Of a stretch of DNA of 64,000 nucleotides, positions 1 to 64,000 are shown one piece after another (the first letter of the stretch is position 1; every line of letters starts with the position of its first letter). This stretch comes from Sedimentisphaerales bacterium (GTDB lineage Bacteria; Planctomycetota; Phycisphaerae; Sedimentisphaerales; Anaerobacaceae): positions 1,984,001 to 2,048,000 of the forward strand of contig OY970194.1 in the NCBI GenBank assembly GCA_963708075.1, written 5' to 3'. The position numbers were made by a program, and so were the translations under genes. Under the pieces are notes generated by a model. The model worked only from the letters and a program-made list of their open reading frames with translations. It was not told the DNA's origin and searched no databases.

Positions 1-2
1 CC

Positions 3-749
3 TCGCATGAGGAGCCGCCCAATCCGAGCCTCTGGCACGGCGACCTGGGCATCCGCCAGGCGAAGGAATCCCGCCGGGCCTACTACGGATCGGTGACATT
101 CATCGATGAGCAGATCGGGCGAATCCTGACGGCCCTCAAAAGGCGGGGCTTGTACGACAATACGCTGATCCTCTTTTTCGCCGACCACGGCGACATGCTC
201 GGCGACCATCATCTGTGGCGCAAGACCTACGCCTACGAAAGCTCGGCCAAGATCCCCATGATCCTGCGATGGCCCAAGAGCATGGACATGGCCCGACAGC
301 GAGGCGGGACGCTGCCCCAGCCCGTCGAATTGCGGGATGTCCTGCCAACCTTCCTCGACGCCGCCGGAGCGCCCGTCCCGAGCCATCTCGATGGAAGAAG
401 TCTGCTGGAGCCGGTCCGCGGACAGACGCGCAACTGGCGTCCCTTCATCGACCTCGAGCACTCGATGTGCTACAGCAACGACCACTGGACGGCGCTGACC
501 GACGGCAGGCAGAAGTACATCCACTATGCCTATGACGGGAGAGAGCAGCTCTTCGACTTGGGCAAAGACCCCGGAGAATGTCACGACCTGGCAGATGAAC
601 CAAGCCCGCAGGATACTCTGAAGCTCTGGCGGCAGCGCATGGTCACACACTTGTCCGAACGCGGCAATGAATTCGTGGAGAACGGGGCCCTCACGATACG
701 CAGGAAACCGCTGCTCTATTCGCCCAACTACCCGGGAAAGAGGGAGTGA
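3..749 (+). CDS. Arylsulfatase/sulfatase family protein, C-terminal part (5' end outside window)
   Basis: Frame open from the window edge; sulfatase core motifs YYGSVTFIDEQIG, FFADHGDMLGDH, DVLPTF, LDGRSL, EQLFDL..DPGE. Confidence 0.9.
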   Translation, partial: SHEEPPNPSLWHGDLGIRQAKESRRAYYGSVTFIDEQIGRILTALKRRGLYDNTLILFFADHGDMLGDHHLWRKTYAYESSAKIPMILRWPKSMDMARQRGGTLPQPVELRDVLPTFLDAAGAPVPSHLDGRSLLEPVRGQTRNWRPFIDLEHSMCYSNDHWTALTDGRQKYIHYAYDGREQLFDLGKDPGECHDLADEPSPQDTLKLWRQRMVTHLSERGNEFVENGALTIRRKPLLYSPNYPGKRE

Positions 750-793
750 CTCACCGCCACTGTTCTATTCAGACAAATATGTACCAAAGAGGC

Positions 794-941
794 ATGAGGA
801 ACTGGAATACGGCAGACAGCTTGGATCGACGTGACTTTCTTCCCGTGGCATGCGGCAGTGGTCATGCTGCTTTCGGCACAGATGGATGGACAATCGTTTC
901 TGCCGTTGCTGTGCGGGGACTCGATTCCCTGGCGTGACCAT
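794..941 (+). pseudogene. Relic of a Tat-exported sulfatase (signal peptide fragment plus internal fragment)
   Basis: ATG 794 gives MRNWNTADSLDRRDFL (twin-arginine motif); another frame at 882-941 reads MDGQSFLPLLCGDSIPWRDH, like LDGRSLLEPVRGQTRNWR and VDGADFSPLLRG in the neighbouring sulfatases. Confidence 0.5.
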
Positions 942-1138
942 AGCTCCCAGCCACTTTCAGTTGTTGCGACATCGCAGATGCTCGTGTACTCTATGACTCC
1001 AAGTGTTCGCATGAATGGAGCTGTGCGATTGTGCAAAAGACAATCAGATATCAGCCTTCCGGCCCATCCGGGATCCAGAAGGCTACGGAGTTGACCCAGA
1101 TGACCCTACAGACCCCGAGCGCTCATGCCGAATCCAAA

Positions 1139-4100
1139 ATGCTCCCGTCGTCCCTTCGGGCAGCACTCTGTCTTTCCATGTTCGTATGCAGCATCGCCAA
1201 TGTGACTACCGCGGGTGATTGGCCCACCTATCGGCACGATGCGATGCACAGTGGAGTAAGCCCCGAAAGCCTGCACGGCGACCTGTCCCTTCAATGGACC
1301 TATGTTCCGATGCACCCGCCAAAGCCAGCGTGGCCTGCGCCTTCGGAGGAAATGCCGCGCATGCACACCGACAACGCCTTTCAGGTTGCCGTGGCTGATG
1401 GCCGCGTTTTCTTTGGCTCCTCTGTGACCAACGAGATTTCTGCGATCGACGCCGCCTCAGGTACCATATCCTGGAGCTTCTTCACGGAAGGTCCCGTCCG
1501 CTTTGCTCCAACCGCATACAACGGTCGCGTGTACGCAGGCTCGGATGATGGCTATGTCTATTGCCTCAAGGCCCGTGATGGATCCCTTGTTTGGAAATAC
1601 CGACCGGGCCCGAGCGATGAAAAGGTCATCGGCAATGAGCGATTGATCTCCCTCTGGCCGGTTCGCACCAGCGTCCTGGTGGACCAGGGCACGCTCTACT
1701 GCAGTGCCGGCGTGTTTCCCTACGAAGGGATCTACATCTGTGCCCTCAACGCGGATGATGGGTCCGTCATCTGGAGAAACGATACCATCGGCGACCGTGC
1801 GCACGAACTCAGCTTCGGGGGCATATCGCCGCACGGCTACCTGTTGGCCTCCAAAGACACCCTCTACGTTCCTGCCGGCCGTGCCATGCCCGCCGCCTTC
1901 AGCCGGCGCACGGGGGAGTTCCTGTTCTGGGCCCCTCCCGGCGGTAAGCAAGGCGGCACGTGGTCCCTCTTGAATGACAACCAGCTCATCGCCGGCGTAG
2001 ACCGCTCCGGAACCCCTCATAAGGTCGCGTATGACGCCGAGACAGGCGCGAGCCGGGGAGATGTCTTCGCCTGGTTTCCCGGGTTGGACATGGTGATCAA
2101 AGATAAAACGGCCTACGTTCTCACTCGCGCAGGCATCTACGCCATTGATCGTGACGCCCACGCCCAGGCCGCCCGAAAGGCCGCTCCCCCGGCAAGGCAA
2201 CGGGAAGCGATGGCAAAGGAGCTTGCCCAACTCAGAGGAGACATCCAGAAGGCACAAGGGGAGGAACGAGCGAAGATCCGTACCAGGATTGATGAGATCG
2301 GCCGTCTCACGGCGGCGTCTCTGGCCGAGGATAAGCATCTACAGAATTCCTGCGTCACATGGCATCTACCCGCTCCGCAGTGCAATTCCCTCATCCTGGC
2401 CGGTGACATCCTTTTCATTGGCGGCTCGAAACAGGTACTCGGCGTCGAGGTACAGACGGGCCGGAAGGTATGGCAGGCAGGCGTCACTGGAAATGCTCTT
2501 GGTCTCGCTGCCGGCGATGGCCGCCTGATCGTCAGCACCGACGATGGCAGGATCTGTTGCTTTGCCGACGCCAAGAGTCCTTCGGCGCCGAAGGAGACAA
2601 GGATCGTGCGCGATCCCAATGTCTTTCAAGGTCATCCCCAGAGACAGTTTTACCGCGATGCAGCGCGCCGGATCGTTGACGAAAGCCGGATGACGAAAGG
2701 GTATTGTCTCGTTGTTGACTGCAACGTGGGGCAGCTCGCCTATGAATTGACGCAGATCACCGACCTCAAGATCGTGGGGCTCGAGAAAGACCCCCACAAA
2801 CTCCGGATTGCCCGGGACAGGCTGCGATCGGCAGGCTTGCTGGGCTCGCGCGTGGTCGTTGAGCCCTGGGACATCGCGTCTCTGCCCCTCTACTTCGCCA
2901 ATCTCATCGTCTCGGACGAGCTGTTGACCACGGGGGCCGTCACGGTGACACGAGAGCAGTTGGAGCGTATCGTGAGGCCGGCCGGCGGGACCGTTGTCGC
3001 GGGCATGCCGGGCAACGGTGGCAGTCTGCGATGGCGCACTTTCAAACGCCCCAAACTCGAACAGGCGGGGAGCTGGACCCACGAGTACGGCAATCCGCAG
3101 AACACGGCCTGCTCCTCCGACCAGTTGGCCAAGGGCCCGTTTGGAGTCCTGTGGTTCGGGGAGCCGGGGCCGCTGTCGATGGTGGAGCGGCACGCCAGGG
3201 CACAGAGTCCCGTATCCATGGACGGCCGCTTGTTCATCCAGGGAGAAGAGCTGATTCTGGCGGTCGATGCCTACAATGGGACCCCGCTATGGCAACGCCG
3301 AATCCCCGGCGCGGTGCGGCCTCGCGTGGATGTGGATGGAGGGAATCTGGCCTTGACCGAAGAAGCTCTCTACGTGGCGGCCTACGATCGATGCCTGCGC
3401 CTGGACCCGGCAACCGGCGCTACAGTTCGCATCTATGACCTGCCGGAGGCCGGCGGCAGCACCTACCGCTGGGGCTGCGTCTCGACCGATCGGAACATCC
3501 TGTTCGGCATCAGGGCCGAGCCCTTCAAGCAGCCTTACGGGGCCGACCTCAGAGCCAAGCATGCGGACCCGAACATTGACATACAACAGGCTTACACGAG
3601 GTCAAATGCGGAGTGGTTCCCCATGGCCAACTACCCGCTCTGGGAGAACTACAGCCCGGACAAAGGCTCAGTAACAAACAAGATGATGGCCGGTGACATG
3701 GTCTTCGCGCTCAATCCAGGTACCGGGGCGACCCTGTGGACTCATCAGGGCAAGCGAATTGGCAAACTAACGATGTCCATAGGCGATGGAAAGGTGTTCT
3801 TCGCGGAGAGCAGCGTCACGGATAGCCTGACAAACCAGGCCTTGGACGAGCGCCGCGGACTCATCCGCAAAGGTCTCTACGAAGAGACTCAGAGGATGAA
3901 GAAGGCCGGGGAATATGCACCGTCCGACGTCAGGCTTGTGGTGGCCCTCGACGCTGCCACCGGCAAGAAGCTCTGGGAAAGGCCCGTGGATTTCACCGGT
4001 TGCTGCGGGGATGCCATGGGCTCCGCCTATCAGAATGATGTGCTGCTATTCTTCGGCTGCGTCGGCAACCATGATGCCTACCGTTTCCAGGAAGACCAGC

Positions 4101-5215
4101 TCACGTACCGGCGTATTGTGGCCCTGTCGGCCTCCACGGGCGAGATCCTGTGGTCGCGTCCGATCAACTATCGCACGCGGCCTGTGGTCATCGGCGATAG
4201 AATCATCATCGAGCCCCGAGCGTGCGATCTGCGTACGGGCAGGATCCAGATGCGGCTTGACCCGATCACGGAAAAGCAGGTCCCCTGGGAGTTCCTGCGT
4301 CCGGGGCACACCTGTGCCATTACCAGCGCCTCGCCGAACGCCTTGTTCTATCGCTCTTCCTGCGTGGCCTTCTACGACCTTGTCCGTGACGCAGGAGTGG
4401 CCCTCTTCGGAGGTATCCGCCCCGGCTGCTGGATCAACATGATCCCGGCGAACGGCCTCGTACTCGTGCCGGAGGCCAGCGTGGGTTGCACCTGCTCATA
4501 CCCCCTTCGTGGTTCTTTTGCGCTGGTGAACAAATCCGACAGGGTTCAGCCCTGGACCGTCTTCATCAACCACACGGAAATGAAGCAGAGAGAGCAGGTG
4601 TTGCCCAGCCCATACGACAAGCCCGTGAAACACCTTGCCGTGAATTTCGGCGCACCGGGGGACATGAAAGACGAGAATGGCACATTGTGGCTGGCCTACC
4701 CCAATCCCAGGACGGTGTACGGTCAGAACCACTTCGCCAACTACGGCATCAAGTTCAACCTGAACGAGGTGATCCTGAAGGATATGGGGTATTTCCGCCA
4801 TGACTTCAGAGGCATCAAGATCGAAGGGACGAATGAACCCTGGCTCTTCACCTCCGGCTGTCTGGGACTGCTCCGCTGTGAAATACCAGTACGGGACAAG
4901 GACCCGAACCATGAGCCGGGCCTCTACACAGTCTGTCTCGGATTCCGGCCTGATGACCATGACAAACCGGGCCAGCGGGTGTGCGACATCAAGCTGCAAG
5001 GCCGTATCGTGTCCGCAGACTTCGACATCTCGCGAATCTCGGGTGGAACCGACAAGGCCATAGTCCAGGAGTTCCAGGACGTCGCGGTCGACGCGGACCT
5101 CCTCCTGGAATTCGTCCCCAAAACAACGACCCCGGACAAGACGCAGGCTCCCCTCATCAATTTCGTGGAGATCATCCAGCAGGATAAACCTCCGCTTGCC
5201 AAGCGCGATGGTTGA
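1139..5215 (+). CDS. Secreted PQQ-like (BamB-type) beta-propeller repeat protein with SAM-methyltransferase-like middle domain and C-terminal malectin-like domain
   Basis: Signal peptide then DWPTYRHD..SG; repeated AxDAxTGxxxW blades; GYCLVVDCNVGQL Rossmann-like segment; PGQRVCDIKLQG..DFDI malectin signature; start set at ATG 1139 (ORF track starts 1031). Confidence 0.8.
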   Translation: MLPSSLRAALCLSMFVCSIANVTTAGDWPTYRHDAMHSGVSPESLHGDLSLQWTYVPMHPPKPAWPAPSEEMPRMHTDNAFQVAVADGRVFFGSSVTNEISAIDAASGTISWSFFTEGPVRFAPTAYNGRVYAGSDDGYVYCLKARDGSLVWKYRPGPSDEKVIGNERLISLWPVRTSVLVDQGTLYCSAGVFPYEGIYICALNADDGSVIWRNDTIGDRAHELSFGGISPHGYLLASKDTLYVPAGRAMPAAFSRRTGEFLFWAPPGGKQGGTWSLLNDNQLIAGVDRSGTPHKVAYDAETGASRGDVFAWFPGLDMVIKDKTAYVLTRAGIYAIDRDAHAQAARKAAPPARQREAMAKELAQLRGDIQKAQGEERAKIRTRIDEIGRLTAASLAEDKHLQNSCVTWHLPAPQCNSLILAGDILFIGGSKQVLGVEVQTGRKVWQAGVTGNALGLAAGDGRLIVSTDDGRICCFADAKSPSAPKETRIVRDPNVFQGHPQRQFYRDAARRIVDESRMTKGYCLVVDCNVGQLAYELTQITDLKIVGLEKDPHKLRIARDRLRSAGLLGSRVVVEPWDIASLPLYFANLIVSDELLTTGAVTVTREQLERIVRPAGGTVVAGMPGNGGSLRWRTFKRPKLEQAGSWTHEYGNPQNTACSSDQLAKGPFGVLWFGEPGPLSMVERHARAQSPVSMDGRLFIQGEELILAVDAYNGTPLWQRRIPGAVRPRVDVDGGNLALTEEALYVAAYDRCLRLDPATGATVRIYDLPEAGGSTYRWGCVSTDRNILFGIRAEPFKQPYGADLRAKHADPNIDIQQAYTRSNAEWFPMANYPLWENYSPDKGSVTNKMMAGDMVFALNPGTGATLWTHQGKRIGKLTMSIGDGKVFFAESSVTDSLTNQALDERRGLIRKGLYEETQRMKKAGEYAPSDVRLVVALDAATGKKLWERPVDFTGCCGDAMGSAYQNDVLLFFGCVGNHDAYRFQEDQLTYRRIVALSASTGEILWSRPINYRTRPVVIGDRIIIEPRACDLRTGRIQMRLDPITEKQVPWEFLRPGHTCAITSASPNALFYRSSCVAFYDLVRDAGVALFGGIRPGCWINMIPANGLVLVPEASVGCTCSYPLRGSFALVNKSDRVQPWTVFINHTEMKQREQVLPSPYDKPVKHLAVNFGAPGDMKDENGTLWLAYPNPRTVYGQNHFANYGIKFNLNEVILKDMGYFRHDFRGIKIEGTNEPWLFTSGCLGLLRCEIPVRDKDPNHEPGLYTVCLGFRPDDHDKPGQRVCDIKLQGRIVSADFDISRISGGTDKAIVQEFQDVAVDADLLLEFVPKTTTPDKTQAPLINFVEIIQQDKPPLAKRDG

Positions 5216-6819
5216 TGGACCAGAGCCCTCGGCCAGGACTCCCTACGCCCTGCTGACACTCTCACCCATGGCCTACTCCTCCTGGCCGATCTGCGCGCAG
5301 CCTTTTGACGTTTGGCGCGCTTGCCTTCCTTGGCTTTTCCCGTTCGATTCCCTTCGACCTGGCGAGTTGCTCGGCCGGGAAAGTCGACGCCAAGATTCTG
5401 GGATTGTTGTTTCGGACCGCCGGGAACCCAGGACTGCAGATCGCCTGTCGTAGCTGTAATGCCCCACGAATCACCTGTCTCTCGCATAATTGAAGTCAGC
5501 CGGTCGTCAAATTCCTTGACCAGTGCCTTCTGAGATGGATCGTCCACGAGGTTTCTCTTCTCCCAGGGATCGTTCTTCAGATCGAAGAGGAACCAGGGTT
5601 TGTCTTTCGTGCGCGCATACATGTGCTGACGTGTGTGCAGAGCCCTCCAGCCCGGCCATGGGACATAAGCGTATGGCATTTGGAGATAAACATAGTCGCG
5701 TGGCGGCTTCGTGGTTTCGCCACGCAGCAAGGGCGAGAAATCGGCGCCGTCCACGCCGGCGGGCGCCTTGAGCCCGGCCAGACCGGCCAACGTCGGATAG
5801 ACATCAGGCGAGCCGAACGGATCGGCGATCACTGTGCCCGGTTTGATCGCTCGTGGATGACGGATCAGGAACGGAACGCGCGCCGATTCCTCATAGGGCC
5901 AGCGCTTGGCTTTAACGCCCTGGCAGCCGATCATGTCCCCGTGGTCGGAGGAATAAACCACGATCGTATCATCGGCGACACCGGCCTGGTCCAGAGCCTG
6001 AAGGATACGTTTGAATTCATCATCAAGGCTTTCGATCATTCCATAATAGTCAGGTAGGCACTGTTTCGCGTTCTCAGCGGGCAATCCCTCGGGGACGTTG
6101 GGCGGAATCGCGACCTTGGAGAAATGCTCCGCGTACCCTTCCGGAGCCTTATAAGGACTATGGGGGAGAATCCAGGAAACAAAAAGCATCCACGGCTTTG
6201 GACCTTTGCTCTTTTCGGCGATGAACTTGAGAGCCACATCGGTCACGTTCGCGGACTGCCGGTCGGTGCGGTAGAAGCCGAACTCGGTCTTCGGGGCCGG
6301 GAAACCGTACGTCGGGTCCTTGGCATCCTTGGGCGGGGAGATGTGCCATTTGCCCGAATACCCGGTTTCGTAGCCGGCGTCGCGGAACGTCTCGGCAACG
6401 CATTTGACCGTGGGACGGAATGTGACACCGTTGCTCATCACGCCATTGAGATGGGCATATTGTCCCGACATCAGGCAGGCACGATAGGGACAACAGACGG
6501 GCGTGTTCGACATCGCGGCGTCCAGCCGGGCGCCCTGCCTGGCGAAGGCGTCGAGAACCGGCGTGCGGGCATTGGCGTCGCCGTAGCAGCCCATGGAATA
6601 CGCCCGCTGCATGTCGGAGAAGACAAACAGGACATTAGGCCGGCGTGCGAGACTCCGGCCGCCCTCAGTGGCACCCAAAGCATGCACCGATTCGGTCATA
6701 TCCAGGAAGGACGCGGCCAATCCCACCGCCCCCACACGCAGGAAGGCGCGGCGGTCCAATACTGCCGTTCCCCTGCCACAATCACCTTTGGTTATTGTCG
6801 TCGCGCCTTGCCGATCCAT
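4924..6819 (-). CDS. Tat-exported formylglycine-dependent sulfatase (true stop probably 5273; run-on tail likely a frameshift artefact)
   Basis: LDRRAFL Tat motif, RPNVLFVFSDMQR, catalytic CCPYR (CxPxR), GKWH, SDHGD; GAGGT SD before ATG 6819; as assembled it overlaps the convergent gene by 292 bp. Confidence 0.9.
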   Translation of the reverse strand: MDRQGATTITKGDCGRGTAVLDRRAFLRVGAVGLAASFLDMTESVHALGATEGGRSLARRPNVLFVFSDMQRAYSMGCYGDANARTPVLDAFARQGARLDAAMSNTPVCCPYRACLMSGQYAHLNGVMSNGVTFRPTVKCVAETFRDAGYETGYSGKWHISPPKDAKDPTYGFPAPKTEFGFYRTDRQSANVTDVALKFIAEKSKGPKPWMLFVSWILPHSPYKAPEGYAEHFSKVAIPPNVPEGLPAENAKQCLPDYYGMIESLDDEFKRILQALDQAGVADDTIVVYSSDHGDMIGCQGVKAKRWPYEESARVPFLIRHPRAIKPGTVIADPFGSPDVYPTLAGLAGLKAPAGVDGADFSPLLRGETTKPPRDYVYLQMPYAYVPWPGWRALHTRQHMYARTKDKPWFLFDLKNDPWEKRNLVDDPSQKALVKEFDDRLTSIMRETGDSWGITATTGDLQSWVPGGPKQQSQNLGVDFPGRATRQVEGNRTGKAKEGKRAKRQKAARRSARRSRPWVRVSAGRRESWPRALVHQPSRLASGGLSCWMISTKLMRGACVLSGVVVLGTNSRRRSASTATSWNSWTMALSVPPEIREMSKSADTIRPCSLMSHTRWPGLSWSSGRNPRQTV

Positions 6820-7038
6820 TGGGACCTCACTCAAACGCTCAGAATATGGAATAAAAAGATGTTCCATTAGTTACCACGAAACCGTGCAGGACACAAGTAC
6901 TACCGCGCCGCCAGTGCTCCTGATTGAGCAAGTTGGCCTCCACTCAGGAATAACGTGGGTCAATAAGAATAATCCATTCGCTCACTATAGTTGATGTCAC
7001 TGCTCTGCACGAGATATGATGGCGGCAGAGGTGCTATC

Positions 7039-7389
7039 ATGGTGAAAACCAAATCAGTGTATGACTCGGCAGAGGAATCGGACGGCGAGAGAATTCTGGT
7101 AACGCGATATTGGCCGCGTGGCATTTCGAAAGCCCGCCTGGCCGCAGCAGAGTGGATACGAGAAGTCGCCCCAAGCAAAGAACTGCTGGAGGATTGGAAA
7201 GCGAGTCGGATCTCGTGGGACGAATATGCAGTCCGCTACCACAAAGAGATGCTGGCTCACGGATCAGCCATTGCAGCGCTCAAACGCAAAGCCGGGGCGA
7301 GCACGATTACTCTACTCTGCTTTGAGCGTGAGGGAGACCCTCACTGCCACCGTCATCTTCTGAAGAACTTGATCGACATCCAGGAGTAA
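7039..7389 (+). CDS. DUF488 family protein (YeaO-like)
   Basis: KSVYD..DGERILVTRYWPRGISK, W.REVAPSKEL, ITLLCFE....HCHR; GAGGT SD before ATG 7039. Confidence 0.88.
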   Translation: MVKTKSVYDSAEESDGERILVTRYWPRGISKARLAAAEWIREVAPSKELLEDWKASRISWDEYAVRYHKEMLAHGSAIAALKRKAGASTITLLCFEREGDPHCHRHLLKNLIDIQE

Positions 7390-7439
7390 TCACAGAGGGT
7401 GCTGTGTCCTCACCCTGTGCCCTCTGCCGATGGAGATGC

Positions 7440-7976
7440 TTAGAAGTTTTCTCCCACCATCTCAAAGTATGCCTGCGGGTGCTTGCAGACCGGGCACATC
7501 GTCAGAGCCTTTTCTCCTTCATAGACAAACCCGCAGTTGCGACATCGCCATTTCACTCGCTGGGGTTTTGCGAAGACGCGGCCGGACTCAAAATTCTCCA
7601 GCAGCTTCTTATATCGCTCTTCATGCTCCTTCTCGATCTTCGCCAGGCCATCGAACAGACGAGCGATCTCCTCGAAACCCTCCTGTCGGGCAGCCTTTGC
7701 CATCTCGGGGTACATCCTGGTCCATTCGTAGTTCTCGCCTCCGGCCGCCTCTCGCAGGTTCGCCGCCGTGTCCCCGATGCCCTCCAGCAGCTTCAGGTGG
7801 AGCTTGGCGTGCTCCTTTTCCTGGTCGGCCGTCTCCAGGAAGATCGCCGCGATCTGCTCATAGCCCTCTTTCTTCGCCGCAGAGGCGAAATACGTGTACT
7901 TGTTGCGAGCCTGAGATTCCCCCGCAAACGCCTGCTTGAGATTCTGCTCCGTCTTGCTGCCCTTCAGTTCAGCCAT
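7440..7976 (-). CDS. rbr: Rubrerythrin
   Basis: [22 protein letters not shown], diiron EKEH motifs, C-terminal rubredoxin-like CRNCG...CPVC. Confidence 0.95.
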
Positions 7977-8192
7977 GATCTTCTCCTGTTGGCCCATGCC
8001 AGATAGCGATCCCTGGGTTGCCCGGACACTTGCCGAATAGTACAGACTCCTGTGGTTCGTGTCACGCACGTACTTGCCATGGCCTGCTCGCAGACGTGAC
8101 GCCGGACGATGCGGAGCCAATATGCCGTCAAGCCTAGGGTCTGTCTGGCACGTCACATAGTGTTTGCCGGTCTCCCTTCATGGCATTTTCAC

Positions 8193-8220
8193 TTGATCTC
8201 CACCAGCTCGCCCTTACAAT
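8193..8220 (+). promoter_or_regulatory. Candidate sigma70-type promoter upstream of mscL
   Basis: TTGATC-N16-TACAAT in the rbr/mscL divergent intergenic region. Confidence 0.35.
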
Positions 8221-8264
8221 ACGAGCATAGCCTCTGAAACGGTTGGACTCTGTGGTCAAGAGAG

Positions 8265-8278
8265 TAGATCAAGATCAA
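8265..8278. promoter_or_regulatory. Candidate FNR/CRP-family binding site
   Basis: TAGAT-CAAG-ATCAA, one mismatch to TTGAT-N4-ATCAA. Confidence 0.3.
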
Positions 8279-8448
8279 TGATTCATTTCCTCTCACGTGT
8301 CAGATGGCATTTGTTGGAACCGACGCGTTTCAGCCACCTTTGTGGACGCAGGACGGAATGGTCGCACTCACCCGCCTTCCGCACCGTATCCGGAAGTCAC
8401 GGTGACGGACGTGTCACACTATAAACACCGTTTTCAAGGAGAAAGAAA

Positions 8449-8817
8449 ATGGGACTGCTGAAGGAATTCAGAGACTTCGCCGTCAAAGGCAACGCCATGG
8501 ACATGGCCGTGGGCATTATTATCGGAGCTGCGTTCAACAAGATTGTCAGCTCCCTGGTGAACGATGTCATCATGCCCCCCATAGGCATGCTCCTGGGAGG
8601 TGTCGACTTCAAGAACCTGCAGTTGACTCTGAAGGAGGCCACCATGTCTGCCGCGGGCACGGAGATACCGGCTGTAGCCGTACGCTACGGCCTGTTCATC
8701 AATACCGTCATTGACTTTCTGATCGTGGCCTTCACGATCTTCCTGGTCATCAGAACGATCAACCGTCTTGCTCAGATGCGTCCGCCGTTTGTCCGCGCCG
8801 AGCCTACAGCAAAATAG
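8449..8817 (+). CDS. mscL: Large-conductance mechanosensitive channel MscL (short C-terminus)
   Basis: [44 protein letters not shown] and [24 protein letters not shown]. Confidence 0.96.
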
Positions 8818-9010
8818 ATGAAAACACTGGGTGTACGTCCGGAGCGGGCCGCGTGATTCTCCGGACGCTCGTTGCACCCTGATCGGGAGGCAGGAACCTG
8901 TTTAGCTGTTCCCGGTTCTGTGTGGCCTTCGGGACATCCGAGTCCCGTTTGGAGGTATTGTCGTTGGACTGGTAGTTTCTTGTGGATGTGAATCTATAAA
9001 GGAATCACTC

Positions 9011-10039
9011 ATGCGCACGAAGGTATTGTTCTCGGTACTGTGCTTTGTCGGCCTATGCTCGACCCTCTATGCGGATCAGGTGTTTCTGAAGAACGGGGAC
9101 ATTCTGACCGGTAAAATCGTCAGCATGACTGACGGAAAGATGGTCCTGGCTGTGGACCTCATCGGGGAGTTGACCATTGATGTGAGAAACATCGCAACAT
9201 TCAAGAGCGATGCCCCCGTGGAGATTCACCTCAGCGACGGCACTGTGCTGCACCAGCCGGTGGCCACGGCCGAGCCGAATCAATTCTCCATTACGACGGG
9301 CAAGCCCCTCCAGCCTCAGACCTTCAGCTTGACCCAGGTGGTATCGATCAATCCACCACCCCGGCCGCTGCCCAAGTGGACCGGCAACATCACCGGCTCA
9401 CTGACTTCCACCCACGGCAACACCAGCGCGGATACCATGGCCGGCAGCTTTAGCATGATGCGCCGTGGTGAGAAGGACCGCACCACCGCCAGCGCCGACT
9501 ACGTCAAGAGCGACCGGGAGGACCCGGATACCGGAGAAGAAGAGACCACGGAGAACTGGTGGAAGACCAAAGCACAGTACGACTACTTCTTCTCAAAGAA
9601 GTTCTTCGGCTTTGTGAACGGCAGATATGAGAAGGATGCCATTGCCGAGTTGGACCGGCGGGTTGTGGTCGGCGGCGGTGCCGGTTATCAGTGGATCGAG
9701 GAACCGAAGACGAGCTTCTCCACCAGCTTCGGTCTGGCATCGCTCTATGAGAAGTTCGACAACCAGACCGACAGCAACAGCGAGCTCTCCCTGCAGGCTG
9801 GATATGTCTTCCAGAAGACCCTGTTGGAGAACCTCAGATTCATGCATGACTTGACCTATTACCCAAGCATCGAGCAGTTCTCCGACTACTTCCTGACTAC
9901 CTCCGCGGAGCTGCGGGTCACGATGGTCAAGAACCTGTTCGCCAGCTTCCGGGTGATCTTCGATTACGACACCAGCCCAGCGCAAGGGCGAGGCAGCACG
10001 GATGTCAAGTACATGCTTGGTATCGGCCTCAACTTCTGA
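9011..10039 (+). CDS. DUF481 family outer-membrane beta-barrel protein
   Basis: Signal peptide, D.V.LKNGD.LTG N-domain, alternating beta-strand pattern, C-terminal Phe (GIGLNF). Confidence 0.82.
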   Translation: MRTKVLFSVLCFVGLCSTLYADQVFLKNGDILTGKIVSMTDGKMVLAVDLIGELTIDVRNIATFKSDAPVEIHLSDGTVLHQPVATAEPNQFSITTGKPLQPQTFSLTQVVSINPPPRPLPKWTGNITGSLTSTHGNTSADTMAGSFSMMRRGEKDRTTASADYVKSDREDPDTGEEETTENWWKTKAQYDYFFSKKFFGFVNGRYEKDAIAELDRRVVVGGGAGYQWIEEPKTSFSTSFGLASLYEKFDNQTDSNSELSLQAGYVFQKTLLENLRFMHDLTYYPSIEQFSDYFLTTSAELRVTMVKNLFASFRVIFDYDTSPAQGRGSTDVKYMLGIGLNF

Positions 10040-10068
10040 GCAAGCTCGAGGCAACGACAGTATTCAAC

Positions 10069-10101
10069 CAGCCGGGCTCGGTTACTCCTCGGGCCCGGCT
10101 G
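10069..10101. terminator. Hairpin between convergent genes
   Basis: CAGCCGGGCTCG / CGGGCCCGGCTG inverted repeat (one wobble pair), followed by ATTCTT. Confidence 0.55.
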
Positions 10102-10226
10102 ATTCTTGCGCTTAGTCCTTCCATCTCATGTCCCTGGCGGGATGAATCGACGGCAGACCCCTTCTCAATGGGACACGCGATCAGATCCACTACGGGCGAT
10201 ATGGTGTTGCGTCTTCGTGCCGCCCT

Positions 10227-13200
10227 CTATCGGGCTTTGCTCTTGGTGAGCGTAAGCGTGATGTTGCCCCCGGCCGGATCGCTTGCCTCCGTAAAGCGAG
10301 GCGGGACGAACGTGATGCGTCCGGCTCCATTGGGAATTCCTTCGATCGCCAGCAACATCGCCAGAGTCTCGAGGCGCGCTTTGCCGATAACCATACATGC
10401 GTCGCGGGTGCGCCTTCTTGCGGCATATTCTGAACCCGGTCGCATGGTCTCCAGAAGGTCGTCCAAGGCCCGCTCGATCAGGCCGAGTTGCGTTTCGGCC
10501 TCCTGCAGACGTCTTGTTCTTCCGAGCACATTCTCATAAGAGCCCGCAGCGTAGGCCGTGCGAGCCTGACCTGCCAGCTCATCTCTCACTTGTTGAAGCC
10601 CTGCTTTGTCCTGCCGGAGCTTCATCAGCAACTCTCGCGCCTGCGCGGACGACAGATTGACAAGCCCGTTCGCTTTTTCGATGTCCCCCCCGCCGAGGTG
10701 ATGTCGAACCATGACGGACAGATCCCGTTCGCGTCGCAGGCGTTCCCTGATCTTCGCCAGCTCTGCCGCCTGCTTCTCCGAAAGCGTGGTGACGCCGGCC
10801 GCATACTGCACGACGTGGATTTCGGCACCGCTCGGTTCCTCTTTCTCCCCGCCCAGAATATTGCCGATTGTTCCGACGACCCTGTAGGGCGAACCGGCCA
10901 CAGCGCCGGCAATGAGGGCGGCTGCGGCTCCTACGGCCGCTTTGGTAACCTGCCCACCGGAAAGGCCTTCCTCGCCAACCTGGAATGACAGCGGCAGCCG
11001 GATGGAACCGCCCGCGTCACGGAGGATGAATAGCACCGTGTCGAGAGACACCGGCAAAGTAAGCAGTTTCGCCAGAAAGCCGTCTGGCGGCTCAGTCAGC
11101 GACAGATCTGTGAAAACCAGTCGGGCCCGGGTCGATAGCGGCTGATCCTTGTGGAATCGCACATCAACACTGGCATCAAAGATGCCGTCACGAAGCGCCA
11201 TCCCTTTCTGCTTGGCTATCCCTTCGAAGTTGACCAGTTCCAGTCCGCTCAATCCCGCTTTCACCCAGCCGTCGGGACGCGGATAGAGGGTCAGCCGTCC
11301 GGTGGCGGACATCTCCTGAAAGAGCAGACGATTCTCCATAGTCGAAGGCTCCGAGGAGTCTGGGGCGGAGCTCTCGGCCGAGTCCCCGGCGGCGGACGCG
11401 GAGCCACGCTTTGTTCCCGGCAACGGCACCTCACCGGCGGTCGCAACAACGTTGAATCGCATCGGCTCCTTGGCCTGGGCCCCGGGCGTGGTGAACCCCC
11501 GAACTTCGACGTCCAGACCCTTCAACGGCATGTACATCGGGGGATCCACGGTTCGGTCGGCGAAACTGAAATCGACCCCATTCACGAGGAGTTGATCGAT
11601 GCGCAGGTCGAGCTGTCTGCCTTGCCCTTGTGAATCCTCCACACTACGGGCCAGCGCATCATTCACATCCGTCGTGGCCGGCGCCGCAACAGCATTGGCA
11701 TCGGCGCTCGCCGCCGCGGGCGACATCTTCAGGATCATGCCAAGCACGTGCAATCCATCGGCCTCTCTGGAGATCGCCCCCTGCGGCTTTACCAAGCCAA
11801 TTTCCTTCACGTGAACGCTGCCGCTATTCGGGTCCACCCTCGGTATGGCCGCACGGAATTCCTCAAAACTTACCAGCACGGTATTTGCATCCGTGTCGCT
11901 GAACGCAACGGCTTTGACCAACAGATCCAGACCAAAAGGCCTGCTGAAGTCGAATTCCGCGACGTTGCGCCGCTCCGCGTGCAGCGTCAGTTGAGCGTTT
12001 CCGGAAAACTTGCCGGCCCGCAGGCTGTTGGCATCCACTGCCGTCCGGAGTTCCGGCAGGATGGAAGTCAGTCCGGCGCCGTGGATCTGCGCGATGTTCC
12101 ATTCCGCGAGAATCTGCGGCTGGGCGACAAAGGGCGACAACTCCAGCTTCAACCGAAGGGATTCCGTCAAAGGCTGAATCTGACCGTGGATATCGATCTT
12201 GACGGGCGGATTGGTATCGGGCTCGTCCCCGAGGAGCTTGATGCCCTCGGCATTGCTGATCTGCAAGTCCGAGACGACGATGGGAGTCGCCGTCGCTCTG
12301 GCTTCGTCTTTCACGGTGAGCTTGCGGGCCTGCAGGGACAATCGTTCGAGGACTATAAGCGGCAAACGCTGTGCTTTTCGTGCGGCGTCGCCCAGGCGGC
12401 CCGCTTTCTCCTCCGGTGGGGTCGGCACTGTCGCGGTGTGTTTCTCCACAGACGCCGCGGCGACCGGTTGCTTGCCCGCCGCGGGAGGATTGCCGGTGGC
12501 CGTCGGCTCGGAAGCCCCCATGTCCAAGCCCAGGAGACTCATCGTGCCGGACGCCTTGTGCTCGACGGTGGCCTCAAGACCCTGGAGAGACACCTGCCGG
12601 ATGGATATCAAGCGTGCGTTCGGGTCGAACCGATCGACGGCCAGCTCGGCCGAGTCGAAACGCAGAAGCGGCTCCTCTGCGGAACTCCCACGGTAGTCAA
12701 CGTCGGCGATGTTGACGCGAACGCGCCGGCCACCGTCGGGATGGCGCATCAGGTCGGCGATAATTCTCGCGCGGAATTGTCCCTCCTTCAGGGCCGGTTC
12801 CCATCCTTTCGGCAGATAGGACAACAGCGGTCCCGCATCGATCCCCGCCGCCTGAACCTTCAGGTCAGTCCCCTGCTTTGACGGCGTCATCTGAACCTGC
12901 CCGGAGACAATCGCCTCCTGAATCATGCCCGGGGCCCTGACAATGACGGCCACTGTTGCCGGAGACGCCTCGACTCCCAACGCAAAATCAGTCAGGGTAA
13001 GGTCTGTCGCTATGGCCTGTGATACCGGGGGCACTACGGCATGATCGGACCACTGGATCCTCGCGTCTTTTACCTCCAAACGACCCACGCGCACGGGCAA
13101 GGCCTGCTCCGGCTTCTTCGGCTCCGGTTTCGTCGCCTCTGATGGTGTCTCTGATCCGATCTCTCGCCCAGGGACGGTGCGCAGACCCACGCAGGAAAGC

Positions 13201-15785
13201 ACGCCGGACTCTTCCCGCGAAAGCAACAGTCGGGGCTGCTCAATCGTGATACGCTCCACCTGCAGACCCGTGTCGGTCAGGTTCAATTGCGCGACGTCTA
13301 TCTGGTTGAATCCGGCCAGCTCTACATCGCCATCCTTGATGGCTACATCGCGGACCGTCGCCGAGCAACGAATCCCCTGGGCTCCCCAGGTGACCTGGCC
13401 GTTCATCTTGGCGCCGACGCTCCCCTTGGTCACCGTCAACTCAGTTCCCAGAGCCTGGAGATAGGGCGTCATCTCGGTCAGGGCCATGCCCTCGCCGTTG
13501 AGAGCAAGATCGAAGGACAGCCCGGCCGGCTGCAATGCCACGGTCCCGCTCAACTCCGCACGCTCGACAGTCCCGGGACTGCGGAGCCATGCCTTGAGGG
13601 AAGCGGGCGATGCAGAACCGTCCTCGCCGCCAAACACGAAGTTGGTCAACTCGAACCCAAAGTCCGGCACAGCAATGGTCTTGGCGGGCGTGACCATTCG
13701 GTCTACAAAGGTCAGTTCGTTATCGTGCCAGGACAAACGTCCGATTTCAATTCTGGCCGTCTGCCCACCGGCCGCGGGGGCCCCGGCGTTTTGGACCGTA
13801 TCCGCACCCCCAGCCTTGGGTCGGTCCGGCTGAGTACTCGTGTCGGCCTGTCCCGGCTCAGGCTGGGATGGACTGCCGGCAAGCCGAAAGCCCAGAACGG
13901 TCAGGCAGCCCGTCTCATCCCGTCCAAGGGCAAGACGCTGTCCCGAGATCTCCACCTGGTCGATGTGCGTTGTTCCGGAATTGGGGTCGATCCTCACCCC
14001 CTGAACACCGATGGCCTTGAGGCCAAACAGCTCGCCGGTGTCCTGCAGGCTGATATTCGTGATCGACGCGGACGCCTCCAGTGGCCCGCCTTTCTGCTGC
14101 GCGAACGTGGCGTTCAGGTCGCATGCGAACTTCCCGCCTTTGTAGAGAGACTCGATGCCGAGCCTTTTCAAATGCGCCTGTAACGCATCCGGGCGGATTC
14201 CTGTTCCAGACAGCTTGAGCGCCGCGCTGCTCTCGGAGGAGGACAACACCACTGTCCCGCCGGCCTGGAGGCTTTCCACGATGCCCGGCGCGCCCAAACG
14301 GGCCGTTAGCGCCAGTCCGTTCGACTGCGACGGGGCGTTTGCCACGGCCACATCGTTGATGTCCAGCACCAGATTGACCGAAGGAGACACGGACTCATCG
14401 TGGAGTACAAAGCGCACGTCGCGCACCTCGACTCCGCCCAGGGACCACGCCCCCGGCGCCTTGCCCGTAGCATCGGCACCTTCCGCCACGTCCGGCTTGG
14501 CCGTCGAGCCCGATCGGGGGCGACCGACAAACTGGAAGCCGCCTGCCGAAAGTACCCCCGTGGCCCTCTTCCAGGCGTGAAACGCACCGCCGCGGACCTG
14601 TATCTTGCCTACGCGGATGGCGCCCGAGCTGGGCACATTGGCGTCCACTGAGGCGTGCGCCAGCGTGAAATGGTCCATGCCGTCGATGGTCAGGGCTGCA
14701 TTGTTCGATTCGAGGTGAACCTCAAGTGCTGGTGATGAGGGTAGGGCTGCCACTTCGCCCGGCGTGAGCGGCTGCTCTCCCTGGGAGTCAACATCGTTCG
14801 CCTCCCCCATGCGATTTCCCTGAATCCGGACGGAGCCGGTACAGGCGAGCGCGAGATTCCGGCCGTCAGGCACAAGTCCCAAATCGGCCAGGTAGTCCTT
14901 CACCGCGCCGGGATGCAGGCCCTGAAGGGCGACCTTCATATCAGCCAGAAGATCGCTTCCATCGCTCGAACCTATCCCTTCGACCAGCAACTGATCCAGC
15001 ACGGGGGGAGAGGACAGAATGACCTGGAATCGCGTCTTGCGCTTGTCCGATCGCAGGTCGGAGAGCCGTACGTTCAGATCCAGCCGGGTTTCAAAAGCCG
15101 GCGTAACACTCATGTCCTGAAAATGAACTTGCACATGCTGTAGTCGCATTGCATCGATCTGGAGCGGCGGCGTCAGATCGAGGGCACGTGGCGACGCGGG
15201 GGTCGAGACTGCCTGAGCATCGGCGGGCTCTGCCGTAGCGATTCGTTCGCGCAGGACGGCCAGCAAGGTCCGCAACTGCGGGAATGTACCATCTCGGGCC
15301 CGGGTCAGACTGACGTCCATTCCATCAATCTCGATGCGAGGTACGACGAGCCGGCGCGTCAACAGCGTCAATAGGGAAACCTCTGCCCGGCAATACTCGA
15401 CATCGGTCAGCGGCGTGTTGGCATCGGTCGACACCAGTGCGAGATGCCAAAGCTCGGCGTCTCCGGTGAGCAGAGAGAGATTCAATCGTTCGTAGTGAGC
15501 TTCCAGGCCGTACGGCGCCATCGTCTTGTTCATAATCCATGGCAGAGAGAGCCACAGAGCGATGCGCAGAACCACGACCACAGCTGCTAGGACGGCGAAG
15601 ACCCAGAAGAGACGCCGAAGCCAGCGAGGTCGGCGGCCCCCGGCCTTGCGCTCGATGGGGTGGTCCGGTGGGCTACCGGATGTTCCGCTCGGCTCAGAGC
15701 CAGCGGCGGCCGCAACGGTGTTCTCAACGGGCATTTTGTCCGGACTTGGTGAGGACGACTTGATTCTTCTCTTTCTATGCCTCAA
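10227..15785 (-). CDS. Large DUF748 (AsmA-like) membrane-anchored periplasmic protein
   Basis: Single N-terminal TM (RRLFWVFAVLAAVVVVL); repeated F.D.SV.P / L.V.GF motifs; L.D..G.I.LPL late motif; TTG 15785 follows an AGAGGT SD just past the upstream stop. Confidence 0.75.
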   Translation of the reverse strand: MRHRKRRIKSSSPSPDKMPVENTVAAAAGSEPSGTSGSPPDHPIERKAGGRRPRWLRRLFWVFAVLAAVVVVLRIALWLSLPWIMNKTMAPYGLEAHYERLNLSLLTGDAELWHLALVSTDANTPLTDVEYCRAEVSLLTLLTRRLVVPRIEIDGMDVSLTRARDGTFPQLRTLLAVLRERIATAEPADAQAVSTPASPRALDLTPPLQIDAMRLQHVQVHFQDMSVTPAFETRLDLNVRLSDLRSDKRKTRFQVILSSPPVLDQLLVEGIGSSDGSDLLADMKVALQGLHPGAVKDYLADLGLVPDGRNLALACTGSVRIQGNRMGEANDVDSQGEQPLTPGEVAALPSSPALEVHLESNNAALTIDGMDHFTLAHASVDANVPSSGAIRVGKIQVRGGAFHAWKRATGVLSAGGFQFVGRPRSGSTAKPDVAEGADATGKAPGAWSLGGVEVRDVRFVLHDESVSPSVNLVLDINDVAVANAPSQSNGLALTARLGAPGIVESLQAGGTVVLSSSESSAALKLSGTGIRPDALQAHLKRLGIESLYKGGKFACDLNATFAQQKGGPLEASASITNISLQDTGELFGLKAIGVQGVRIDPNSGTTHIDQVEISGQRLALGRDETGCLTVLGFRLAGSPSQPEPGQADTSTQPDRPKAGGADTVQNAGAPAAGGQTARIEIGRLSWHDNELTFVDRMVTPAKTIAVPDFGFELTNFVFGGEDGSASPASLKAWLRSPGTVERAELSGTVALQPAGLSFDLALNGEGMALTEMTPYLQALGTELTVTKGSVGAKMNGQVTWGAQGIRCSATVRDVAIKDGDVELAGFNQIDVAQLNLTDTGLQVERITIEQPRLLLSREESGVLSCVGLRTVPGREIGSETPSEATKPEPKKPEQALPVRVGRLEVKDARIQWSDHAVVPPVSQAIATDLTLTDFALGVEASPATVAVIVRAPGMIQEAIVSGQVQMTPSKQGTDLKVQAAGIDAGPLLSYLPKGWEPALKEGQFRARIIADLMRHPDGGRRVRVNIADVDYRGSSAEEPLLRFDSAELAVDRFDPNARLISIRQVSLQGLEATVEHKASGTMSLLGLDMGASEPTATGNPPAAGKQPVAAASVEKHTATVPTPPEEKAGRLGDAARKAQRLPLIVLERLSLQARKLTVKDEARATATPIVVSDLQISNAEGIKLLGDEPDTNPPVKIDIHGQIQPLTESLRLKLELSPFVAQPQILAEWNIAQIHGAGLTSILPELRTAVDANSLRAGKFSGNAQLTLHAERRNVAEFDFSRPFGLDLLVKAVAFSDTDANTVLVSFEEFRAAIPRVDPNSGSVHVKEIGLVKPQGAISREADGLHVLGMILKMSPAAASADANAVAAPATTDVNDALARSVEDSQGQGRQLDLRIDQLLVNGVDFSFADRTVDPPMYMPLKGLDVEVRGFTTPGAQAKEPMRFNVVATAGEVPLPGTKRGSASAAGDSAESSAPDSSEPSTMENRLLFQEMSATGRLTLYPRPDGWVKAGLSGLELVNFEGIAKQKGMALRDGIFDASVDVRFHKDQPLSTRARLVFTDLSLTEPPDGFLAKLLTLPVSLDTVLFILRDAGGSIRLPLSFQVGEEGLSGGQVTKAAVGAAAALIAGAVAGSPYRVVGTIGNILGGEKEEPSGAEIHVVQYAAGVTTLSEKQAAELAKIRERLRRERDLSVMVRHHLGGGDIEKANGLVNLSSAQARELLMKLRQDKAGLQQVRDELAGQARTAYAAGSYENVLGRTRRLQEAETQLGLIERALDDLLETMRPGSEYAARRRTRDACMVIGKARLETLAMLLAIEGIPNGAGRITFVPPRFTEASDPAGGNITLTLTKSKAR

Positions 15786-15802
15786 GGGACGCACCTCTGG
15801 TT

Positions 15803-17317
15803 CTACTGTTGTTCCTGCAGGGCCCGGTTCAGAACGCTGCGCCTTTCTTTGAGCGAGGCCAGAGGATCGTAGCCTTCCGGCGCTCGGCCCTTCGCTGCCA
15901 GCCATTCAAAGGCACGAGTCCGGGCAGCCGGCGAAATGTCCTCCAGGTAGATGAAGTTCTCCTGGAGTAGCCGCTGCTCCAGATCCGCGATATTGGCCGC
16001 CTCCGAAACCATCTCTTTCAGAACAGGAGGATGACGGCCTACCTCCCCGGTGTAACGGATTGCAATGGCCTCCAGTTCCGGCCACGTCTGGTCGGCGGAC
16101 ATCAACTCCACGAGAAGCTGATACGCTGTCTTTTGCAGCCGCCATCCCAGTGCGTTTGGCTCGAACGGAGGACCCGACCCGCATTCATTTGCGATCGCAT
16201 ACGCCAAACGGTCGATGACGATGTCCGTGGTCGAGAGTGTTATGTCCTCGATCAAGGGCGCTGCGGCCTCTCGCGCGAGGTACAGCAGCGCCCGCCGCCC
16301 ATGCGTGGGCGACTGGACAAGCCGAATCGCATCTTCGATGCCTCGTCTGCCGGCGTCGAACTGTGGTCCCCCCTGCTCGCCACTGCCTTCGGCGGCAGCC
16401 CGCAGGTAGTCCTGACACTCTTTCAGCAGCGCAGCATATGTGACAGCCTTGCCCGTCCCCTTCTGCGGAGACGGCGTCACCTCGATCAGAGCCACAATCG
16501 CTGCGATTCCCTCTATATCAAACGGCGACGGCAAGATGACTGCCAATCGGTCCTGTTCCTGCAAGTCCCACGGCTTCAACACGATAGTCTCGGTCGTCAG
16601 CATGCCGGGGGCCGCCGGCACAGACTGCTTTTGTCCCTTCCCGGAACTCGCGTCACTGTCTGCATCGGGCAGAACAGTTTCCTTCAGCTCTCCCGTGGCC
16701 ACGAGCGAGATCTCCAGGGAGACACCCGTCGGGGGCAGTTCCTTCCCCTCCTGTCCGCGCCGCACTTGAATATCGAGCTTGCGGATAGCGCCGGCATCGA
16801 CGACCGGCCTCTTCAAAATGCGGAAACTCGTGCCGACCCCATCTGGCAAAACGCCATGCAGCATCTCTCTGGACAGAGGCACGGCTGGACCACGAGTCGT
16901 AGCATGTTCCAGAATCTGTGTCTCGCTTTGGACGACTCCTACCCTGGCTTTTCTTAGCAGCCCGGCAACGGCGGTAACCGCCGAACTTGTAGGAAGGATC
17001 GTGATCATCCGGGTTTGTGACTCCACGGGATCCAAGGTGTTCTCGAACCACCGGTTCATCGGCGCGAACGTCACAGTAACGCCGAGAGAGTCTTCGAGAC
17101 GAAGTGAATTGCTGTCCGCCGGTTTGTTGCCGGGCAACGGAGAGCCCCAAGAATAGCTCACATCATATTGCAGCATGGACACAGGTAGAGTGCCCGAACG
17201 ACTCTTGCGGCCAAGGTGACAGCCCGCAGACAGGACTAAGACCCCACATGTCAAGCAGAGGGTAGTTCGACACCAGCCGGTCCGACCATCGCATCGGTGA
17301 TTCAACTGTCGTTCCAT
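15803..17317 (-). CDS. Hypothetical lipoprotein
   Basis: Lipobox LVLSAGC; GAGAGGA SD before ATG 17317; tightly spaced with the DUF748 gene. Confidence 0.65.
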   Translation of the reverse strand: MERQLNHRCDGRTGWCRTTLCLTCGVLVLSAGCHLGRKSRSGTLPVSMLQYDVSYSWGSPLPGNKPADSNSLRLEDSLGVTVTFAPMNRWFENTLDPVESQTRMITILPTSSAVTAVAGLLRKARVGVVQSETQILEHATTRGPAVPLSREMLHGVLPDGVGTSFRILKRPVVDAGAIRKLDIQVRRGQEGKELPPTGVSLEISLVATGELKETVLPDADSDASSGKGQKQSVPAAPGMLTTETIVLKPWDLQEQDRLAVILPSPFDIEGIAAIVALIEVTPSPQKGTGKAVTYAALLKECQDYLRAAAEGSGEQGGPQFDAGRRGIEDAIRLVQSPTHGRRALLYLAREAAAPLIEDITLSTTDIVIDRLAYAIANECGSGPPFEPNALGWRLQKTAYQLLVELMSADQTWPELEAIAIRYTGEVGRHPPVLKEMVSEAANIADLEQRLLQENFIYLEDISPAARTRAFEWLAAKGRAPEGYDPLASLKERRSVLNRALQEQQ

Positions 17318-17491
17318 ATTCCTCTCGGATACACATCCCCAGGGTCGAGACATGGCGATCATCCGCCATCCTTCTTTCGCAGCTTACTACGTGCCGGTGC
17401 AGGATACAAGCAATACATGCCAGTCGAACTGATGAATTATCGGTGGATTCATGTCGCTGCATGACGAGAGCACTTGAAGACCGCCGGGCCG

Positions 17492-19522
17492 TCAACCAGG
17501 GTTGCCTCGCGCGCTCGCTTTCACCGTCGGCATGTCGGCCGGGAAGTGGCTCAGGAAGAACTCCTGCATGGGACCCTCATAAAGAGCCAGCCGCACTGCG
17601 CCCCAGGTTGCCTGGTCGCCCGTGGCGTACGTGATATAGGTCCTGCCTTCCCACTCGAACACGTCCACATCGGAGTTGTTGATCCCTTCGCCGGGGCCGG
17701 CCTCGAGGATGGGGTTGAACGGGCTGAGTTCCCAGGTGGCCAGATCTTTCGAGCGAGCCAGGAACGATACATACCCTTTGTGGCCCGGGATGGGCGCGTG
17801 CAGGTAGATGACGTAGTAATACGGCGAGAAATACCGGATCACCGGGCACGCACTGTATTCGTGGTTCACACCGGTGAAGATCAGGCCCGGCATTTTCTCC
17901 CACTGCGACAGATCCCGGGAGCGGGCGAATTTGAAACAGAACTGCACGGGCTGGTTCGACTCATAGGCCATCAGAAAGCCCTTCTCATCCCGGCAAACGG
18001 ACGCATTGAAGAGGTGCTCGTCGCCTTCCTTCGCAATCGCCGGCTCGCGTTTCCATGTTTTGAGGTCGCGAGTCGAGAAGTGATACAGGCTCTGGAACCA
18101 GTCGCGGTCGGTCCCTTCGCTGGCAAAGACATGAAGTTCCGACCCATCCACGAAAGCATTGGCGAAGGAGTGGCCTTCACCGAAGCGGCACACTTCATTG
18201 CCCGTGTTGAGGTCGAGGATATAGAGATACATGCTCTCGGTGTAGCCGTCGGTGTTGTTCCTGGTGTCGTCGCGGCAGTTGAGCACGTGCAGCGGCCGGC
18301 CATTGAACACGACCGGCGTGTTCTCCATGGCCCTCGGCAGCGCGAAGGGCAGCTTCGTGAGTCTGGGCCGCGAGGGACTTGTCGATGAGGGCCAGACAAG
18401 CCGCGGCGGAGCGATCTGGGAGAACAGGTCCGCGGGCCAGAGCCCGAGCCGCTCGAAACCCGGCGGCACATCCTGCTTGAATTGCACGTATGCCTTGTTT
18501 CTACCCTTCGTCGTATAGGTGACGGCTTTCTGGGCCTCGCCCGGAGTGAAGACGCTGTAGCCGGCCAGAGTACAGTCCTCCAGATCGACGTGCAGCCGTC
18601 CGGTGGGCGCGTGTCCCTGTGTGCAGATGATGCCCGTCGATTTAGCGCCCATTTCCGGCTGCGTGAAGTTCAGCACGATCATGCGACAGTTGATGAATCT
18701 CGCCCGTGCACAATGGCTGGCGTAGGAAATGGCCACGGCATTGTCGCAATGAACCAGCGTGCAATCTTCGAACACCACGTGAGGCTGCTCGGGCATCGTT
18801 TTCTCCCATCCTCCCACCAGGACAGCCGCGGTATCGCCGACCCAGTCGAGGGCGAGGAAGTAGCACCGCCGAAACACGCTCGGCTCATTCTCCCGCACGA
18901 TCGGGTAGGCTACCCCGCCGCCGAAGGCCCGGCCGGTCCCCACGCAATCCTCGACGACAACGGTAAATTGCTCGCCGCTTTTGTTGGTGAGGTCCCAGAA
19001 GAATCCGCCGTCTCCTCCGGCCGTATAGAGATAGCGCAGGTTCCATCGATCCCAAACAATGCTGGAAAAGGTTTCCTGGTTGTTGCCATGCGGCCAGTGC
19101 CTGTCCGACGCGCGAATCGGCCCCCACCAATCCCAACTCTTGAACCCCTTCTCGGGGTCCCCGGAGTCAATCACGCTCCAGCCCGTGGCGCCGGAGCCGA
19201 GCCTGCCACCGACGTCGCCGACCAGAGTATTGTACGCACCGGCCGCACCTTTATAGGCTGGGGCCAGATTGGCCTCAACATAGGTGTCCGGCCGGATGAT
19301 GATCTGATGGCCGCCTTTCTCATCGGGCACGGCATCCAGCGCCTTTTGAATGGTGTGGAAAGCAGTCTTCCAACTCCGTCCGTCCGAGTCGTCGCCCAGC
19401 TTGGAGACGTAGAGCGTCACCCCGCGTCGAACGTCGCCCGGAGTTGGGGATGACTCTGCGCCCCGCGAGACCAACGTCGAGAAGTTCGTCGTGAGCAGCG
19501 TGAGCAGGAAGATGGTTTTCAT
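17492..19522 (-). CDS. Secreted two-domain protein: pectin-lyase-like beta-helix plus five-bladed propeller glycosidase-like domain
   Basis: Signal MKTIFLLTLL; YVSKLGDDSDGRSW.TAF.TIQ.A beta-helix start; C-terminal ENTPV, SRDLSQW, SACP, NPIL, INNSD blades. Confidence 0.6.
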   Translation of the reverse strand: MKTIFLLTLLTTNFSTLVSRGAESSPTPGDVRRGVTLYVSKLGDDSDGRSWKTAFHTIQKALDAVPDEKGGHQIIIRPDTYVEANLAPAYKGAAGAYNTLVGDVGGRLGSGATGWSVIDSGDPEKGFKSWDWWGPIRASDRHWPHGNNQETFSSIVWDRWNLRYLYTAGGDGGFFWDLTNKSGEQFTVVVEDCVGTGRAFGGGVAYPIVRENEPSVFRRCYFLALDWVGDTAAVLVGGWEKTMPEQPHVVFEDCTLVHCDNAVAISYASHCARARFINCRMIVLNFTQPEMGAKSTGIICTQGHAPTGRLHVDLEDCTLAGYSVFTPGEAQKAVTYTTKGRNKAYVQFKQDVPPGFERLGLWPADLFSQIAPPRLVWPSSTSPSRPRLTKLPFALPRAMENTPVVFNGRPLHVLNCRDDTRNNTDGYTESMYLYILDLNTGNEVCRFGEGHSFANAFVDGSELHVFASEGTDRDWFQSLYHFSTRDLKTWKREPAIAKEGDEHLFNASVCRDEKGFLMAYESNQPVQFCFKFARSRDLSQWEKMPGLIFTGVNHEYSACPVIRYFSPYYYVIYLHAPIPGHKGYVSFLARSKDLATWELSPFNPILEAGPGEGINNSDVDVFEWEGRTYITYATGDQATWGAVRLALYEGPMQEFFLSHFPADMPTVKASARGNPG

Positions 19523-19893
19523 AACGGGGATAGTGCAAACCACATGGACACGGCTCTTGAGCTTGGGAAACGCAGTCAGCGAGTACGAATTGGCAGATTC
19601 CATAGACTTGTCCGGTAGCAGGCTTCGCCTGCATTTCTCATAACAGGCACAAAGAGGTCGATCATGAGAACACAGCATAGTTGGGAAAGTCCCCCGTTTC
19701 AAGCGCCAATTCGGCGTGAGATGGTCTCGCGATTTTACGGCGGTACGAAGTCCTTCCCCTTGCACACGGTGGTCATCGCAGTGCCATAAGGGAACTGATT
19801 TCTTTTGAAGTATCCCTCGTGACGTGCCATAATCATTGGGCACGGTGGACATTGGACCTCTCGCCAGGTCCCAGTCAGGAAAGGAATACGGAT

Positions 19894-20691
19894 ATGCGCC
19901 TCATGCAAGGCTTTCTGCCACTTGCGGGTCTTCTTCTGATGGCCGGCTCGTCATGTCAGAGGACCCAGACACCTGTCTCTGAGGCAAGAACTGCCACTGG
20001 ATCAGATCAGGTTATGCCAGAGGGTTTCGCGCCGCTGTTCAACGGCGTCAGTCTGGACGGCTGGATGGTGCACGACCCCGAGAACCGGGATTGGCGAGTC
20101 GTCGAGGGAGTCATCGACTGTGACCCCCACGAGGGATCAGGCGACAGGAACCTGTGGACCACAAAGAGCTACGGCGACTTCGAACTGCTGGTAGACTGGC
20201 GGATCAAGGAGAGTCCCTACATGAACCGGGCCGCCAGGATCATTCTTCCCGATGGGACGTACAAGAAAGATGATTCCGGCAAGGATGTGCTCATCGAGGT
20301 CCCGAACACGGACTCGGGAGTCTTTCTCCGTGGTCAGCACAAATCCCAGGTGAACATCTGGTGCTGGCCGGTCGGTTCCGGCGAGGTGTGGGGCTATCGT
20401 ACCGATCCAGCCTTTTCACCTGACGTCCATGCAGGGGTCACGCCAAAGGTCAAAGCGGACCGGCCAATTGGCCAATGGAACACCTTCCATGTCATCGTGA
20501 AAGGGGATCATCTGACCGTTGTGCTCAACGGGCAACAGGTCATTGACAACGCTCAATTGCCCGGCATCCCGGCTCGGGGGCCAATGGCACTACAGCATCA
20601 CGGAGACCGCAGGGATGGCGAATGGGGAGCATCCTTCCTCCAATTCCGCCGCATTTTCATCAAGGAGCTGAATCAGCCGCCGAATCGGTGA
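19894..20691 (+). CDS. DUF1080 (3-keto-disaccharide hydrolase family) lipoprotein
   Basis: LFNGVSLDGW, YGDFELLVDW, DSGVFLRG, GQWN, G.ALQHHG, FRRIFIKEL. Confidence 0.9.
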   Translation: MRLMQGFLPLAGLLLMAGSSCQRTQTPVSEARTATGSDQVMPEGFAPLFNGVSLDGWMVHDPENRDWRVVEGVIDCDPHEGSGDRNLWTTKSYGDFELLVDWRIKESPYMNRAARIILPDGTYKKDDSGKDVLIEVPNTDSGVFLRGQHKSQVNIWCWPVGSGEVWGYRTDPAFSPDVHAGVTPKVKADRPIGQWNTFHVIVKGDHLTVVLNGQQVIDNAQLPGIPARGPMALQHHGDRRDGEWGASFLQFRRIFIKELNQPPNR

Positions 20692-21556
20692 GACTTCCCA
20701 CTTTCGGTGTCGTCAATGGCTTGCCATTGAGGTACTCCTGCCGGCGCAGTTGCTCGGAGACCAGGAAGCCATACTCCTCGATAGTTTTACGAGCGCGGTC
20801 CGAGACCACGAATTCCATGAAGGCTCGCGCCTGCTTCGGCTGGCGGCTGCATTTGAGCGAACAGATCGTTACTCGCACCGGCGCGAGCTTGTAGGTCTTC
20901 CCGGTTGCGCTGGTGACCGCGTCGATATAGGGCGCCGGCAGGTGCTCGGGGACGATCGGAATGCTATCCAGCTCCTTCGCCCTCAGGATGGCCACCGCCC
21001 CCCAAACCAACGCCGCGTCGGCGCTCTTCATCTGCACGAGGTTGGCCACGTAGGAACCACTTCGGTGGACGATGATGTTCTTCTTCTGCATCAACGCATT
21101 TAGGTCCATCCCGGCCTTGGTGAAGATGGTGGGCAGCATGCGCCCGAGCGTGGAGGCGTTGGGATCCGTCAACGCCAGTTGCACATCGGCGCGAGCCAGG
21201 TCCTGCAAGCCCCGGATGTTCTTCGGGTTGCCCTTGAGCACAATGATGACCGGGCTGATCTCCGCCAGCGTCCAGCCATCCACGGCCAGTCCGCGATGCA
21301 TGATCACGTCGAGGAACGGATCGTGGCATACGTAGAGGTCGCCTTGGGCCTGGAGCTCGATGTGGGCCACCAGTTCCCCGGAATCGGCGGAGTTGATCTC
21401 GATCTTCTGCCCGGTTTCCTGTTCGTAAAGCTCCACCAGTTTTTCAAAGACCGGGCGCATCGTGCCGCCCACGTGGCAGAGCAGCGGGCCTGGAGATTCT
21501 TTCTTCGTACAGCCGGCCAATGCCACCAGCAGCAGGACTCCTATCAGCTTCTTCAT
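20660..21556 (-). CDS. modA: Molybdate/tungstate-type ABC substrate-binding lipoprotein, second copy
   Basis: Lipobox LAGC; PVIIVLKGNPKNIRGLQDL; ADAALVW; last gene of the ABC operon. Confidence 0.7.
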   Translation of the reverse strand: MKKLIGVLLLVALAGCTKKESPGPLLCHVGGTMRPVFEKLVELYEQETGQKIEINSADSGELVAHIELQAQGDLYVCHDPFLDVIMHRGLAVDGWTLAEISPVIIVLKGNPKNIRGLQDLARADVQLALTDPNASTLGRMLPTIFTKAGMDLNALMQKKNIIVHRSGSYVANLVQMKSADAALVWGAVAILRAKELDSIPIVPEHLPAPYIDAVTSATGKTYKLAPVRVTICSLKCSRQPKQARAFMEFVVSDRARKTIEEYGFLVSEQLRRQEYLNGKPLTTPKVGSLTDSAADSAP

Positions 21557-21569
21557 CGCAGTCTCCTTG

Positions 21570-22280
21570 TCAATTCCAGTTCAACAGCCGTTGTACTGCC
21601 CCATGATCCGATCCCGTCGCCAAATCCTCCAGCGTGCCGGTGTCCAACAACCGGCCCTCAGACATGACCCCCACACGGTCGGATACGAGCGCCGCTTCGT
21701 CACGGCTGTGACAAACGTGCACCGTGGCCACACCAAACTCCTTCTGCACCCGCCGCAGTTCGCGGCAGGTATCGCGCCGGGTCGGTTCATCGAGCGCACA
21801 GACCGGCTCATCGAGCACCAGCAGCTCCGGCCGGCGCGCCAAGGCCCGCGCCAAGGCTACCTTCTGCCGTTCGCCCCCACTCAGGTAGGCGACGGAGCGG
21901 GCCAGCAGTCTCTCCAGGGCGAGATTGGCCACAATCCCTTCCACGGCAGAGCGTGCCGCCGCCCGCTTCGCGCCTGCGACGGTCAGCGGGAAGATGATGT
22001 TGTGTAGCACGTCCAGGTGCGGAAACAGACCGCCATCCTGCGGAACGTATCCGATATTCCGGAAGCGCGCCTCCAGTCCCGTGATGTCACGGTTGTGAAG
22101 CCGGACCTGCCCTCGCGAAATCTGCGTCAGTCCGCAAACAGCCTTGAGCAACAGGCTCTTGCCGGAGCCGGTCATGCCCATCAGCACGAAATATTCACCC
22201 TCGCCCACGGTGAGCGAAACATCTTGCACGGCAAACGAACCGGCACGCAGGGTCAGATCGGTGATTTCCAGCGCGTTCAC
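21570..22280 (-). CDS. modC: ABC transporter ATP-binding protein (ModC/WtpC-like)
   Basis: Walker A GMTGSGKS, LSGGERQ signature, Walker B LLVLDEP. Confidence 0.8.
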   Translation of the reverse strand: MNALEITDLTLRAGSFAVQDVSLTVGEGEYFVLMGMTGSGKSLLLKAVCGLTQISRGQVRLHNRDITGLEARFRNIGYVPQDGGLFPHLDVLHNIIFPLTVAGAKRAAARSAVEGIVANLALERLLARSVAYLSGGERQKVALARALARRPELLVLDEPVCALDEPTRRDTCRELRRVQKEFGVATVHVCHSRDEAALVSDRVGVMSEGRLLDTGTLEDLATGSDHGAVQRLLNWN

Positions 22281-23125
22281 GCAAGACTCCTGTTACGCAG
22301 CAGAAAATGAACCACCGTCAGTCCGGTGCCCGCCATCACCAGCATAATCAGGGCAATCGCCAGCGAGACCTCGATGTTGCCAACGCTGAGCTCCAGCCAC
22401 ATCATCGTGGGCATCACCTGCACGCGCGGCCCCGTGCCGACAAAGACCATCAGCGGGCCAAACACGCCGATCCCGCGTGCCCACACCAGGATGCAGCCCG
22501 CAATCACCCCGGGCCTGGCCAGGGGCAATGCGACCCGCCAGAAGGCCTGCCACTGCGAGCACCCCAGGGTGCAGGCCACGTGCTCCAAATCCTTCGGCGC
22601 GGCATCAAAAGCCGCCTTGACGGAGCGGATGCCGTAGGACATTGTCATCACATACTGGCACAATACGATCCCGATCCACGAGACCAGGGAAACCCCCACG
22701 CCGCTCAGCGCCTGCTTGATGCTGCCACCCAGACCAAAACCGAAGAAGGCGAGCAGAGACACGCCCACGACCACCGGGGGCAGGAAGATCGGCACATCGA
22801 CGAGAGCGTTCACCAGCGCCCGCCCCGGAAAGCGGAAGCGGCTTAGCGCATAGCCCGCCGGAATTGCCGTGACGACCACCAGCCCCAGCGTCGCCAGCGA
22901 CGTGATGATGCTCAGTTTCATCGCCCGCACTACCGTCCGGGCGGTGAAGAGCCTCCAAACATCCGACAGCGGAAGATCCTTGCTCGCCAGATAGAAGATG
23001 TCGGCTGTCACCAGCCCCACCACCACCAGCACACAGAACACCAGCATTCCGCCGCTCAGCAGGGAAAGGCCATTGATCCGCCGGCCCACGACGCGCAACT
23101 GCTCCTCTACCCGGGGTCCGTTCAT
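22277..23125 (-). CDS. modB: ABC transporter permease (ModB-like)
   Basis: DVPIFLPPVVVGVSLL, EAA-like loop LEHVACTLG, LPLARPG, WARGIGVFG; ATGA overlap with upstream modA. Confidence 0.8.
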   Translation of the reverse strand: MNGPRVEEQLRVVGRRINGLSLLSGGMLVFCVLVVVGLVTADIFYLASKDLPLSDVWRLFTARTVVRAMKLSIITSLATLGLVVVTAIPAGYALSRFRFPGRALVNALVDVPIFLPPVVVGVSLLAFFGFGLGGSIKQALSGVGVSLVSWIGIVLCQYVMTMSYGIRSVKAAFDAAPKDLEHVACTLGCSQWQAFWRVALPLARPGVIAGCILVWARGIGVFGPLMVFVGTGPRVQVMPTMMWLELSVGNIEVSLAIALIMLVMAGTGLTVVHFLLRNRSLA

Positions 23126-23886
23126 CGGTAGGGTCGCTCCGTCCGGTATCCGTTTTCTCGCAGGAGGCGCTGGCCGGTGGGACTGGTCAGGAACTGCAGG
23201 AAGCGCTGCGCCTCCTTCGGGTGCGGGGCGCTCTTGAGCCGGGCGCACACCACGGTGGAGATCTTGTTCACCGCCTCGGGAATCTCGATGGTATCCACCG
23301 ATTCCCGGATACCCTGCGCCACGGCGTCCCACACCACGGCCGCATCCACGTCCTTCATCTGAACCCAGAGACCCAGCTCATTCACCGTAAACGACTCCTT
23401 GGCGTTGAAGGTGGCGCTGTCGAGCCCTACGTTGGCAAAGATTTCCACGCAGAGCCGCCCGATCTGGCAGGCCTGGGGATTGCCCAACGCCACCTTCAGA
23501 TCGGTGCGGGCAAAGTCCTGGAGGGACGACACGTTTTTGGGATTGCCCTTGGCCACGATGATCGTCGGGACGAAATAGGAAACCTGCATCCGCTCCGCGA
23601 CGTTGTCCGTCACTTCCTCCAGACGATCGACATACCAGACATCGCCCGGCATAAAGAGATCGGCCTGCGGGTCGCCCTTCGCGCGGGAGATCAACACGCC
23701 GCTGCCCGCATAGTCCGCGTCCACCGCAATCCCGGTCTCGTCCTCAAATGCCGCGGCCAGCGCCTCCACCGCCTCTCGAAGCCCGGCAGCAGCATAGACC
23801 CGGATCCGGCCGGCCTGCTGCCGCTGCACGCACCCATAAAGCCCTGCCAGCAACAGGAGCAGCGCGACCCCTGCCCAACTCTTCAT
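23122..23886 (-). CDS. modA: Molybdate ABC substrate-binding lipoprotein
   Basis: Lipobox LYGC; YAAAGLREA; YAGSGVL; ADLFMPG; IVAKGNPKNV; DAAVVWD. Confidence 0.82.
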   Translation of the reverse strand: MKSWAGVALLLLLAGLYGCVQRQQAGRIRVYAAAGLREAVEALAAAFEDETGIAVDADYAGSGVLISRAKGDPQADLFMPGDVWYVDRLEEVTDNVAERMQVSYFVPTIIVAKGNPKNVSSLQDFARTDLKVALGNPQACQIGRLCVEIFANVGLDSATFNAKESFTVNELGLWVQMKDVDAAVVWDAVAQGIRESVDTIEIPEAVNKISTVVCARLKSAPHPKEAQRFLQFLTSPTGQRLLRENGYRTERPYR

Positions 23887-24033
23887 TCCGCTATTCTTCA
23901 CCACGAACTGCCTTCTGATAACATCGTAAGGGCTCCATACCATCAGTTCAGGCCGTATCGTAGTTGGCAGCCATCGGATAAGTCAATAGCGACGCTCCGC
24001 TCTGCTCAGTGCATGGGAATACCCAGCGCAGCA

Positions 24034-27000
24034 CTATTCGGCAACAATCTCAATCCCGCACAGGATCGTTTCGCTCTCTGCATCCGCTGGCGTCAACGAG
24101 ACGGTCACGAAATCCGACGTCCGGATTCCCGGGAATGTCCTAACGATCCCGACATTCGGCGACCCGGCCTCTGCAACAATATCGAAGTCCTTCAGCACAG
24201 TCTGCCCGTTCAGGGCGACGTCGAACCGTCGTTGACCCGGCTTCTTGTCCTCGGGCTCCACGAAATGCAGGTGCACCGTGCAGGCTCTCTCCGCGTTGAC
24301 CGCTTCCCGGGCAGGCTCCATTCCTTCGGGCCTCTTTGCCACATCCTCCGGCGGACCCGACACTCGGACGCGAACCGAGCGCAGGCCCTTCGCTCCCGAG
24401 GCTTCCACCCACTTGATGTTGCCCCCCTGTAGACACAGGGAATGGCGGCGGAACCAGGTGGGCTTCTCCGGATTCAGCGCGATGTCCAGTTCCGGAGAGC
24501 TTCCTCCGACGCTGGGGCACTCCAGCCACAGCGTCCCATTCTCCGCCCTGCGGTCTCCCGGCGCACCGAAGTTGATACCGAGGCGCTGAATGGGAGCGCT
24601 GCTCGGCTCGACCTTGCTGAAGGTCCACATCTCCACGTCCGGCACATGGACCATCGCCAGCGAGGTCTGGTTCTGGTAGCTACAGGTGCACGTGCTCGTA
24701 TAGTCCGGCGCATTGAGAACGCCGTTGGCGACGACCAGGTTGGAGGTGCATCCGGATCGGAATCCGCCGAAATTGCCGGTCCCGCCGTCACTGGTGAGAT
24801 CGTAGTACCCTGCCGCGGCCGAGCGGAAGGTCAGGAGGCTCTCGCTGGCAATCGCCGCCCCGCAACCGTGGTTTCGCGAATACTGCCAGGGGATCGTTTC
24901 ACCCGTCAGAGGATGCGAGTACGTCCGCTGGCGGCCCGTCAGGAGATCGTAGGCGCTCTCCTGAGTGAAGATCGTGCCTCCCCGCAGCATGCAGGGTCCG
25001 GCATAATCCATTTTCTTATCCCAGAGGACCTCGCCGGTCCGGGCCCGAAAGGCAGCCATGCGGTCGCCGGGCTCCCAGAGCATGTCGCCCGATTTGCGAT
25101 GAGCCTGCAGGAGAACGCCGAACTGATCGGAGAAACTCAGCCAAGTCCCAAAGGCACAGTCGCGGTTGTCCCAGACGACTCGGCCCGTGCGGAGGTCCAT
25201 CGCCAGGAGCCGGCTCGTCTGACTCACGCCGGCGTCCTCCCGTGCATTTCTCTTCACGTGCGGGAGCACCGCATCGAGACAGAAGACCATGCCGCCCCCG
25301 GCCGCGATCCCATTATGAATGAACCCACTGTCGGCATCGACGCTCCACAGGACCTTCCCATCGTGGCGGTTCATCACGACGAGTGTCTTGCTGACGCTCC
25401 AATCGACGAATGGGGCCGACAAATCGGGCTTTATGCCGGGGGGTTTGAGAAGACCCGAATACCGAACGAAACTCGCGCCGGCGATGAGGTAGTCGTCGCA
25501 GACGCCGAGGTACGCCCAGTGTCGCCGCTCCTGGCCGTCCTGGCGAGGCAGTGAGAACACCTGCCGGGTCTGCCCCGTTTCCGGGTCCAGGACGTGACAC
25601 TCATCTTCCTGAATGATATAGATCCCATCGGCAGTCACGACGAAGTTGGTTCCCCTGGCATTGGCCCCGGGAATGTGGTTCTGGCTGGAGCCGAGGTAGC
25701 GAAAGTCGTGCTTGTAGGAGGCGTCGTAGTAGACACCGAAGGTCGCCGCCTTGAGCGGTTTCTTCCACAGGACCCTGCCCGTGTAGACGTCGCGAGCACT
25801 GAGCGAATCGATCCCCTGGATGAACAGCCTTCCCCCGACAACCTGCTCGGGCGGACCATGGCCATGCCTGGGCAGGACGTCACCGAATCCCGACTCCTCT
25901 CCAAACCACAGCATACCCAACGGAGGCTTGAGCTGGTCCTTCGAGCAGACGGTGTTTGCGATATCGCCGTACTGGTGCGTCCAGTCGCCAGACCCCGGCA
26001 CGGGGCCCGCTCGCTTGATGATGACAGCATCCTCGGTAGTGTCCACCCTGACCCCCGGAAGGGCCGCATTGGCAAGCCGGCTGCACAGCCCCAGTTGTTG
26101 CTCCCTGTTGGCCGCGATCCAGGCTACCCCGCTGTAGGGCCGAAGCAGCTCGCACATCTTCTCGACGCCGTGTGCAGTTCCATCGAGCCCGGCGGTTGTG
26201 AGACTCTCCACCACGACCAGCGAAGCGATGTACGGCGGCAGATCCGCGAAATCCACATTTGCGTGCAGGATGGAGACTCGCGATCCGTAGAGACCCGCGA
26301 GATCCAGCTTATCTCGCAGTGAGGCCACTTTCCCGGCATCCGGCTCAATGGCGATCACATGCATCCGCGACTGACGCAGGGTTTCCGTGAGCAGCCGGCC
26401 ATTGCCGATCCCCAGCCACAGACAATATCCCTTCGCATCCACGCCCTGCTCGAGGATCTGCTTGACGCGCCTGCGATTGCCGCGAGAAGCCGGCTGCAAG
26501 TCATGGGCACTGTTCGGATGGCGTATGGAAGACCCTTCCCTGGTGCCGAAGCAGTACAACTCCCCTTCTTCCGTGGTGATAAAGAGCTTCCCGTCGCCGG
26601 CCAGCATACTCCACACATGCCCGCGCACCTTGTCTTGCCAGACCATCTTCGCGGGCTCATTACCGTCGGGAATCTCGATGGCGGCGATCATGCCCTCGCT
26701 ATTGCAGCCGTACAATCGGTTCCCGGCTCTGACATGGATCTGCTCAAGGGCCGGCTCGGCATGCATCTTCCACAGCGGCTGTTCGACCCCCTGTCGCTTT
26801 GTGGTTCTCATCCCTGGGGTCGAGTGTCCGGGCCTCCGCCAGCGTATACGCCACGATATCGTTGGCATCGTCGACGCCCACGATGCCATCCTCGCCCAGG
26901 ACGTGAGCCGAGATGCTCCCCAACGCCCGCCCATCGGAAAGTCGATACACCATCTTGTTGTTGACGTACCACTGCTTCCAGATCGATGCCCCGTATCCGC

Positions 27001-27907
27001 CGACGTGCTTGCCATAGGTGCGGTCGGACAAGGGATAGTACAGCAACTCACCGGTCGTGCAACTGAAACACGCGGGCGTGGTTCGGCTGGTCACCAGAAG
27101 CTTGTCACCGTCTGCGGCCAGATATCCCTGTGGGGCCACTCCGGCGAAGGCGGGGCTGCTGTGCTGTTGTTGAATGTAGATCGAGCCGGTGCCGCTGTTT
27201 TCCCAGATCACCCGGCCTGTCACGGCGTCGAGTGCATAGATGAACACGCCCATGAACGGCCAGATGCTCGCGGAGCAATGGATCCTGCCATTATGCAAGA
27301 CGGGTCCGCCGCGTGCCGGCCACGCCGAGATGAGCCGGCCATTGCCCAGTATCCTGCGGCCGGACGGCGCAAGGCGAGATTTCCAGAGCTGCGTGCCATT
27401 CCTGGCGTCGAGACAGTAGAGACACCCGTCATCGCTCGCGAAGTACACGCGGCCCTGCCATGCGATCGGCGCAAAACGCACGGGCCCGTCACAGAAGGAC
27501 TGCCAGTTCTGCCTGCCGGTCTCGGTGTCGTAGGCCACGAGCTTGTCACTGACCATCGACGGCACGAAGATCTGTTTGCCCATGACGACCGGCTCATAAG
27601 AGCGATCGAACTGGAGTTTGTATTGTTCCTGGCGCCATGCGGGGGCGGGTTTCGGCAGTTGCCGGACCCATTGAAGATGCAGTTCGGGCGGCAGCGAAAT
27701 CGGCGAGGCCCCGCTGCGGCTCGCATCATACTTCCACATCGGCCAGTCGCCGGCGCCCTCCCCAGAATCACTCGCAGCCGATCCCCGCTCACCGACAAGC
27801 AGAAAGGCAAGAATCAGACAGATAACCGCGGCCGGCACGAAGATGAGAGCATACCCGGCAATCTTCGGATTCCTTTTGTAGTCGCCGGACTTCAAGGATG
27901 CGAGCAT
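24034..27907 (-). CDS. PQQ-propeller / methyltransferase-like / malectin protein (paralog of 1139-5215), split by one frameshift at 26803-26809
   Basis: 5' ORF has DWPMWKYD..RSG and PQQ blades; 3' ORF has GDWTHQYG, CTCSY, INFGAPGD, PGQRRFDV; deleting one base in GAGAACC joins the frames (..DETTKRQGVEQ..). Confidence 0.82.
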
Positions 27908-28286
27908 ACGATCTCCAGAAAACGGACGGATGGTGCCTGCGGGCTCATATGATTTGCCTCCCCTGCAATCGCGGAGGTCGGATCGGACCGAAGTTGGATG
28001 TTCCGGTGTCTTCTACTCATTCGCACACGATGTTCCACAGCCTTTTGTCTGCGTAGAGTATCTGACCTCGACCCCAAATACAACGAAGAAAGGGGCCCGG
28101 AAATGAGGATCTCAGTCCGCAGGCATTGCACCGATTCGACACCGCACAGTTGAAGTCCTGATCCGACGTGCTATCATGCTTTCCGGTGAAATGCGTTCCA
28201 ACGGCTGGTGATTTAAGGCGGTGGCACTCATGAAGACAACGCTCGTCGAAGCATTTTGCGATAAATGACATATAAGGATTCATGGT

Positions 28287-30038
28287 ATGAGAACCAGGCA
28301 GTTTGCACGTGTCACCGTCTTCTTCCTCCTCTTGGCCCTGAACGCCGTCCGGGCCAACGACGCCGACGGGAAACTGAGTATGAATCTGCCCTCTGAGAAG
28401 CCGGAGGTCTTCGAACGTGTCGAGATCTCCGTCACCGACGTACCGGCCGCCGCCAATCCCTTCGACCCCGAAGCGATCGCGCTGGATCTTGAGGTGGTGC
28501 AACCGTCCGGGCAGCCGCTTCGCGTCCCCGGCTACTTTCAGCAAGCCTACGGCAGGAAACTCGAGGGCAGCCGTGAGGTCCTCACGCCGCAGGGTGAAGG
28601 GAGCTGGTGCATCCGCTGGCTGCCCCTGGAGCCCGGCCGGCATACACTGGTCGCAACAGTGACGCTCGCAGGCAAGCTCGCGGCGCGAGGGGAAGCCACG
28701 GTCGAGGTTGCCGATGGAAAACGCCATGGACTGGCACGCATCGAGCCGGACGGGAAGCGTTACTTCCGTTTGGACAACGGCACGCCGCTATTCCTGAACG
28801 GTCTGTGCGCCTGCTGGCACGGCCGCCGGGGCACGTACGACTACGACGACTGGCTCGCCGCATACGAGAAGGCCGGGATCAACTACATCCGGATCTGGAT
28901 GTGGCATCAAGCGTTCGGCATCGAATGGGACAAGGGGGACAAGGTCCGCTATCGTCTCGACAATGCCTGGAGGCTCGACCATGTTCTCGCGGAGGCCGAG
29001 CGCCGAGGCGTCTTCGTCATGCTCTGCCTCGACTATCACGGCATCTTCGAGGTCAAGCCCGATTACTGGGGCGCGAACAACTTCTGGCCCCGCCACCCCT
29101 ACAATGCCGCCAACGGCGGGCCCTGCCAGACGCAGAACGACTTCTTCACGAACGAAGAGGCGAAGAAGCTCTATGCCAAGCGGCTGCGCTACATCGTGGC
29201 GAGATGGTCCGCCTTCCCCAATCTCCTCGCCTGGGAATTCTTCAACGAGATCGACAACGAGTACACTTATCTGAAGCACGAGGATGTGGTCGCGTGGCAC
29301 CGTGACATGGGCCGGCATCTGCGGTCGCTCGATCCCTGCCGGCACCTGATCTCCTCAAGCCTCACGGGCGGCAGCGAGCGTCCTGACCTCTTCGCCCTGC
29401 CGGAAATGGATTTCGCTCAGTATCACTCCTACAATGAAAAGCACCCGGCGCGAATGACGGCCGAGAAAGCCACGCGGTTCTTCGAGAAATACCGCAAGCC
29501 TTTCTTCGTCAGTGAGTACGGGACGGACTGGAAGGGATGGAAGCCCGACACCGATCCGCACTTCCGGGCGCTGCACCAGGCGATCTGGAGCGGCACCTTC
29601 ACCGGCGCCGCCGGCACGGGTATGACCTGGTGGTGGGAGAGCATTCACACCGCCAATCTCTACCACCATTGGTCTGCACTGAGCAGCTTCCTGGAGGGCA
29701 CCGGCATCGGTCGGGCGGACCTGCGGCCGGCACGATTTGAAACCGTCGAGGGGTCTGTGACGCCCTTTGGCGTCGCGGCCCCCGATGAGGCGCTCGTCTG
29801 GCTGCTCGACCGCGCCTATGACTGGCCCGACGGCGCCATGGAGGCCAACCCCTCGCCTGTAACCGGCGTGAAGGTGACACTTACAGGCATCAGCGACGGT
29901 ACCTGGTCGGTCGAGTGGTGGGACACCCTTGCAGGCAAGCGTTTAGCCACGAGCGAGGCAACCGCCTCCGGCGGCGTCCTGCAGCTGGCGCCGCCTGCTT
30001 TCCAGGTCGATATCGCCGCTCGCATCAAGAAGCGATAA
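28287..30038 (+). CDS. Secreted glycoside hydrolase (DUF5060 N-domain plus clan GH-A/GH5-like TIM barrel)
   Basis: Signal peptide; NPFDP DUF5060-type motif; acid/base WEFFNE; nucleophile FVSEYG; C-terminal VEWWDT beta domain. Confidence 0.8.
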   Translation: MRTRQFARVTVFFLLLALNAVRANDADGKLSMNLPSEKPEVFERVEISVTDVPAAANPFDPEAIALDLEVVQPSGQPLRVPGYFQQAYGRKLEGSREVLTPQGEGSWCIRWLPLEPGRHTLVATVTLAGKLAARGEATVEVADGKRHGLARIEPDGKRYFRLDNGTPLFLNGLCACWHGRRGTYDYDDWLAAYEKAGINYIRIWMWHQAFGIEWDKGDKVRYRLDNAWRLDHVLAEAERRGVFVMLCLDYHGIFEVKPDYWGANNFWPRHPYNAANGGPCQTQNDFFTNEEAKKLYAKRLRYIVARWSAFPNLLAWEFFNEIDNEYTYLKHEDVVAWHRDMGRHLRSLDPCRHLISSSLTGGSERPDLFALPEMDFAQYHSYNEKHPARMTAEKATRFFEKYRKPFFVSEYGTDWKGWKPDTDPHFRALHQAIWSGTFTGAAGTGMTWWWESIHTANLYHHWSALSSFLEGTGIGRADLRPARFETVEGSVTPFGVAAPDEALVWLLDRAYDWPDGAMEANPSPVTGVKVTLTGISDGTWSVEWWDTLAGKRLATSEATASGGVLQLAPPAFQVDIAARIKKR

Positions 30039-30069
30039 TAGCATAGGGTGCAGATATCCAGAAACTCTC

Positions 30070-30094
30070 AGCCGTCCTTTTGAGGAAGACGGCT
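30070..30094 (+). terminator. Hairpin downstream of the glycoside hydrolase
   Basis: AGCCGTC / GACGGCT inverted repeat 32 nt after the stop; no clear U tract. Confidence 0.35.
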
Positions 30095-30314
30095 CCGCGG
30101 TTCGGTACGGAAAAGGCATTCTGCCAGCCGAGTTGCTGGTTTGACGCCTTTCGGCCGGACGCAGAGCGCAGACATCTCCATGCTCCCGAGGTTGACGTCG
30201 TGGGCACCCATCTGGTACACTATGGTCTGGCAATTCTCTGTTGAAGCATCGTCCTGTATGCCGGTGGGCAGGCGGCCGTCTTTCTGCCGAGGGTCGGGGG
30301 ATGGAGGAACGGAA

Positions 30315-32351
30315 ATGTCAGGGGCGAGCCATTCCCGCATCTTGCGGACAATTCCTGTCCTGATCGCAGCCTGCCTTTTCGCCTTCCCCGGGTACGCCAA
30401 ATACAGCGGCGGCACAGGAGAGCCGAACGACCCGTACCAGATCGCCACGGCCGCCGATCTGATCGCCCTCAGCGAGGATCCCAACGATTACGATAGGCAC
30501 TTCATCTTGACCGCCGACATCGACCTGTCGGCCTTTGACGGCAAGGACGGCCGGCCCGCGTTCCATATCATTGCTCCAGACATAGACTCGGACAAATACT
30601 ACTACCAGGGCATCGCTTTCGCCGGTGCCTTTGATGGCGGCGGGCACAAGCTCTCGCATCTCACGATCACGGGCAGCAGTTACCTCGGCTTGTTCGGCGA
30701 ATTGGCCTCCACGGCGGTGGTCCACGACCTATGGCTCGAGGACGTGAACGTGACCGGCTCGGGCGATTCCATTGCCGCGCTGGCGGCGGAGAGTCGAGGC
30801 GCGATCACCCGCTGCTACAGCACCGGCGTGGTCAACGCCACGGGCAAGGCCCAGGAGCGAGCCTACAACGTCGGTGGGCTCATCGCCTCGAACTTCGGCG
30901 ATGTGACGTTCTGCCACAGCACCGCCGCGGTCACTGGCGGAACCTATGTCGGTGGATTCGTGGGCAGCAATTGGGGAACCATCACCCGATGTTACAGCAC
31001 CGGTCCCATCCGTGGGGGCGGATCCGTGGGCGGGTTGGTTGGGGAGAACCTGAGCATTGTGGACCGCTGCTACGCCTGGGGAGCCATCATCGGGGAGTCC
31101 TATGTTGGCGGCCTGGTCGGGGAGAACTACCAGGGTTTTGTCACGGACTGCTTCAGCTCCGGGGAGGTCAGCGGCAACTGGTCCGTCGGCGGTCTGGTCG
31201 GACAGAACGGCGCTCTGACGGAGGCGGGCAAGCAGGCGACCGTGACGCGAGGCTACAGCGGTGGGCCAGTCAAGGGGCAGAGCTACGTCGGCGGATTGGT
31301 GGGGCAGAACTTCGCTGCCGTCACCGGCTCTTTCTGGGACAGCCAGACTTCGGGGCAGACCACCAGTGCCGCCGGCACCGGCGAGACCACCGCTGATATG
31401 CAGACCGCAAAAATGTTCCTCGATGCCGGGTGGGACCTCGTGGGCGAAACGATCAACGGAACGCAGAACATCTGGTGGATCAACGAAGGGAAGGAATATC
31501 CCCGGCTCAGTTGGCAAGGGATCGCAGGCATTGTCTTTATGGACATCCCGGCCGGGACGTTCCAGATGGGAGACCATGATGGTGTGGGAGCTGACAATGA
31601 GAGGCCCGTGCACATGGTCACGCTGGACGGCTTCCAGATGAGCAAGTATGAGACAACCAACGCCCAGTACGCGGAGTACCTCAATGCGGCGATGACCGGC
31701 GGTCTGATTCAAGTCGTCAACGGCGTGGTGTATGCGTCCTCGGACGTCAACCTGGCCGAGCCGTATTGCGACACCTGCACTTCCAGTCCATACAGCCAGA
31801 TCGAGTACGGCCGGGGCCGGTTCGCGGTCCGCAGCAGAGACGGCAAGCCCATGTCCGACCATCCGATGGCCAGGCTGAGCTGGTACGGAGCCAAAGCGTT
31901 CTGTGACTACTACGGGTGCCGCCTGCCCACAGAGGCCGAGTGGGAATACGCGGCCCACGGGGGGTATCATAACCCCTACTACCGGTTTCCCTGGGGCAGC
32001 AATACGATCGACTGCACCAAGGCGAACTGCAAGACCGACAGCGTCTTCTGCAATCCCTTGAACCTGACGAGCTGGCCCTATACCTCTCCGGTAGGCTACT
32101 ACGGTCCGCAGGGGGCGTATGGCCTGTGTGACATGACCGGCAACCTCTGGGAGTGGTGTCAGGATTGGTACGATGCCGGATACTACGGTGTCAGCCCTGC
32201 AAACAATCCGACCGGGCCCACGACAGGCACGTATCGCGTTCTGCGCGGCGGCGCCTGGGACGTCGACGGCAAGAGCTGCGATATCGTGGGGCGCTGCGTG
32301 GGCGACCCGCTCGTCCGCGGCCATGTCACCGGCTTTCGGGTATGCCGTTGA
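30315..32351 (+). CDS. Secreted GLUG-motif repeat protein with C-terminal FGE-sulfatase (SUMF1/C-type-lectin fold) domain
   Basis: YSGGTGEPNDPYQIATAADL start; repeated VGGLVG.N (GLUG); F.MGD, ETTNAQY, RLPTEAEWEYAA, GNLWEW, RGGAW, GFR; GGAGG SD. Confidence 0.88.
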   Translation: MSGASHSRILRTIPVLIAACLFAFPGYAKYSGGTGEPNDPYQIATAADLIALSEDPNDYDRHFILTADIDLSAFDGKDGRPAFHIIAPDIDSDKYYYQGIAFAGAFDGGGHKLSHLTITGSSYLGLFGELASTAVVHDLWLEDVNVTGSGDSIAALAAESRGAITRCYSTGVVNATGKAQERAYNVGGLIASNFGDVTFCHSTAAVTGGTYVGGFVGSNWGTITRCYSTGPIRGGGSVGGLVGENLSIVDRCYAWGAIIGESYVGGLVGENYQGFVTDCFSSGEVSGNWSVGGLVGQNGALTEAGKQATVTRGYSGGPVKGQSYVGGLVGQNFAAVTGSFWDSQTSGQTTSAAGTGETTADMQTAKMFLDAGWDLVGETINGTQNIWWINEGKEYPRLSWQGIAGIVFMDIPAGTFQMGDHDGVGADNERPVHMVTLDGFQMSKYETTNAQYAEYLNAAMTGGLIQVVNGVVYASSDVNLAEPYCDTCTSSPYSQIEYGRGRFAVRSRDGKPMSDHPMARLSWYGAKAFCDYYGCRLPTEAEWEYAAHGGYHNPYYRFPWGSNTIDCTKANCKTDSVFCNPLNLTSWPYTSPVGYYGPQGAYGLCDMTGNLWEWCQDWYDAGYYGVSPANNPTGPTTGTYRVLRGGAWDVDGKSCDIVGRCVGDPLVRGHVTGFRVCR

Positions 32352-32426
32352 GTTGTATCGCAGACGTACTTCGCCTGACGGACACCTGAAAGGTGAGACT
32401 CATCCTGGGTGATCCGCGCATGAAGA

Positions 32427-32456
32427 AAGGGCTGCGAGTGAATGCCCACAGCCCTT
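32427..32456 (-). terminator. Intrinsic terminator for the TPR gene (possibly bidirectional)
   Basis: On the minus strand GGGCTGTGGG/CTCGCAGCCC stem followed by TTTCTTC; lies between convergent genes. Confidence 0.6.
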
Positions 32457-32514
32457 GCAACGACAATCCTTCGCGACAGGGTTCAAATGCCCGGGATAGC
32501 TCCACGAGCCTGCG

Positions 32515-35500
32515 TTACGGAACGGTCGCGGGGGCCTTGCCTTGAAGCATGTTCGATATCTCCGACCGTTCGCCGGGGGTGAAGACGTTAGTTTCCTTGT
32601 CGATCTTCAGGGCCTCGTCGAGATACCGCTTCGCCGCTGCCGAGTCGTTGAGCTTGACGCAGATGCGGCCCAGTTGCAGCAGGGGCTTTGCCCGCTGGCG
32701 AGGATCAGCCGAGGGCAGGCCGACGAGTGTCTCGAAGTCGGTCCGGGCGTCAGCCAGCCGGTCCGGCACGTTCGACAGGATGGTGCCCCGTGTATCCAGA
32801 AGATTCCTGTCATTGGGCGCCAGGCGTAAACCTCGATCCGCCAGCTCCAGCGCCTCGGCGTACTGCTGATCGTGTTCCTGAAGAATCCAGGCAAGGTCGT
32901 TGATCGCTCGTATTTCATTCGGGTACCGCTCCAACAACTGGCGATAGACCTTCTGCGCCCTTTCCGCATCTCCCGTCTGGTACAGGCTGGAAGCCAGCCC
33001 GAGGTGTACATCCGGTGACGTGGGTGCAAGCGTGGCCGCGTGCTCGAACAATTTCACGGCCTGTTGTTGGAGGTCTTTCCTGCCGAGCGACAACAGTGTC
33101 GATGCGGCTTTTAGAAGCGTCGCCGGATCCTGCTGTCTGGCCGAGAGATACGCAGAACTGATGTTCGCAAGCTCGTCGAGACGCTTCTGAGACACCAGCC
33201 ACAGGAACCGGGCGTGGACCACGGTCAGATTGCCCCGATCCAGCCGCTCCGCCTGCTCGATCCATTCTCTCGCTCGCTCGGCATCGCCGGCCAGCCGATG
33301 CATGTCGGCGAGCGTCACAAGGGCCCTGACACTGCCGCTGCCTTCCTTCGTTCGGCAATACGCATCCAGAGAGGCAATGGCCATCTGGGGCAATTCGAGG
33401 GCGGCCAGCACGTGCGAACGCTGGATGAGCAGCTCTTCGTTGGCCGGCTCGCGACCCAGCGCGGAGTCAACGAGCGTGCGCGCCTGCTCCAGCACGCTGC
33501 GGTCCCGGCCGATCAACGCACCATCTACGATCACGTTCACAGCTTCCATGTTGCGAGGGTCCTGCGCAAGGGCCTCACTCGCCAATTTCACCGCCATGGG
33601 AATGTACCCAAGGGCAAGCTCCGCTCTGGCCCTGGCCGACAGCAGCGCCGGGTTGTTCGGATTGGAGGCCAATGCCTGCACCGCGAAGTCGCAGGCCGCC
33701 TTGAGTTCTCCCTGTCGCATGGCGATGGCAATGAGCGCAAGGTGAGCATTGACCGCTGCCGGCTCCAGCCGCAGGGCACTCTCCAGTTTCTCTCGAATCG
33801 TCCCCAACGACTGCGGGGCCGGCTCTTTCAGTATCTGCGCCGCACGAACCGCGAGCAGTTCCGTATCCTGCGGCAGTCGTTCTTCCAGTGCCGTAAGGAT
33901 TCCCAGCGCCCTTTCCCGGTCCTGGGCGGTGGCCCGCAGGAATAGCATTTGCATGAGCTTTCGCTTTAGCCGCAGGTCATCAGGATACGCCTTCAAGCCT
34001 TCCTCCATGGCCGTGACGGCCTGGTCCGGCCGCCCGGTACCGCCATAGAAATTGCCCAGCAACTCGTACCCGGCCGGACCGTAGCCGCGAAACGTGGGCA
34101 GCGTTTTGTAGTCTTTCTCCGCACGTGCGAGGTCGCCTTCCTCTGTGAAATGCGTCGCCCGCATCCAGTGGGCATCGAAGTCATTATGATCCTTCACGTA
34201 GTCATCCAGGACGCGCAAGGCTTCCTCTGCCTTGCCTTCCCCTCTCAGGATGGATGCTTTCACCGCCGCCAGCATCCGGGAGTTCGGGTCGATGGCCTCT
34301 GCGTTCTTCAGATATCCAAGGGCCTGGCCGGCGTCCTTTGTTTCCTGGTACACCAGTCGCGCCAACTGGATTCGTGACCCCGCATCCTTGTTGTTGTTGG
34401 AAGCCTGGAGCTTCAACTCGTCGATGGCTCGCGAGTAGTCCCTCGCACCCAGGGCCATTCGGACTTGCCAGGCGCTGGCCAGGCGAGGATTGATCTGCAC
34501 CTGTTTGAGGACGCCTTCGGCATCCGCGAAGCGGCCTTGTCTTTCCAGAAGGGCCAGCAGCTTTTCGGCGATGTCCGCGGCGGAAGGATTCCCGAGCAAC
34601 CCCTTGCGGCACGTATCCTCAACTTTTTTGAAGTCCCCCTGTCTCTCGTACATTCCCGCCAGGACCAGCACGGGCGCCGACCACGCCGGGTCCGCATCGA
34701 TACACTGCTGAAGCAGGTTCGTGATGTCCTGCTGCTTGGCAGACCATGAAGCAGACGCCAGCCAAGACCTCGCCTGGTGAATGCGCCACCAGAGCCCGCT
34801 TTCCCCCTCCGCCTGGCGCAACTCACCGATCAATGCCGCAGTGGCCGCCGGGTCCGCCTGGATCTCGCGGATTCCCAGAAGCAGAGACCGGGCCTGGATT
34901 TCCTGCTTGTCCTGCGACGCCAGTTCCCTCAATAGACCGATCCCCGCCGCACGGTCCCCGTGAACGATCTCCAGCACGGCAAGCCGGATCGACACGGACC
35001 GCTTCTCCGGCCGTCCGGTGATCGTGTTCAGTCCCGACTTGAGGCAACCGCGGGCGGAATCATAATCCGCGTTGGCCACGTGGAGGTCCGACAGGACCAT
35101 CCAGGGCACGGCGGACTCGGCGTGGCGTTTACAGGCCGCCTCGCAGACGCGGATCGCGTCCGCCAGACGTTTCGTCTGGCGATAGTAGCCCGCCAACTGG
35201 ACCTCGGCCCGCAGCGGGTCCTTGCACTCATCGATGGCCAGCTTCAACTGGCTTTCTGCTTCCTCGGGCCGCTCGAGATGAGAGGCCACGATCGCCTGCA
35301 GCATGCGGATATCCACCTGATCCGGATTCGCTCGACGCAAATCCGCCAGTTCCGCTGATATCTTCTGGAGCCCTTCCACGCGCGCCGCATCGCGCTGTGC
35401 CGCCGCCAGATTGATCGCGGCCCCGATGCGAAGCAGTCTAAGGGATAGATCGGTCGAGCCCAGGGATTCCGCCGCGCCGGCGGTGTCAATCGCTTTCTGC

Positions 35501-36969
35501 CAGTCGCCGAGCTTGGCGTACTGCCTTGCCAGCTCGCGCGTCGCCTGCTGGTCCTGCGGGTTCAACCGCTGGTACTGGACGAGGGCTTTCACCGCCCGTC
35601 CCGCCTGGCCCGTCCGATCGTAGGCTTCCGCCAGCAGCCGCCACAATCCTGGGGCGGAGGCGTCGTTACCCATCACCGGTTCCAAGGCCTCGATGACGGC
35701 GTAGGGCCTGTTCTCGGCCCCCGCCACGAGTGCCTGCAGCCCGGCAACTCTCCGCGGCGACTCGGCGGAGCCTTGCTGGGCACGCACAAGATTCAGATAC
35801 TCATCCAGAGACTGCCGTGCCTCAATGACCTTGCCGGCAGCCACGTACAGCGGGATCGCGGCCGGCAGGACCCGGGCCCTGTGGCCTTTATCCGTCAGCG
35901 ATTTGAGCGTCTCATCCGCCAGGGAGGCAGCCTCGGCGGTCGCGCCCTTGCGCGTTGCCAGTTCCGAGGCGAGGAGGAACCTCGCCACGGTCCAGTCACT
36001 GAGATCGAAGAAGTGCTTCTTCAATTCCTCCTGCGGCAGCTTGTCCACCGCCTGCAGTTCGGCGGCCGCCCGGTCCAATTCGCCATGGGCGATCCATTCC
36101 GCACCGAGGACAATGCGGATGCGGGGGTCTTCCGTGCCCTTTGCATCGGCGGACTCAAGGTCCTTGCGGGCCAGTGCCCGCATCGCCGGCTGATCCTGCT
36201 CGCTCGTGGCGGGCATCTCCGCCAACCGGCGCTGGAACTGCGCCCGGCTGACCAGCGCGACGGCAGAGTCCGGCGAATAGTTCACCGCCCTATTGAGCCA
36301 GTCCAGGGGCGTGGGCAGCGAAGTGCCTTCAGTGCCGGCAGGCGTCTGCGCCGGTGGCGAAGCCTCGCTGCTGACGAGCTGACTCATCTGCACGCAGGCG
36401 CGGACGTATTCGACGTATTTCTCGGGACGGGTTTCGAGTCCCCCGATGAAGCTCACAAGGACCTGTCGGGCCTCCGCCGTCTTATTCAACCGGCTCAGCG
36501 CCTCCGCCAGCCACAGCGGGGCCTGGCGATCATTCGGATCGTGCTCCAATCGTTCCCGGGCGATGCCGGCCAATTCGTCGAAATTCCCCACGCCGCCGTA
36601 GAGCATGGCGAGCTTCTCATAGGCGACATCATCATGAGGGACCAGCTCCAGGATCCGGCGATACGCCGAGATCGCCCCGCTCACCGCGGCGGCATCCAGT
36701 GGCCGGACGGACAGGCTGGCCTCCGCATATTTCCGCAGGACCTCGACGTCGTCTGTATTTCGACTGAGGTACTTGCGGTAGTTCTTGGCCGCCGTGGGCC
36801 AGTCCTGGCCTGCCCAGGCGGTCTCCCCCGCCGCCAGAGACTTCTCCGAGAGCATCCCCCTGTGGGTCTGGCGGGCCACCACCAGCGACACCCCGGCAGC
36901 CGCCGTGACCAGGATCAGGATGATCACCAGCTTGACGTTGACCTTCCCACATCGCTTCCTGTACAACAT
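32515..36969 (-). CDS. Giant membrane-anchored tetratricopeptide-repeat protein (PrsT-like, exosortase-system associated)
   Basis: N-terminal TM anchor, many TPR helices, C-terminal A.NDLAWIL...A..LA....P...DTRG typical of PEP-CTERM system TPR proteins; GGAGG SD before ATG 36969. Confidence 0.8.
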   Translation of the reverse strand: MLYRKRCGKVNVKLVIILILVTAAAGVSLVVARQTHRGMLSEKSLAAGETAWAGQDWPTAAKNYRKYLSRNTDDVEVLRKYAEASLSVRPLDAAAVSGAISAYRRILELVPHDDVAYEKLAMLYGGVGNFDELAGIARERLEHDPNDRQAPLWLAEALSRLNKTAEARQVLVSFIGGLETRPEKYVEYVRACVQMSQLVSSEASPPAQTPAGTEGTSLPTPLDWLNRAVNYSPDSAVALVSRAQFQRRLAEMPATSEQDQPAMRALARKDLESADAKGTEDPRIRIVLGAEWIAHGELDRAAAELQAVDKLPQEELKKHFFDLSDWTVARFLLASELATRKGATAEAASLADETLKSLTDKGHRARVLPAAIPLYVAAGKVIEARQSLDEYLNLVRAQQGSAESPRRVAGLQALVAGAENRPYAVIEALEPVMGNDASAPGLWRLLAEAYDRTGQAGRAVKALVQYQRLNPQDQQATRELARQYAKLGDWQKAIDTAGAAESLGSTDLSLRLLRIGAAINLAAAQRDAARVEGLQKISAELADLRRANPDQVDIRMLQAIVASHLERPEEAESQLKLAIDECKDPLRAEVQLAGYYRQTKRLADAIRVCEAACKRHAESAVPWMVLSDLHVANADYDSARGCLKSGLNTITGRPEKRSVSIRLAVLEIVHGDRAAGIGLLRELASQDKQEIQARSLLLGIREIQADPAATAALIGELRQAEGESGLWWRIHQARSWLASASWSAKQQDITNLLQQCIDADPAWSAPVLVLAGMYERQGDFKKVEDTCRKGLLGNPSAADIAEKLLALLERQGRFADAEGVLKQVQINPRLASAWQVRMALGARDYSRAIDELKLQASNNNKDAGSRIQLARLVYQETKDAGQALGYLKNAEAIDPNSRMLAAVKASILRGEGKAEEALRVLDDYVKDHNDFDAHWMRATHFTEEGDLARAEKDYKTLPTFRGYGPAGYELLGNFYGGTGRPDQAVTAMEEGLKAYPDDLRLKRKLMQMLFLRATAQDRERALGILTALEERLPQDTELLAVRAAQILKEPAPQSLGTIREKLESALRLEPAAVNAHLALIAIAMRQGELKAACDFAVQALASNPNNPALLSARARAELALGYIPMAVKLASEALAQDPRNMEAVNVIVDGALIGRDRSVLEQARTLVDSALGREPANEELLIQRSHVLAALELPQMAIASLDAYCRTKEGSGSVRALVTLADMHRLAGDAERAREWIEQAERLDRGNLTVVHARFLWLVSQKRLDELANISSAYLSARQQDPATLLKAASTLLSLGRKDLQQQAVKLFEHAATLAPTSPDVHLGLASSLYQTGDAERAQKVYRQLLERYPNEIRAINDLAWILQEHDQQYAEALELADRGLRLAPNDRNLLDTRGTILSNVPDRLADARTDFETLVGLPSADPRQRAKPLLQLGRICVKLNDSAAAKRYLDEALKIDKETNVFTPGERSEISNMLQGKAPATVP

Positions 36970-37229
36970 TACGCTGTTCCTCCAAATACCCCATCTGCCA
37001 TCTGTTGACGCGCAATGCCACGCGCCCCGGATCGCTGCGCATAACGACATGTGATTGCACCGATCAAGCATCAGTCGCCACCAAATCCAGGAGGTTCGAA
37101 TCCGTTTTGCGAATAGTGTAAGATAGCAGACGGCAAACCGTCAACTCTATTATGAACGCATGGGGTGTGCGGGAATACTCGCTTCCGGATCGCTTCTTTC
37201 GCTCAATCCCCCTGCCGTGAGAATACAAG

Positions 37230-37269
37230 CATGCCGGTGAAGCCCAAGCCGAAGAACTTCACCGGCATG
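37230..37269 (-). terminator. Strong hairpin closing the CTERM gene array
   Basis: Perfect 13-bp inverted repeat CATGCCGGTGAAG / CTTCACCGGCATG with a 14-nt loop, just after the last cargo stop. Confidence 0.65.
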
Positions 37270-37312
37270 TTTTGCGTGATTATCATTCACGTGAGAACCG
37301 ACCACGAGGCTC

Positions 37313-37872
37313 TCACGCAAACCTGCGAAGCTTCCAACCAGCCACCACGAAACCGAGGGCACCAAGCAGTACAGCAGCCGGGAGCGGAACGAACGAGAGA
37401 CCGACAGGGCCGCCATTGCGCGCAGCAAGGCCGAGTTGTCCACTATGGACCAGTTGCTCCCGTTCCAAGTTGCCGTTTCCCAGCCGCTCGCCTCGTAGGC
37501 ACCGCCCTTCCAGTCCCACGTTGTGAGTTCGAACGCAACCACGTCCGTAATGAGCCCCTCGAAATTGAGATGGAAGTCCAGTACGTCGATGTTCTCCGCG
37601 GTGGCAGCGACTGACCCCTCATCACTGCTCTCAATCGTCATGGAGGGGCTTAGATTCGTCAATCCCGGCACCTCCAGAAATCCAGCAGTCATTACGATCT
37701 TCAACCCGTCGAAATTCGCTGCTTCGCCACCCCCGATCTTTGTATCCGTGAGGCTGAATGCCTGATACCAGGAGTTTGATGTGGTCGCTTCCCCCACAGC
37801 CACGAGGTCAGCGACTACTGGGGCCGTTCCAATGACCAGCACAACCAGCACTGAGAGTCCTAGCTTCTTCAT
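37313..37872 (-). CDS. Variant PEP-CTERM (VPLPA-type) sorted surface protein 8, frameshifted near 37397-37424
   Basis: Signal peptide MKKLGLSVLVVLV; sorting tail FVPLPAAVLLGALGFVVAGWKLRRFA lies in another frame (37313-37519); the as-assembled ORF runs to 37150. Confidence 0.8.
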
Positions 37873-38010
37873 ATTTCTCCTTCCATGCCCTATTTGCTGA
37901 GTGTTTCCTTCGTTCTACATCCAGAGTCTTAGCCGCTGATTACCTCCTCCACAACAGATGACGGCGGCCAATGCCTTTCGCAACGATCAGTCACTCGTCA
38001 CCAGAGACAG

Positions 38011-38632
38011 TCACACGAACTTACGCAACTTCAGCCCTGCCGCCAGACCGGCCATAACCAGCATGAACGCCCCGGGCACGGGCACTCGCGGCACCCCGGG
38101 CTGAGTCACCACGGAAACGTTGAACGTGTCCGTGAGACTCGGCGGATCGGCCAAGCCGGTGTTCAGGCGAAGATCGAAGCCGATCTGCGCCAAATCCGCT
38201 GAAGCGAAATTCAACTCCAGCCATGCGGATTGACCAGCCGCGATCACCACCCAGTCAGACGTCAGCTCATTGGCGAACAGGCGAAGCTCCCACGCGCTCT
38301 GGTCGTCGTTTCCCGCGAACACGCGGAAGCCGTCGTAATCCCCGAAGCTGTCTTCCAAGCCGATTCTCATCCAACTCTGATCGCCGCTGAGAACCGCCTA
38401 CAAAACCAACCATCCCCGGCATAATTGCTGGATATTCGACGGCCGGCAGCCAGGGATTCTGATAGACCCATGTGGTGCCATCGAAGACACCCATCAACAG
38501 CCCGGAACTACCGGGGGCCGGGATCTGGCGAAACTCCAGCGCCGTGGCAGAGTCGAGGGTAAACGGACCCGCCGACACCTGCCCGGCCAGTAAACAAACC
38601 ATCACAAATGACAATAGTGAGGCGCGTTTCAT
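38011..38632 (-). CDS. Variant PEP-CTERM surface protein 7, frameshifted at 38389-38395; paralog of 40453-41061
   Basis: Signal peptide; tail VPVPGAFMLVMAGLAAGLKLRKFV; a one-base deletion gives VGGLSGDQSWMRIG, matching paralog VGSLSGNSSWMRIG. Confidence 0.85.
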
Positions 38633-38685
38633 TCCTCCTCCTTCTTTCCATCCCTCGGAAGATCGCGCCCATCCGTGACTCTCTC

Positions 38686-39214
38686 TTATGCGAATTTTCG
38701 CAACTTCAAACCTGCTACCCCGATCCCGAGCGCGCCCAGAAGCGCAGCCGCAGGAACCGGCACAGCATAGATCTTCACAGTCAGAAAGCCCGAGTTGTTG
38801 CCGGGGGCAATATCATAGATGTTGAACGAGAACCGGAGCACCAGTGCCCAGCCAGAGCAGGTTGTAGACATGATCTGGGTTGAAGGTGTCTCCCCAGTTG
38901 ACAAATCCACTGTTGACCTGTAGATCCAGCAGGTTCTCGCCGTAGCTCATGTACCGCTCAACGCCGTTCAGCCAGGCATAGCTGGTCGGACCTGAGGCAT
39001 ACTCGGCATCGGCGTAAATACCATCGTTTGCGTAATACGTGCCGCTCGCCTCGAACCGATACAACTGGCCCACATCGAGAGCTATGGACGTGGCAGTCTC
39101 ACCAGTGCCGAGAACGGTCAACGTGTCAAAAGGCACCAAATCCGCCCTCGCAGGCACAGCACCCAGGCACAAGGCCGCGATACAGACAACCAACAAGAAT
39201 CTCTTCATGGACAT
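38686..39214 (-). CDS. Variant PEP-CTERM surface protein 6, frameshifted at 38828-38834
   Basis: Signal MSMKRFLLVVC..ARA; tail VPVPAAALLGALGIGVAGLKLRKFA; a one-base deletion gives APVSFNIYD. Confidence 0.85.
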
Positions 39215-39347
39215 CGTTTCTCTCCCCTTCCTTAGAAAATGGTAGAATGGCACATCCAGTGCTCGATCAGACCCGATTCTCATCTTCTCAACTGCTCACA
39301 TACTCAACGTGCAGCCGGTGGCGTGAAGCTTCCCACCGATGCCGTAC

Positions 39348-40307
39348 TCACACAAACTTCCGCAACTTCAAACCGGCCACACCCATACCGAGCATACCCA
39401 GCAGAACGGCGGCCGGAAGCGGCACAACTGCACCACCGGCAAGTTCCAGGACCGTGACGCCCCACATACTCATGTTAGCATACGATCCTCCCCAGGTCAT
39501 GCTGTGCAGCCCCGAACTCCAGGTGTCACTAAGAATAACCGTGTTCGACCCATCATAGCCATAGCCAAACATGGAGTGACCCTCCACGTGGATCATCACC
39601 ACCCGGCCTGCATCGATTTCAGCCTTGTAATCGTCGAAAGTGAATCCGCTCGAGGCTACATTGTTCGTCACTTGCGTGTAGATGTCCGCCACTTCGTACC
39701 CGGCGTACTCGACATACTCCTTCACGCCGTACATGCCATCGTTGCCCTGAAGGCCGAAGTATTCAAGAATACCAGGGGTAACCGAAGTGCCGCTGTCGTA
39801 GGCGTAGAACGTGGTGGCTCCATTCACATTGCCTATGCTGTCCTGACTGGTCCCCATGAAGTCGGCCAGACAGTTATAATTGTGAGTTGGAGTAAGGTCG
39901 TCGCCGGAGGCTCCGTAGCCGAAGCCGATACCACCACCGGTGTTATATGCATAAGGATGGCCGGGACCGGCACTGTAGAAATCATACTGGTGCCCGGTAC
40001 TGGCAATCGCTTGATTGACGAGGGCACCCGAATTGCCAAAGGTGCTTGCCTCCGCGACGCCTCCCGGGACAAGGTTGGAATACCCAAGTCCCTCATAGCC
40101 GTTGCGGTCGTAGAACCCCATCATCATCCCGGCAGAGGTTGCCGAGCACCCATACCACCAGTTGTAGCCCGGATTAGGTTCGGGACCGGCCAGAGTGCCG
40201 CCCTGGACGTAATAGGACAGTTCTTCCATGTCCGCCCGCGCCGCTGCAGCGATCAGGCACAAAACCGCCAAACAGAGAACCCGCAACCAGTGTCTTTTCA
40301 TCGCCAT
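39348..40307 (-). CDS. Variant PEP-CTERM surface protein 5 with papain-like cysteine peptidase (C39/C10-like) domain
   Basis: WWYGCSATSAGMMMGFYD (Cys) and GHSMFGYGY..DTW (His/Asp); tail VPLPAAVLLGMLGMGVAGLKLRKFV. Confidence 0.8.
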   Translation of the reverse strand: MAMKRHWLRVLCLAVLCLIAAAARADMEELSYYVQGGTLAGPEPNPGYNWWYGCSATSAGMMMGFYDRNGYEGLGYSNLVPGGVAEASTFGNSGALVNQAIASTGHQYDFYSAGPGHPYAYNTGGGIGFGYGASGDDLTPTHNYNCLADFMGTSQDSIGNVNGATTFYAYDSGTSVTPGILEYFGLQGNDGMYGVKEYVEYAGYEVADIYTQVTNNVASSGFTFDDYKAEIDAGRVVMIHVEGHSMFGYGYDGSNTVILSDTWSSGLHSMTWGGSYANMSMWGVTVLELAGGAVVPLPAAVLLGMLGMGVAGLKLRKFV

Positions 40308-40452
40308 TCCATCCTTTCTCCCAATCTGATCTTCCATAAGCACCCATCCATCAGGCGATCAGGTGGCCGCTGCCGTCACAGCGCCATCGACCGACACCCC
40401 AAACACCCGGGGCCTTTCCAACTACTCCTTCTGCAGCGACCCGATCTGCCTC

Positions 40453-41061
40453 TCACACAAACTTCCGCAACTTCATACCCGCGACACCCAAACCGAGCAT
40501 GCCCAGCAGCACCGCTGCAGGCAGGGGCACGACCGCGGAAATGCTGAACGCATCCGAAACGCTCGGCGCAGGGGTCAAACCGGTGTTCAGACGAACATCG
40601 AAGCCGATCATCGTCAGGTATCCCGAGCTCGTTAGGTCGAACTCCAGCCACCTGAATTCACCGGGCACCAGTGTCTGCCAGCCAGATTCCCCGGCACTCG
40701 TGACCAGCCGAACGTCCCATGCGCTGTTGTCGTCATTGCCCAGCCAGGCACCGAAGCTGTCAGTGGTCCCGGACCCGAAAGTCCCTGTCGCTCCAATTCG
40801 CATCCAGCTCGAATTGCCGCTGAGACTGCCCACAAAACCGACATCGCCCAGCATGCCCGCCGGGTATGCGACGGCCGGCAAATAGGGATTCTGGTACTCC
40901 CACCCGGTGCCATTGAAGACGCCATTCAATAGCCCCGAACTGCCGGTGGCAGTGATCTGAAGAAAATCCAGGGCCGTTGAATAGTCGAGGGTATACAGAC
41001 CGGCAGAGGCCTGCCCGGCAAGCAGACAGACCACCACAACCGATAGTAGAATACGTTTCAT
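40453..41061 (-). CDS. Variant PEP-CTERM surface protein 4
   Basis: Signal peptide; tail VPLPAAVLLGMLGLGVAGMKLRKFV; GGAGG SD. Confidence 0.9.
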   Translation of the reverse strand: MKRILLSVVVVCLLAGQASAGLYTLDYSTALDFLQITATGSSGLLNGVFNGTGWEYQNPYLPAVAYPAGMLGDVGFVGSLSGNSSWMRIGATGTFGSGTTDSFGAWLGNDDNSAWDVRLVTSAGESGWQTLVPGEFRWLEFDLTSSGYLTMIGFDVRLNTGLTPAPSVSDAFSISAVVPLPAAVLLGMLGLGVAGMKLRKFV

Positions 41062-41117
41062 TTCTATTTTTCCTCCGTTTCCATTGTCTCAGACCAACCT
41101 ATCCGATCACGAAACCG

Positions 41118-41936
41118 TTACACGTACTTGCGCAACTTCAGGCCCGCCACGCCGAAACCCAACATCCCCAGCAGAACCGCTGCCGGCACAGGCACGACGT
41201 GAAAGCTATCCGGCCCGCTGCCCAACCCGAATCCGACGTTTCCCAAAGAATAGCCATCCAGAGAGAGGCCGGTAATACCGAACTCGAAGGTGGCCATATC
41301 CCGGACAAGGAGCAGATTGTTCAGGGAACTAGTGGCGGCATCGCCGTGGTAGATCGAGTAGTTGACCCCGTCCACAAGGTTACCGTTGAACTGATTGGCT
41401 GAATCCGTGATCAGATACGTGGTCGTCCCGGGAATGGGCGTATTGTTCCCAATAGTCCCGATACCGAAATTCAGGTACGGAAAGCTCCCGGGGTTTCCAT
41501 CTATGAACGCCCATGACTCCGCCCGGCCCTGCACATTCCCTGGCTCACCGTACACCCGGATGTCAGTGAATGACTGCAGGACATCTGTAGCCGTCTTACG
41601 AGCGAGGTAGACACTCCCCGTAGCATCCTGATACGTCAACGTGGGACGAGTGCCGTCGCTGTTGACGATGTCGAAGTAGAAGCTGCTCAAGACATCATCC
41701 TTACTGTCGCTTGGCACCGGCGAGACGTTGTAAAGACTCACCGTCAGCGTGCTGCCGCTTATCGTAAGGTCGGCCTGGAATTTGACGTCGGTTCCTGATA
41801 GGGACGTACCTTCCCACTCATACAGGGCAGCCTGGGCCGACTGCGCAAGCAGCAAGCAAGCCAAGCACCCAACTAGCAATGTCACAGATCCTTTATTTGT
41901 ACGCGTACTTCTCTTTGATACAGTCATTCTCTGCAC
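41118..41936 (-). CDS. Variant PEP-CTERM surface protein 3
   Basis: Signal ..LLLAQSAQA; Ser/Thr/Gly/Asn-rich beta domain; tail VPVPAAVLLGMLGFGVAGLKLRKYV; start GTG 41936 or ATG 41927. Confidence 0.88.
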   Translation of the reverse strand: MQRMTVSKRSTRTNKGSVTLLVGCLACLLLAQSAQAALYEWEGTSLSGTDVKFQADLTISGSTLTVSLYNVSPVPSDSKDDVLSSFYFDIVNSDGTRPTLTYQDATGSVYLARKTATDVLQSFTDIRVYGEPGNVQGRAESWAFIDGNPGSFPYLNFGIGTIGNNTPIPGTTTYLITDSANQFNGNLVDGVNYSIYHGDAATSSLNNLLLVRDMATFEFGITGLSLDGYSLGNVGFGLGSGPDSFHVVPVPAAVLLGMLGFGVAGLKLRKYV

Positions 41937-42182
41937 CCAATCTCACCGGCCCGTGTCCTAAGCGTCTGGCTCGTTTCCCGACAATCGCATGCACACTCTC
42001 ACGCAATCACCGATTCTCCGGCGGTCCAGACCTGAACCTCGGGTTGCCTTCTATTCAAACGATGGTCTTTCCTTTCAACATCACCTTGCATCCCTTCACT
42101 ACCACACACCAACTGCACCCACCGGCAGATGCTTTTTCACCCGACAATCGCCTGCCTGCCGATCAAGCCCCTTACGAGGCTT

Positions 42183-43052
42183 TCACACAAACCTCCGCAA
42201 CTTCAACCCCGCCGCCCCCAAGCCGAGCATACCCAACAGAACGGCCGCCGGAACAGGGACTATGGCCGCGTCGTGGCTGAACCAGTAGATGCCCGGCTGC
42301 AACGTCAGGGGAGTAGCCAGAGTGTACTTCAGAAAGAAAATGTCATCAGTCACGCTGCCCATGTCGGTGCCGAACACGCGGTCCACGCCGGTGTCGCCCC
42401 AGGTGAAGACGCCCGCGACGTTGTCGGATGAGAAGACGTCGCCGGTGAACGAACCCGTATTGACGGGCAGCAGATCTCCGGCCACATTGGACCAGATATT
42501 CATGCGGTATTGAATCATGGGATCGTCCCGGTTGAAACCGGAGTTCTCGTCAAAGTAGCCAATGATCTGATCGAAGGTGGTCGCCGTCTCAATTTTGAAG
42601 TAGCCGGCATAGATCCAGTCGAAGTTGTTGGACATCGAATAGCCGCGATAGAGTCCCGGCGTATCTCCACTTGCCAAACCCTGGGCGGTAGCGTTGTAGT
42701 AGTTCCCGTACGTCCCATCCTCGATACCATTGTTGTTGTAAACAATGCTGGCCCCACTCTTGAGGGTCAAAGCAAAACCGGCGTTTTGGGTGAACCAGTC
42801 ATCCTTGTGCCATGTGTCTAAGGTGTAAGAGCCCCACCCCGGATCATCCGTTATATAGCGGAACGTCCCACCGGACGCATTGTCTCCGTTGGGGATATTC
42901 CCCGTTGGGAATTGGCCGCCAGTAATAATGTAGTAGTAGCCGTGGCTATCGATCTCGTAATCAGCATGCCCATTGAAGAGCTCCGCGCTCGCCAGAGGGC
43001 TGCACGCAGCCACAAGCAATATGGCCAGCAACCGTATCTTCACGTTCATCAT
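42183..43052 (-). CDS. Variant PEP-CTERM surface protein 2
   Basis: GGAGG SD; signal MMNVKIRLLAILLVAA; tail VPVPAAVLLGMLGLGAAGLKLRRFV. Confidence 0.9.
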   Translation of the reverse strand: MMNVKIRLLAILLVAACSPLASAELFNGHADYEIDSHGYYYIITGGQFPTGNIPNGDNASGGTFRYITDDPGWGSYTLDTWHKDDWFTQNAGFALTLKSGASIVYNNNGIEDGTYGNYYNATAQGLASGDTPGLYRGYSMSNNFDWIYAGYFKIETATTFDQIIGYFDENSGFNRDDPMIQYRMNIWSNVAGDLLPVNTGSFTGDVFSSDNVAGVFTWGDTGVDRVFGTDMGSVTDDIFFLKYTLATPLTLQPGIYWFSHDAAIVPVPAAVLLGMLGLGAAGLKLRRFV

Positions 43053-43117
43053 CCTAAAACCTCCCGCTCGCTCCTCCACGCCCAATAGCACGTGTGAGCA
43101 AGACAGCATTTCTCAAA

Positions 43118-43783
43118 TCACACATGCTTACGCAACTTCACACCGGCGACGCCGAGGCCGAGCATGCCTAGCAGAACAGCAGCGGGGACAGGAACTACGG
43201 CAAAGTCAGTGGTAGCGCTAATCGACAGTCCCGTTCCATTCTCTGTCCAGGTTTCGATATACTGCCAGTTGCCTATATCTTCGAGCCAGAATTGCCCGAC
43301 CCCTGTGACCAGCATGACGAAGCCGCTCTCCTCGGAGAAATCGGTGTCTTCTGCAGCAAGAACACTGTAGGAGGAATTCGGACCGAGATACGTATATACG
43401 CCGGTATAGTGATACGTCATCGCAGGGTCAAGATTGACGCCGCTGCCGGAATAGACAAATACATCTGGGTCATACCAATGCGCCCCATCCCAAACCGTCG
43501 GATTGATGCTGAACTGAGTCATGCTAGGGGAGCCCACTTGGTACAACGGGTCCCCGGCAATGCTGTAATGTGGGATCGTGGGACCCAGCACCAAATTGCC
43601 GTCCACATCGTAGTAGTAACCACCAGCAGGCTGCTCCGGTGTCGGTCCTGTGATCATCACGACATCTCCCGTGGTATCACTCCAATCGGTTCCAAGGATG
43701 GGCGTGGTCTGCCAGCTTAGATCTGCGACGGCGGGCGCTGCCACAAAGGCACACAGTACTGCAACAAGAGTCACGCTTCTCAT
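43118..43783 (-). CDS. Variant PEP-CTERM surface protein 1 (first cargo gene)
   Basis: GGAGG SD at 43793-43797; signal peptide; tail VPVPAAVLLGMLGLGVAGVKLRKHV. Confidence 0.9.
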   Translation of the reverse strand: MRSVTLVAVLCAFVAAPAVADLSWQTTPILGTDWSDTTGDVVMITGPTPEQPAGGYYYDVDGNLVLGPTIPHYSIAGDPLYQVGSPSMTQFSINPTVWDGAHWYDPDVFVYSGSGVNLDPAMTYHYTGVYTYLGPNSSYSVLAAEDTDFSEESGFVMLVTGVGQFWLEDIGNWQYIETWTENGTGLSISATTDFAVVPVPAAVLLGMLGLGVAGVKLRKHV

Positions 43784-43792
43784 CGTCTTTAG

Positions 43793-43925
43793 CCTCCACT
43801 TGGCTTGTTCACATCATGAGTCTTGGATGGCTCGCACTCTTGCATCGCAGTGACAGTAGAGAAAACCTCTGCATCGTCACAGGGTGCGAGCACACGGAGA
43901 GCTACTCATGTGCCAAGTCGGGAGG
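43793..43925 (-). promoter_or_regulatory. Predicted SD-sequestering mRNA stem-loop linking the leader ORF 3' end to the cargo gene 1 RBS
   Basis: Nested complementary blocks: 43793-97/43921-25, 43798-804/43912-18, 43815-21/43904-10, 43830-40/43881-91, 43850-54/43876-80. Confidence 0.7.
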
Positions 43926-44510
43926 TCCACGGGAGGCGAGAACGGCAGGCGTGAATTGCGATTGCCGCCAGAGGGCAACGATGGTCTCCTGGCGGTATGA
44001 TGACGTGATGTCCCCTGCCCTGCACTCCGGCTGAACGAAGCAGACCGGCGCATGGCAGAGGCAATCGGGCGAAATGGCGTGGCTGTGACCGATCTGGACC
44101 GGCCCGCCGTCGTGGTACCACTGTGGGACATGACTGAACGACAATCTCTTGACCAGGGGAACGGACCGGCACATCCCCAGGCCCAGCAAGGCATACAGGC
44201 ACAAGCCGAAGCTGTTCTGCCCATCCGACTGGATCTGCGCGGGGGGCAGTTCACCGGCCCGTCCCATTCCGCCATGCAGATGGGGCAGAGACTCGACAGG
44301 AAGCGAACCGAGACTCGCGATGCTCAGGCAATCCAGCGGATTCGAGAAGTCCATGCCCCGGGGAGCAGTTGCGACAGAGGCGCGCACCGCCTGCTGACAC
44401 CCGGCATCCGGCGAAGACACCGGCCTCATGTCCGCGCGAACGGACGTACCGAGTGCAAGTACCCCGAGAATAATGTAGAGACTCTCACTCCGTTGGATCA
44501 CCACAGACAC
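43902..44510 (-). CDS. Putative leader/monitoring protein with C-terminal RGPP ribosome-arrest-type motif
   Basis: Signal peptide (..LGTSVRA/DM), hydrophobic helix FGLCLYALLGLGMC followed by basic residues, His/Cys-rich linker, ends LASRGPPDLAHE*; AAGGTGGAG SD, start GTG 44510/44504/44501. Confidence 0.7.
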   Translation of the reverse strand: MSVVIQRSESLYIILGVLALGTSVRADMRPVSSPDAGCQQAVRASVATAPRGMDFSNPLDCLSIASLGSLPVESLPHLHGGMGRAGELPPAQIQSDGQNSFGLCLYALLGLGMCRSVPLVKRLSFSHVPQWYHDGGPVQIGHSHAISPDCLCHAPVCFVQPECRAGDITSSYRQETIVALWRQSQFTPAVLASRGPPDLAHE

Positions 44511-44532
44511 TCCACCTTAAAATGCAGCCTCT

Positions 44533-44561
44533 AGTCCACCAGAAATCCCTCCCGGTGTCAA
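44533..44561 (-). promoter_or_regulatory. Candidate sigma70 promoter for the leader-CTERM operon
   Basis: Perfect -35 TTGACA, 17-nt spacer, weak -10 TGGACT, directly upstream of the leader SD. Confidence 0.45.
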
Positions 44562-44929
44562 GGAAAATCCATGAAAAAACCAGGGATTCGGCCCGCCATG
44601 CACCTTTCCGCCGACATCGCTCGTAACTCCTTTATTCACAAGACCTTGCGAGTGACAGTTGGCACCCCCTCCGCCGCAGATCTGGACCGCAAAACAAGAG
44701 AATCCGAAACAAATCCGGACCCAATCCAGATGACGGACACGCCCTTTACTCGCTTGTCCGTCACTACCTGAATTCAGCGTGTGCGTGCGTTTGCGTCTAT
44801 TCCAGCCTGCGAGCTTCGCGTCACACGGGTTCACAATCTCGCAGGACTCGTCTGATGCTTTGCACGTTCCCCCTTTCGTGCATGTTTCGAGTCTCGATAG
44901 GGGGATTTCGAATTCCCCATCATGCCAGG

Positions 44930-45931
44930 TCACGCACAATCGGGCACATCTGAAGAGGATTTCTTGCGGGCCCGGACGACGGATTCCGCCTGGGCACCCG
45001 GCTGTCCCTTGCAGGACTTGGAATCGGGCATGAAGATCCTATCCATCAGCGAAAGCTCGCCGAACAGCAGCATGACGGCGATGGGCATCATGACATACCC
45101 GGCGAAGTCGTGGAAGAACTTCTCGCCTACTTCACTACTGACATGCAGCATGAGGACCGCCGTCACGAAGATCCGCACGATATTGCAGACCACCGCCACC
45201 GGAATGCTCGACGCCAACAGGACAGCTTTCTGCCACCGCGGTCGCTTGACCATATACGCAATGAACGCCGCGACGATAATGAACGCCATCAGCATACGAA
45301 GTCCGCTGCAAGCCTCCGCCACCGCCATTGGCGTACTCTCCCCCAGCATGACAACATTCCCCTGCTGCCCGACCTCAATCCCCACCGCCTCTAAAAGCAC
45401 GACAGACCCCGTCGTCGCCATCCTCTGCAGCGGTCCGGCAATCAGACGATGAGCGACCCCAGGAAGCGGCAACATGAGGAATAGAAACAGCAGAATCCAA
45501 AGGACACGTCGAAACACCTGACGTCCTGCCACCAGGAGAACCAGTCCTGCCGCCGTCAGAACAAGCGAATACCGCTCGGCCGCGGAACGCATGAAAAGGA
45601 ACCCGTAAGTCCGGACCAGTTGCGCCAATACAACCAAGATGGTCCCCCCCCACCAGCACGGCATCAGCGAGCACTGCCGCAGCCCCTTCCATTCACGCCA
45701 CATGAGAAACACGGCAACCAGCGGAACGAGTTGGCCTGCGGAGTAGTCGTCGCTTTTCTGCCACAAACTGAAAAGACCTGCTGCGACCGGCCAATACGAC
45801 CATGCCGTGATTATCGCCAATACCAGCACGAGCGAGAGGAGCCTCGAGGTGCTACCTTGTGAACAAGCTGCACAGATCGCTTGCAGGGTACCTCGCTGGC
45901 GGGTGTGACGGTCGGTCATATTCGGCCTCAT
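44930..45931 (-). CDS. xrt: Exosortase (EpsH family transpeptidase)
   Basis: Multi-TM protein with catalytic triad motifs VAEACSGLR (Cys), NIVRI (Arg), FFHDFAG (His). Confidence 0.93.
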   Translation of the reverse strand: MRPNMTDRHTRQRGTLQAICAACSQGSTSRLLSLVLVLAIITAWSYWPVAAGLFSLWQKSDDYSAGQLVPLVAVFLMWREWKGLRQCSLMPCWWGGTILVVLAQLVRTYGFLFMRSAAERYSLVLTAAGLVLLVAGRQVFRRVLWILLFLFLMLPLPGVAHRLIAGPLQRMATTGSVVLLEAVGIEVGQQGNVVMLGESTPMAVAEACSGLRMLMAFIIVAAFIAYMVKRPRWQKAVLLASSIPVAVVCNIVRIFVTAVLMLHVSSEVGEKFFHDFAGYVMMPIAVMLLFGELSLMDRIFMPDSKSCKGQPGAQAESVVRARKKSSSDVPDCA

Positions 45932-45932
45932 A

Positions 45933-46684
45933 TCACTTCTTTTCAGGTGACTCGCGGAGTGCCCCTGAGCCCTGGTCCTGAATCATGTTGTCGAATAGAC
46001 TGGCTATGGGTACGAAAGAATCGATGGCAAAGTCCCGGAGGATTTCTTCCGCTATATCCTCCCCGGCGGTCCCAACCGGGGTAATGATCTGTATCTCCGC
46101 CGCATAACGCACCGCCGAATGACGACGCCAGACTTTCCACTGCACCGCCGGAATATCGCTGTAGTGGTGCCCATCAACGATGAGGTAGAGTAGAGTCGCT
46201 ATTCTCTCCATACCCAACCTGTTGCGGGCGAACTCAAAGAGGGTGCATGGCCGCATGGTCCCATCGGCTGCAGGCAGCTCTATCAACCGATGGCTGGCGA
46301 GGAGCCACCCGGCTCCTGAGTAGCAGTTCTCGGGGTTGTGGCGCAGCAGTTCACCAGCGTTGACGCCGCATGTGACATATAATGTGATCGCTTCCTGGCC
46401 GTTACGGCGGGAGTACCGACGGCTGACGTGAGAGTCGGAATCGGTCCGCTGCACTATGGCTTCATCCAGCGGAACGTCCTCGCCCACCCAACCGCCAATC
46501 GCCATCGGAAACCGGCCCAGCGCATCGGCGCAATTGGGGCCCCCGTCGCGGAATCAGCAAAATGTGCAGCCAGCGTGCGGTGCGCGAGAGCAAAAGCCAG
46601 CATCACCAGACTAGCTACAATCGCCGCAAGGATCACCGGCCGGAAGTCCGGCTTGTTGCTTTCTGTGGTTCGTTTCGCCTTCAT
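45933..46684 (-). CDS. epsI: Exosortase-associated EpsI family protein, frameshifted near 46526-46544
   Basis: N-terminal TM in 46454-46684; FP.AIGGWVGED, SRRY and HNPENCYSGAGW EpsI motif in 45933-46505; adding one base gives PIAPDALGRFPMAIG. Confidence 0.8.
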
Positions 46685-47467
46685 TTACCTGACAATCTCG
46701 CGGCTGCCCATGAACACCTTCAAGCCCCTGGCGGAGATGGCCTCGGCCAGGACTCTCATGGCGAATCCCGGCAGCACAGACTGCCTCCGCCACCGCCAGG
46801 GCTCACAGACCAGCCGATAAAGGAACTCCGTCCCGGTGCGCTGACAGATTTCCGGGGCCCTCTTGACGCGATCACTGAGGATATCGAAGCTGCCTCCGAC
46901 CCCCATGCAGAACGGCACGTCAATCTTGTCCCAATGCTCGGCAACCCATCTCTCCTGCCGGGGTGACCCCAGTGCGACAAAGAGCATGTGGGCGCCGGAT
47001 GCGTTGATCTGCCTCACGATGTCATTGTCATTCTTGTGGTAGCCGTGAAGTCTTCCGGCAACCTGCAACCGCGGGTACCTTTCACGGAGTCTCTCATAGG
47101 CGGCATCGTTTGTCTCAGGGGTCGCCCCAAACAAGAAAACCCTCATATCCGCATCCTCAGCGGCATTGAGCAGTTCGAAGAACAGCTTCACGCCCGTGAT
47201 TCTCGGTATTCGCCAGCCATTGAGGAACCTGACCGCCGCACAGGTGCCCACGCCGTCACAAATGTGCACGTTTCCTCTGCGCACGATCGATGCAAATGTC
47301 CTGTCACGCCGGCAGAAGCAGACCTTTTCAGGATTGATCGCGATGCAAAAGGTCTTCCTGCCCTCCTGGATCCGACCAAGGATCGTCTGGATGGCATGAT
47401 CATAGGAACGAAAACACGTGATTGGAACACCAAGAACCGCCGTTTGTCTGGCCGTAGGCGCGGTCAT
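46685..47467 (-). CDS. WecB/TagA/CpsF family glycosyltransferase (GT26)
   Basis: INPEK, CDGVG, RITGVKL, FLFGA, HGY, LFVALGSPRQE, MGVGGSFD, KRAP, EFLYRL..EP.R. Confidence 0.93.
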   Translation of the reverse strand: MTAPTARQTAVLGVPITCFRSYDHAIQTILGRIQEGRKTFCIAINPEKVCFCRRDRTFASIVRRGNVHICDGVGTCAAVRFLNGWRIPRITGVKLFFELLNAAEDADMRVFLFGATPETNDAAYERLRERYPRLQVAGRLHGYHKNDNDIVRQINASGAHMLFVALGSPRQERWVAEHWDKIDVPFCMGVGGSFDILSDRVKRAPEICQRTGTEFLYRLVCEPWRWRRQSVLPGFAMRVLAEAISARGLKVFMGSREIVR

Positions 47468-47636
47468 AGAAGATCAACCTCCGTCTGTGCCACCATGCAC
47501 GACCCGTTCATGCTTGTGCCAAGAAGATCCACGGTACCTCTCCAGTGACAGACTACTCTTTGGTGACGGCTATGCCTGAGATGAGCACTGTGCTGAGGAG
47601 ATTATCGACACTTTGGAATACCTAAGTCTGACATTT

Positions 47637-48350
47637 TCAGAACGCCGTGGCACGCTCTATGGCATTCTGGAATTCCCGATATCCGATACTCATGTGCGAC
47701 AGTACCCTTTCTATTGCCGTTTCGGAGACATCTCCCTCCGTCCTTAACCTGTCCAGGGCATCCTCACGGCTTATCTGGCCATCGCGTATAAGGCAGCTGA
47801 GATTGTCGTCCGTGTCGTTGAATCCCAATATCCTTCTGTATATATAGGACTTCAGCATGGCAATGCTACAGTCCCCCCTCCAACTCGCATTCCGCTCAGG
47901 GTTGGACTCCCACCCGAATTCCCTGGCGATCGTAGATACAATATCGCTCTCCATCCAATGCACGTGCAAATAGAAGGGTGCTAATCGCAGGATGCCATGT
48001 TTCCTGAACAACCGCTTGTTGGTCTTGCAGTAGTAGAATTCTCTCACCTGCGTACATAAGCAAGTGGGGTTCACAATCCAGCGCGGATTCCTCAGTAGTC
48101 GAAGTGCGTACCCCAACACAATTGAATGCGGTTTACCTCCCACGCGATACCTTTTCATCAAGCCCGTCTTGTAGGCACCGCCCTCAAATGGAGTACTGCC
48201 AACAACAACTACAGGGATCTTGTTCGACAGACAGGCGTCCAGAAGCCCTTTCCACATCCCAAGTCGACATCCCGTACATAGCAGTGTTACGGAAGCAGCC
48301 GAGGGTTTGCACATCCATGCCGAAAGGTATCGATGCAGGTACTTGCGGTA
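47637..48350 (-). pseudogene. 5'-truncated N-acetyl-sugar amidotransferase/PP-loop-like protein (C-terminal half)
   Basis: LCTGCR, W.E..I...I..E.GW, SWRGDC, LIRDGQISREDAL match the C-terminal half of LPS/EPS amidotransferase-like proteins; no N-terminal SGGxDS PP-loop; frame stays open upstream of ATG 48314 without a start. Confidence 0.55.
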
Positions 48351-48387
48351 CTCACCCTCCTGAACATAAGTCCCGGCGGACTGCTCA

Positions 48388-48810
48388 TTAGATGATTTGC
48401 CCGAACCGCCCCGTCTGGATGCCCTGGCGGAGGACTCGCGCGGGATTGCCTGCCACCACGCAGCCCGACGGCACGTCTTTGGTCACGATCGCCCCCGCAC
48501 CGACGACCACGTGATCGTCAATTGAAACCCCCGGCAGAACGATAGCTCCGGCCCCAATAAAACACCGCGCCCCGATCCGCGTGTCCGCTTTGAGTCCCCG
48601 AGGATTATCATGTGACAGGATGATCGCTCCTGAAGCCACATACGACTCGAAACCGATGTGGATACCGCGAGGATGCGTTCTGTCCAAGCGTGCCCCCCAG
48701 GAGATCCGCGCGGAAGCATCGATGTCCATGCCGTAGAATCGGGTGCAGGCGCAGTGCTTAAGACGGAGGAACAACCGTCGCACTCTATTTCGGGCAGCAA
48801 CCACAAGCAT
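48388..48810 (-). CDS. Hexapeptide-repeat (left-handed beta-helix) O-acyltransferase
   Basis: IGARCFIGAGAIVLPGVSIDDHVVVGAGAIVTKDVP....AGNPAR. Confidence 0.88.
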   Translation of the reverse strand: MLVVAARNRVRRLFLRLKHCACTRFYGMDIDASARISWGARLDRTHPRGIHIGFESYVASGAIILSHDNPRGLKADTRIGARCFIGAGAIVLPGVSIDDHVVVGAGAIVTKDVPSGCVVAGNPARVLRQGIQTGRFGQII

Positions 48811-49963
48811 ATTCAGACGTTTCTCCCCCGAGGATCTTACGGTAGTATTGCTCATATTGGGACATCATGCGAGACAACGCGAACTTATCAGCCGCAATTC
48901 TCCGGCCGTGTTCGCCCATTTCTCGGGCCCTACCGGGATCGTCGAGCATGAAGATGATCCCGGCTGCCAGGGCTTCCGCATCAGCAGGAGGAACCAAGAG
49001 GCCGTTTACGCCGTGCTCAACTACCTCAGGGAGACCGCCTACGGACGAAGCAACAACCGCCTTACCCAGCATCAGCGACTCGATGCCCCCCCCCGGCAGG
49101 CCCTCCCAAAGTGAAGGCATGATAGTGAACTCGCTGATATCGATAAATGTGGAGACATCCTCATGCTCCCCGCAGAAGATGACATTCTTCTCCAGGCCCA
49201 GCCTGCAGACATGGTTCCACAGTGTGTCCCTGCTTTCTCCGTCACCCACAAACAAGACAACGAAGTCAGGCCGAACTTGTATTACGCTCCTCAGAGCTTG
49301 GATCAAGTAGACGTGACCCTTCTGTTCGGACAAGCGCCCCACGACCGTCCCCACAACGACCTGCTCATTAAGACCTAGACTTGACCGGAGCTTCGCCTGT
49401 TCGTGATGAGTTGAATGCTGAATATCAGTCCCATTGTATATCACAGTTGTGCGTCCAAGGGCTATACCGAAGAAAGTGCTCAAGTTCTTCCTCACACCCT
49501 CTGAGACTGCAACTATGTTCCTGCCGAAAAACGCCCGTGTGTACCTCTTATCATGAAACACGTTCCTGGCAGAGTATACGACTGTCGATCTCGCGAGAGG
49601 CTTTAATAGACAACTGAACATCGCTGTCAGACGATCGTTGCAGTGGATCAAATCAATGCCGTGCTCCCGAACACACCTGAGCAGTCCGGCGTAAGCTGCC
49701 GATGCGTGCAGCAACGTGTGGCGAAACGGGATTCTCACGTGTTTCACGTTTCTCTTTTCCAACTCTCTGACGACACGGCATGACGGCTCGTCATCAGATC
49801 CGAGCCAAACGCCACCAGAGAGTCCGGCGAAATGTACTGCCATCTGGAAGGTGCGTTTCTGAGCTCCACCGGCAAAAAGAGTGCTGTCCGACGAACACCT
49901 TGCCGGGACCAACTGAGAATATAGGTACAGAATACGGCAGTCAGAGAAGCTTGACACAGTCAT
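48785..49963 (-). CDS. Glycosyltransferase family 4
   Basis: GRLSEQKGH, VGDGE, PSLWEGLP...ESL, VGGLPEVV. Confidence 0.92.
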   Translation of the reverse strand: MTVSSFSDCRILYLYSQLVPARCSSDSTLFAGGAQKRTFQMAVHFAGLSGGVWLGSDDEPSCRVVRELEKRNVKHVRIPFRHTLLHASAAYAGLLRCVREHGIDLIHCNDRLTAMFSCLLKPLARSTVVYSARNVFHDKRYTRAFFGRNIVAVSEGVRKNLSTFFGIALGRTTVIYNGTDIQHSTHHEQAKLRSSLGLNEQVVVGTVVGRLSEQKGHVYLIQALRSVIQVRPDFVVLFVGDGESRDTLWNHVCRLGLEKNVIFCGEHEDVSTFIDISEFTIMPSLWEGLPGGGIESLMLGKAVVASSVGGLPEVVEHGVNGLLVPPADAEALAAGIIFMLDDPGRAREMGEHGRRIAADKFALSRMMSQYEQYYRKILGGETSEYACGCCPK

Positions 49964-51168
49964 GTACGATCACGCACAGTGTGGTAGTATTCTGCCAAAG
50001 CGAGAAGCATCCACGCTTGGAACTCAATATAGGGAATCGGGTTTCTCCAAAGCCATGTGATCTCGCTACAGTATATGCGCCCCTTCCTCATGTGCTCCTG
50101 GGTCCAGTTCAGAACCTTGGCCATGAAGGACAAATTCTCCGGGTCAATATGAGAGTGTTTTGAGAAGAGCACGACAGCCATGGCACAATCACGAAGGTCG
50201 ACCCGCTGAAATAAGGACGAATTCGTCGGACGAAAGCCCGAAACGTAGCGGCGGGGTTTGATGGAATCCGTACTAGGCTCCTCAAAGAGATGAGAGCGGT
50301 AGAAAGCCATCCCCTTCTTGAGGGATGACCGTATCGTTTTGGATTCCGTGCACGTCGATATGTCCAGCAGGGCCTCCAAAATATACGCGGTGTGGAACCC
50401 ATCGACATGATGGCTGTGGCGCCCTTCTCCGTTGAACCACCAACCGTCGGCGTTCTGCTTACTGCAGATGAAGTCGATTCCACCGGCTCCGAGCTCTCTC
50501 ATCGTGGAATGCTCCAACATAACACCAGCTCTGACCAGGAACGCGCTAATCACGGCGCTCGCGTTGTAGACGCGAAAGGGTAGTGTCGGTTCGTAGTAGA
50601 AGTAGATACCGTCCTCTCCCTCATCGCGCGGGTGCTCCCTCACGAAGTACTCCGCTATCTCTGTAGCTGCTTCCAGGTACTCTTGCCTGTGCAACGCCGT
50701 CCACGCATCCAGGAACAAATGCCCAGCTCGAGCCGTGCACAGTGGCGACACTCCATCTTCGGCAGCCCGGTACAATCGGGTGTACACCTTCTTGTTCTGG
50801 CGAATGGCAAAATGCTTCAATGCAGGGGCCCGAAGTTCACCAAGCCGAGAGACATTGACACGAAAGGCATCCAAGAACCGGGCGTCTCCGTATTGCTGCC
50901 ACAGCCGCAGGTAGGCTTTGGCGAGCAGGACTGTGGCCTTAGGATTGATGGCATGTGGGTGACAACCCAGCAACGACCGGAAGTCGAGCGGCGATAATCG
51001 AAACAGCTGACGCCACGCCACACCAAGAACGGGCCATCTCCCACACAAGGTGTCCACAGCCGAGCAACTCGGGAGCGAATTTACGGAGTAGTAAGTATAG
51101 TCTCGTGCTGCCAACCAATCATGAAGATCGGTTATATCACGCGGGACTTGATCTCGCGCCGTTTGCAT
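49960..51168 (-). CDS. EPS-locus hypothetical protein, probable (alpha/alpha)-barrel fold
   Basis: VYNASA, QNADG.W, HVDGFHTAYILEAL, QAWMLLAL; ATGA overlap with the downstream GT4. Confidence 0.6.
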   Translation of the reverse strand: MQTARDQVPRDITDLHDWLAARDYTYYSVNSLPSCSAVDTLCGRWPVLGVAWRQLFRLSPLDFRSLLGCHPHAINPKATVLLAKAYLRLWQQYGDARFLDAFRVNVSRLGELRAPALKHFAIRQNKKVYTRLYRAAEDGVSPLCTARAGHLFLDAWTALHRQEYLEAATEIAEYFVREHPRDEGEDGIYFYYEPTLPFRVYNASAVISAFLVRAGVMLEHSTMRELGAGGIDFICSKQNADGWWFNGEGRHSHHVDGFHTAYILEALLDISTCTESKTIRSSLKKGMAFYRSHLFEEPSTDSIKPRRYVSGFRPTNSSLFQRVDLRDCAMAVVLFSKHSHIDPENLSFMAKVLNWTQEHMRKGRIYCSEITWLWRNPIPYIEFQAWMLLALAEYYHTVRDRT

Positions 51169-51257
51169 CAGTTGAGGTAGCTTGAATTCGATGTACGACT
51201 CACGCCACAGAAGATGATCTGCTCGGCCGGCAGATCGCGACGCTGTTGGTCGGCCGG

Positions 51258-52070
51258 CTACAGCTTCTCCATATCGGCTCTCAGGAGTGCCATCAGGACG
51301 ACGTCCCTGGCTTGTCCCTTAACGAACACGGCCTGCCGGGCATACCCTTCAAACGTGAAACCGAGGGATTGATTCAGGGCGATATTGACCTGGTTCACAT
51401 CGAGCGTGCGCAGGTAGATGCGATTCAGTTGCAGATTCTCAAATCCATACGTAACGGCGATGCGTGTGGCCTTTCGCGCGTATCCTTTGCCCCTTTCGGA
51501 AGGGTCTCCTATCATCTTGACGAGCTCGGCCTGGCGGATCTGCCGGTCGATATTCGTAAGGCCCACCAATCCGATCACCTGCTGGTCGCTGTTCCTGCAG
51601 AGGCATAGAAACGCCTCCCGGCCGCCCTCATGATCCGCAATCCAGTCACTGCCGAGCAGGGATTCCAGGGTGTTGATGGACAGGTCCGCCGATACGGCCC
51701 GATCCGTTCGCCACCGGGCCAGCGTCTGCTTGTCGGCATCTGTGGGCCAGCGAACGTAGATGCGCTCATCCAGGTCGGCTCGGCCTTGAGTGGAAAGCAC
51801 CTGGGCCTCAGACGACATCGGTACGAACTTGGACTCGGCCGAAAGCGCCTGCGCCGAGGGCTCGTCATTCTGCCCCCCCCGGTCGCCGTCCTGAAGCTTG
51901 AGGATCTCTTCAAGGAACTCATTGGCCAGATCCACGATCTCGCACCAGTGGCATCCCTTTGCTGCAAGCTGCCTGACCAGGCTGGCGGCGATGGTCTGGA
52001 AAAGGCGTTCCTGTATCAACCGCTTTGTCTCTGTATTTGCGACTCTTGTCACGAGAACACTCGTCTCCAC
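51258..52070 (-). CDS. GNAT N-acetyltransferase (RimJ/RimL-like) with extra N-terminal helical domain
   Basis: RGKGYA, YGFENLQLNRIYL, N...IALNQSLGF.FEG. Confidence 0.85.
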   Translation of the reverse strand: METSVLVTRVANTETKRLIQERLFQTIAASLVRQLAAKGCHWCEIVDLANEFLEEILKLQDGDRGGQNDEPSAQALSAESKFVPMSSEAQVLSTQGRADLDERIYVRWPTDADKQTLARWRTDRAVSADLSINTLESLLGSDWIADHEGGREAFLCLCRNSDQQVIGLVGLTNIDRQIRQAELVKMIGDPSERGKGYARKATRIAVTYGFENLQLNRIYLRTLDVNQVNIALNQSLGFTFEGYARQAVFVKGQARDVVLMALLRADMEKL

Positions 52071-52075
52071 TCACA

Positions 52076-53050
52076 TTACTGGCGCGACTGACTGCCGAAG
52101 GAGCGCAGCCGGGCGTAACGTCTCTTGAGAAGCTCGGATGTTTCATATCGGCAGAGCATGTCAAACGTTCTGTACGCATACTCCCGTAAATGACGGGCCG
52201 CTCGCGCAGGATCGCGATGCGCTCCTCCCAGGGGCTCCGGAATGATGTCGTCAACGAAGGCCAGCCCGACGGCATCGGCGCTGGTCAGCCTCAGCGCGGA
52301 CGCCGTCGTTGGTGCATCTTCACCATTGCCGCCAAGAATCGCGGCACAACCTTCCGGCGATATCACGGAGTAGTAGGCATACTGCATCATAGCCACCCGA
52401 TCACCCACGCCGATGCCCATGGCTCCCCCGGAACCACCCTCGCCGATGCAAATGACAAGGATAGGGACCCGCAGCCGTGACATCTCGCGCAGACTGCACG
52501 CGATGGCGCTCGCCTGTCCGCGAGCCTCAGCCTCGATGCCCGGGTAAGCGCCGGGCGTATCCACCACAGACAATATGGGCACGCCGAACTTGTCGGCGAT
52601 CTTCATCTTAGCGAGTGCCTTCCGATACCCTTCGGGGTATGCGCACCCGAAGTGGCAGCGCGCCTTCTCGGCAGGGGTTCGTCCCTTGTCATGACCGACA
52701 ACCAAGATCCTCCTACCGGCGATGCGTCCGAATCCGGCGACAATGGCCGGGTCGTCGCCAAAGCACCGGTCTCCGTGCAACTCGACGAAATCCTTCACAA
52801 AAGCCTCCATGTAGTCGCGCAGCGCAGGACGCTGAGGATGGCGAGCGATCTGCACAACGTCCCACGCATCCAGATCCTCGCAGAACAACTGCAATAGCCG
52901 ATCGTGGTTGGAGCGAAGACGCTTGATGCCCAGACAATCCCTCTCTCGTTCCTGCTCCAGAAGAGTTTCGAGTCTCTTTATCTTACTTTCGAGACGTCCC
53001 AAGGCGGCCCCCGTCGAGGGTCTTTGACCTGTGTGCATCCTGTTGTCCAT
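52076..53050 (-). CDS. accA: Acetyl-CoA carboxylase carboxyltransferase alpha subunit homolog
   Basis: VQIARHPQRP, ELHGDR.FGDD.AI, PEGYRKA, DTPGAYPG..AE.RGQ, GEGGSGGA, YSVISPEGCAAIL, IPEPLGGAHRD. Confidence 0.92.
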   Translation of the reverse strand: MDNRMHTGQRPSTGAALGRLESKIKRLETLLEQERERDCLGIKRLRSNHDRLLQLFCEDLDAWDVVQIARHPQRPALRDYMEAFVKDFVELHGDRCFGDDPAIVAGFGRIAGRRILVVGHDKGRTPAEKARCHFGCAYPEGYRKALAKMKIADKFGVPILSVVDTPGAYPGIEAEARGQASAIACSLREMSRLRVPILVICIGEGGSGGAMGIGVGDRVAMMQYAYYSVISPEGCAAILGGNGEDAPTTASALRLTSADAVGLAFVDDIIPEPLGGAHRDPARAARHLREYAYRTFDMLCRYETSELLKRRYARLRSFGSQSRQ

Positions 53051-53200
53051 ATCAAATGGCAGCCAAGTACTCCTGATGCCAATTCCACCAACAGCCGATG
53101 GACCTGCAATCGGCCAGCAGAGACCGCAAAATCACATAATTCTGCTCGCGTGCAGCCCTACTGCCATGGATATGACACTTGCTCCTACACACCGGGATTC

Positions 53201-54280
53201 CTACTTCTCCAGGAGATCTCGGTAGATGCCCATCAGTCTGTCTGCCACGGACGAGGCGAGGAACCGGCGGCGGGCATACTCCCTGTTATATGCACCGATT
53301 GCCTGTGCCTCCCCCGGGTCGTCGAGCAGGCGTTCAAGGAACCCGGCAAGCACTATCGGAGATGGACTATCGGTGGCATAGCCCATTTTCCCGTGTTCAA
53401 AGAAGTCGGACATCGCCCCCACTGAAGTCGTCACGACAGGTAACCCCGCCGCCATGGCCTCCAACACGGTCAGAGGCATGCCTTCTGTATGAGACGGGAA
53501 CAGGTAGCAATCTGAGGATTCGAAGGCCGCCCGCTTTGCATCGCCCTGAAGGTAACCGGTAAACGTCACATCCGGTACCTGATGGGCAGCGATATATGTT
53601 CGACAGCCATCGAGTTCGCTTCCGTCTCCGGCAACCGTCAAGACAGCCCGCGGATGCCTCGTCCTGACGATACGATACGCGTCAATGGCCTCGTAGACCC
53701 CTTTGGGCTTTTCAATTCTTGTCAAGAAGAGAATCCTGAACGGATCGCCGGGACGCCGCCGAATGCCGGTCGAAGGACGGCACTCCAGAAAGAACGAATC
53801 ATCTACGGCTGTCGTTTCGACATAGATCGGCCCTCTGTAGCCCATCTCGGTCAGGCGGTCCCGGAAGGCGTTGGCCAGCACGATGAAGGCATCCGCTCGA
53901 AAGAAGACCTTCCGAAATAACCACAGATATCTCTCTCGAACGACCTTCTCGTAACCAGGATTCCAGCCGTGGTTGAATATGAGCACCTTCCTCCCGAGGG
54001 CCTTGGCGATGAGCAACAGGAGCCCATCCCGTAGCAGCGCTCTGCTGCCCAAAGAAGGGTTCAGATGGACGATGTCGGGTTCCCGCTCGCGCAGCACCCG
54101 ATAGAACTGTATGAAGTCGCCCAAGGATCTGCAGATGCGTTCTCGAAAGGGTCCCGATGCCGCTCGCCGCCCAACAGTGAAGTAATCCGCCGAGGATTTC
54201 ACGTGATCCTGCAGAATTCTGTAGAATGCTGCCACTCCACCACCTAAGCGAAGATCGGGTGTGCTGATAAGGACTCTCAT
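53201..54280 (-). CDS. Glycosyltransferase family 4
   Basis: RIEKPKGV, AGDGSE, FPSHTEGMPLTVLEAMAAGLPVV. Confidence 0.93.
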   Translation of the reverse strand: MRVLISTPDLRLGGGVAAFYRILQDHVKSSADYFTVGRRAASGPFRERICRSLGDFIQFYRVLREREPDIVHLNPSLGSRALLRDGLLLLIAKALGRKVLIFNHGWNPGYEKVVRERYLWLFRKVFFRADAFIVLANAFRDRLTEMGYRGPIYVETTAVDDSFFLECRPSTGIRRRPGDPFRILFLTRIEKPKGVYEAIDAYRIVRTRHPRAVLTVAGDGSELDGCRTYIAAHQVPDVTFTGYLQGDAKRAAFESSDCYLFPSHTEGMPLTVLEAMAAGLPVVTTSVGAMSDFFEHGKMGYATDSPSPIVLAGFLERLLDDPGEAQAIGAYNREYARRRFLASSVADRLMGIYRDLLEK

Positions 54281-54286
54281 ATCGAT

Positions 54287-55216
54287 CTAAAGACGCGACA
54301 CTCCCTGGCAGCTACATCCGACTCTGGCAAGCAGCCGCTTGATCAGGCTCCAAAGCCCCGAAGCCTGCACGATTGCCTTGTGAATGCCGGCATCATCGGC
54401 GATCCCCAGATTGGGCAGTGTGAACAGGTCGGTGTCGGGCGTGACCCATCCCGGCGCTGTGGTCCTGCACGTCGTGTAGCCGGCATCGGCGATCCATTCT
54501 CGTGATCGCTCATCCGCACTGCCATCGGGCAGAGCGAAGTGCTCGACGGGCTCGCCCAGCAAAGTCGTAAGCCGCCTGCGCGATTCGACGCACTCCCACC
54601 GTCCGACTTCATCTGAGCACTGCTGCAGCAGCGGATGGAAAGTGGTATGCGAGCCGATCTGCGCACCTGCCTCGATCAAAGCGAGCAGGTGCCGTCTCGA
54701 CAAAGCAGCCGCAGAACCATATTCCTTTTCATCCGTATGTCCATACTCTCTCCACAAGAGATTACGGCGCTCGGAATCGGAAAGGCATTTGACCTTCCGC
54801 ATCACGGACCCACCATGAGGCAACAAGTCAAACCAAAATGCGCGGCATGTATCAACGACCCCCGCAACCGCGTAAATCACCGCAGGGACCTTGTACTGCT
54901 TCAAGACGTCCAATAATTCAATGTTGCCGATGTGCCCGTCATCCAGCGTTACCAGAAGAGGCTTAGGAGGCAAGAATGAGAAATCCCTCGTCCGCAACGC
55001 CCTCGCGATATCCCCGATACCGACAAACGAATACAGCCGGCTGAATGCCTTCATATGACAGGCAAACACCTCGCGTGCAGGGTTGTGGTAGTTGATAATC
55101 GTGACCCTGTGGCGGGCGTACACCTCGCGCAGGAACCAGGGAACACCTGTTGCCCGCAACCCAAGACAGAAGACATCGTGCCATGTGGCCATACCGCTAT
55201 TCTGCCTGCCCTGCAT
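54287..55216 (-). CDS. Polysaccharide deacetylase (NodB/CE4 family)
   Basis: INYH, VTLDDG, IGSHTTFHP.L, FALPDG. Confidence 0.88.
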   Translation of the reverse strand: MQGRQNSGMATWHDVFCLGLRATGVPWFLREVYARHRVTIINYHNPAREVFACHMKAFSRLYSFVGIGDIARALRTRDFSFLPPKPLLVTLDDGHIGNIELLDVLKQYKVPAVIYAVAGVVDTCRAFWFDLLPHGGSVMRKVKCLSDSERRNLLWREYGHTDEKEYGSAAALSRRHLLALIEAGAQIGSHTTFHPLLQQCSDEVGRWECVESRRRLTTLLGEPVEHFALPDGSADERSREWIADAGYTTCRTTAPGWVTPDTDLFTLPNLGIADDAGIHKAIVQASGLWSLIKRLLARVGCSCQGVSRL

Positions 55217-55859
55217 TCTCTATCGCACCGATAATCTGTTCTGCCTCAGGCAGATTGGTCAATCGGCGGACCTTCATGTGCCAGACTCCGCCCGCCCAGC
55301 GCCATTGCTTCACCTCGGCAACCCGCTGAAACCCGTACTTCTCCCAGTTGCGAATCGCATAACGATTCTCGGGAATGATGAAGACCGTTGGCACCTTCCC
55401 TGCTTCCGTCTGAGCCAAGCGAGCAGCGTTCAGCTTCTGCCCCGTCTTCTGGCCGCGATAGGCCGGACAGACGAAGAGATTTTTGAAGATGACATAATTG
55501 TCCGGGATGGAAAGCCTTCCGGATGGCCCCCACCGATATTCCCCCTTTCTCTGGATCCAAGCATATCCAGCGATCTTCCCTTCGATTTCAGCGTACAACC
55601 CCTGAGAACCATCGCCAAGTAGTTCATGCAACAGACGACCCGTGTCCGGTTCTACTTGGCCGGACAGCAGCGCCGCGTCTATTCTCTCTTTATCAAGAGA
55701 TTTCACTGATGAATCAGAGAAGGCGAATCCCCGGAAGTCCATTATGAGTAGCACCAACTGATGATCGCTTCTATACACGCAACGCAGAGCAGCAAGCCAA
55801 ATTTGACGTACGCTCGCAAAGACACCGTATAACCGGACTCGTTCCTTTAGCCGAAGCAT
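55197..55859 (-). CDS. GNAT family acetyltransferase
   Basis: FVCPAYRGQKTG and N..AIR..EKYGF acetyl-CoA binding motifs. Confidence 0.8.
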   Translation of the reverse strand: MLRLKERVRLYGVFASVRQIWLAALRCVYRSDHQLVLLIMDFRGFAFSDSSVKSLDKERIDAALLSGQVEPDTGRLLHELLGDGSQGLYAEIEGKIAGYAWIQRKGEYRWGPSGRLSIPDNYVIFKNLFVCPAYRGQKTGQKLNAARLAQTEAGKVPTVFIIPENRYAIRNWEKYGFQRVAEVKQWRWAGGVWHMKVRRLTNLPEAEQIIGAIENAGQAE

Positions 55860-55867
55860 ATTAGGCC

Positions 55868-56980
55868 CTATTCAGAAGTCTCTGCGCTGGAGTCTGACGA
55901 TCGTTTGGCCGTGGCCTTTATTTTGCGGTACATCGCCTTGAATCTTTCTCTCCAATGCAGGTGGTATTGTACAAAGAGGTATGCCGGAAGCGAGTGGTTC
56001 CCCAAAAGAAAGATATCATTCCTTCTCACCTCATGATCAGGCGACCAACTCAGTTTGTAGTCATACACACCCGCCATGAAGTCCAAGTTTCGAAATCCTT
56101 TCTCGATCAGATCTCTGATCACATAGCCAATGCTGATCAAGCCAGGCGAGTACTTGGCCCAGCCCACGTCGTAATTCGTACTCCAATCATAAAATATCTT
56201 ATTATGGATAAGCCCGATTCGGTAGGCAATGAGATCTTCGCCGGTCGTCAAAGCGTAGAGGGCCATTTGACCACGGTCGAATAAACCAGCATAGGCATGC
56301 TCGGCACACGTCATGTAGTCTGCACTTCTGCTGGGACGATCGTCTACCGCCCAACGCTTTCTCTGGACGCACTTTATGCGGCTGAACCAAGACATGAACT
56401 CTTTCTTGCCCGTCACCAGTTCGACACGAATATTATGATCTCCTTCCAGCAACCTCATCTTCTTGCGCGTCTGTCTTCGCCTGTTGTGACTCAGCTTGTC
56501 AAGATACTCTTCCCAGCCCGCAGCGCGGATGTCTGCGACAATGTTCTGGGAGAATGACTTCCGTGCCTCCCCCTTTGAACAGAGGAACCCATGCAGCGGA
56601 GAATGATCATTCACCGGACCTATGTATGCAGCCTGGAACGAGTCCCATTTCACGACATAGTCGTATATCGAGTCCATCACACGGGCTTGGCCCTCCTGGG
56701 GGATAATGAAGGAATAGAAGTCACCGAAATTGGCGGGAAACGAGCGCAGGACACGTATGCCAACGTGACGCTCAATGCAAAGGGGCGCGATGCCCATTGC
56801 TTTCCCGTTGTCATCGAGGGCCATCACGACATGCAGTCGGCGTTTCCCTCGCAGGTACTTCCACCAGGTTGCACACCAGTGGTAGGTACTTTGCGGAAAG
56901 ACATCGGCTTCCCCCTCCAGTCTCTCCCATTCGGCCTTGAGGAATGGGTCGTCGATATCTTCTACAATACGAATCTTCAT
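55868..56980 (-). CDS. GNAT acetyltransferase, CelD/BcsL (FemAB-like) family
   Basis: FPQSTYHW...W, GIAPL, WEEYL..LS...R, YSPGL, LDFMAG.YDYK. Confidence 0.85.
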   Translation of the reverse strand: MKIRIVEDIDDPFLKAEWERLEGEADVFPQSTYHWCATWWKYLRGKRRLHVVMALDDNGKAMGIAPLCIERHVGIRVLRSFPANFGDFYSFIIPQEGQARVMDSIYDYVVKWDSFQAAYIGPVNDHSPLHGFLCSKGEARKSFSQNIVADIRAAGWEEYLDKLSHNRRRQTRKKMRLLEGDHNIRVELVTGKKEFMSWFSRIKCVQRKRWAVDDRPSRSADYMTCAEHAYAGLFDRGQMALYALTTGEDLIAYRIGLIHNKIFYDWSTNYDVGWAKYSPGLISIGYVIRDLIEKGFRNLDFMAGVYDYKLSWSPDHEVRRNDIFLLGNHSLPAYLFVQYHLHWRERFKAMYRKIKATAKRSSDSSAETSE

Positions 56981-56983
56981 AGT

Positions 56984-58459
56984 TCAGCGTGTTCCTATGT
57001 GCTGCCAATCATATGCCGGACGATTGTAGCCAGGCCGGCCACCACTTCCCCTCGTTTGCTTCGCGTGAAGAACGCCGATGGCCAACAAGAGGAAGTAAAC
57101 AAATGTCGTCAACTCGCCCGCGATCATAAATATGCCGTAAGCGAGGGACAGGAAAAGCACTACGAAGGTGAAGCAGACCATGCTCAGGTAATAGGACCTC
57201 CAGAAAGGATCTGACTCCCACCTGGCCAGACGCCGGAGAAAAATGAAAAGGTATGCATAGAAGCCCAGCCAGATCGCCGCGCCCAGGAATCCCACCTGCA
57301 GAAGGAGCCAGGAGAAACCCGTCTCCCCGTAGAGGATGCCAACTTCAGCAAAGCCCCCTCCGTAAGCAGTCCCATGGGTATCCGTTGCCTTGTCGCGACC
57401 TACGCCGGAAAAACGCGATTTCATAAAATGACCCGGTCCCAAACCCAGTATGGCAGCCACCGGGTCCTGTGCAACAGTCTCTATGGAACGCACAGTCGTT
57501 GAGTACCGCCCAGTCGTATAGTCACCTTGGGGTGTTGTGCGGGCATTTCCCAGCACAGCGTAGGAATAGAGGTGATCGGGGTCAAAAGAGCCACCGATCT
57601 CTCGTTCCGGCGTGAGCGTAGGACTGAGGCGCACACCTGCATAGAAAGCCACCGCACCGATCAAGCCCGCGAGGACATACAGATGGATGGGAATCCGCCA
57701 CCGCCCGGTAACAAACCTGTTTGCATTCAGCACCGCAAAGAGGCATGTCAGCGGAACCACGATGAAAATGGCGCGCTTTCCACCCATCAGACCGAAGGCG
57801 GTGAATGCCACGATTCCCAAGAGAAACCACGCGGAGCGACGGTACGTGCAGAAGTAGGTCAGGAAGAATCCCACAGCGATCATCGGAATCGCCGTGGAGT
57901 TTCCCCCCCCATGTGTGGCGTATGTGCCGATGGTCGATTCACCGACACCGTAGCTGGGTAACTTGACTGCCGCCACCGGAATTTGGATCAAGAACAGGAT
58001 TGCCAACACTCGCAAGTACCAGCGGAGTTCGCGCTCCGGCACGTTGAATTGGATCAACGCCCAGAACATCACATAGAAACGCAGCAGAATTCGCAGGAAG
58101 AGGATAACCTCAAAGATGGACGGATGAGCCCATGCGGCGGAGAGGGCCGTTGTTCCCACAAAACCGGCCACGAGCAGCAGACCCACAGGCTTGGTCCGCG
58201 GGGCCCCCCTCTTCGCCAGCGACGCGGCGAATAGCAGAGCGATCACCAGTTCCGGAACGAAATTGACTGCATCGGGGAGCAGACCATAGTCAATCAGACT
58301 TCCAGCGAAGAAGAAGATGAAGAGCATCGCCCCCAGGGCCAAACGCAAAACCTGGACTTGCGCGGTAGCCCGGCCAGGGATGCCCCCATGATGGCAGCGA
58401 AGGTGAGCCGGGCCGACGGTCGCGTATGCACCAAGAGGCGAATATGCTTGTGGCAGCAC
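56984..58459 (-). CDS. Polytopic membrane protein, probable Wzy polymerase / O-antigen-ligase-like
   Basis: About 10-12 hydrophobic helices, GGKRA, periplasmic loop with GR and LGLGPG, Q.GFLG motif; inside the GT cluster. Confidence 0.7.
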   Translation of the reverse strand: MLPQAYSPLGAYATVGPAHLRCHHGGIPGRATAQVQVLRLALGAMLFIFFFAGSLIDYGLLPDAVNFVPELVIALLFAASLAKRGAPRTKPVGLLLVAGFVGTTALSAAWAHPSIFEVILFLRILLRFYVMFWALIQFNVPERELRWYLRVLAILFLIQIPVAAVKLPSYGVGESTIGTYATHGGGNSTAIPMIAVGFFLTYFCTYRRSAWFLLGIVAFTAFGLMGGKRAIFIVVPLTCLFAVLNANRFVTGRWRIPIHLYVLAGLIGAVAFYAGVRLSPTLTPEREIGGSFDPDHLYSYAVLGNARTTPQGDYTTGRYSTTVRSIETVAQDPVAAILGLGPGHFMKSRFSGVGRDKATDTHGTAYGGGFAEVGILYGETGFSWLLLQVGFLGAAIWLGFYAYLFIFLRRLARWESDPFWRSYYLSMVCFTFVVLFLSLAYGIFMIAGELTTFVYFLLLAIGVLHAKQTRGSGGRPGYNRPAYDWQHIGTR

Positions 58460-58460
58460 G

Positions 58461-59650
58461 CTATGACTCCAAGAGCTGTCCCAGAAAGGCGCTCAGCCGC
58501 TCCGCCTGTTGCGCCCACGTGTGCTGTGCCAGCACCTGCTGACGGGCGAGTCGGCCAAGTTCCAGGAATTGATTTCTGGCAGCATATGCCTGCCGGATCG
58601 CTCCGGCCAACGCTTCAGGCGAGGCGTCCCGGGCAAAGAAGGCGAATGGCTTTCCATTAAGTACATTGCGGTGGGCGGGAATATCCGTCACGATCACTGG
58701 CTTGCCACAAGCCATGTACTCAAAGAGCTTGATCGGCGAACTCGTGTTCCATGCGTCACAAGGTGGAAACGGCAAGATGCCTGCATGGTGGCGCTGGATC
58801 TGGGCAGGCACCTCCTGATGCGGGATCGTATCTATCAACGTCACCCGTTCCTTCAGACCCAGGCGGTCGATCCATTCAAGAACTGCCTGCTCGCGGAGAG
58901 AGCTGATCAGCGTGAGCCGCGCGTCGATATCCCGGACCCGATCCATAGCCTGGACCAGCCGGTCCAGGCCGCGGCTGACACACAAAATGCCGCCGTGATA
59001 GATTAGCCGAAATGGGCCACCGTTCGGGGCACTATCCCCGAGCTCAAAGGTTCTCGGGATTCACCCCGGAGGTCCAGATTGCGCTCTGATGGTCAGGCAA
59101 GCGATAATGTTCAGCGCAGTAGCGCCGCATTTCTTCGGTAATATAGGTCACAGCAGAGAAATGGCGGCTTGCGAAAAGCAAGCACTCCGCAAATTTGCCC
59201 CATGCAGAATCATCGGTGCGCGTTGTGGTCGGTAACGTACGCACGTCGAGCACCATCCTGCATTGGTGTCTAAGGCATGACTGATACACCGAACGGACCA
59301 TTCCCAGATCATCCGTGCAATTAAGCAGTACAACCTTGGGCGAAAGCCTCACGATCTCTCTTCGGGCTGCGGTTTGCATCAGGAGATGCCGCGACACCTT
59401 TTGAACGATGCCCCGGCCAAATTGAGGAAAGCAAACGACAGGACGATCGCATACAACGATATTCAAGGGGCGGTTCTCGCCATCCGGTCAGGAAATGGAC
59501 CTCCCAGGCCCGCGCCAGGTTCTCCATAGTGTCGACCCAAGTGGCCTTGTCCACAGACTTGTCAAACAGCTTGACGGCAATCCAGAGCAGACGCGGTTTA
59601 GGTGCGAACGGCATGCTCGATCTATCGTTGGCTTTCAGGTCTCTCGCCAT
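58461..59650 (-). CDS. Glycosyltransferase family 4, split by two frameshifts (59472-59478 and 59049-59055)
   Basis: Three consecutive ORFs join after a single-base deletion in each GAGAACC (WRDRPLNI; SGVNPETFELG..IYHG); C-terminal SPIKLFEYMACGKPVI. Confidence 0.85.
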
Positions 59651-59657
59651 TCCGCCT

Positions 59658-60782
59658 CTATGACACAATCAGATCCAGGAGTCTTTTCATGTTCTTCTTC
59701 AGCGAATGATTCTCCAGTGCATATTCCCGCGCCCGCCTGCCCATATCGTCACGCAGGCCGGGATTATCGACAAGGCGCCTGACATCACGGACCATCTGCT
59801 CAAACGAGCCGGAGCAGTAACCGATCTTCTGCGTGGCGAGTATGTCATCGGGGTCCAGGAGCATGCTGACGACGGGTACCTCACGCATCCACGATTGCAC
59901 AAACGTGTTAGGCAGACCCTCATAGGTGCTGGTATTCACAAAGACGTGAGACTGCGCCAGGATACGATTGACTTCCTCGATCGGCTGCTCGCGCATGTAA
60001 GTGATATTCGGCAGTGCCCTGATCCCGGCGTCCAGTCCATCTTGGTATTTTCCCCTTGATGGCCGGCCGATCATGATGAATTGGACGTCCCTCTTCTCGG
60101 TAAACTCGCGTGCCAGGCGAATGAACATTTCGGGTTGCTTCAGCGGCTTGATATTGGCGACCCACACCACTTTGTATGTGCTGGTCTTGTCCAGGGGTCC
60201 CTCAGGTTCCGGCTGCTCCTTCAGGATAACTGTTGCCGTGCGCCCGTAGTACTTCCGGAGGAGATCCGCCTGAAACCTCGCATGAGCGACGACGTGCGTG
60301 GAATGATGAATGGCATAATCGATTGCTCGCCTTTCAATCACGTTAAACGGACGTTTCAGCAAGGAAGACAATGGCTGCGGTATGACATCCGCGGAGGACG
60401 CAACGTGCCAGATACTTGTGCACCCATGCTTCTTGGCATAGGCGGCTGTCATCGCCGCGAATGACCAGCCGCCCCGCACATAGACAACATCAGGTCGAAT
60501 CTCCTTGAGCAACCGAGATACAGACCGAAAGTAGAAGCTCCACGTTGCGCCAAATCTCTTTCGCGTCCGGATCGGTTTGAGCCGGTGTAATTCCAGGTTC
60601 AGCTTATTTGCGCAAGGCTGGCCATTATCTATGAAGATGTAATGCACTTGCATACCCTCAGCTATGGCCCGTTCGGCTAGGAGGTAACACTGGTACTCTG
60701 AGCCTCCGATGCATTGCTCGTAAAAAGTAGGCATCACAATGGCAATACGCAGAGGTCTAGTATTCATGCTCCACTTGCTCAC
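59658..60782 (-). CDS. Glycosyltransferase family 4
   Basis: GGSEYQ, WVANIKPLKQP, NTSTYEGLPNTFVQSW...VPVVS. Confidence 0.92.
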   Translation of the reverse strand: MSKWSMNTRPLRIAIVMPTFYEQCIGGSEYQCYLLAERAIAEGMQVHYIFIDNGQPCANKLNLELHRLKPIRTRKRFGATWSFYFRSVSRLLKEIRPDVVYVRGGWSFAAMTAAYAKKHGCTSIWHVASSADVIPQPLSSLLKRPFNVIERRAIDYAIHHSTHVVAHARFQADLLRKYYGRTATVILKEQPEPEGPLDKTSTYKVVWVANIKPLKQPEMFIRLAREFTEKRDVQFIMIGRPSRGKYQDGLDAGIRALPNITYMREQPIEEVNRILAQSHVFVNTSTYEGLPNTFVQSWMREVPVVSMLLDPDDILATQKIGYCSGSFEQMVRDVRRLVDNPGLRDDMGRRAREYALENHSLKKNMKRLLDLIVS

Positions 60783-61486
60783 CCCTCGAGTCCAGCATCA
60801 CGCAGGAAGGCTTTGAGACTCTCGTAGACAGGCTGATGAGATCGGCGGTAGCTCTCATAAGACGGTCCCAGTTGCCGCCGGACGGGCACGCCCTCCAACA
60901 TCTCCCCTGCCTTCACGAACAAGGGGAATTCCTCCCAGAAATCCGCAGGAACGGGGTCCCTTCCCAGATTCTCGCGGATGCTCCTGGCGTAGGCTTTCGC
61001 TTCCTCGACGTATGCCTTCTTCCGTTTCTGGTAGTACTCCTCAATGCTGCAGACGATCTTGACTGGGTTGCCAGCAGCCACAGAATTGGAGGGAACGTCC
61101 TTATTCACAAGTGAACACGCCCCAATGATGCAGTTGTCCCCAATAGTCACGCCTTTGACAATCACCACCCAGGTACCAAGGAACACATTACTCCCGATCC
61201 GGACCTTACCCGACGAACAGAGGATCTCGTGGTAGAGATTTCTGAGGACGAACCAATCGTACCCATGCGTCAGAATCGTGCAGCCTCGCGTGAAACAAAC
61301 GTTGTCTCCGATCTCAATAAGAGACGGGCGAGTCGTGTCGATGGAGATGTCCCGCAGGCCATGCCATTGCACTCCTTCACCAACCTTGCACCCCTTCTTC
61401 CTGAGCCACCGGGTGAATCTCTCGCCACTGGACTTCGCCCAGCGGTGCTCAATAGCACACCTCGTCTTTTTCACCAATCGGAGCAT
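60779..61486 (-). CDS. Hexapeptide-repeat O-acyltransferase
   Basis: LIEIGDNV, ILTHGY, IGSNVFLG....KGVTIGDNCIIGACSLVNKDVP..SVAAGNP; GGAGG SD before GTG/ATG 61489/61486. Confidence 0.9.
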   Translation of the reverse strand: MLRLVKKTRCAIEHRWAKSSGERFTRWLRKKGCKVGEGVQWHGLRDISIDTTRPSLIEIGDNVCFTRGCTILTHGYDWFVLRNLYHEILCSSGKVRIGSNVFLGTWVVIVKGVTIGDNCIIGACSLVNKDVPSNSVAAGNPVKIVCSIEEYYQKRKKAYVEEAKAYARSIRENLGRDPVPADFWEEFPLFVKAGEMLEGVPVRRQLGPSYESYRRSHQPVYESLKAFLRDAGLEG

Positions 61487-61506
61487 CACTACGTGTTCCT
61501 CCACCA
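61382..61506. repeat. Copy 1 of a ~125-bp imperfect direct repeat (SD plus 5' end of the acyltransferase)
   Basis: Aligns with 62297-62421 (shared AACCTTGCACCC, GGACTTCGCCCA, CTCAATAGCA, TCCTCCACCA). Confidence 0.8.
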
Positions 61507-61544
61507 TGATCTCGCCGAGACTATGCCAACCCATTGAGCCGGGC

Positions 61545-62252
61545 TCAGTCGGAATTTGCACGCTGTAGCACAAGCATCATAGCGTCTTTGAAAGCCGAGA
61601 TTCCTCCGAGAGTGACAACCGTAACCGGGACAGAGGCCAAGCTGAAAAGAAGCCGCAATCGCCGGGTTCTGGCTTTGCCACCGCCGTAGGTAGGATAGCG
61701 CTTTGCGAACAGAACACTGAGGTCGTGTTCCGCTGCGAATTGCCTCAGCCTCGGCATGGAGATCGACCACGCAAGAAAAGTCTTGAATGGACCGCGACCG
61801 TTCTTGCCCGCGTCCGGATTCCGCCCAACGTTGCGGTACCACCACACATGAAGCCAATGCGGAGAGAATTTCGTGGCCAGGCCGGAAGTACTGAGCACGT
61901 TGGGCAGAGCAAGAATCATGATACCGCCGGGAGCCAACCAGGTCGCAAAGTTCCTCAGCGCTTTCTCGGGCTCCTGCAGGTGCTCCAGCACATTCCAGCA
62001 TACGATCATGTCGAAGCAATTCGGAGGAAAGACGTACGACTGAACGTCCCCCAAGTGCCTCTCGGCCAGCTTCTCATTCAGTTGCAGCTGTCGCTCCGAA
62101 ACATCCAGCCCTATGATATGAACATTCTGGGGGAATCTGAATGCGGAATTAGAGCCGCACCCCGCTTCGAGGATGCGCACAGTCTCCAGGCGTGCGCAGT
62201 GCGCGGCCACAATGTCCTGTACGCCCGCACATGCTGGTTTTAGATTCGCCAT
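61545..62252 (-). CDS. Class I SAM-dependent methyltransferase
   Basis: ILEAGCGS, GLDVS, FDMIVC.NVLEHL, LAPGG. Confidence 0.9.
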   Translation of the reverse strand: MANLKPACAGVQDIVAAHCARLETVRILEAGCGSNSAFRFPQNVHIIGLDVSERQLQLNEKLAERHLGDVQSYVFPPNCFDMIVCWNVLEHLQEPEKALRNFATWLAPGGIMILALPNVLSTSGLATKFSPHWLHVWWYRNVGRNPDAGKNGRGPFKTFLAWSISMPRLRQFAAEHDLSVLFAKRYPTYGGGKARTRRLRLLFSLASVPVTVVTLGGISAFKDAMMLVLQRANSD

Positions 62253-62262
62253 AGTCCTGTCG

Positions 62263-62421
62263 TCACAACTCTATTCGGCGAACGAACGACAGATCTAACC
62301 TTGCACCCTTTTTTCTGAGCGACGAGGTGAGTCTCTTGCCATTGGACTTCGCCCAACGGTACTCAATAGCAGCCCTCATCCTCTTTGCTACCCGGAGCGT
62401 CATTACATACTCCTCCACCAC
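62263..62421 (-). pseudogene. Truncated duplicate of the acyltransferase 5' end (repeat copy 2)
   Basis: MTLRVAKRMRAAIEYRWAKSNGKRLTSSLRKKG versus MLRLVKKTRCAIEHRWAKSSGERFTRWLRKKG; keeps GGAGG SD and ATG 62403, ends after 46 codons. Confidence 0.75.
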
Positions 62422-62544
62422 TGCTCCTCTATAAGAGCGGCAACAGCACAAGCAACTCGATTTGCGAACCCCTCAATCGTAACGTCGCGTACGCACATAG
62501 GTACTGGCTTGAAATCAGCAAGCCCTTCCGGCTTGACACTATGG

Positions 62545-63690
62545 TCAAAAGGGTTCCGCCCTATCAACGTTGGCCTGGGGATGAACTGTGTCCGGCGCGA
62601 TCACACACCCGGGTTTAGGACCACACGGATGGTAGCGCAATCCCTCAGCATTCATGTATTTTCCGAGGAGACGGCGATATTGGGAGGATGGAGAGACACA
62701 CTTGGCCGCCATCTTCATCCACTTCCGCACTCCAATTCCCATCCAGACCCCCCTCAGAACTACAAACAATCGCTCCAACGCATTACCTTCGAGAAGACGA
62801 ATCTCCAACTGTGTTGCGACTATTTCCTTCTCGACGTCCGTCATCAGTCTCCGCAGGAGGTTTGAATCTAACCTGACTTCCGCGTGTTCCGCACCCAGAT
62901 CCGCGCGATAGTTGCTGAGGACGACCAGTTTCCTTCGCATACGTGTGGCGGCTCGTGCAAACAAGTATTGCCTGGTTGGCACCATGGGTTCTCCAGGCCG
63001 TCTACCCATTGCGTTGATGCAGCCACTGTGAAGACGACGCAATACCAACGGGTGAGAGATGGTCACGATGGTCCCAAGTAACCCGGAGCGAAAGGGAATC
63101 ACTGCGTCCTCATGGACTGTCTCAGGCAACATGGGGCCGAACACGTCGAAGACTTTCCGATGCCAAGCGTGAGACGCACCCGGCAGGCTCTGTACCATAG
63201 CGCCTGGGACTCGACGAGCGAGGTCCAACAATCCGGATGTGATAGACTGGTGGTGAATGGCTCCCATGCGCCCCTCTTCATCCATTATTCTCTGGGCAGA
63301 ATAAATGGACATTGCAGTGCCCTGGGAGGAATTGTACGCCTCGTAAATCCTGTCAGTTCGCTCCGGTAGAGATACATCATCTCCCGCGGCGGCAACGATC
63401 AGCTCACCACGAGCCAATTCCATGATTCGGTTGATGTGGCCACCGATACCGAGGTTCTTCGCATTTCGATTGAGGACGATAGTATGTGGTCCCCGGTAAG
63501 CGGCAGCCATTTCCTCTATGATCTTGTAGGTACGGTCTGAAGAGCAATCATCGGAAAGGATGATCTCCAGGGGACTATAGGTCTGCGAGAAAGCTCCTTC
63601 TACGGCTTCTCTGACATAGCGCTCCTGATTATAGGCTATCACAAAGAACGTAATGAGAGGACGCTCTTGCATGCTCGTCGCTGGTGTCAT
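62545..63690 (-). CDS. Glycosyltransferase family 2
   Basis: IAYNQE.YV..A, SQTY, IILSDDCSSD.T, NLGI..H.N, AAGDD.S.P.R, HED. Confidence 0.93.
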   Translation of the reverse strand: MTPATSMQERPLITFFVIAYNQERYVREAVEGAFSQTYSPLEIILSDDCSSDRTYKIIEEMAAAYRGPHTIVLNRNAKNLGIGGHINRIMELARGELIVAAAGDDVSLPERTDRIYEAYNSSQGTAMSIYSAQRIMDEEGRMGAIHHQSITSGLLDLARRVPGAMVQSLPGASHAWHRKVFDVFGPMLPETVHEDAVIPFRSGLLGTIVTISHPLVLRRLHSGCINAMGRRPGEPMVPTRQYLFARAATRMRRKLVVLSNYRADLGAEHAEVRLDSNLLRRLMTDVEKEIVATQLEIRLLEGNALERLFVVLRGVWMGIGVRKWMKMAAKCVSPSSQYRRLLGKYMNAEGLRYHPCGPKPGCVIAPDTVHPQANVDRAEPF

Positions 63691-64000
63691 GATATGTGTT
63701 TCCGATATGCAAACTTCGTCAAAACCATGGCAGCGAAGTCGCCGAGGGATGCAGCGCCTGCCACCCGGGAGAGCCCGAGGAGTGAGTAAAACGAGATTGC
63801 TACTGTCAACGCGCCGCCGAATACCAGGGTGGGCCAGCCCGGATACATCCGGCAGAGCACGGAGGCAACAAAGACCGACGACAAGACCACGCCGCCCAAG
63901 CGCAGGTTGGAACCGTTCCAGGTGAATCCTGTGACACTGTGAACCACGATCAACGTGAGCAGAGCATAAGAGAAATACATCCCAAAGAAAGCCATGCCCG
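63687..64000 (-). CDS. Probable Wzx-type flippase, C-terminal fragment (5' end outside window)
   Basis: Three hydrophobic helices; frame open to the window edge; ATGA overlap with the GT2; position in an EPS locus. Confidence 0.5.
   Translation of the reverse strand, partial: GMAFFGMYFSYALLTLIVVHSVTGFTWNGSNLRLGGVVLSSVFVASVLCRMYPGWPTLVFGGALTVAISFYSLLGLSRVAGAASLGDFAAMVLTKFAYRKHIS

Follow-up and report, generated by a model that had tools for sequence, protein, structure and literature searches.

Introduction

Little is understood of how bacteria adjust the supply of PEP-CTERM surface proteins to the capacity of their exosortase and exopolysaccharide systems. The PrsK/PrsR control of PEP-CTERM/exosortase systems, said to have been described by Haft in 2006, is reportedly transcriptional. 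The control of PEP-CTERM systems known so far is transcriptional also according to the accessible part of the RpoN paper (PMC9850573). The window analysed here, a whole stretch of 64,000 nucleotides, raises the question through a reading frame which lies directly upstream of a row of PEP-CTERM genes and encodes RGPP a few codons before its stop. Is it a working part of the exosortase system, or a switch for the cargo genes that follow it? A preliminary description of the window had proposed the latter, a ribosome-arrest leader of the 'monitoring' kind. The proposal was followed up by homologue searches, comparison of loci, RNA folding and structure prediction.

Results

The leader gene and its family

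The 202-aa reading frame upstream of the CTERM genes was present as first described (Table 1) and, judged by its conservation, is a genuine gene. Its start is more likely at 44504, two codons in and 5 nt past a GGAG, which matches a 200-aa database entry (P0001). A homologue search collected 227 relatives. The family comprises 887 clusters at 50% identity (E <= 1e-3), 318 of them at E <= 1e-30, and its records come from Planctomycetota only. It carries no Pfam or NCBIfam annotation. A Pfam scan of the leader returned 0 families at E <= 0.1, a PDB sequence search with the family profile gave no match, and PADLOC gave none. Of 23 genomes of the same genus, 15 contained the family. It was seen in 0 of 17 further genomes from the order and in 0 of 400 other genomes of a phylum-wide sample (E <= 1e-5, with at most 7 candidates scored per listed genome). 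Two leaders are present in this genome. The paralogue shows the identical leader-cargo arrangement, with one cargo gene and no exosortase close by, and further VPxP cargo genes are scattered elsewhere without a leader.

Gene order at the leader loci

Eight PEP-CTERM C-termini (VP[VL]P...KLRKF) are encoded on the strand of the leader between 43783 and 37313, which confirms the eight cargo genes ascribed to this operon. Frameshifts split three of the eight, all of them distal. The arrangement recurs in the family: a co-directional PEP-CTERM ORF lies within 300 nt downstream of the leader in 64 of the 69 members having at least 1 kb of downstream sequence, so that the position directly upstream of PEP-CTERM genes, proposed beforehand as a check, is conserved. 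The naive gap between leader and cargo has a median of 98 nt across loci. EpsI and exosortase genes were found upstream of the leader at 27 of 51 loci. The first cargo genes are diverse, 66 of them falling into many clusters with 13 genes in the largest.

A 140-codon ORF in the gap between exosortase and leader (44517-44939) was rejected as a gene, as tblastx gave no conserved ORF and blastn two short matches. No Rfam family was detected in 39000-48000 at E <= 1, and a promoter and terminator scan of 40000-46000 gave nothing exceeding the shuffled expectation. Matches to the sigma-54 consensus numbered 28 against 31.6 expected. One such site with a single mismatch, over the leader stop (43900-43915, minus strand), was attributed to chance, being present in 3 of 77 homologous segments, two of which are one locus fetched twice.

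Table 1. Coordinates of the leader, its elements and the adjoining genes, numbered from the first letter of the window
Feature	Position	Strand	Basis or remark
EpsI (DUF3485), two reading frames in this assembly	45933..46684	-	domain scans
Exosortase (EpsH family), 333 aa, 420 nt upstream of leader	44930..45931	-	PF09721, E = 3e-60
Leader gene	43902..44510	-	202 codons from first GTG; listed among ORFs
Predicted signal peptide, aa 1-27	44430..44510	-	hydropathy, AF2 helix, conservation
Internal hydrophobic helix and basic residues, aa 100-122 (SFGLCLYALLGLGMCRSVPLVKR)	44145..44213	-	hydropathy, AF2, conservation
PxWYHxGGPxQxGH motif, aa 129-142	44085..44126	-	conservation in 113 sequences
RGPP codons (CGT GGA CCT CCC), aa 194-197, predicted stall site	43920..43931	-	conservation
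Masking helix, 5' strand CCUCCCGACUUGGC, Pro-Pro and first tail codons	43912..43925	-	fold, locus matching, CCU bias
Tail, five codons (DLAHE) and TAG stop	43902..43919	-	ORF listing
Leader-cargo intergenic region, 118 nt, long internal hairpin	43784..43901	-	fold
Masking helix, 3' strand GCCAAGUGGAGG, including cargo gene 1 SD	43793..43804	-	fold, opening calculation
Cargo gene 1, 221 aa, signal peptide ending AVA/DL, VPVP-type PEP-CTERM end	43118..43783	-	
Seven further PEP-CTERM cargo genes	37313..43109	-	domain scans, C-termini
Intact cargo genes of the seven	42183-43109; 41118-41936 (XDD4 family); 40453-41061; 39348-40343	-	

Conservation of the RGPP core

RGPP was found at the place first described, five residues before the stop, and its C-terminal conservation, named in advance as a check, proved to be the strongest feature of the family. 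Of 265 database homologues, 255 have R-x-PP among their final 20 residues (RGPP 192, RAPP 55, RPPP 6, RSPP 2). The tail that follows it varies from 0 to 19 residues, with a mode of 3 (exactly 3 in 126 of the 255). The core is substituted in five of the 265 members (QAPP, CGPP twice, RASP, HAPP). R194, P196 and P197 are invariant in 35 leader sequences of 42-80% identity. When the comparison was extended to 113 sequences, down to 20% identity, both prolines were invariant and R194 was conserved in at least 90%. R[GAS]PP was present in 78 of 82 distinct ORFs of the fetched loci, and also at 6 of 7 loci whose tblastn match ended before residue 165; the motif thus played no part in finding those seven. 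Synonymous variation at the Arg and Gly/Ala codons indicates that selection acts on the peptide. By sequence comparison, the conservation of C-terminal R-x-PP is far beyond chance.

The same tetrapeptides are rare elsewhere in this genome. Among 12,365 tetrapeptides expected 30 times or more, RGPP was the most under-represented (7 occurrences against 35.5 expected, observed/expected 0.20) and RAPP the tenth (0.30). This agrees with the proteome-wide exclusion described in the accessible text of PMC12992588, by which RAPP and RGPP impede translation and are strongly avoided across proteomes, including those of Planctomycetota. By analogy with ApdA/ApdP, as described in the accessible part of PMC10951233, the predicted stall would occur with Pro196 at the P site and Pro197 at the A site of the ribosome.

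A predicted masking helix at the cargo Shine-Dalgarno sequence

Cargo gene 1 has a Shine-Dalgarno sequence (SD), GGAGG, at 43793-43797, 9 nt before its ATG. The fold of the region contains a helix between this site and the Pro-Pro and first tail codons of the leader. Across 62 loci, the duplex energy of matched strands was -16.4 kcal/mol compared to -13.1 +/- 0.37 with shuffled partners, and 0 of 20,000 permutations were as stable. The best partner of the SD region was the 33-nt window starting from the Arg codon (-16.7, against about -10.8 elsewhere). In an alignment of 17 sequences, 80.8% of cells paired in the masking helix versus 32-41% with a slid partner strand, and compensatory change was seen in 10 of its 20 pairs, matched in 0 of 500 shuffles; these figures overstate independence, since the helix was derived from the same 17 sequences and the loci are related. 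When the MAFFT alignment was folded with RNAalifold, nothing but a small intergenic hairpin was recovered, and the masking helix was specified by hand for the alignment test. The fold of the whole intergenic region of the window is only marginally more stable than shuffles (z = -1.84). Codon choice at the first Pro of R-x-PP is biased, CCT being used in 59 of 77 genes as compared to 16% of 1,293 other Pro codons.

The effect of a stalled ribosome was calculated by holding its footprint open. At the window locus, the probability that SD and start are unpaired rose from 0.16 to 0.49, and stayed at 0.16 with a control footprint. The average over the loci rose from 0.32 to 0.44 (control 0.34). The thermodynamic opening is moderate: a gain of more than 0.2 was obtained at only 17 of 62 loci, and 6 of 26 loci with a well-masked SD opened to more than 0.5. 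Co-variation of the helix that joins the Pro-Pro and tail codons to the SD region of the cargo supports the idea that a stalled ribosome opens the downstream ribosome-binding site.

The moderate opening could also be accommodated by a Rho-based switch, in which unmasking of the SD is absent or secondary. Such a switch has a precedent, and the untranslated gap of about 100 nt past the leader leaves room for Rho to load. It is nevertheless improbable, as a purely Rho-based switch predicts neither a co-varying helix specific to the SD nor the bias towards CCU, complementary to the SD, at the first Pro codon. Rho and SD unmasking could also act jointly. RGPP at the end of the leader, together with last codons that pair with the cargo start signal, makes a translational switch most likely.

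Relation to known arrest leaders

The leader shares with the RAPP/RGPP class the core, its C-terminal site, a length below 300 aa, a predicted N-terminal signal and a co-directional gene downstream. Computation and comparison add an SD-masking mRNA structure that a stalled ribosome could open. In its accessible text, Fujiwara et al., EMBO J 2025 (PMC12992588), described C-terminal RAPP/RGPP in proteins of <300 aa with localisation signals, and the leader would be of the same class. These proteins are stated there to sit upstream of many functions beyond protein localisation, and the main text names TonB receptors, YcnI, PCu(A)C, PepSY, DsbA/thioredoxin and sec genes. The words 'PEP-CTERM' and 'exosortase' are absent from its main text and searchable supplements, and the source lists of Fig. 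4 and Appendix S2 might include such a class. No arrest peptide linked to exosortase or PEP-CTERM systems was found in the literature searched. Of the novelty claimed at first, the exosortase/PEP-CTERM link would remain, while the principle of a C-terminal RAPP/RGPP leader had been published in 2025.

ApdA, ApdP and the 'RQH' uORFs (Sakiyama 2021; Fujiwara 2024, PMC10987492; Morici 2024, PMC10951233) resemble the leader, as far as the available parts of these papers describe them, in having R-A/G-P-P near the stop, in carrying a localisation signal at the N-terminus and in preceding a gene of the same direction. 'RQH' uORFs precede secA/secDF, and an intergenic secondary structure is drawn for uDF_RQH_Enterobacterales/secDF2. 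Translation arrest in vitro is reported for RGPP members of this group. The leader differs from all of these in lacking sequence homology (no Pfam or PDB match) and in being followed by PEP-CTERM cargo instead of Sec/YidC machinery. It is also longer (about 200 aa), and has a second, internal helix and a conserved motif beyond the exit tunnel, 61-68 residues from the stall site.

Two DUF2946 proteins offer further parallels in the published excerpts available. CutF of Rhodobacter capsulatus (PMC9973294; bioRxiv 10.1101/2025.02.05.636593) is an exported nascent-chain sensor, as is proposed here, and its regulated gene likewise lies outside the export machinery. CutF senses periplasmic copper through a Cu-binding motif, whereas no Cys is conserved in >=90% of 113 sequences of the leader family; the downstream functions differ, and the leader does not belong to Pfam DUF2946 (PF11162). 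CruR of Bordetella pertussis (PMC9426467) is, like the leader, a uORF with a C-terminal core of this type (RAPP), by whose arrest the downstream genes of the operon are controlled. Its read-out is Rho-dependent termination, with copper acting via CXXC, whereas the conserved RNA feature of the leader is the SD-masking helix.

SecM of E. coli has a signal peptide, an RxxP-related C-terminal core (RAGP) and a stalled ribosome that exposes an SD (PMC10987492, accessible part), and the leader would resemble it in these respects. The SecM family (PF06558) gave no match to the leader in the Pfam scan. A protein-language-model search placed clusters of SecM and DUF2946 among the named ones closest to the leader, at a score of only 0.82, a weak lead. 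SecM monitors the machinery it regulates (SecA), whereas here the exosortase lies upstream and the cargo downstream. The label 'monitoring', in the strict sense of SecM, MifM and VemP, had to be given up: the genes downstream are diverse cargo and not machinery, with exosortase and EpsI upstream. The same point counts against the arrest-leader logic itself.

Predicted signal peptide, internal helix and a motif beyond the tunnel

Residues 1-27 of the leader are likely a signal peptide, to judge from hydropathy, a confident AF2 helix at aa 8-27 and conservation. The hydrophobic core spans aa 10-24, cleavage is likely at VRA/DM, and A26 is kept in >=90% of members. Cargo genes whose signal peptides end in ARA/DM (39348-40343) and ARA/DL (38813-39295) were found, in keeping with the likeness to cargo signal peptides noted earlier.

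Residues 100-114 form another hydrophobic stretch, SFGLCLYALLGLGMC, after which come R115, K121 and R122. It is conserved in the alignment of 113 sequences, a check that the preliminary description had proposed. This glycine-rich helix is probably a stop-transfer anchor. Its mean hydropathy over 15 residues (Kyte-Doolittle) is 1.81, compared to 2.17-2.31 for the anchors at the C-termini of local cargo proteins. The chain runs on for about 80 residues past this helix, which thus does not sit at the extreme C-terminus as a PEP-CTERM domain does. PxP is absent before the helix in this subfamily; by eye, distant members have LPPAPSS or LPPLPGS ahead of it and Arg/Lys after it. PEP-CTERM profiles, PF07589 included, matched 0 of 19 leaders in Pfam (E <= 1) or NCBIfam (E <= 10), and none of 82 leaders reached 8 bits with a profile made from 150 local cargo tails. 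Co-variation between helix and own cargo tail was absent (Smith-Waterman 22.97, against 23.49 +/- 0.43 with permuted partners). Composition-shuffled leader segments scored 17.9, which points to a modest, generic likeness. Of the 'cargo mimic' first suggested, a loose resemblance to the PEP-CTERM signal remains, and matches to the Pfam, NCBIfam and local-tail profiles and co-variation with the cargo signal fall away.

After R-x-PP, the most conserved block of the leader is PxWYHxGGPxQxGH. In the 113 sequences W131 and P137 are invariant, and P129, Y132, H133, G135, G136, Q139, G141 and H142 are at least 90% conserved. In 278 of 278 proteins, 61-68 residues separate the W from the P-site Pro. 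At this distance from the peptidyl-transferase centre, the motif would lie beyond the exit tunnel and is a candidate to reinforce the arrest, to release it or to bind a partner.

A stalled leader might chiefly tether the polycistronic mRNA to the membrane, so that cargo is made beside translocon and exosortase and no condition is reported. XBP1u, whose mRNA is tethered through an anchored nascent chain, provides the analogy. A signal peptide and a stop-transfer helix ahead of a long spacer would leave the stalled ribosome anchored in the membrane, and the helix, 80 residues from the stall, is too distant for its insertion to release the arrest. The RGPP arrest is especially robust and not relieved by EF-P, according to the accessible text of PMC12992588, and two leaders among scattered leaderless VPxP cargo genes would suit a local rather than a global role. 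Tethering as the chief function is still hardly to be expected, as it leaves unexplained both the strongly conserved motif at a fixed distance and the masking helix. It is compatible with an arrest leader and not an exclusive alternative to it.

With 113 sequences, AF2 gave a mean pLDDT of 57.4 and a pTM of 0.25 for the leader and was confident only in the two hydrophobic helices; the protein is thus modelled without a globular fold, the deep alignment notwithstanding. A complex prediction of the exosortase with leader residues 92-165, run without controls, gave no verdict (score 0.00). The least probable explanation is that the leader is an ordinary membrane component of the exosortase system, accessory or scaffold. 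RGPP would then serve in binding or processing, and the mRNA helix would be unrelated translational fine-tuning. In favour of this are a C-terminal half (aa 100-197) that is more conserved than arrest peptides usually are beyond their core, the adjoining EpsI and exosortase genes at 27 of 51 loci and a length of about 200 aa, long for leaders. Against it stand the missing predicted fold, the use of the most avoided tetrapeptide of the genome, its fixation few codons before the stop in codons that are also the anti-SD strand, a paralogue that has one cargo gene beside it but no exosortase, and the lack of Pfam, NCBIfam or PDB relatives.

Discussion

The follow-up supports the arrest-leader interpretation, with motif, helix and position all conserved. 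Comparison shows that the motif is conserved in sequence and position, that the gene order recurs, that the two strands of the masking helix co-vary, that codon choice is skewed at the first Pro and that this genome avoids RGPP. On these grounds the gene is likely a RAPP/RGPP-type translation-arrest leader for PEP-CTERM cargo, in which the stalled ribosome would unmask the cargo ribosome-binding site.

That the ribosome stalls, how the chain is placed in the membrane and which event lengthens or ends the stall are inferred. The signal peptide would direct the nascent leader chain to the Sec translocon, and the variable N-terminal part of about 70 residues would be exported. The helix with its basic flank (aa 100-122) would then halt transfer and anchor the chain in the membrane, and about 75 further residues would be translated before the stall. 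In the free mRNA, CCUCC of the Pro-Pro and a few tail codons would pair with the SD of cargo gene 1 and its 5' flank, about 100 nt downstream. A ribosome at RGPP would cover the 5' strand of this helix, by which the SD is freed and cargo translation can begin. On release of the stall, termination would follow a few codons on and the masking helix would re-form.

What the stall responds to is a separate question. Pulling by membrane insertion is said to obey a force-distance rule described by Ismail et al. in 2012. As the helix lies about 80 residues from the stall, the pull of its own insertion would be spent before RGPP is reached, and release in the manner of SecM or MifM is not obvious. The leading guess, a tentative one, is that the helix and the fixed-distance PxWYHxGGPxQxGH motif are engaged by the exosortase/EpsI system. 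It is possible, with equal reserve, that engagement of the displayed helix and motif sets the length of the stall, by which spare capacity or the state of the acceptor would be translated into cargo synthesis.

If this is true, the leader would represent the first case in which a nascent chain senses a sortase-like surface-attachment pathway, and would exert feed-forward control of substrates as opposed to the feedback control of machinery by SecM. It offers a clean test system: the core is invariant, the co-varying masking helix could be disrupted and repaired, and the motif beyond the tunnel stands at a fixed distance. With 887 clusters at 50% identity, it represents a large unannotated protein family worth naming. 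Through this family, RAPP/RGPP arrest leaders would reach a pathway new to them and a phylum without characterised examples, and the control of PEP-CTERM systems would gain a translational layer based on the nascent chain.

The leader gene and its product

The leader ORF comprises 202 codons counted from its first GTG, and eight ORF ends with VP[VL]P...KLRKF sorting signals follow it on the same strand. In these respects, as in its signal peptide, internal helix and terminal RGPP, the sequence account of the preliminary description was borne out. The second GTG has GGAG 5 nt upstream and is the start that fits P0001, the 200-aa database entry matching the leader; the true start is therefore probably two codons inside the first GTG. 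An N-terminal hydrophobic core (aa 10-24), ending VRA/DM, is followed by a second hydrophobic stretch, SFGLCLYALLGLGMC (aa 100-114), and then by R115, K121 and R122. With a 15-residue Kyte-Doolittle mean of 1.81, the second stretch falls slightly short of the hydrophobicity of the C-terminal anchors in nearby cargo proteins (2.17-2.31). RGPP occupies aa 194-197 and five more residues precede the TAG stop. A globular fold was not predicted by AF2 with a 113-sequence alignment (mean pLDDT 57.4, pTM 0.25), only the two hydrophobic helices being confident. In a protein-language-model atlas the nearest Pfam-bearing clusters were LpqS (0.83), DUF2946 (0.82) and SecM (0.82); these scores are under the reliability level and the proximity is a curiosity or a weak lead.

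Features of the leader locus and of the second leader locus in the same genome
Feature	Position	Strand	Remarks
Leader ORF	43902-44510	-	from first GTG
RGPP codons	43920-43931	-	
Masking helix, arrest-site strand	43912-43925		CCUCCCGACUUGGC; Pro-Pro and first tail codons
Masking helix, SD strand	43793-43804		GCCAAGUGGAGG
Cargo gene 1	43118-43783	-	
Sigma-54-like element	43900-43915	-	TGGCAC-N5-TAGCT; one mismatch to -24/-12
EpsI, two frames	45933-46684	-	N-terminal ~55 residues with TM segment in ORF 46454-46684; rest in ORF 45933-46505
Distal cargo genes, frameshifted	37150-39295	-	38813-39295 with 38686-38946; 38267-38812 with 38011-38397; 37150-37914 with 37313-37618
TPR protein, PrsT-like, ~1,500 aa	32515-37071	-	directly beyond cargo array
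Second leader copy	C1:4607213-4607806		contig C1 of the genome
Second leader locus	C1:4606479-4607806; 9480-10861 in L088	-	

Conservation of the RGPP motif

The proposal that a C-terminal RGPP/RAPP would be conserved among homologues was confirmed, and the motif is a hallmark of the family. R-x-PP lies inside the last 20 residues in 255 of 265 distinct database proteins (RGPP 192, RAPP 55, RPPP 6, RSPP 2), with a tail of exactly three residues in 126 of the 255. Five of the ten exceptions have core substitutions (QAPP, CGPP twice, RASP, HAPP), one stops short of the motif, two have unrelated ends, and in two RGPP is followed by a longer tail. An alignment of 35 sequences (42-80% identity) shows no variation at R194, P196 or P197; across 113 sequences (identity down to 20%) the only invariant positions are W131, P137, P196 and P197, with R194 kept in at least 90%. 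Among the fetched loci, R[GAS]PP was found in 78 of 82 distinct profile-matching ORFs. Seven loci had a tblastn match that stopped before residue 165, and six of them are among these 78, so that in these six the motif was not what retrieved them. Codons at the motif Arg (CGC, CGA, CGG, CGT) and at Gly/Ala vary freely, which argues for selection on the peptide.

In the genome of the window, RGPP is the most under-represented among 12,365 tetrapeptides expected at least 30 times in 3,288 long non-overlapping ORFs (7 observed vs 35.5 expected, ratio 0.20), and RAPP is tenth (12 vs 40). The 15 most depleted tetrapeptides also include RAPL, RAPT, PRAP and DRAP. This depletion agrees with Fujiwara et al. 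2025 (PMC12992588), in which RAPP and RGPP are the strongest, EF-P-refractory arrest cores and are excluded from bacterial proteomes, Planctomycetota included.

Size and distribution of the family

A word-indexed search returned 227 homologues at E <= 0.01, mostly of 190-205 aa, all of them lacking Pfam domains and informative names. In a profile search against 1.84 billion representatives, 887 clusters at 50% identity passed E <= 1e-3; of these, 798 reached E <= 1e-10 and 318 reached E <= 1e-30. The leader family is genuine, large and unannotated. Each of the 72 family loci obtained from species-representative genomes has a Planctomycetota title; most of the labels are Phycisphaerae or Sedimentisphaerales, with some Pirellulales or Planctomycetales. 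Among the sampled genomes, the family was detected in 15 of 23 from the genus of the window and in none of 17 from elsewhere in the order. For 400 other genomes drawn evenly across the phylum the outcome (0/400) is to be read as 'not found' and not as 'absent', because at most 7 candidates were scored per listed genome. A second leader copy in the genome of the window is 69% identical and ends RGPPGMS.

Gene order around the leader

The proposed position of the leader upstream of PEP-CTERM genes was found to be general. Among members with at least 1 kb of downstream sequence, 64 of 69 have a co-directional PEP-CTERM-ending ORF within 300 nt (median gap 98 nt, from naive ORF starts). In four of the five misses (L062, L070, L083, L086) the predicted downstream start has a signal-peptide-like N-terminus; in the fifth, L042 at 9442, the start is less clear. 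The second leader copy has one PEP-CTERM gene ~95 nt downstream, and no exosortase was found near it.

Upstream of the leader are an EpsH-family exosortase (PF09721, E = 3e-60), EpsI/DUF3485 and a WecG glycosyltransferase. A gene row of ~16 kb for glycosyltransferases and acetyltransferases, upstream of the exosortase, completes a polysaccharide/exosortase locus. The best match of the TPR protein is the XrtA/PEP-CTERM system protein PrsT, at 214 bits, under the 312-bit cut-off. An exosortase homologue lies on the same strand within 2.5 kb upstream in 27 of 51 members having that much upstream sequence (median gap 426 nt), usually preceded by EpsI. Of the eight same-genus genomes whose exosortase shares at least 60% identity with that of the window, seven also have the leader; in six leader-positive genomes (eight with two weak matches), of 74-97% completeness, such an orthologue was not found at the cut-off applied. 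Three exosortase homologues occur in the genome of the window (C1:2028930, 1683791, 1730830).

Both parts of EpsI align to one 245-aa homologue (L036), and the split stems from a true frameshift or from an indel in the assembly. In each of three distal cargo genes a change of frame separates the signal-peptide half from the PEP-CTERM half. Taken with the EpsI split and the 92.8% completeness of a one-contig genome, the three cargo splits suggest assembly indel errors over gene decay.

The sigma-54-like element overlapping the leader stop, upstream of the cargo array, is probably a chance match, because the window holds 28 such matches vs 31.6 expected and only 3 of 77 homologous segments have one, two of the three being one locus fetched twice.

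Pairing of the predicted arrest site with the cargo Shine-Dalgarno region

In the window, the Pro-Pro and first tail codons can pair with a strand that includes GGAGG, 9 nt upstream of the cargo ATG. This masking helix was compared at 62 loci with a confidently set cargo start, pairing a 33-nt window around the arrest site with the SD region of its own locus. The matched duplex mean was -16.4 kcal/mol, permuted partners gave -13.1 +/- 0.37, and not one of 20,000 permutations was as low; the own partner ranked in the best 5% at 14 loci and in the best 20% at 31. Sliding the 33-nt window along the transcript gave a single trough, of -16.7, for the position starting at the Arg codon; the background level was about -10.8. 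The helix sequence varies by lineage (ACAUGUCA/UGACAUGU, CUGUUCUUGC/AAGAACAG, GUGGUUG/CAACCAC). In a 17-sequence alignment 80.8% of its cells are paired vs 32-41% with one strand slid, and 10 of 20 pairs have changes on both sides, 0 of 500 shuffles being as good, with a structure derived from those same 17 sequences. Of 77 genes, 59 have CCU as the first Pro codon, a choice that gives the anti-SD sequence CCUCC; at the remaining 1,293 Pro positions of these genes the share of CCU is 16%.

With a ribosome-sized footprint held open at the arrest site, the modelled probability that SD and start codon are unpaired averages 0.44, compared with 0.32 in the free state, and in the window it reaches 0.49, compared with 0.16; the corresponding values for a control footprint in mid-spacer are 0.34 and 0.16. 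The predicted opening of the SD is thus specific but moderate. The layout, here drawn from sequence and modelled folding, is the same as that of secM-secA, the uDF_RQH secDF2 leader and cutF-cutO as described (PMC10987492, PMC9973294, bioRxiv 10.1101/2025.02.05.636593).

A small conserved spacer hairpin (GGAUUGAG...CUCAAUC; columns 98-125 of the locus alignment A4) is seen in L022, L026, L028 and 13 other loci; 5 of its 6 pairs show compensatory change, and the paired fraction of cells is 91.8%. The window is without it and has a different, longer spacer hairpin.

The internal helix and the fixed-distance block

The internal helix had been described as a CTERM-like mimic of cargo. In distant members LPPAPSS or LPPLPGS precedes it and Arg/Lys follow, resembling the classical PEP-CTERM domain; the subfamily of the window has TDGQNS in that place. 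Neither Pfam nor NCBIfam matched the helix in 19 leaders, and a profile from 150 local cargo tails gave no match of 8 bits or more in 82 leaders. Co-variation with the cargo tail of the own locus was absent (matched 22.97 vs permuted 23.49 +/- 0.43), while the likeness exceeds that of shuffled helix sequence (17.9). Thus a generic likeness, possibly ancestral, stands, and a tuned mimic does not.

The block P129-x-W-Y-H-x-G-G-P-x-Q-x-G-H142 is nearly invariant in the 113-sequence alignment. Its distance to the P-site Pro is 61-68 residues in all 278 measurable proteins (65 or 66 in 244), even in distant members with unconserved intervening sequence. At this distance the block would lie ~25-35 residues outside the exit tunnel at arrest, and the hydrophobic helix ~80-95 residues from the peptidyl-transferase centre. 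The fixed spacing may reflect an exterior contact reinforcing arrest, which by its titles is a subject of work on SecM and MifM cited in PMC10987492. It may instead mark a place where a membrane partner docks.

Proposed mechanism

These results point to a RAPP/RGPP-type arrest leader, on which a stalled ribosome probably unmasks the RBS of the first PEP-CTERM cargo gene. The signal peptide would be cleaved, leaving the N-terminus out, the helix as stop-transfer and the C-terminus in; the ribosome would stall at RGPP, opening the SD pairing and rendering the RBS of cargo gene 1 accessible. The sensed event is, above all others, the inferred part of the proposal. Insertion of the helix should be complete before the ribosome reaches RGPP, since the two are ~80 residues apart, and release by insertion force as in SecM or MifM is not obvious. 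The strict 'monitoring' role first assigned to the leader did not hold up because the regulated genes are themselves cargo; CutF and CruR (PMC9426467) are closer functional models. As rival or additional explanations, the stall may act as anti-termination against Rho or tether the mRNA to the membrane, or the leader may be an ordinary accessory protein.

The general principle is already published (PMC12992588, 2025), in a main text where 'PEP-CTERM' and 'exosortase' are absent. A literature search, covering the main text and the searchable supplement files of that paper, returned no link of either term with arrest peptides; the exosortase/PEP-CTERM work that it listed is transcriptional or descriptive only.

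Range of cargo downstream of the leader

The first cargo genes differ widely in their mature parts, 66 of them falling into many clusters of which the largest has 13 members, and the leader is thus tied to the class of PEP-CTERM cargo and not to a single protein. In some loci the module leader-cargo(n)-leader-cargo(n) is repeated. By regular expression on naive ORFs, ~101 ORFs of the genome of the window have a PEP-CTERM-like end. Several VP[VL]P-type cargo genes are scattered elsewhere in this genome without a leader, so that the leader would control only part of the cargo repertoire.

Follow-up and report, generated by a model that had tools for sequence, protein, structure and literature searches.

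In MifM-yidC2 of B. subtilis and in VemP-secDF2, a signal-bearing nascent chain arrests at its C-terminus and the stalled ribosome opens a stem that holds the Shine-Dalgarno (SD) sequence of the gene downstream. In SecM, the downstream SD also lies in a stem that the stalled ribosome disrupts (PMC7897499, PMC10951233). RAP(P/G) peptides encoded upstream of secDF and yidC, namely ApdA, ApdP and ApcA, are small secreted or membrane proteins, and their authors predicted no SD-sequestering hairpin for them (PMC7897499). CruR (DUF2946), a copper-responsive uORF of Bordetella pertussis, is exported, carries RAPP three residues before its stop codon and a Cys motif fixed 45 residues upstream, and acts via Rho-dependent termination (PMC9426467). 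Fujiwara et al. (EMBO J 2025, PMC12992588) found RAPP and RGPP to be experimentally robust, EF-P-refractory arrest cores that are depleted from proteomes, and described small proteins bearing them upstream of functionally diverse genes.

The window examined here is the whole 64,000-nucleotide stretch of DNA that was analyzed. Within it, a 202-codon gene, referred to below as the leader, probably encodes a membrane-targeted arrest peptide of the RGPP type, which would gate the translation of the PEP-CTERM gene that follows. The genes of the neighborhood are as follows.

39348-40343, minus strand: PEP-CTERM-type gene with a C39-like peptidase domain, tandem (ORF and profile searches)
40453-41061, minus strand: PEP-CTERM-type gene, tandem (ORF and profile searches)
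41118-41936, minus strand: PEP-CTERM-type gene of the XDD4 family, tandem (ORF and profile searches)
42183-43109, minus strand: PEP-CTERM-type gene, tandem (ORF and profile searches)
43118-43783, minus strand: cargo gene 1, 221 aa, with a signal peptide and the C-terminus VPVPAAVLLGMLGLGVAGVKLRK of PEP-CTERM type (ORF and Pfam)
43902-44510, minus strand: leader gene, 202 codons (ORF list and homologue family)
44930-45931, minus strand: exosortase of the EpsH family, 420 nt upstream of the leader (Pfam Exosortase_EpsH, 204 bits)
45933-46505, minus strand: EpsI-like exosortase partner, DUF3485 (profile matches)

Cargo gene 1 matched the Pfam PEP-CTERM model at 18.2 bits, under the 20.7 cut-off, and the four further PEP-CTERM-type genes span 39348-43109 on the minus strand beyond it. 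The exosortase at 44930-45931 exceeded the cut-off of TIGR02602 (158 bits), and no subtype model attained its own cut-off there. No sigma-70-like promoter was found in 42900-45100. The same gene order recurs in the family context set of 142 unique Planctomycetota leader copies, where a usable same-strand downstream ORF lies within 320 nt in 122 copies (median gap 113.5 nt). A PEP-CTERM-like anchor, as defined by our own pattern, ends 111 of the 112 complete downstream ORFs, and sub-threshold Pfam matches were obtained in 37 of the 112. The cargo proteins are diverse, forming 33 clusters among 111. Of the 63 copies with at least 1500 nt of upstream sequence, 36 are immediately preceded by EpsI plus exosortase.

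The leader belongs to a real protein family (227 homologues, approximately 198-202 aa long) that no Pfam or NCBIfam model matches. Its N-terminus is a signal-like hydrophobic helix with an n-h-c region ending VRA-D, followed by a variable region and by a second hydrophobic segment, LCLYALLGLGMC, with R/K after it. Next come a conserved WYHDGGPxQIGHS/Cys-rich stretch and then SRGPP-DLAHE-stop, the conserved C-terminal part amounting to 90 residues. The membrane or secretory assignment is a prediction from the hydrophobic pattern and from the helices of an AF2 model built on 36 sequences (4-21, 98-108 and 168-183, all of low confidence; mean pLDDT 50.5). Spacing to the Arg of the motif is fixed: 95 of 134 copies have the W of WYH 64 residues away, 87 of 111 have the TM2 LCL 92 away, and conserved Cys (-43, -38/-37 and -31) and His (-62 and -53) also keep their distances; the Cys residues show no CXXC arrangement. 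The second hydrophobic segment was also considered as a mimic of the PEP-CTERM anchor, a candidate that was rejected: none of 36 members had a Pfam PEP-CTERM match at E <= 10, and an HMM of 111 cargo C-termini scored leaders no higher than reversed sequences (maxima 7.9 vs 3.1, both medians -2.8), its top matches landing on the N-terminal signal region of the leader.

With an RGPP or RAPP near its C-terminus, fewer than 300 aa, a predicted secretory or membrane character and a gene directly downstream, the leader falls by definition in the class of Fujiwara et al. The words 'exosortase' and 'PEP-CTERM' are absent from the main text and from the available parts of 10 supplementary files of that paper, and the peptide words of the leader were not found in those parts of the supplements; the family may nevertheless be listed without comment in its RGPP uORF list. 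The paper makes no mention of mRNA structure, SD or codons, and a literature search found no paper tying exosortase to arrest peptides. The leader has the same R-A/G-P-P core near the C-terminus as ApdA, ApdP and ApcA, and presumably the same P-site/A-site geometry. It differs in coming from Planctomycetota, in the class of the downstream gene, in its greater length, in its conserved 90-residue C-terminal part and in the conserved, predicted SD-sequestering helix of its family. The elements of that helix in the window are the following.

43920-43931, minus strand: arrest-motif codons CGU GGA CCU CCC, R-G-P-P (sequence; RxPP is at this place in 118 of 120 listed homologues)
43921-43925, minus strand: anti-SD 1, CCUCC, on the Pro-Pro codons (sequence and folding)
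43932-43937, minus strand: anti-SD 2, GCCUCC, on the Ala-Ser codons, alternative SD partner (ensemble folding)
43904-43918, minus strand: 5' strand of the extended helix, ACUUGGC and CAUGAGU, on codons D-L-A-H-E and the stop (sequence and folding)
43793-43821, minus strand: 3' strand, ACUCAUG ... GCCAAGU, then the SD GGAGG at 43797-43793 (sequence and folding)
43830-43891, minus strand: inner hairpin inside the long-range helix (present in MFE and centroid)

The leader ends in the codons CCU (43925-23), CCC (43922-20), GAC, UUG, GCA, CAU, GAG and UAG (43904-02, minus strand). An earlier note on this DNA had described this end as complementary in three blocks to the region containing the SD of cargo gene 1, and all three are there: CCUCC 43925-21 with GGAGG 43797-93, ACUUGGC 43918-12 with GCCAAGU 43804-798, and CAUGAGU 43910-04 with ACUCAUG 43821-15, together 19 Watson-Crick pairs. 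The GGAGG is indeed placed as the SD of cargo gene 1, 9 nt ahead of the AUG (43783-81) of the 221-aa ORF, and the enclosed hairpin was found as described (stems GCUCGCAC 43891-84 with GUGCGAGC 43837-30, and GUGAC 43880-76 with GUCAC 43854-50). With the preceding A, the CCUCC becomes ACCUCC, identical to the organism's own 16S 3' end (16S tail GGATCACCTCCTTTCT). The long-range helix appears in the MFE and centroid of a 151-nt RNA (-52.8 kcal/mol, z -2.28, 4 of 200 shuffles as stable) and in the MFE of a 191-nt RNA (-66.2 kcal/mol, z -2.15, 5 of 200), where the SD itself is paired with the upstream GCCUCC; these whole-fold z-scores are only modest. The SD, which the earlier note allowed might prove unpaired on folding, is 0.99-1.0 paired in the predicted ensemble of a 196-nt RNA. 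Of that pairing, 0.54-0.55 goes to 43932-36, so that the second anti-SD proposed on the Ala-Ser codons is borne out and the two anti-SDs are near-equal alternatives. Compared over 64 partners, the cognate duplex of the window (-26.6 kcal/mol) ranks first, and pairing as good is seen in 2.2% of 460 same-locus windows. When the leader end was recoded synonymously, 6 of 200 versions attained the observed SD pairing. Rfam 15 covariance models gave no match at E <= 1 in 43000-45000.

Centered on 43925, the expected footprint (-12..+15) takes in both anti-SDs, which fall within -12..+4, and the ACUUGGC block, in agreement with the proposal that a ribosome stalled at RGPP would cover the anti-SD strand; the third block (43910-04) is at or past the footprint edge. 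The accompanying proposal that such a ribosome would free the SD agrees with the predicted ensembles: with the footprint masked, predicted pairing of the first three SD bases fell from approximately 1.0 to 0.01-0.02, and the last two G's remained in a weak 4-bp local hairpin. The interpretation given to this geometry is supported, also by the recurrence of the arrangement across the family, where codon choice and compensatory change favor it. In the free mRNA, the SD of cargo gene 1 would be locked in the long-range helix, with the last codons of the leader (Ala-Ser GCCUCC or Pro-Pro CCUCC, then the tail) as the opposite strand. A ribosome reaching R-G-P-P would stall with its P site on CCU (43925-23) and its A site on CCC, an assignment made by analogy to ApdA, ApdP and CruR. 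Its mRNA channel would cover the anti-SD strand so that the helix could not form, and 30S subunits may start on the cargo gene while the stall lasts. We infer from these features that ribosomes stall here and that the stall raises cargo translation. We speculate that the stall ends when the nascent chain is pulled on or folds; this chain would be tethered by its signal peptide and by the second hydrophobic segment, fixed 92 residues from the Arg; a Cys/His cluster 31-62 residues from the Arg would be near the tunnel exit during the stall.

Like SecM (SecM-secA of E. coli), MifM and VemP, the leader is predicted to be a signal-bearing chain with an arrest site few codons before the stop. The likeness to the SecM and MifM geometry drawn in the earlier note holds as far as the predicted pairing of the SD and the position of its partner inside the footprint are concerned; it does not extend to the target. 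SecM, MifM and VemP regulate localization machinery that pulls on them, whereas the leader would act on a PEP-CTERM substrate, drawn from varied families, and the exosortase lies upstream, not downstream, of it. Because the regulated gene is a substrate and not the monitored machinery, the SecM/MifM feedback logic is not directly transferable. In addition, the arrest-motif codons themselves are the anti-SD in the leader, unlike in these three systems. There is no sequence relation to these systems, and a weak feature-level resemblance to SecM (0.82) serves as a lead only.

Covariation in the xMS subclass indicates that evolution has kept the pairing there, and family-level controls agree; the homologue comparison called for in the earlier note came out in favor of conserved pairing in that subclass. 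Of 34 xMS/xLS/xTS-class sequences chosen, 27 were aligned and seven were left out as having spacers unalignable by eye (both L028 copies, L047, L062, L106, L117 and L148). RNAalifold returned an empty structure on the 27-sequence alignment, and the structure tested on 27 and 39 sequences consists of four helices written by hand from the alignment. In the 27 sequences, 87.8% of cells are paired vs 35-42% with the partner slid, and double-sided changes occur in 14 of 32 pairs (shuffle mean 3.9, 0 of 500), including 5 of the 9 pairs of the tail/pre-SD helix. Among 39 distinct model-aligned sequences, the corresponding counts are 21 of 32 and 7 of 9. Alignment A3 was fitted to the structure, and the loci being related, independence is overstated in the tests. 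The two inner hairpins of the xMS spacer, counterparts of the window hairpin at 43830-43891, are 88-91% paired and conserved with compensatory changes. The SD/anti-SD helix yields no covariation because it is nearly invariant, and in 19 of the 27 sequences its outermost pair does not form. A search with the xMS covariance model covered 100 of 182 loci, and the window gave no match at E <= 0.01; relatives P0002-P0004 and P0006 are 70-80% identical.

Across the family, the predicted partners of the SD core are most frequent at 0 to +5 relative to the first Pro base (121 loci, 120 nt of upstream context). Of the SD state, 0.43 falls to the -12..+15 zone vs 0.14 to the other 108 upstream nucleotides. 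Predicted pairing of the SD in the free mRNA averages 0.75 (n=121). Duplexes between leader end and SD are more stable for cognate than for non-cognate combinations (means -19.6 vs -15.1 kcal/mol; 0 of 10000 permutations, 64 loci). Chimeric leaders pair less (0.41 vs 0.58), and zone pairing drops from 0.53 to 0.21 once the codons are replaced by synonymous ones, the native sequence lying above its own recodings in 96 of 121 loci. Other results are weaker: masking of the footprint across the family reduces mean SD-core pairing only from 0.75 to 0.48 in predicted ensembles, and a same-locus sliding control gives a mean z of only -1.1, with the SD window coming out best overall in 7 of 64 loci. 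In 21 of 121 loci, less than 0.1 of the SD pairs with the zone, and some of these may reflect wrong start-codon calls. The genome's second leader copy, L074, pairs weakly (0.16-0.23), a level equaled by 25% of its recodings.

All of the RNA evidence would fit plain translational coupling equally well. Under this explanation the cargo SD is buried in the helix, which opens for a short time whenever a ribosome completes the leader, and R-[G/A]-P-P is kept for the protein's own function or for a short pause, with no regulated arrest. A terminating ribosome, too, covers the strand, so that the pairing, which the earlier note took as support for arrest independent of the protein motif, is by itself in keeping with either explanation. 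The length of the leader, and the position of its conserved motifs far from the tunnel region, are also what would be expected of a working protein. The motif itself makes coupling unlikely: R192, P194 and P195 never vary among 36 aligned homologues picked without regard to it, although the flanking residues differ in distant members, and the sequences concerned are the proteome-depleted, EF-P-refractory cores introduced above (PMC12992588). RxPP occurs within the last 30 residues in 118 of 120 listed homologues (89 RGPP, 28 RAPP and 1 RSPP), the two exceptions having QAPP and CGPP at the same place. In 64 of these 118 it is followed by exactly three residues, as in CruR (PMC9426467), and in the window leader by five.

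It is also possible, but quite unlikely, that the leader arrests in the manner of CruR and acts on the transcript, the stalled ribosome blocking Rho-dependent termination or protecting the mRNA and the SD pairing being secondary. CruR itself works this way (PMC9426467), and the founding peptides ApcA, ApdA and ApdP do without a predicted SD hairpin (PMC7897499). The leader resembles CruR in its predicted export, its R-x-P-P near the stop and its Cys at a fixed distance upstream. However, it lacks CXXC, its visible element is SD pairing, and its target is a PEP-CTERM protein, not a TonB-dependent transporter as for CruR. Here the paired element is the SD itself and its partner is the stall site, the spacer of approximately 113 nt is highly structured in the xMS subclass, unlike an unstructured C-rich Rho entry site, and a search for terminator-like sites between the leader and cargo gene 1 found none. 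None of 36 leader members matches the DUF2946 Pfam model at E <= 10. As a separate observation, comparison by features puts DUF2946 among the closest named clusters (0.82), which is no more than a lead.

Codon choice at the motif raises a further explanation, in which particular tRNAs or slow codons are needed for the stall and SD complementarity is a by-product. The first Pro codon is CCU in 120 of 142 copies (background 18%) and the Gly codon is GGA in 68 of 108 (background 0.14); of the 23 four-fold codon columns of the leader protein, these two show the strongest bias. Both are minority codons in these genes, and the synonymous bias covers the last ~9 codons, of which the helix explains only part. 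Together the two preferences yield ACCUCC(U), identical to the 16S 3' tail; a 5-mer anti-SD at the Ala-Ser place is present in only 20 of 142 copies. Very little probability attaches to the decoding explanation given that compensatory changes occur in the tail/pre-SD helix, whose position 3' of the A site excludes an effect on decoding at the stall. Additionally, duplexes of the tail only remain stronger for cognate than for non-cognate combinations (-13.6 vs -10.0 kcal/mol; 0 of 10000 permutations, 64 loci), copies without CCU place their anti-SD in the tail, as judged by eye (L060, L062 and L054 among them), and frequent codons encode the RAPP of CruR (PMC9426467). Functionless chance complementarity in a GC-rich spacer, to which whole-fold z-scores of only -2.2 and the ability of CCUCC to pair with any SD might point, was already disfavored and is extremely improbable in view of the family-wide recurrence, the permutation, chimera and recoding controls, and the covariation.

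If the leader does act as an arrest peptide, it could tentatively be taken one step further, as a monitoring substrate of the exosortase sorting pathway and the first outside Sec/YidC, although we regard this extension as doubtful. The stalled nascent chain would dock each leader-cargo cassette at the membrane, and the cargo ribosome-binding site would be open only until the Cys/His segment at the tunnel exit is engaged, whether by the exosortase/EpsI machinery, redox state or metal. The cell would in this way meter the synthesis of each PEP-CTERM protein to its sorting capacity, and the arrest codons would have come to double as a copy of the 16S anti-SD, a single 7-nt element acting as stall site and switch. 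The regulation of exosortase systems is little understood, and translational gating by the leader, if true, would provide a post-transcriptional control element for them in hundreds of Planctomycetota loci, with the clear mRNA mechanism that ApcA, ApdA and ApdP, the founding RAPP peptides, lacked. The design would be economical, as GGA-CCU-CC(U) would specify the Gly-Pro-Pro of the stall motif while also reproducing the anti-SD of the ribosome. CCUCC-biased Pro-Pro codons in other RAPP/RGPP uORFs could sort SD-unmasking from other modes. A scan of the organism's own genome returned 64 small ORFs ending in R[AG]PP, nearly all of which look spurious; the convincing ones are the two leader copies.

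The end of the leader, a 202-codon open reading frame encoding a C-terminal R-G-P-P (RGPP) motif, is complementary to sequence immediately upstream of the AUG of cargo gene 1, the PEP-CTERM-type gene that follows. The three complementary blocks proposed in the earlier note were borne out, with 19 Watson-Crick pairs in total:

43902-44510, minus strand: leader, closed in the sequence by CGU GGA CCU CCC GAC UUG GCA CAU GAG UAG
43925-43921 with 43797-43793, minus strand: block 1, CCUCC on the Pro-Pro codons (anti-SD) with GGAGG, the Shine-Dalgarno (SD) of cargo gene 1, Watson-Crick
43918-43912 with 43804-43798, minus strand: block 2, ACUUGGC with GCCAAGU, Watson-Crick
43910-43904 with 43821-43815, minus strand: block 3, CAUGAGU with ACUCAUG, Watson-Crick
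43783-43781, minus strand: AUG of cargo gene 1, GGAGG 9 nt ahead

The proposed inner hairpin (43830-43840 with 43881-43891; 43850-43854 with 43876-43880) and GCCUCC on the Ala-Ser codons (43937-43932) were also found. RNAfold placed the long-range helix in both the MFE and the centroid structures of a 151-nt RNA (-52.8 kcal/mol, z -2.28, 4/200 shuffles equally stable) and a 191-nt RNA (-66.2 kcal/mol, z -2.15, 5/200). All five bases of the SD were predicted to be 0.99-1.0 paired in a 196-nt ensemble, and GCCUCC, rightly recognized as a second anti-SD, lost the secondary rank given to it: it takes 0.54-0.55 of SD pairing, so the two anti-SDs are near-equal alternatives, not main and spare. In a fold extending 120 nt into the leader and 30 nt into the cargo, this locus had 0.98 of its SD state paired to the zone from -12 to +15 around the first Pro base; against synonymous recodings of the leader end, zone pairing was 0.998 observed versus 0.49 recoded, with 6/200 recodings matching the observed value.

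The same pairing was predicted across leader loci, comprising 72 from species-representative genomes, all Planctomycetota MAGs, to which the organism's own two copies, relatives and 80 metagenome loci (the best 80 of 372 matching stretches) were added; of the resulting 173 leader copies, 142 are unique. Folds of each locus, extended 120 nt upstream into the leader and 30 nt downstream into the cargo, showed recurrent SD pairing, and the partners of the SD core peaked sharply between the first Pro base (offset 0) and offset +5; the 28-nt zone accounts for 0.43 of the SD state, compared with 0.14 for the remaining 108 upstream nt. SD pairing to the zone reached at least 0.5 in 54/121 loci and zone pairing fell below 0.1 in 21/121; in the organism's second leader copy, predicted SD pairing is weak, also against recodings. 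Among 64 loci, cognate leader-end/SD duplexes were more stable than non-cognate ones (-19.6 vs -15.1 kcal/mol; 0/10000 permutations), as were tail-only duplexes without the Pro codons (-13.6 vs -10.0 kcal/mol; 0/10000). SD pairing was 0.41 in chimeric versus 0.58 in native leaders (121 loci, p about 1e-7), and swapping the last codons synonymously, using the genes' own codon usage, lowered zone pairing from 0.53 to 0.21, with native above recodings in 96/121 loci (p about 1e-15), p-values that overstate independence because the loci are related. A same-locus sliding control was modest (mean z -1.1; 20/64 loci in the best 5%; SD window the global optimum in 7/64). As modeled, RNA pairing is a property of the family.

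Where leader tails vary, their partners track: AACAUGUCA pairs with UGACAUGUU, GACAUAUCA with UGAUAUG, UUAACGUCA with UGACGUU, and ACAUGUCUUG with CAAGACAUGU. In copies whose first Pro codon is not CCU, the anti-SD, judged by eye, lies in the tail instead (UUCUCCUCC pairing with GGAGGAGAA, and CUUUCCUAA with UUAGGAAAG). Covariation was sought in 27 sequences of the xMS class, a subclass defined by its C-terminal tail, on whose alignment four helices were set by hand. Both sides had changed in 14/32 pairs (shuffle mean 3.9, 0/500), including 5/9 in the tail/pre-SD helix, and 87.8% of cells pair versus 35-42% with partners slid. The SD/anti-SD helix lacks covariation because it is almost invariant in these 27 sequences. 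The covariance model from this alignment gave 41 matches in a search of 100 of 182 loci and none to the window at E <= 0.01; among 39 distinct matched sequences, in an alignment fitted to the structure, both sides changed in 21/32 pairs and in 7/9 of the tail/pre-SD helix. Two conserved inner hairpins with compensatory changes occupy columns 30-70 and 79-107 of the xMS alignment (window counterpart 43830-43891). The first contains UCUCCC with GGGAG, a second anti-SD-like/SD-like pair, from which a three-state switch is conceivable; in the window, CUCUCC directly follows the leader stop (43900-43895).

Judged by its conservation, the leader is a real gene. It matches no Pfam or NCBIfam family, and of 682 candidates 227, almost all of about 198 aa, are homologues at E <= 0.01. 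Aligning 36 of the 120 homologues listed showed R192, P194 and P195 to be invariant, with a C-terminal consensus of QFTPAVLASR[G/A]PP and roughly three further residues. RxPP lies within the last 30 residues in 118/120 listed homologues (89 RGPP, 28 RAPP, 1 RSPP), followed by exactly three residues in 64/118; the other two have QAPP and CGPP at the same place. The [PS]R[GA]PP ending persists even in members that share just 26-35% identity with the window leader and whose C-terminal sequence is otherwise unrelated. PMC12992588, from the Chiba laboratory, describes RAPP/RGPP as robust, EF-P-refractory arrest cores, underrepresented in proteomes and enriched at the C-termini of small secretory or membrane proteins, and the leader fits this description, with an N-terminal signal-like segment and, ahead of basic residues, a second hydrophobic segment. 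Motifs in its conserved 90-residue C-terminal part stand at fixed distances from the Arg: the W of WYHxGGP lies 64 residues away in 95/134 copies and LCLxA 92 residues away in 87/111, while positions -43, -38/-37 and -31 often hold Cys and -62 and -53 often hold His. AlphaFold2 gave a poor model (pLDDT 50.5), with three helices and nothing more. The nearest named clusters by language-model features of 43905-44510 are LpqS (0.83), DUF2946/CruR (0.82) and SecM (0.82), all below 0.9 and leads only; of these, two are families of known arrest peptides.

A ribosome stalled at Pro-Pro would cover the anti-SD strand and expose the cargo SD, as the earlier note suggested. With CCU 43925-43923 in the P site, an assignment of the Pro-Pro codons to P and A sites matching the CruR toeprint reported in PMC12992588, a footprint of -12 to +15 would span 43937-43910, including both anti-SDs and the ACUUGGC block. 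Masking this footprint in the window fold lowered the first three SD bases to 0.01-0.02 paired and left the last two G's in a 4-bp local hairpin; across the family, mean predicted SD pairing fell only from 0.75 to 0.48. For the xMS class, positions +1 to +14 take in the outer helix's entire 5' strand, and the common three-codon tail would hold the anti-SD strand and stop codon within the stalled ribosome. Stalling, regulation and a release signal are what we infer; plain translational coupling would explain the RNA data equally well, but leaves the invariance and placement of R-x-P-P unexplained. A CruR-like Rho mechanism may operate in addition, although here pairing involves the SD itself and the spacer has structure.

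Arrest at the leader would resemble SecM-secA and MifM-yidC2 in its mode of working, SD unmasking, and its arrest core is that of ApdA, ApdP and CruR. Unlike SecM-secA and MifM-yidC2, in which machinery is regulated, the gene that would be regulated here encodes a sorting-pathway substrate; the leader system also differs in adjoining an exosortase in Planctomycetota and in having putative arrest codons that also copy the 16S anti-SD. The family has a conserved predicted SD-hiding helix, whereas the authors of PMC7897499 predicted none for ApcA, ApdA and ApdP. Among the papers searched, none joins 'exosortase' with 'arrest peptide', and neither 'exosortase' nor 'PEP-CTERM' occurs in the text of PMC12992588 or PMC10987492 or in the covered parts of the PMC12992588 supplements.

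Codon choice at the motif is strongly biased: the first Pro codon is CCT in 120/142 unique copies versus 18% for the Pro codons in the rest of these genes, and Gly is GGA in 68/108 versus 14% background, the largest biases among 23 conserved four-fold-degenerate columns (KL 1.37 and 0.94). GGA-CCU-CC(U) contains ACCUCC(U), the organism's 16S 3' tail (...GGAUCACCUCCUUUCU). Further codons among the last nine are also biased (Ser TCC 59/81, Val GTA 47/84, Pro(-6) CCA 59/112), as are Leu CTC/CTT (85/88) and Thr ACA (54/94) in the 142 copies (window equivalent 43932-43960); the SD helix does not explain this wider bias, which may stem from a decoding constraint or a further RNA contact. If a tRNA or codon requirement lay behind the leader-end bias, the compensatory change 3' of the A site would be left unexplained.

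The leader sits in a neighborhood of exosortase and PEP-CTERM-type genes:

minus strand, in order: WecG-type glycosyltransferase, EpsI-like protein, exosortase, 420-nt gap, leader, five PEP-CTERM-type genes
44722-44700, minus strand: terminator-like hairpin with U-rich tail, in the gap

Given this hairpin, the leader-cargo unit may have its own promoter. One of the five genes encodes an XDD4 exosortase-dependent surface protein; the fifth (39348-40343, minus strand) has a Peptidase_C39-like domain (26.2 bits vs cut-off 24). Within 320 nt downstream, 122/142 unique copies have an ORF of 120 aa or more on the same strand (median gap 113.5 nt), and 111/112 complete downstream ORFs end in a VPxP-hydrophobic-basic pattern devised for this analysis; the Pfam short PEP-CTERM model matches 37/112 at E <= 0.01, all at 16.4-19.9 bits, below its 20.7-bit cut-off. 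Cargo bodies are diverse (33 clusters among 111, including DUF4114, DUF642 and matrixin domains). In 36/63 copies having at least 1500 nt of upstream sequence, the leader is immediately preceded by EpsI and exosortase on its own strand, the remainder being extra leader-cargo cassettes, at times two or three in succession, which suggests that a separate gate can serve each PEP-CTERM gene. Tandem cassettes occur at loci L020, L024, L028 and L052, some loci have two leaders, and one relative (G014, C94:11654-16931) has three copies within about 5 kb. The gene was found in 17/61 genomes searched (60 relatives and the organism's own); all 16 positive relatives belong to one family, and searches of 24 genomes from the order's other families did not find it. 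The organism's second copy (L074, G000:C1:4607213-4607806) is 69% identical, has the tail GMS and no exosortase nearby, and is followed by a DUF642 PEP-CTERM protein.
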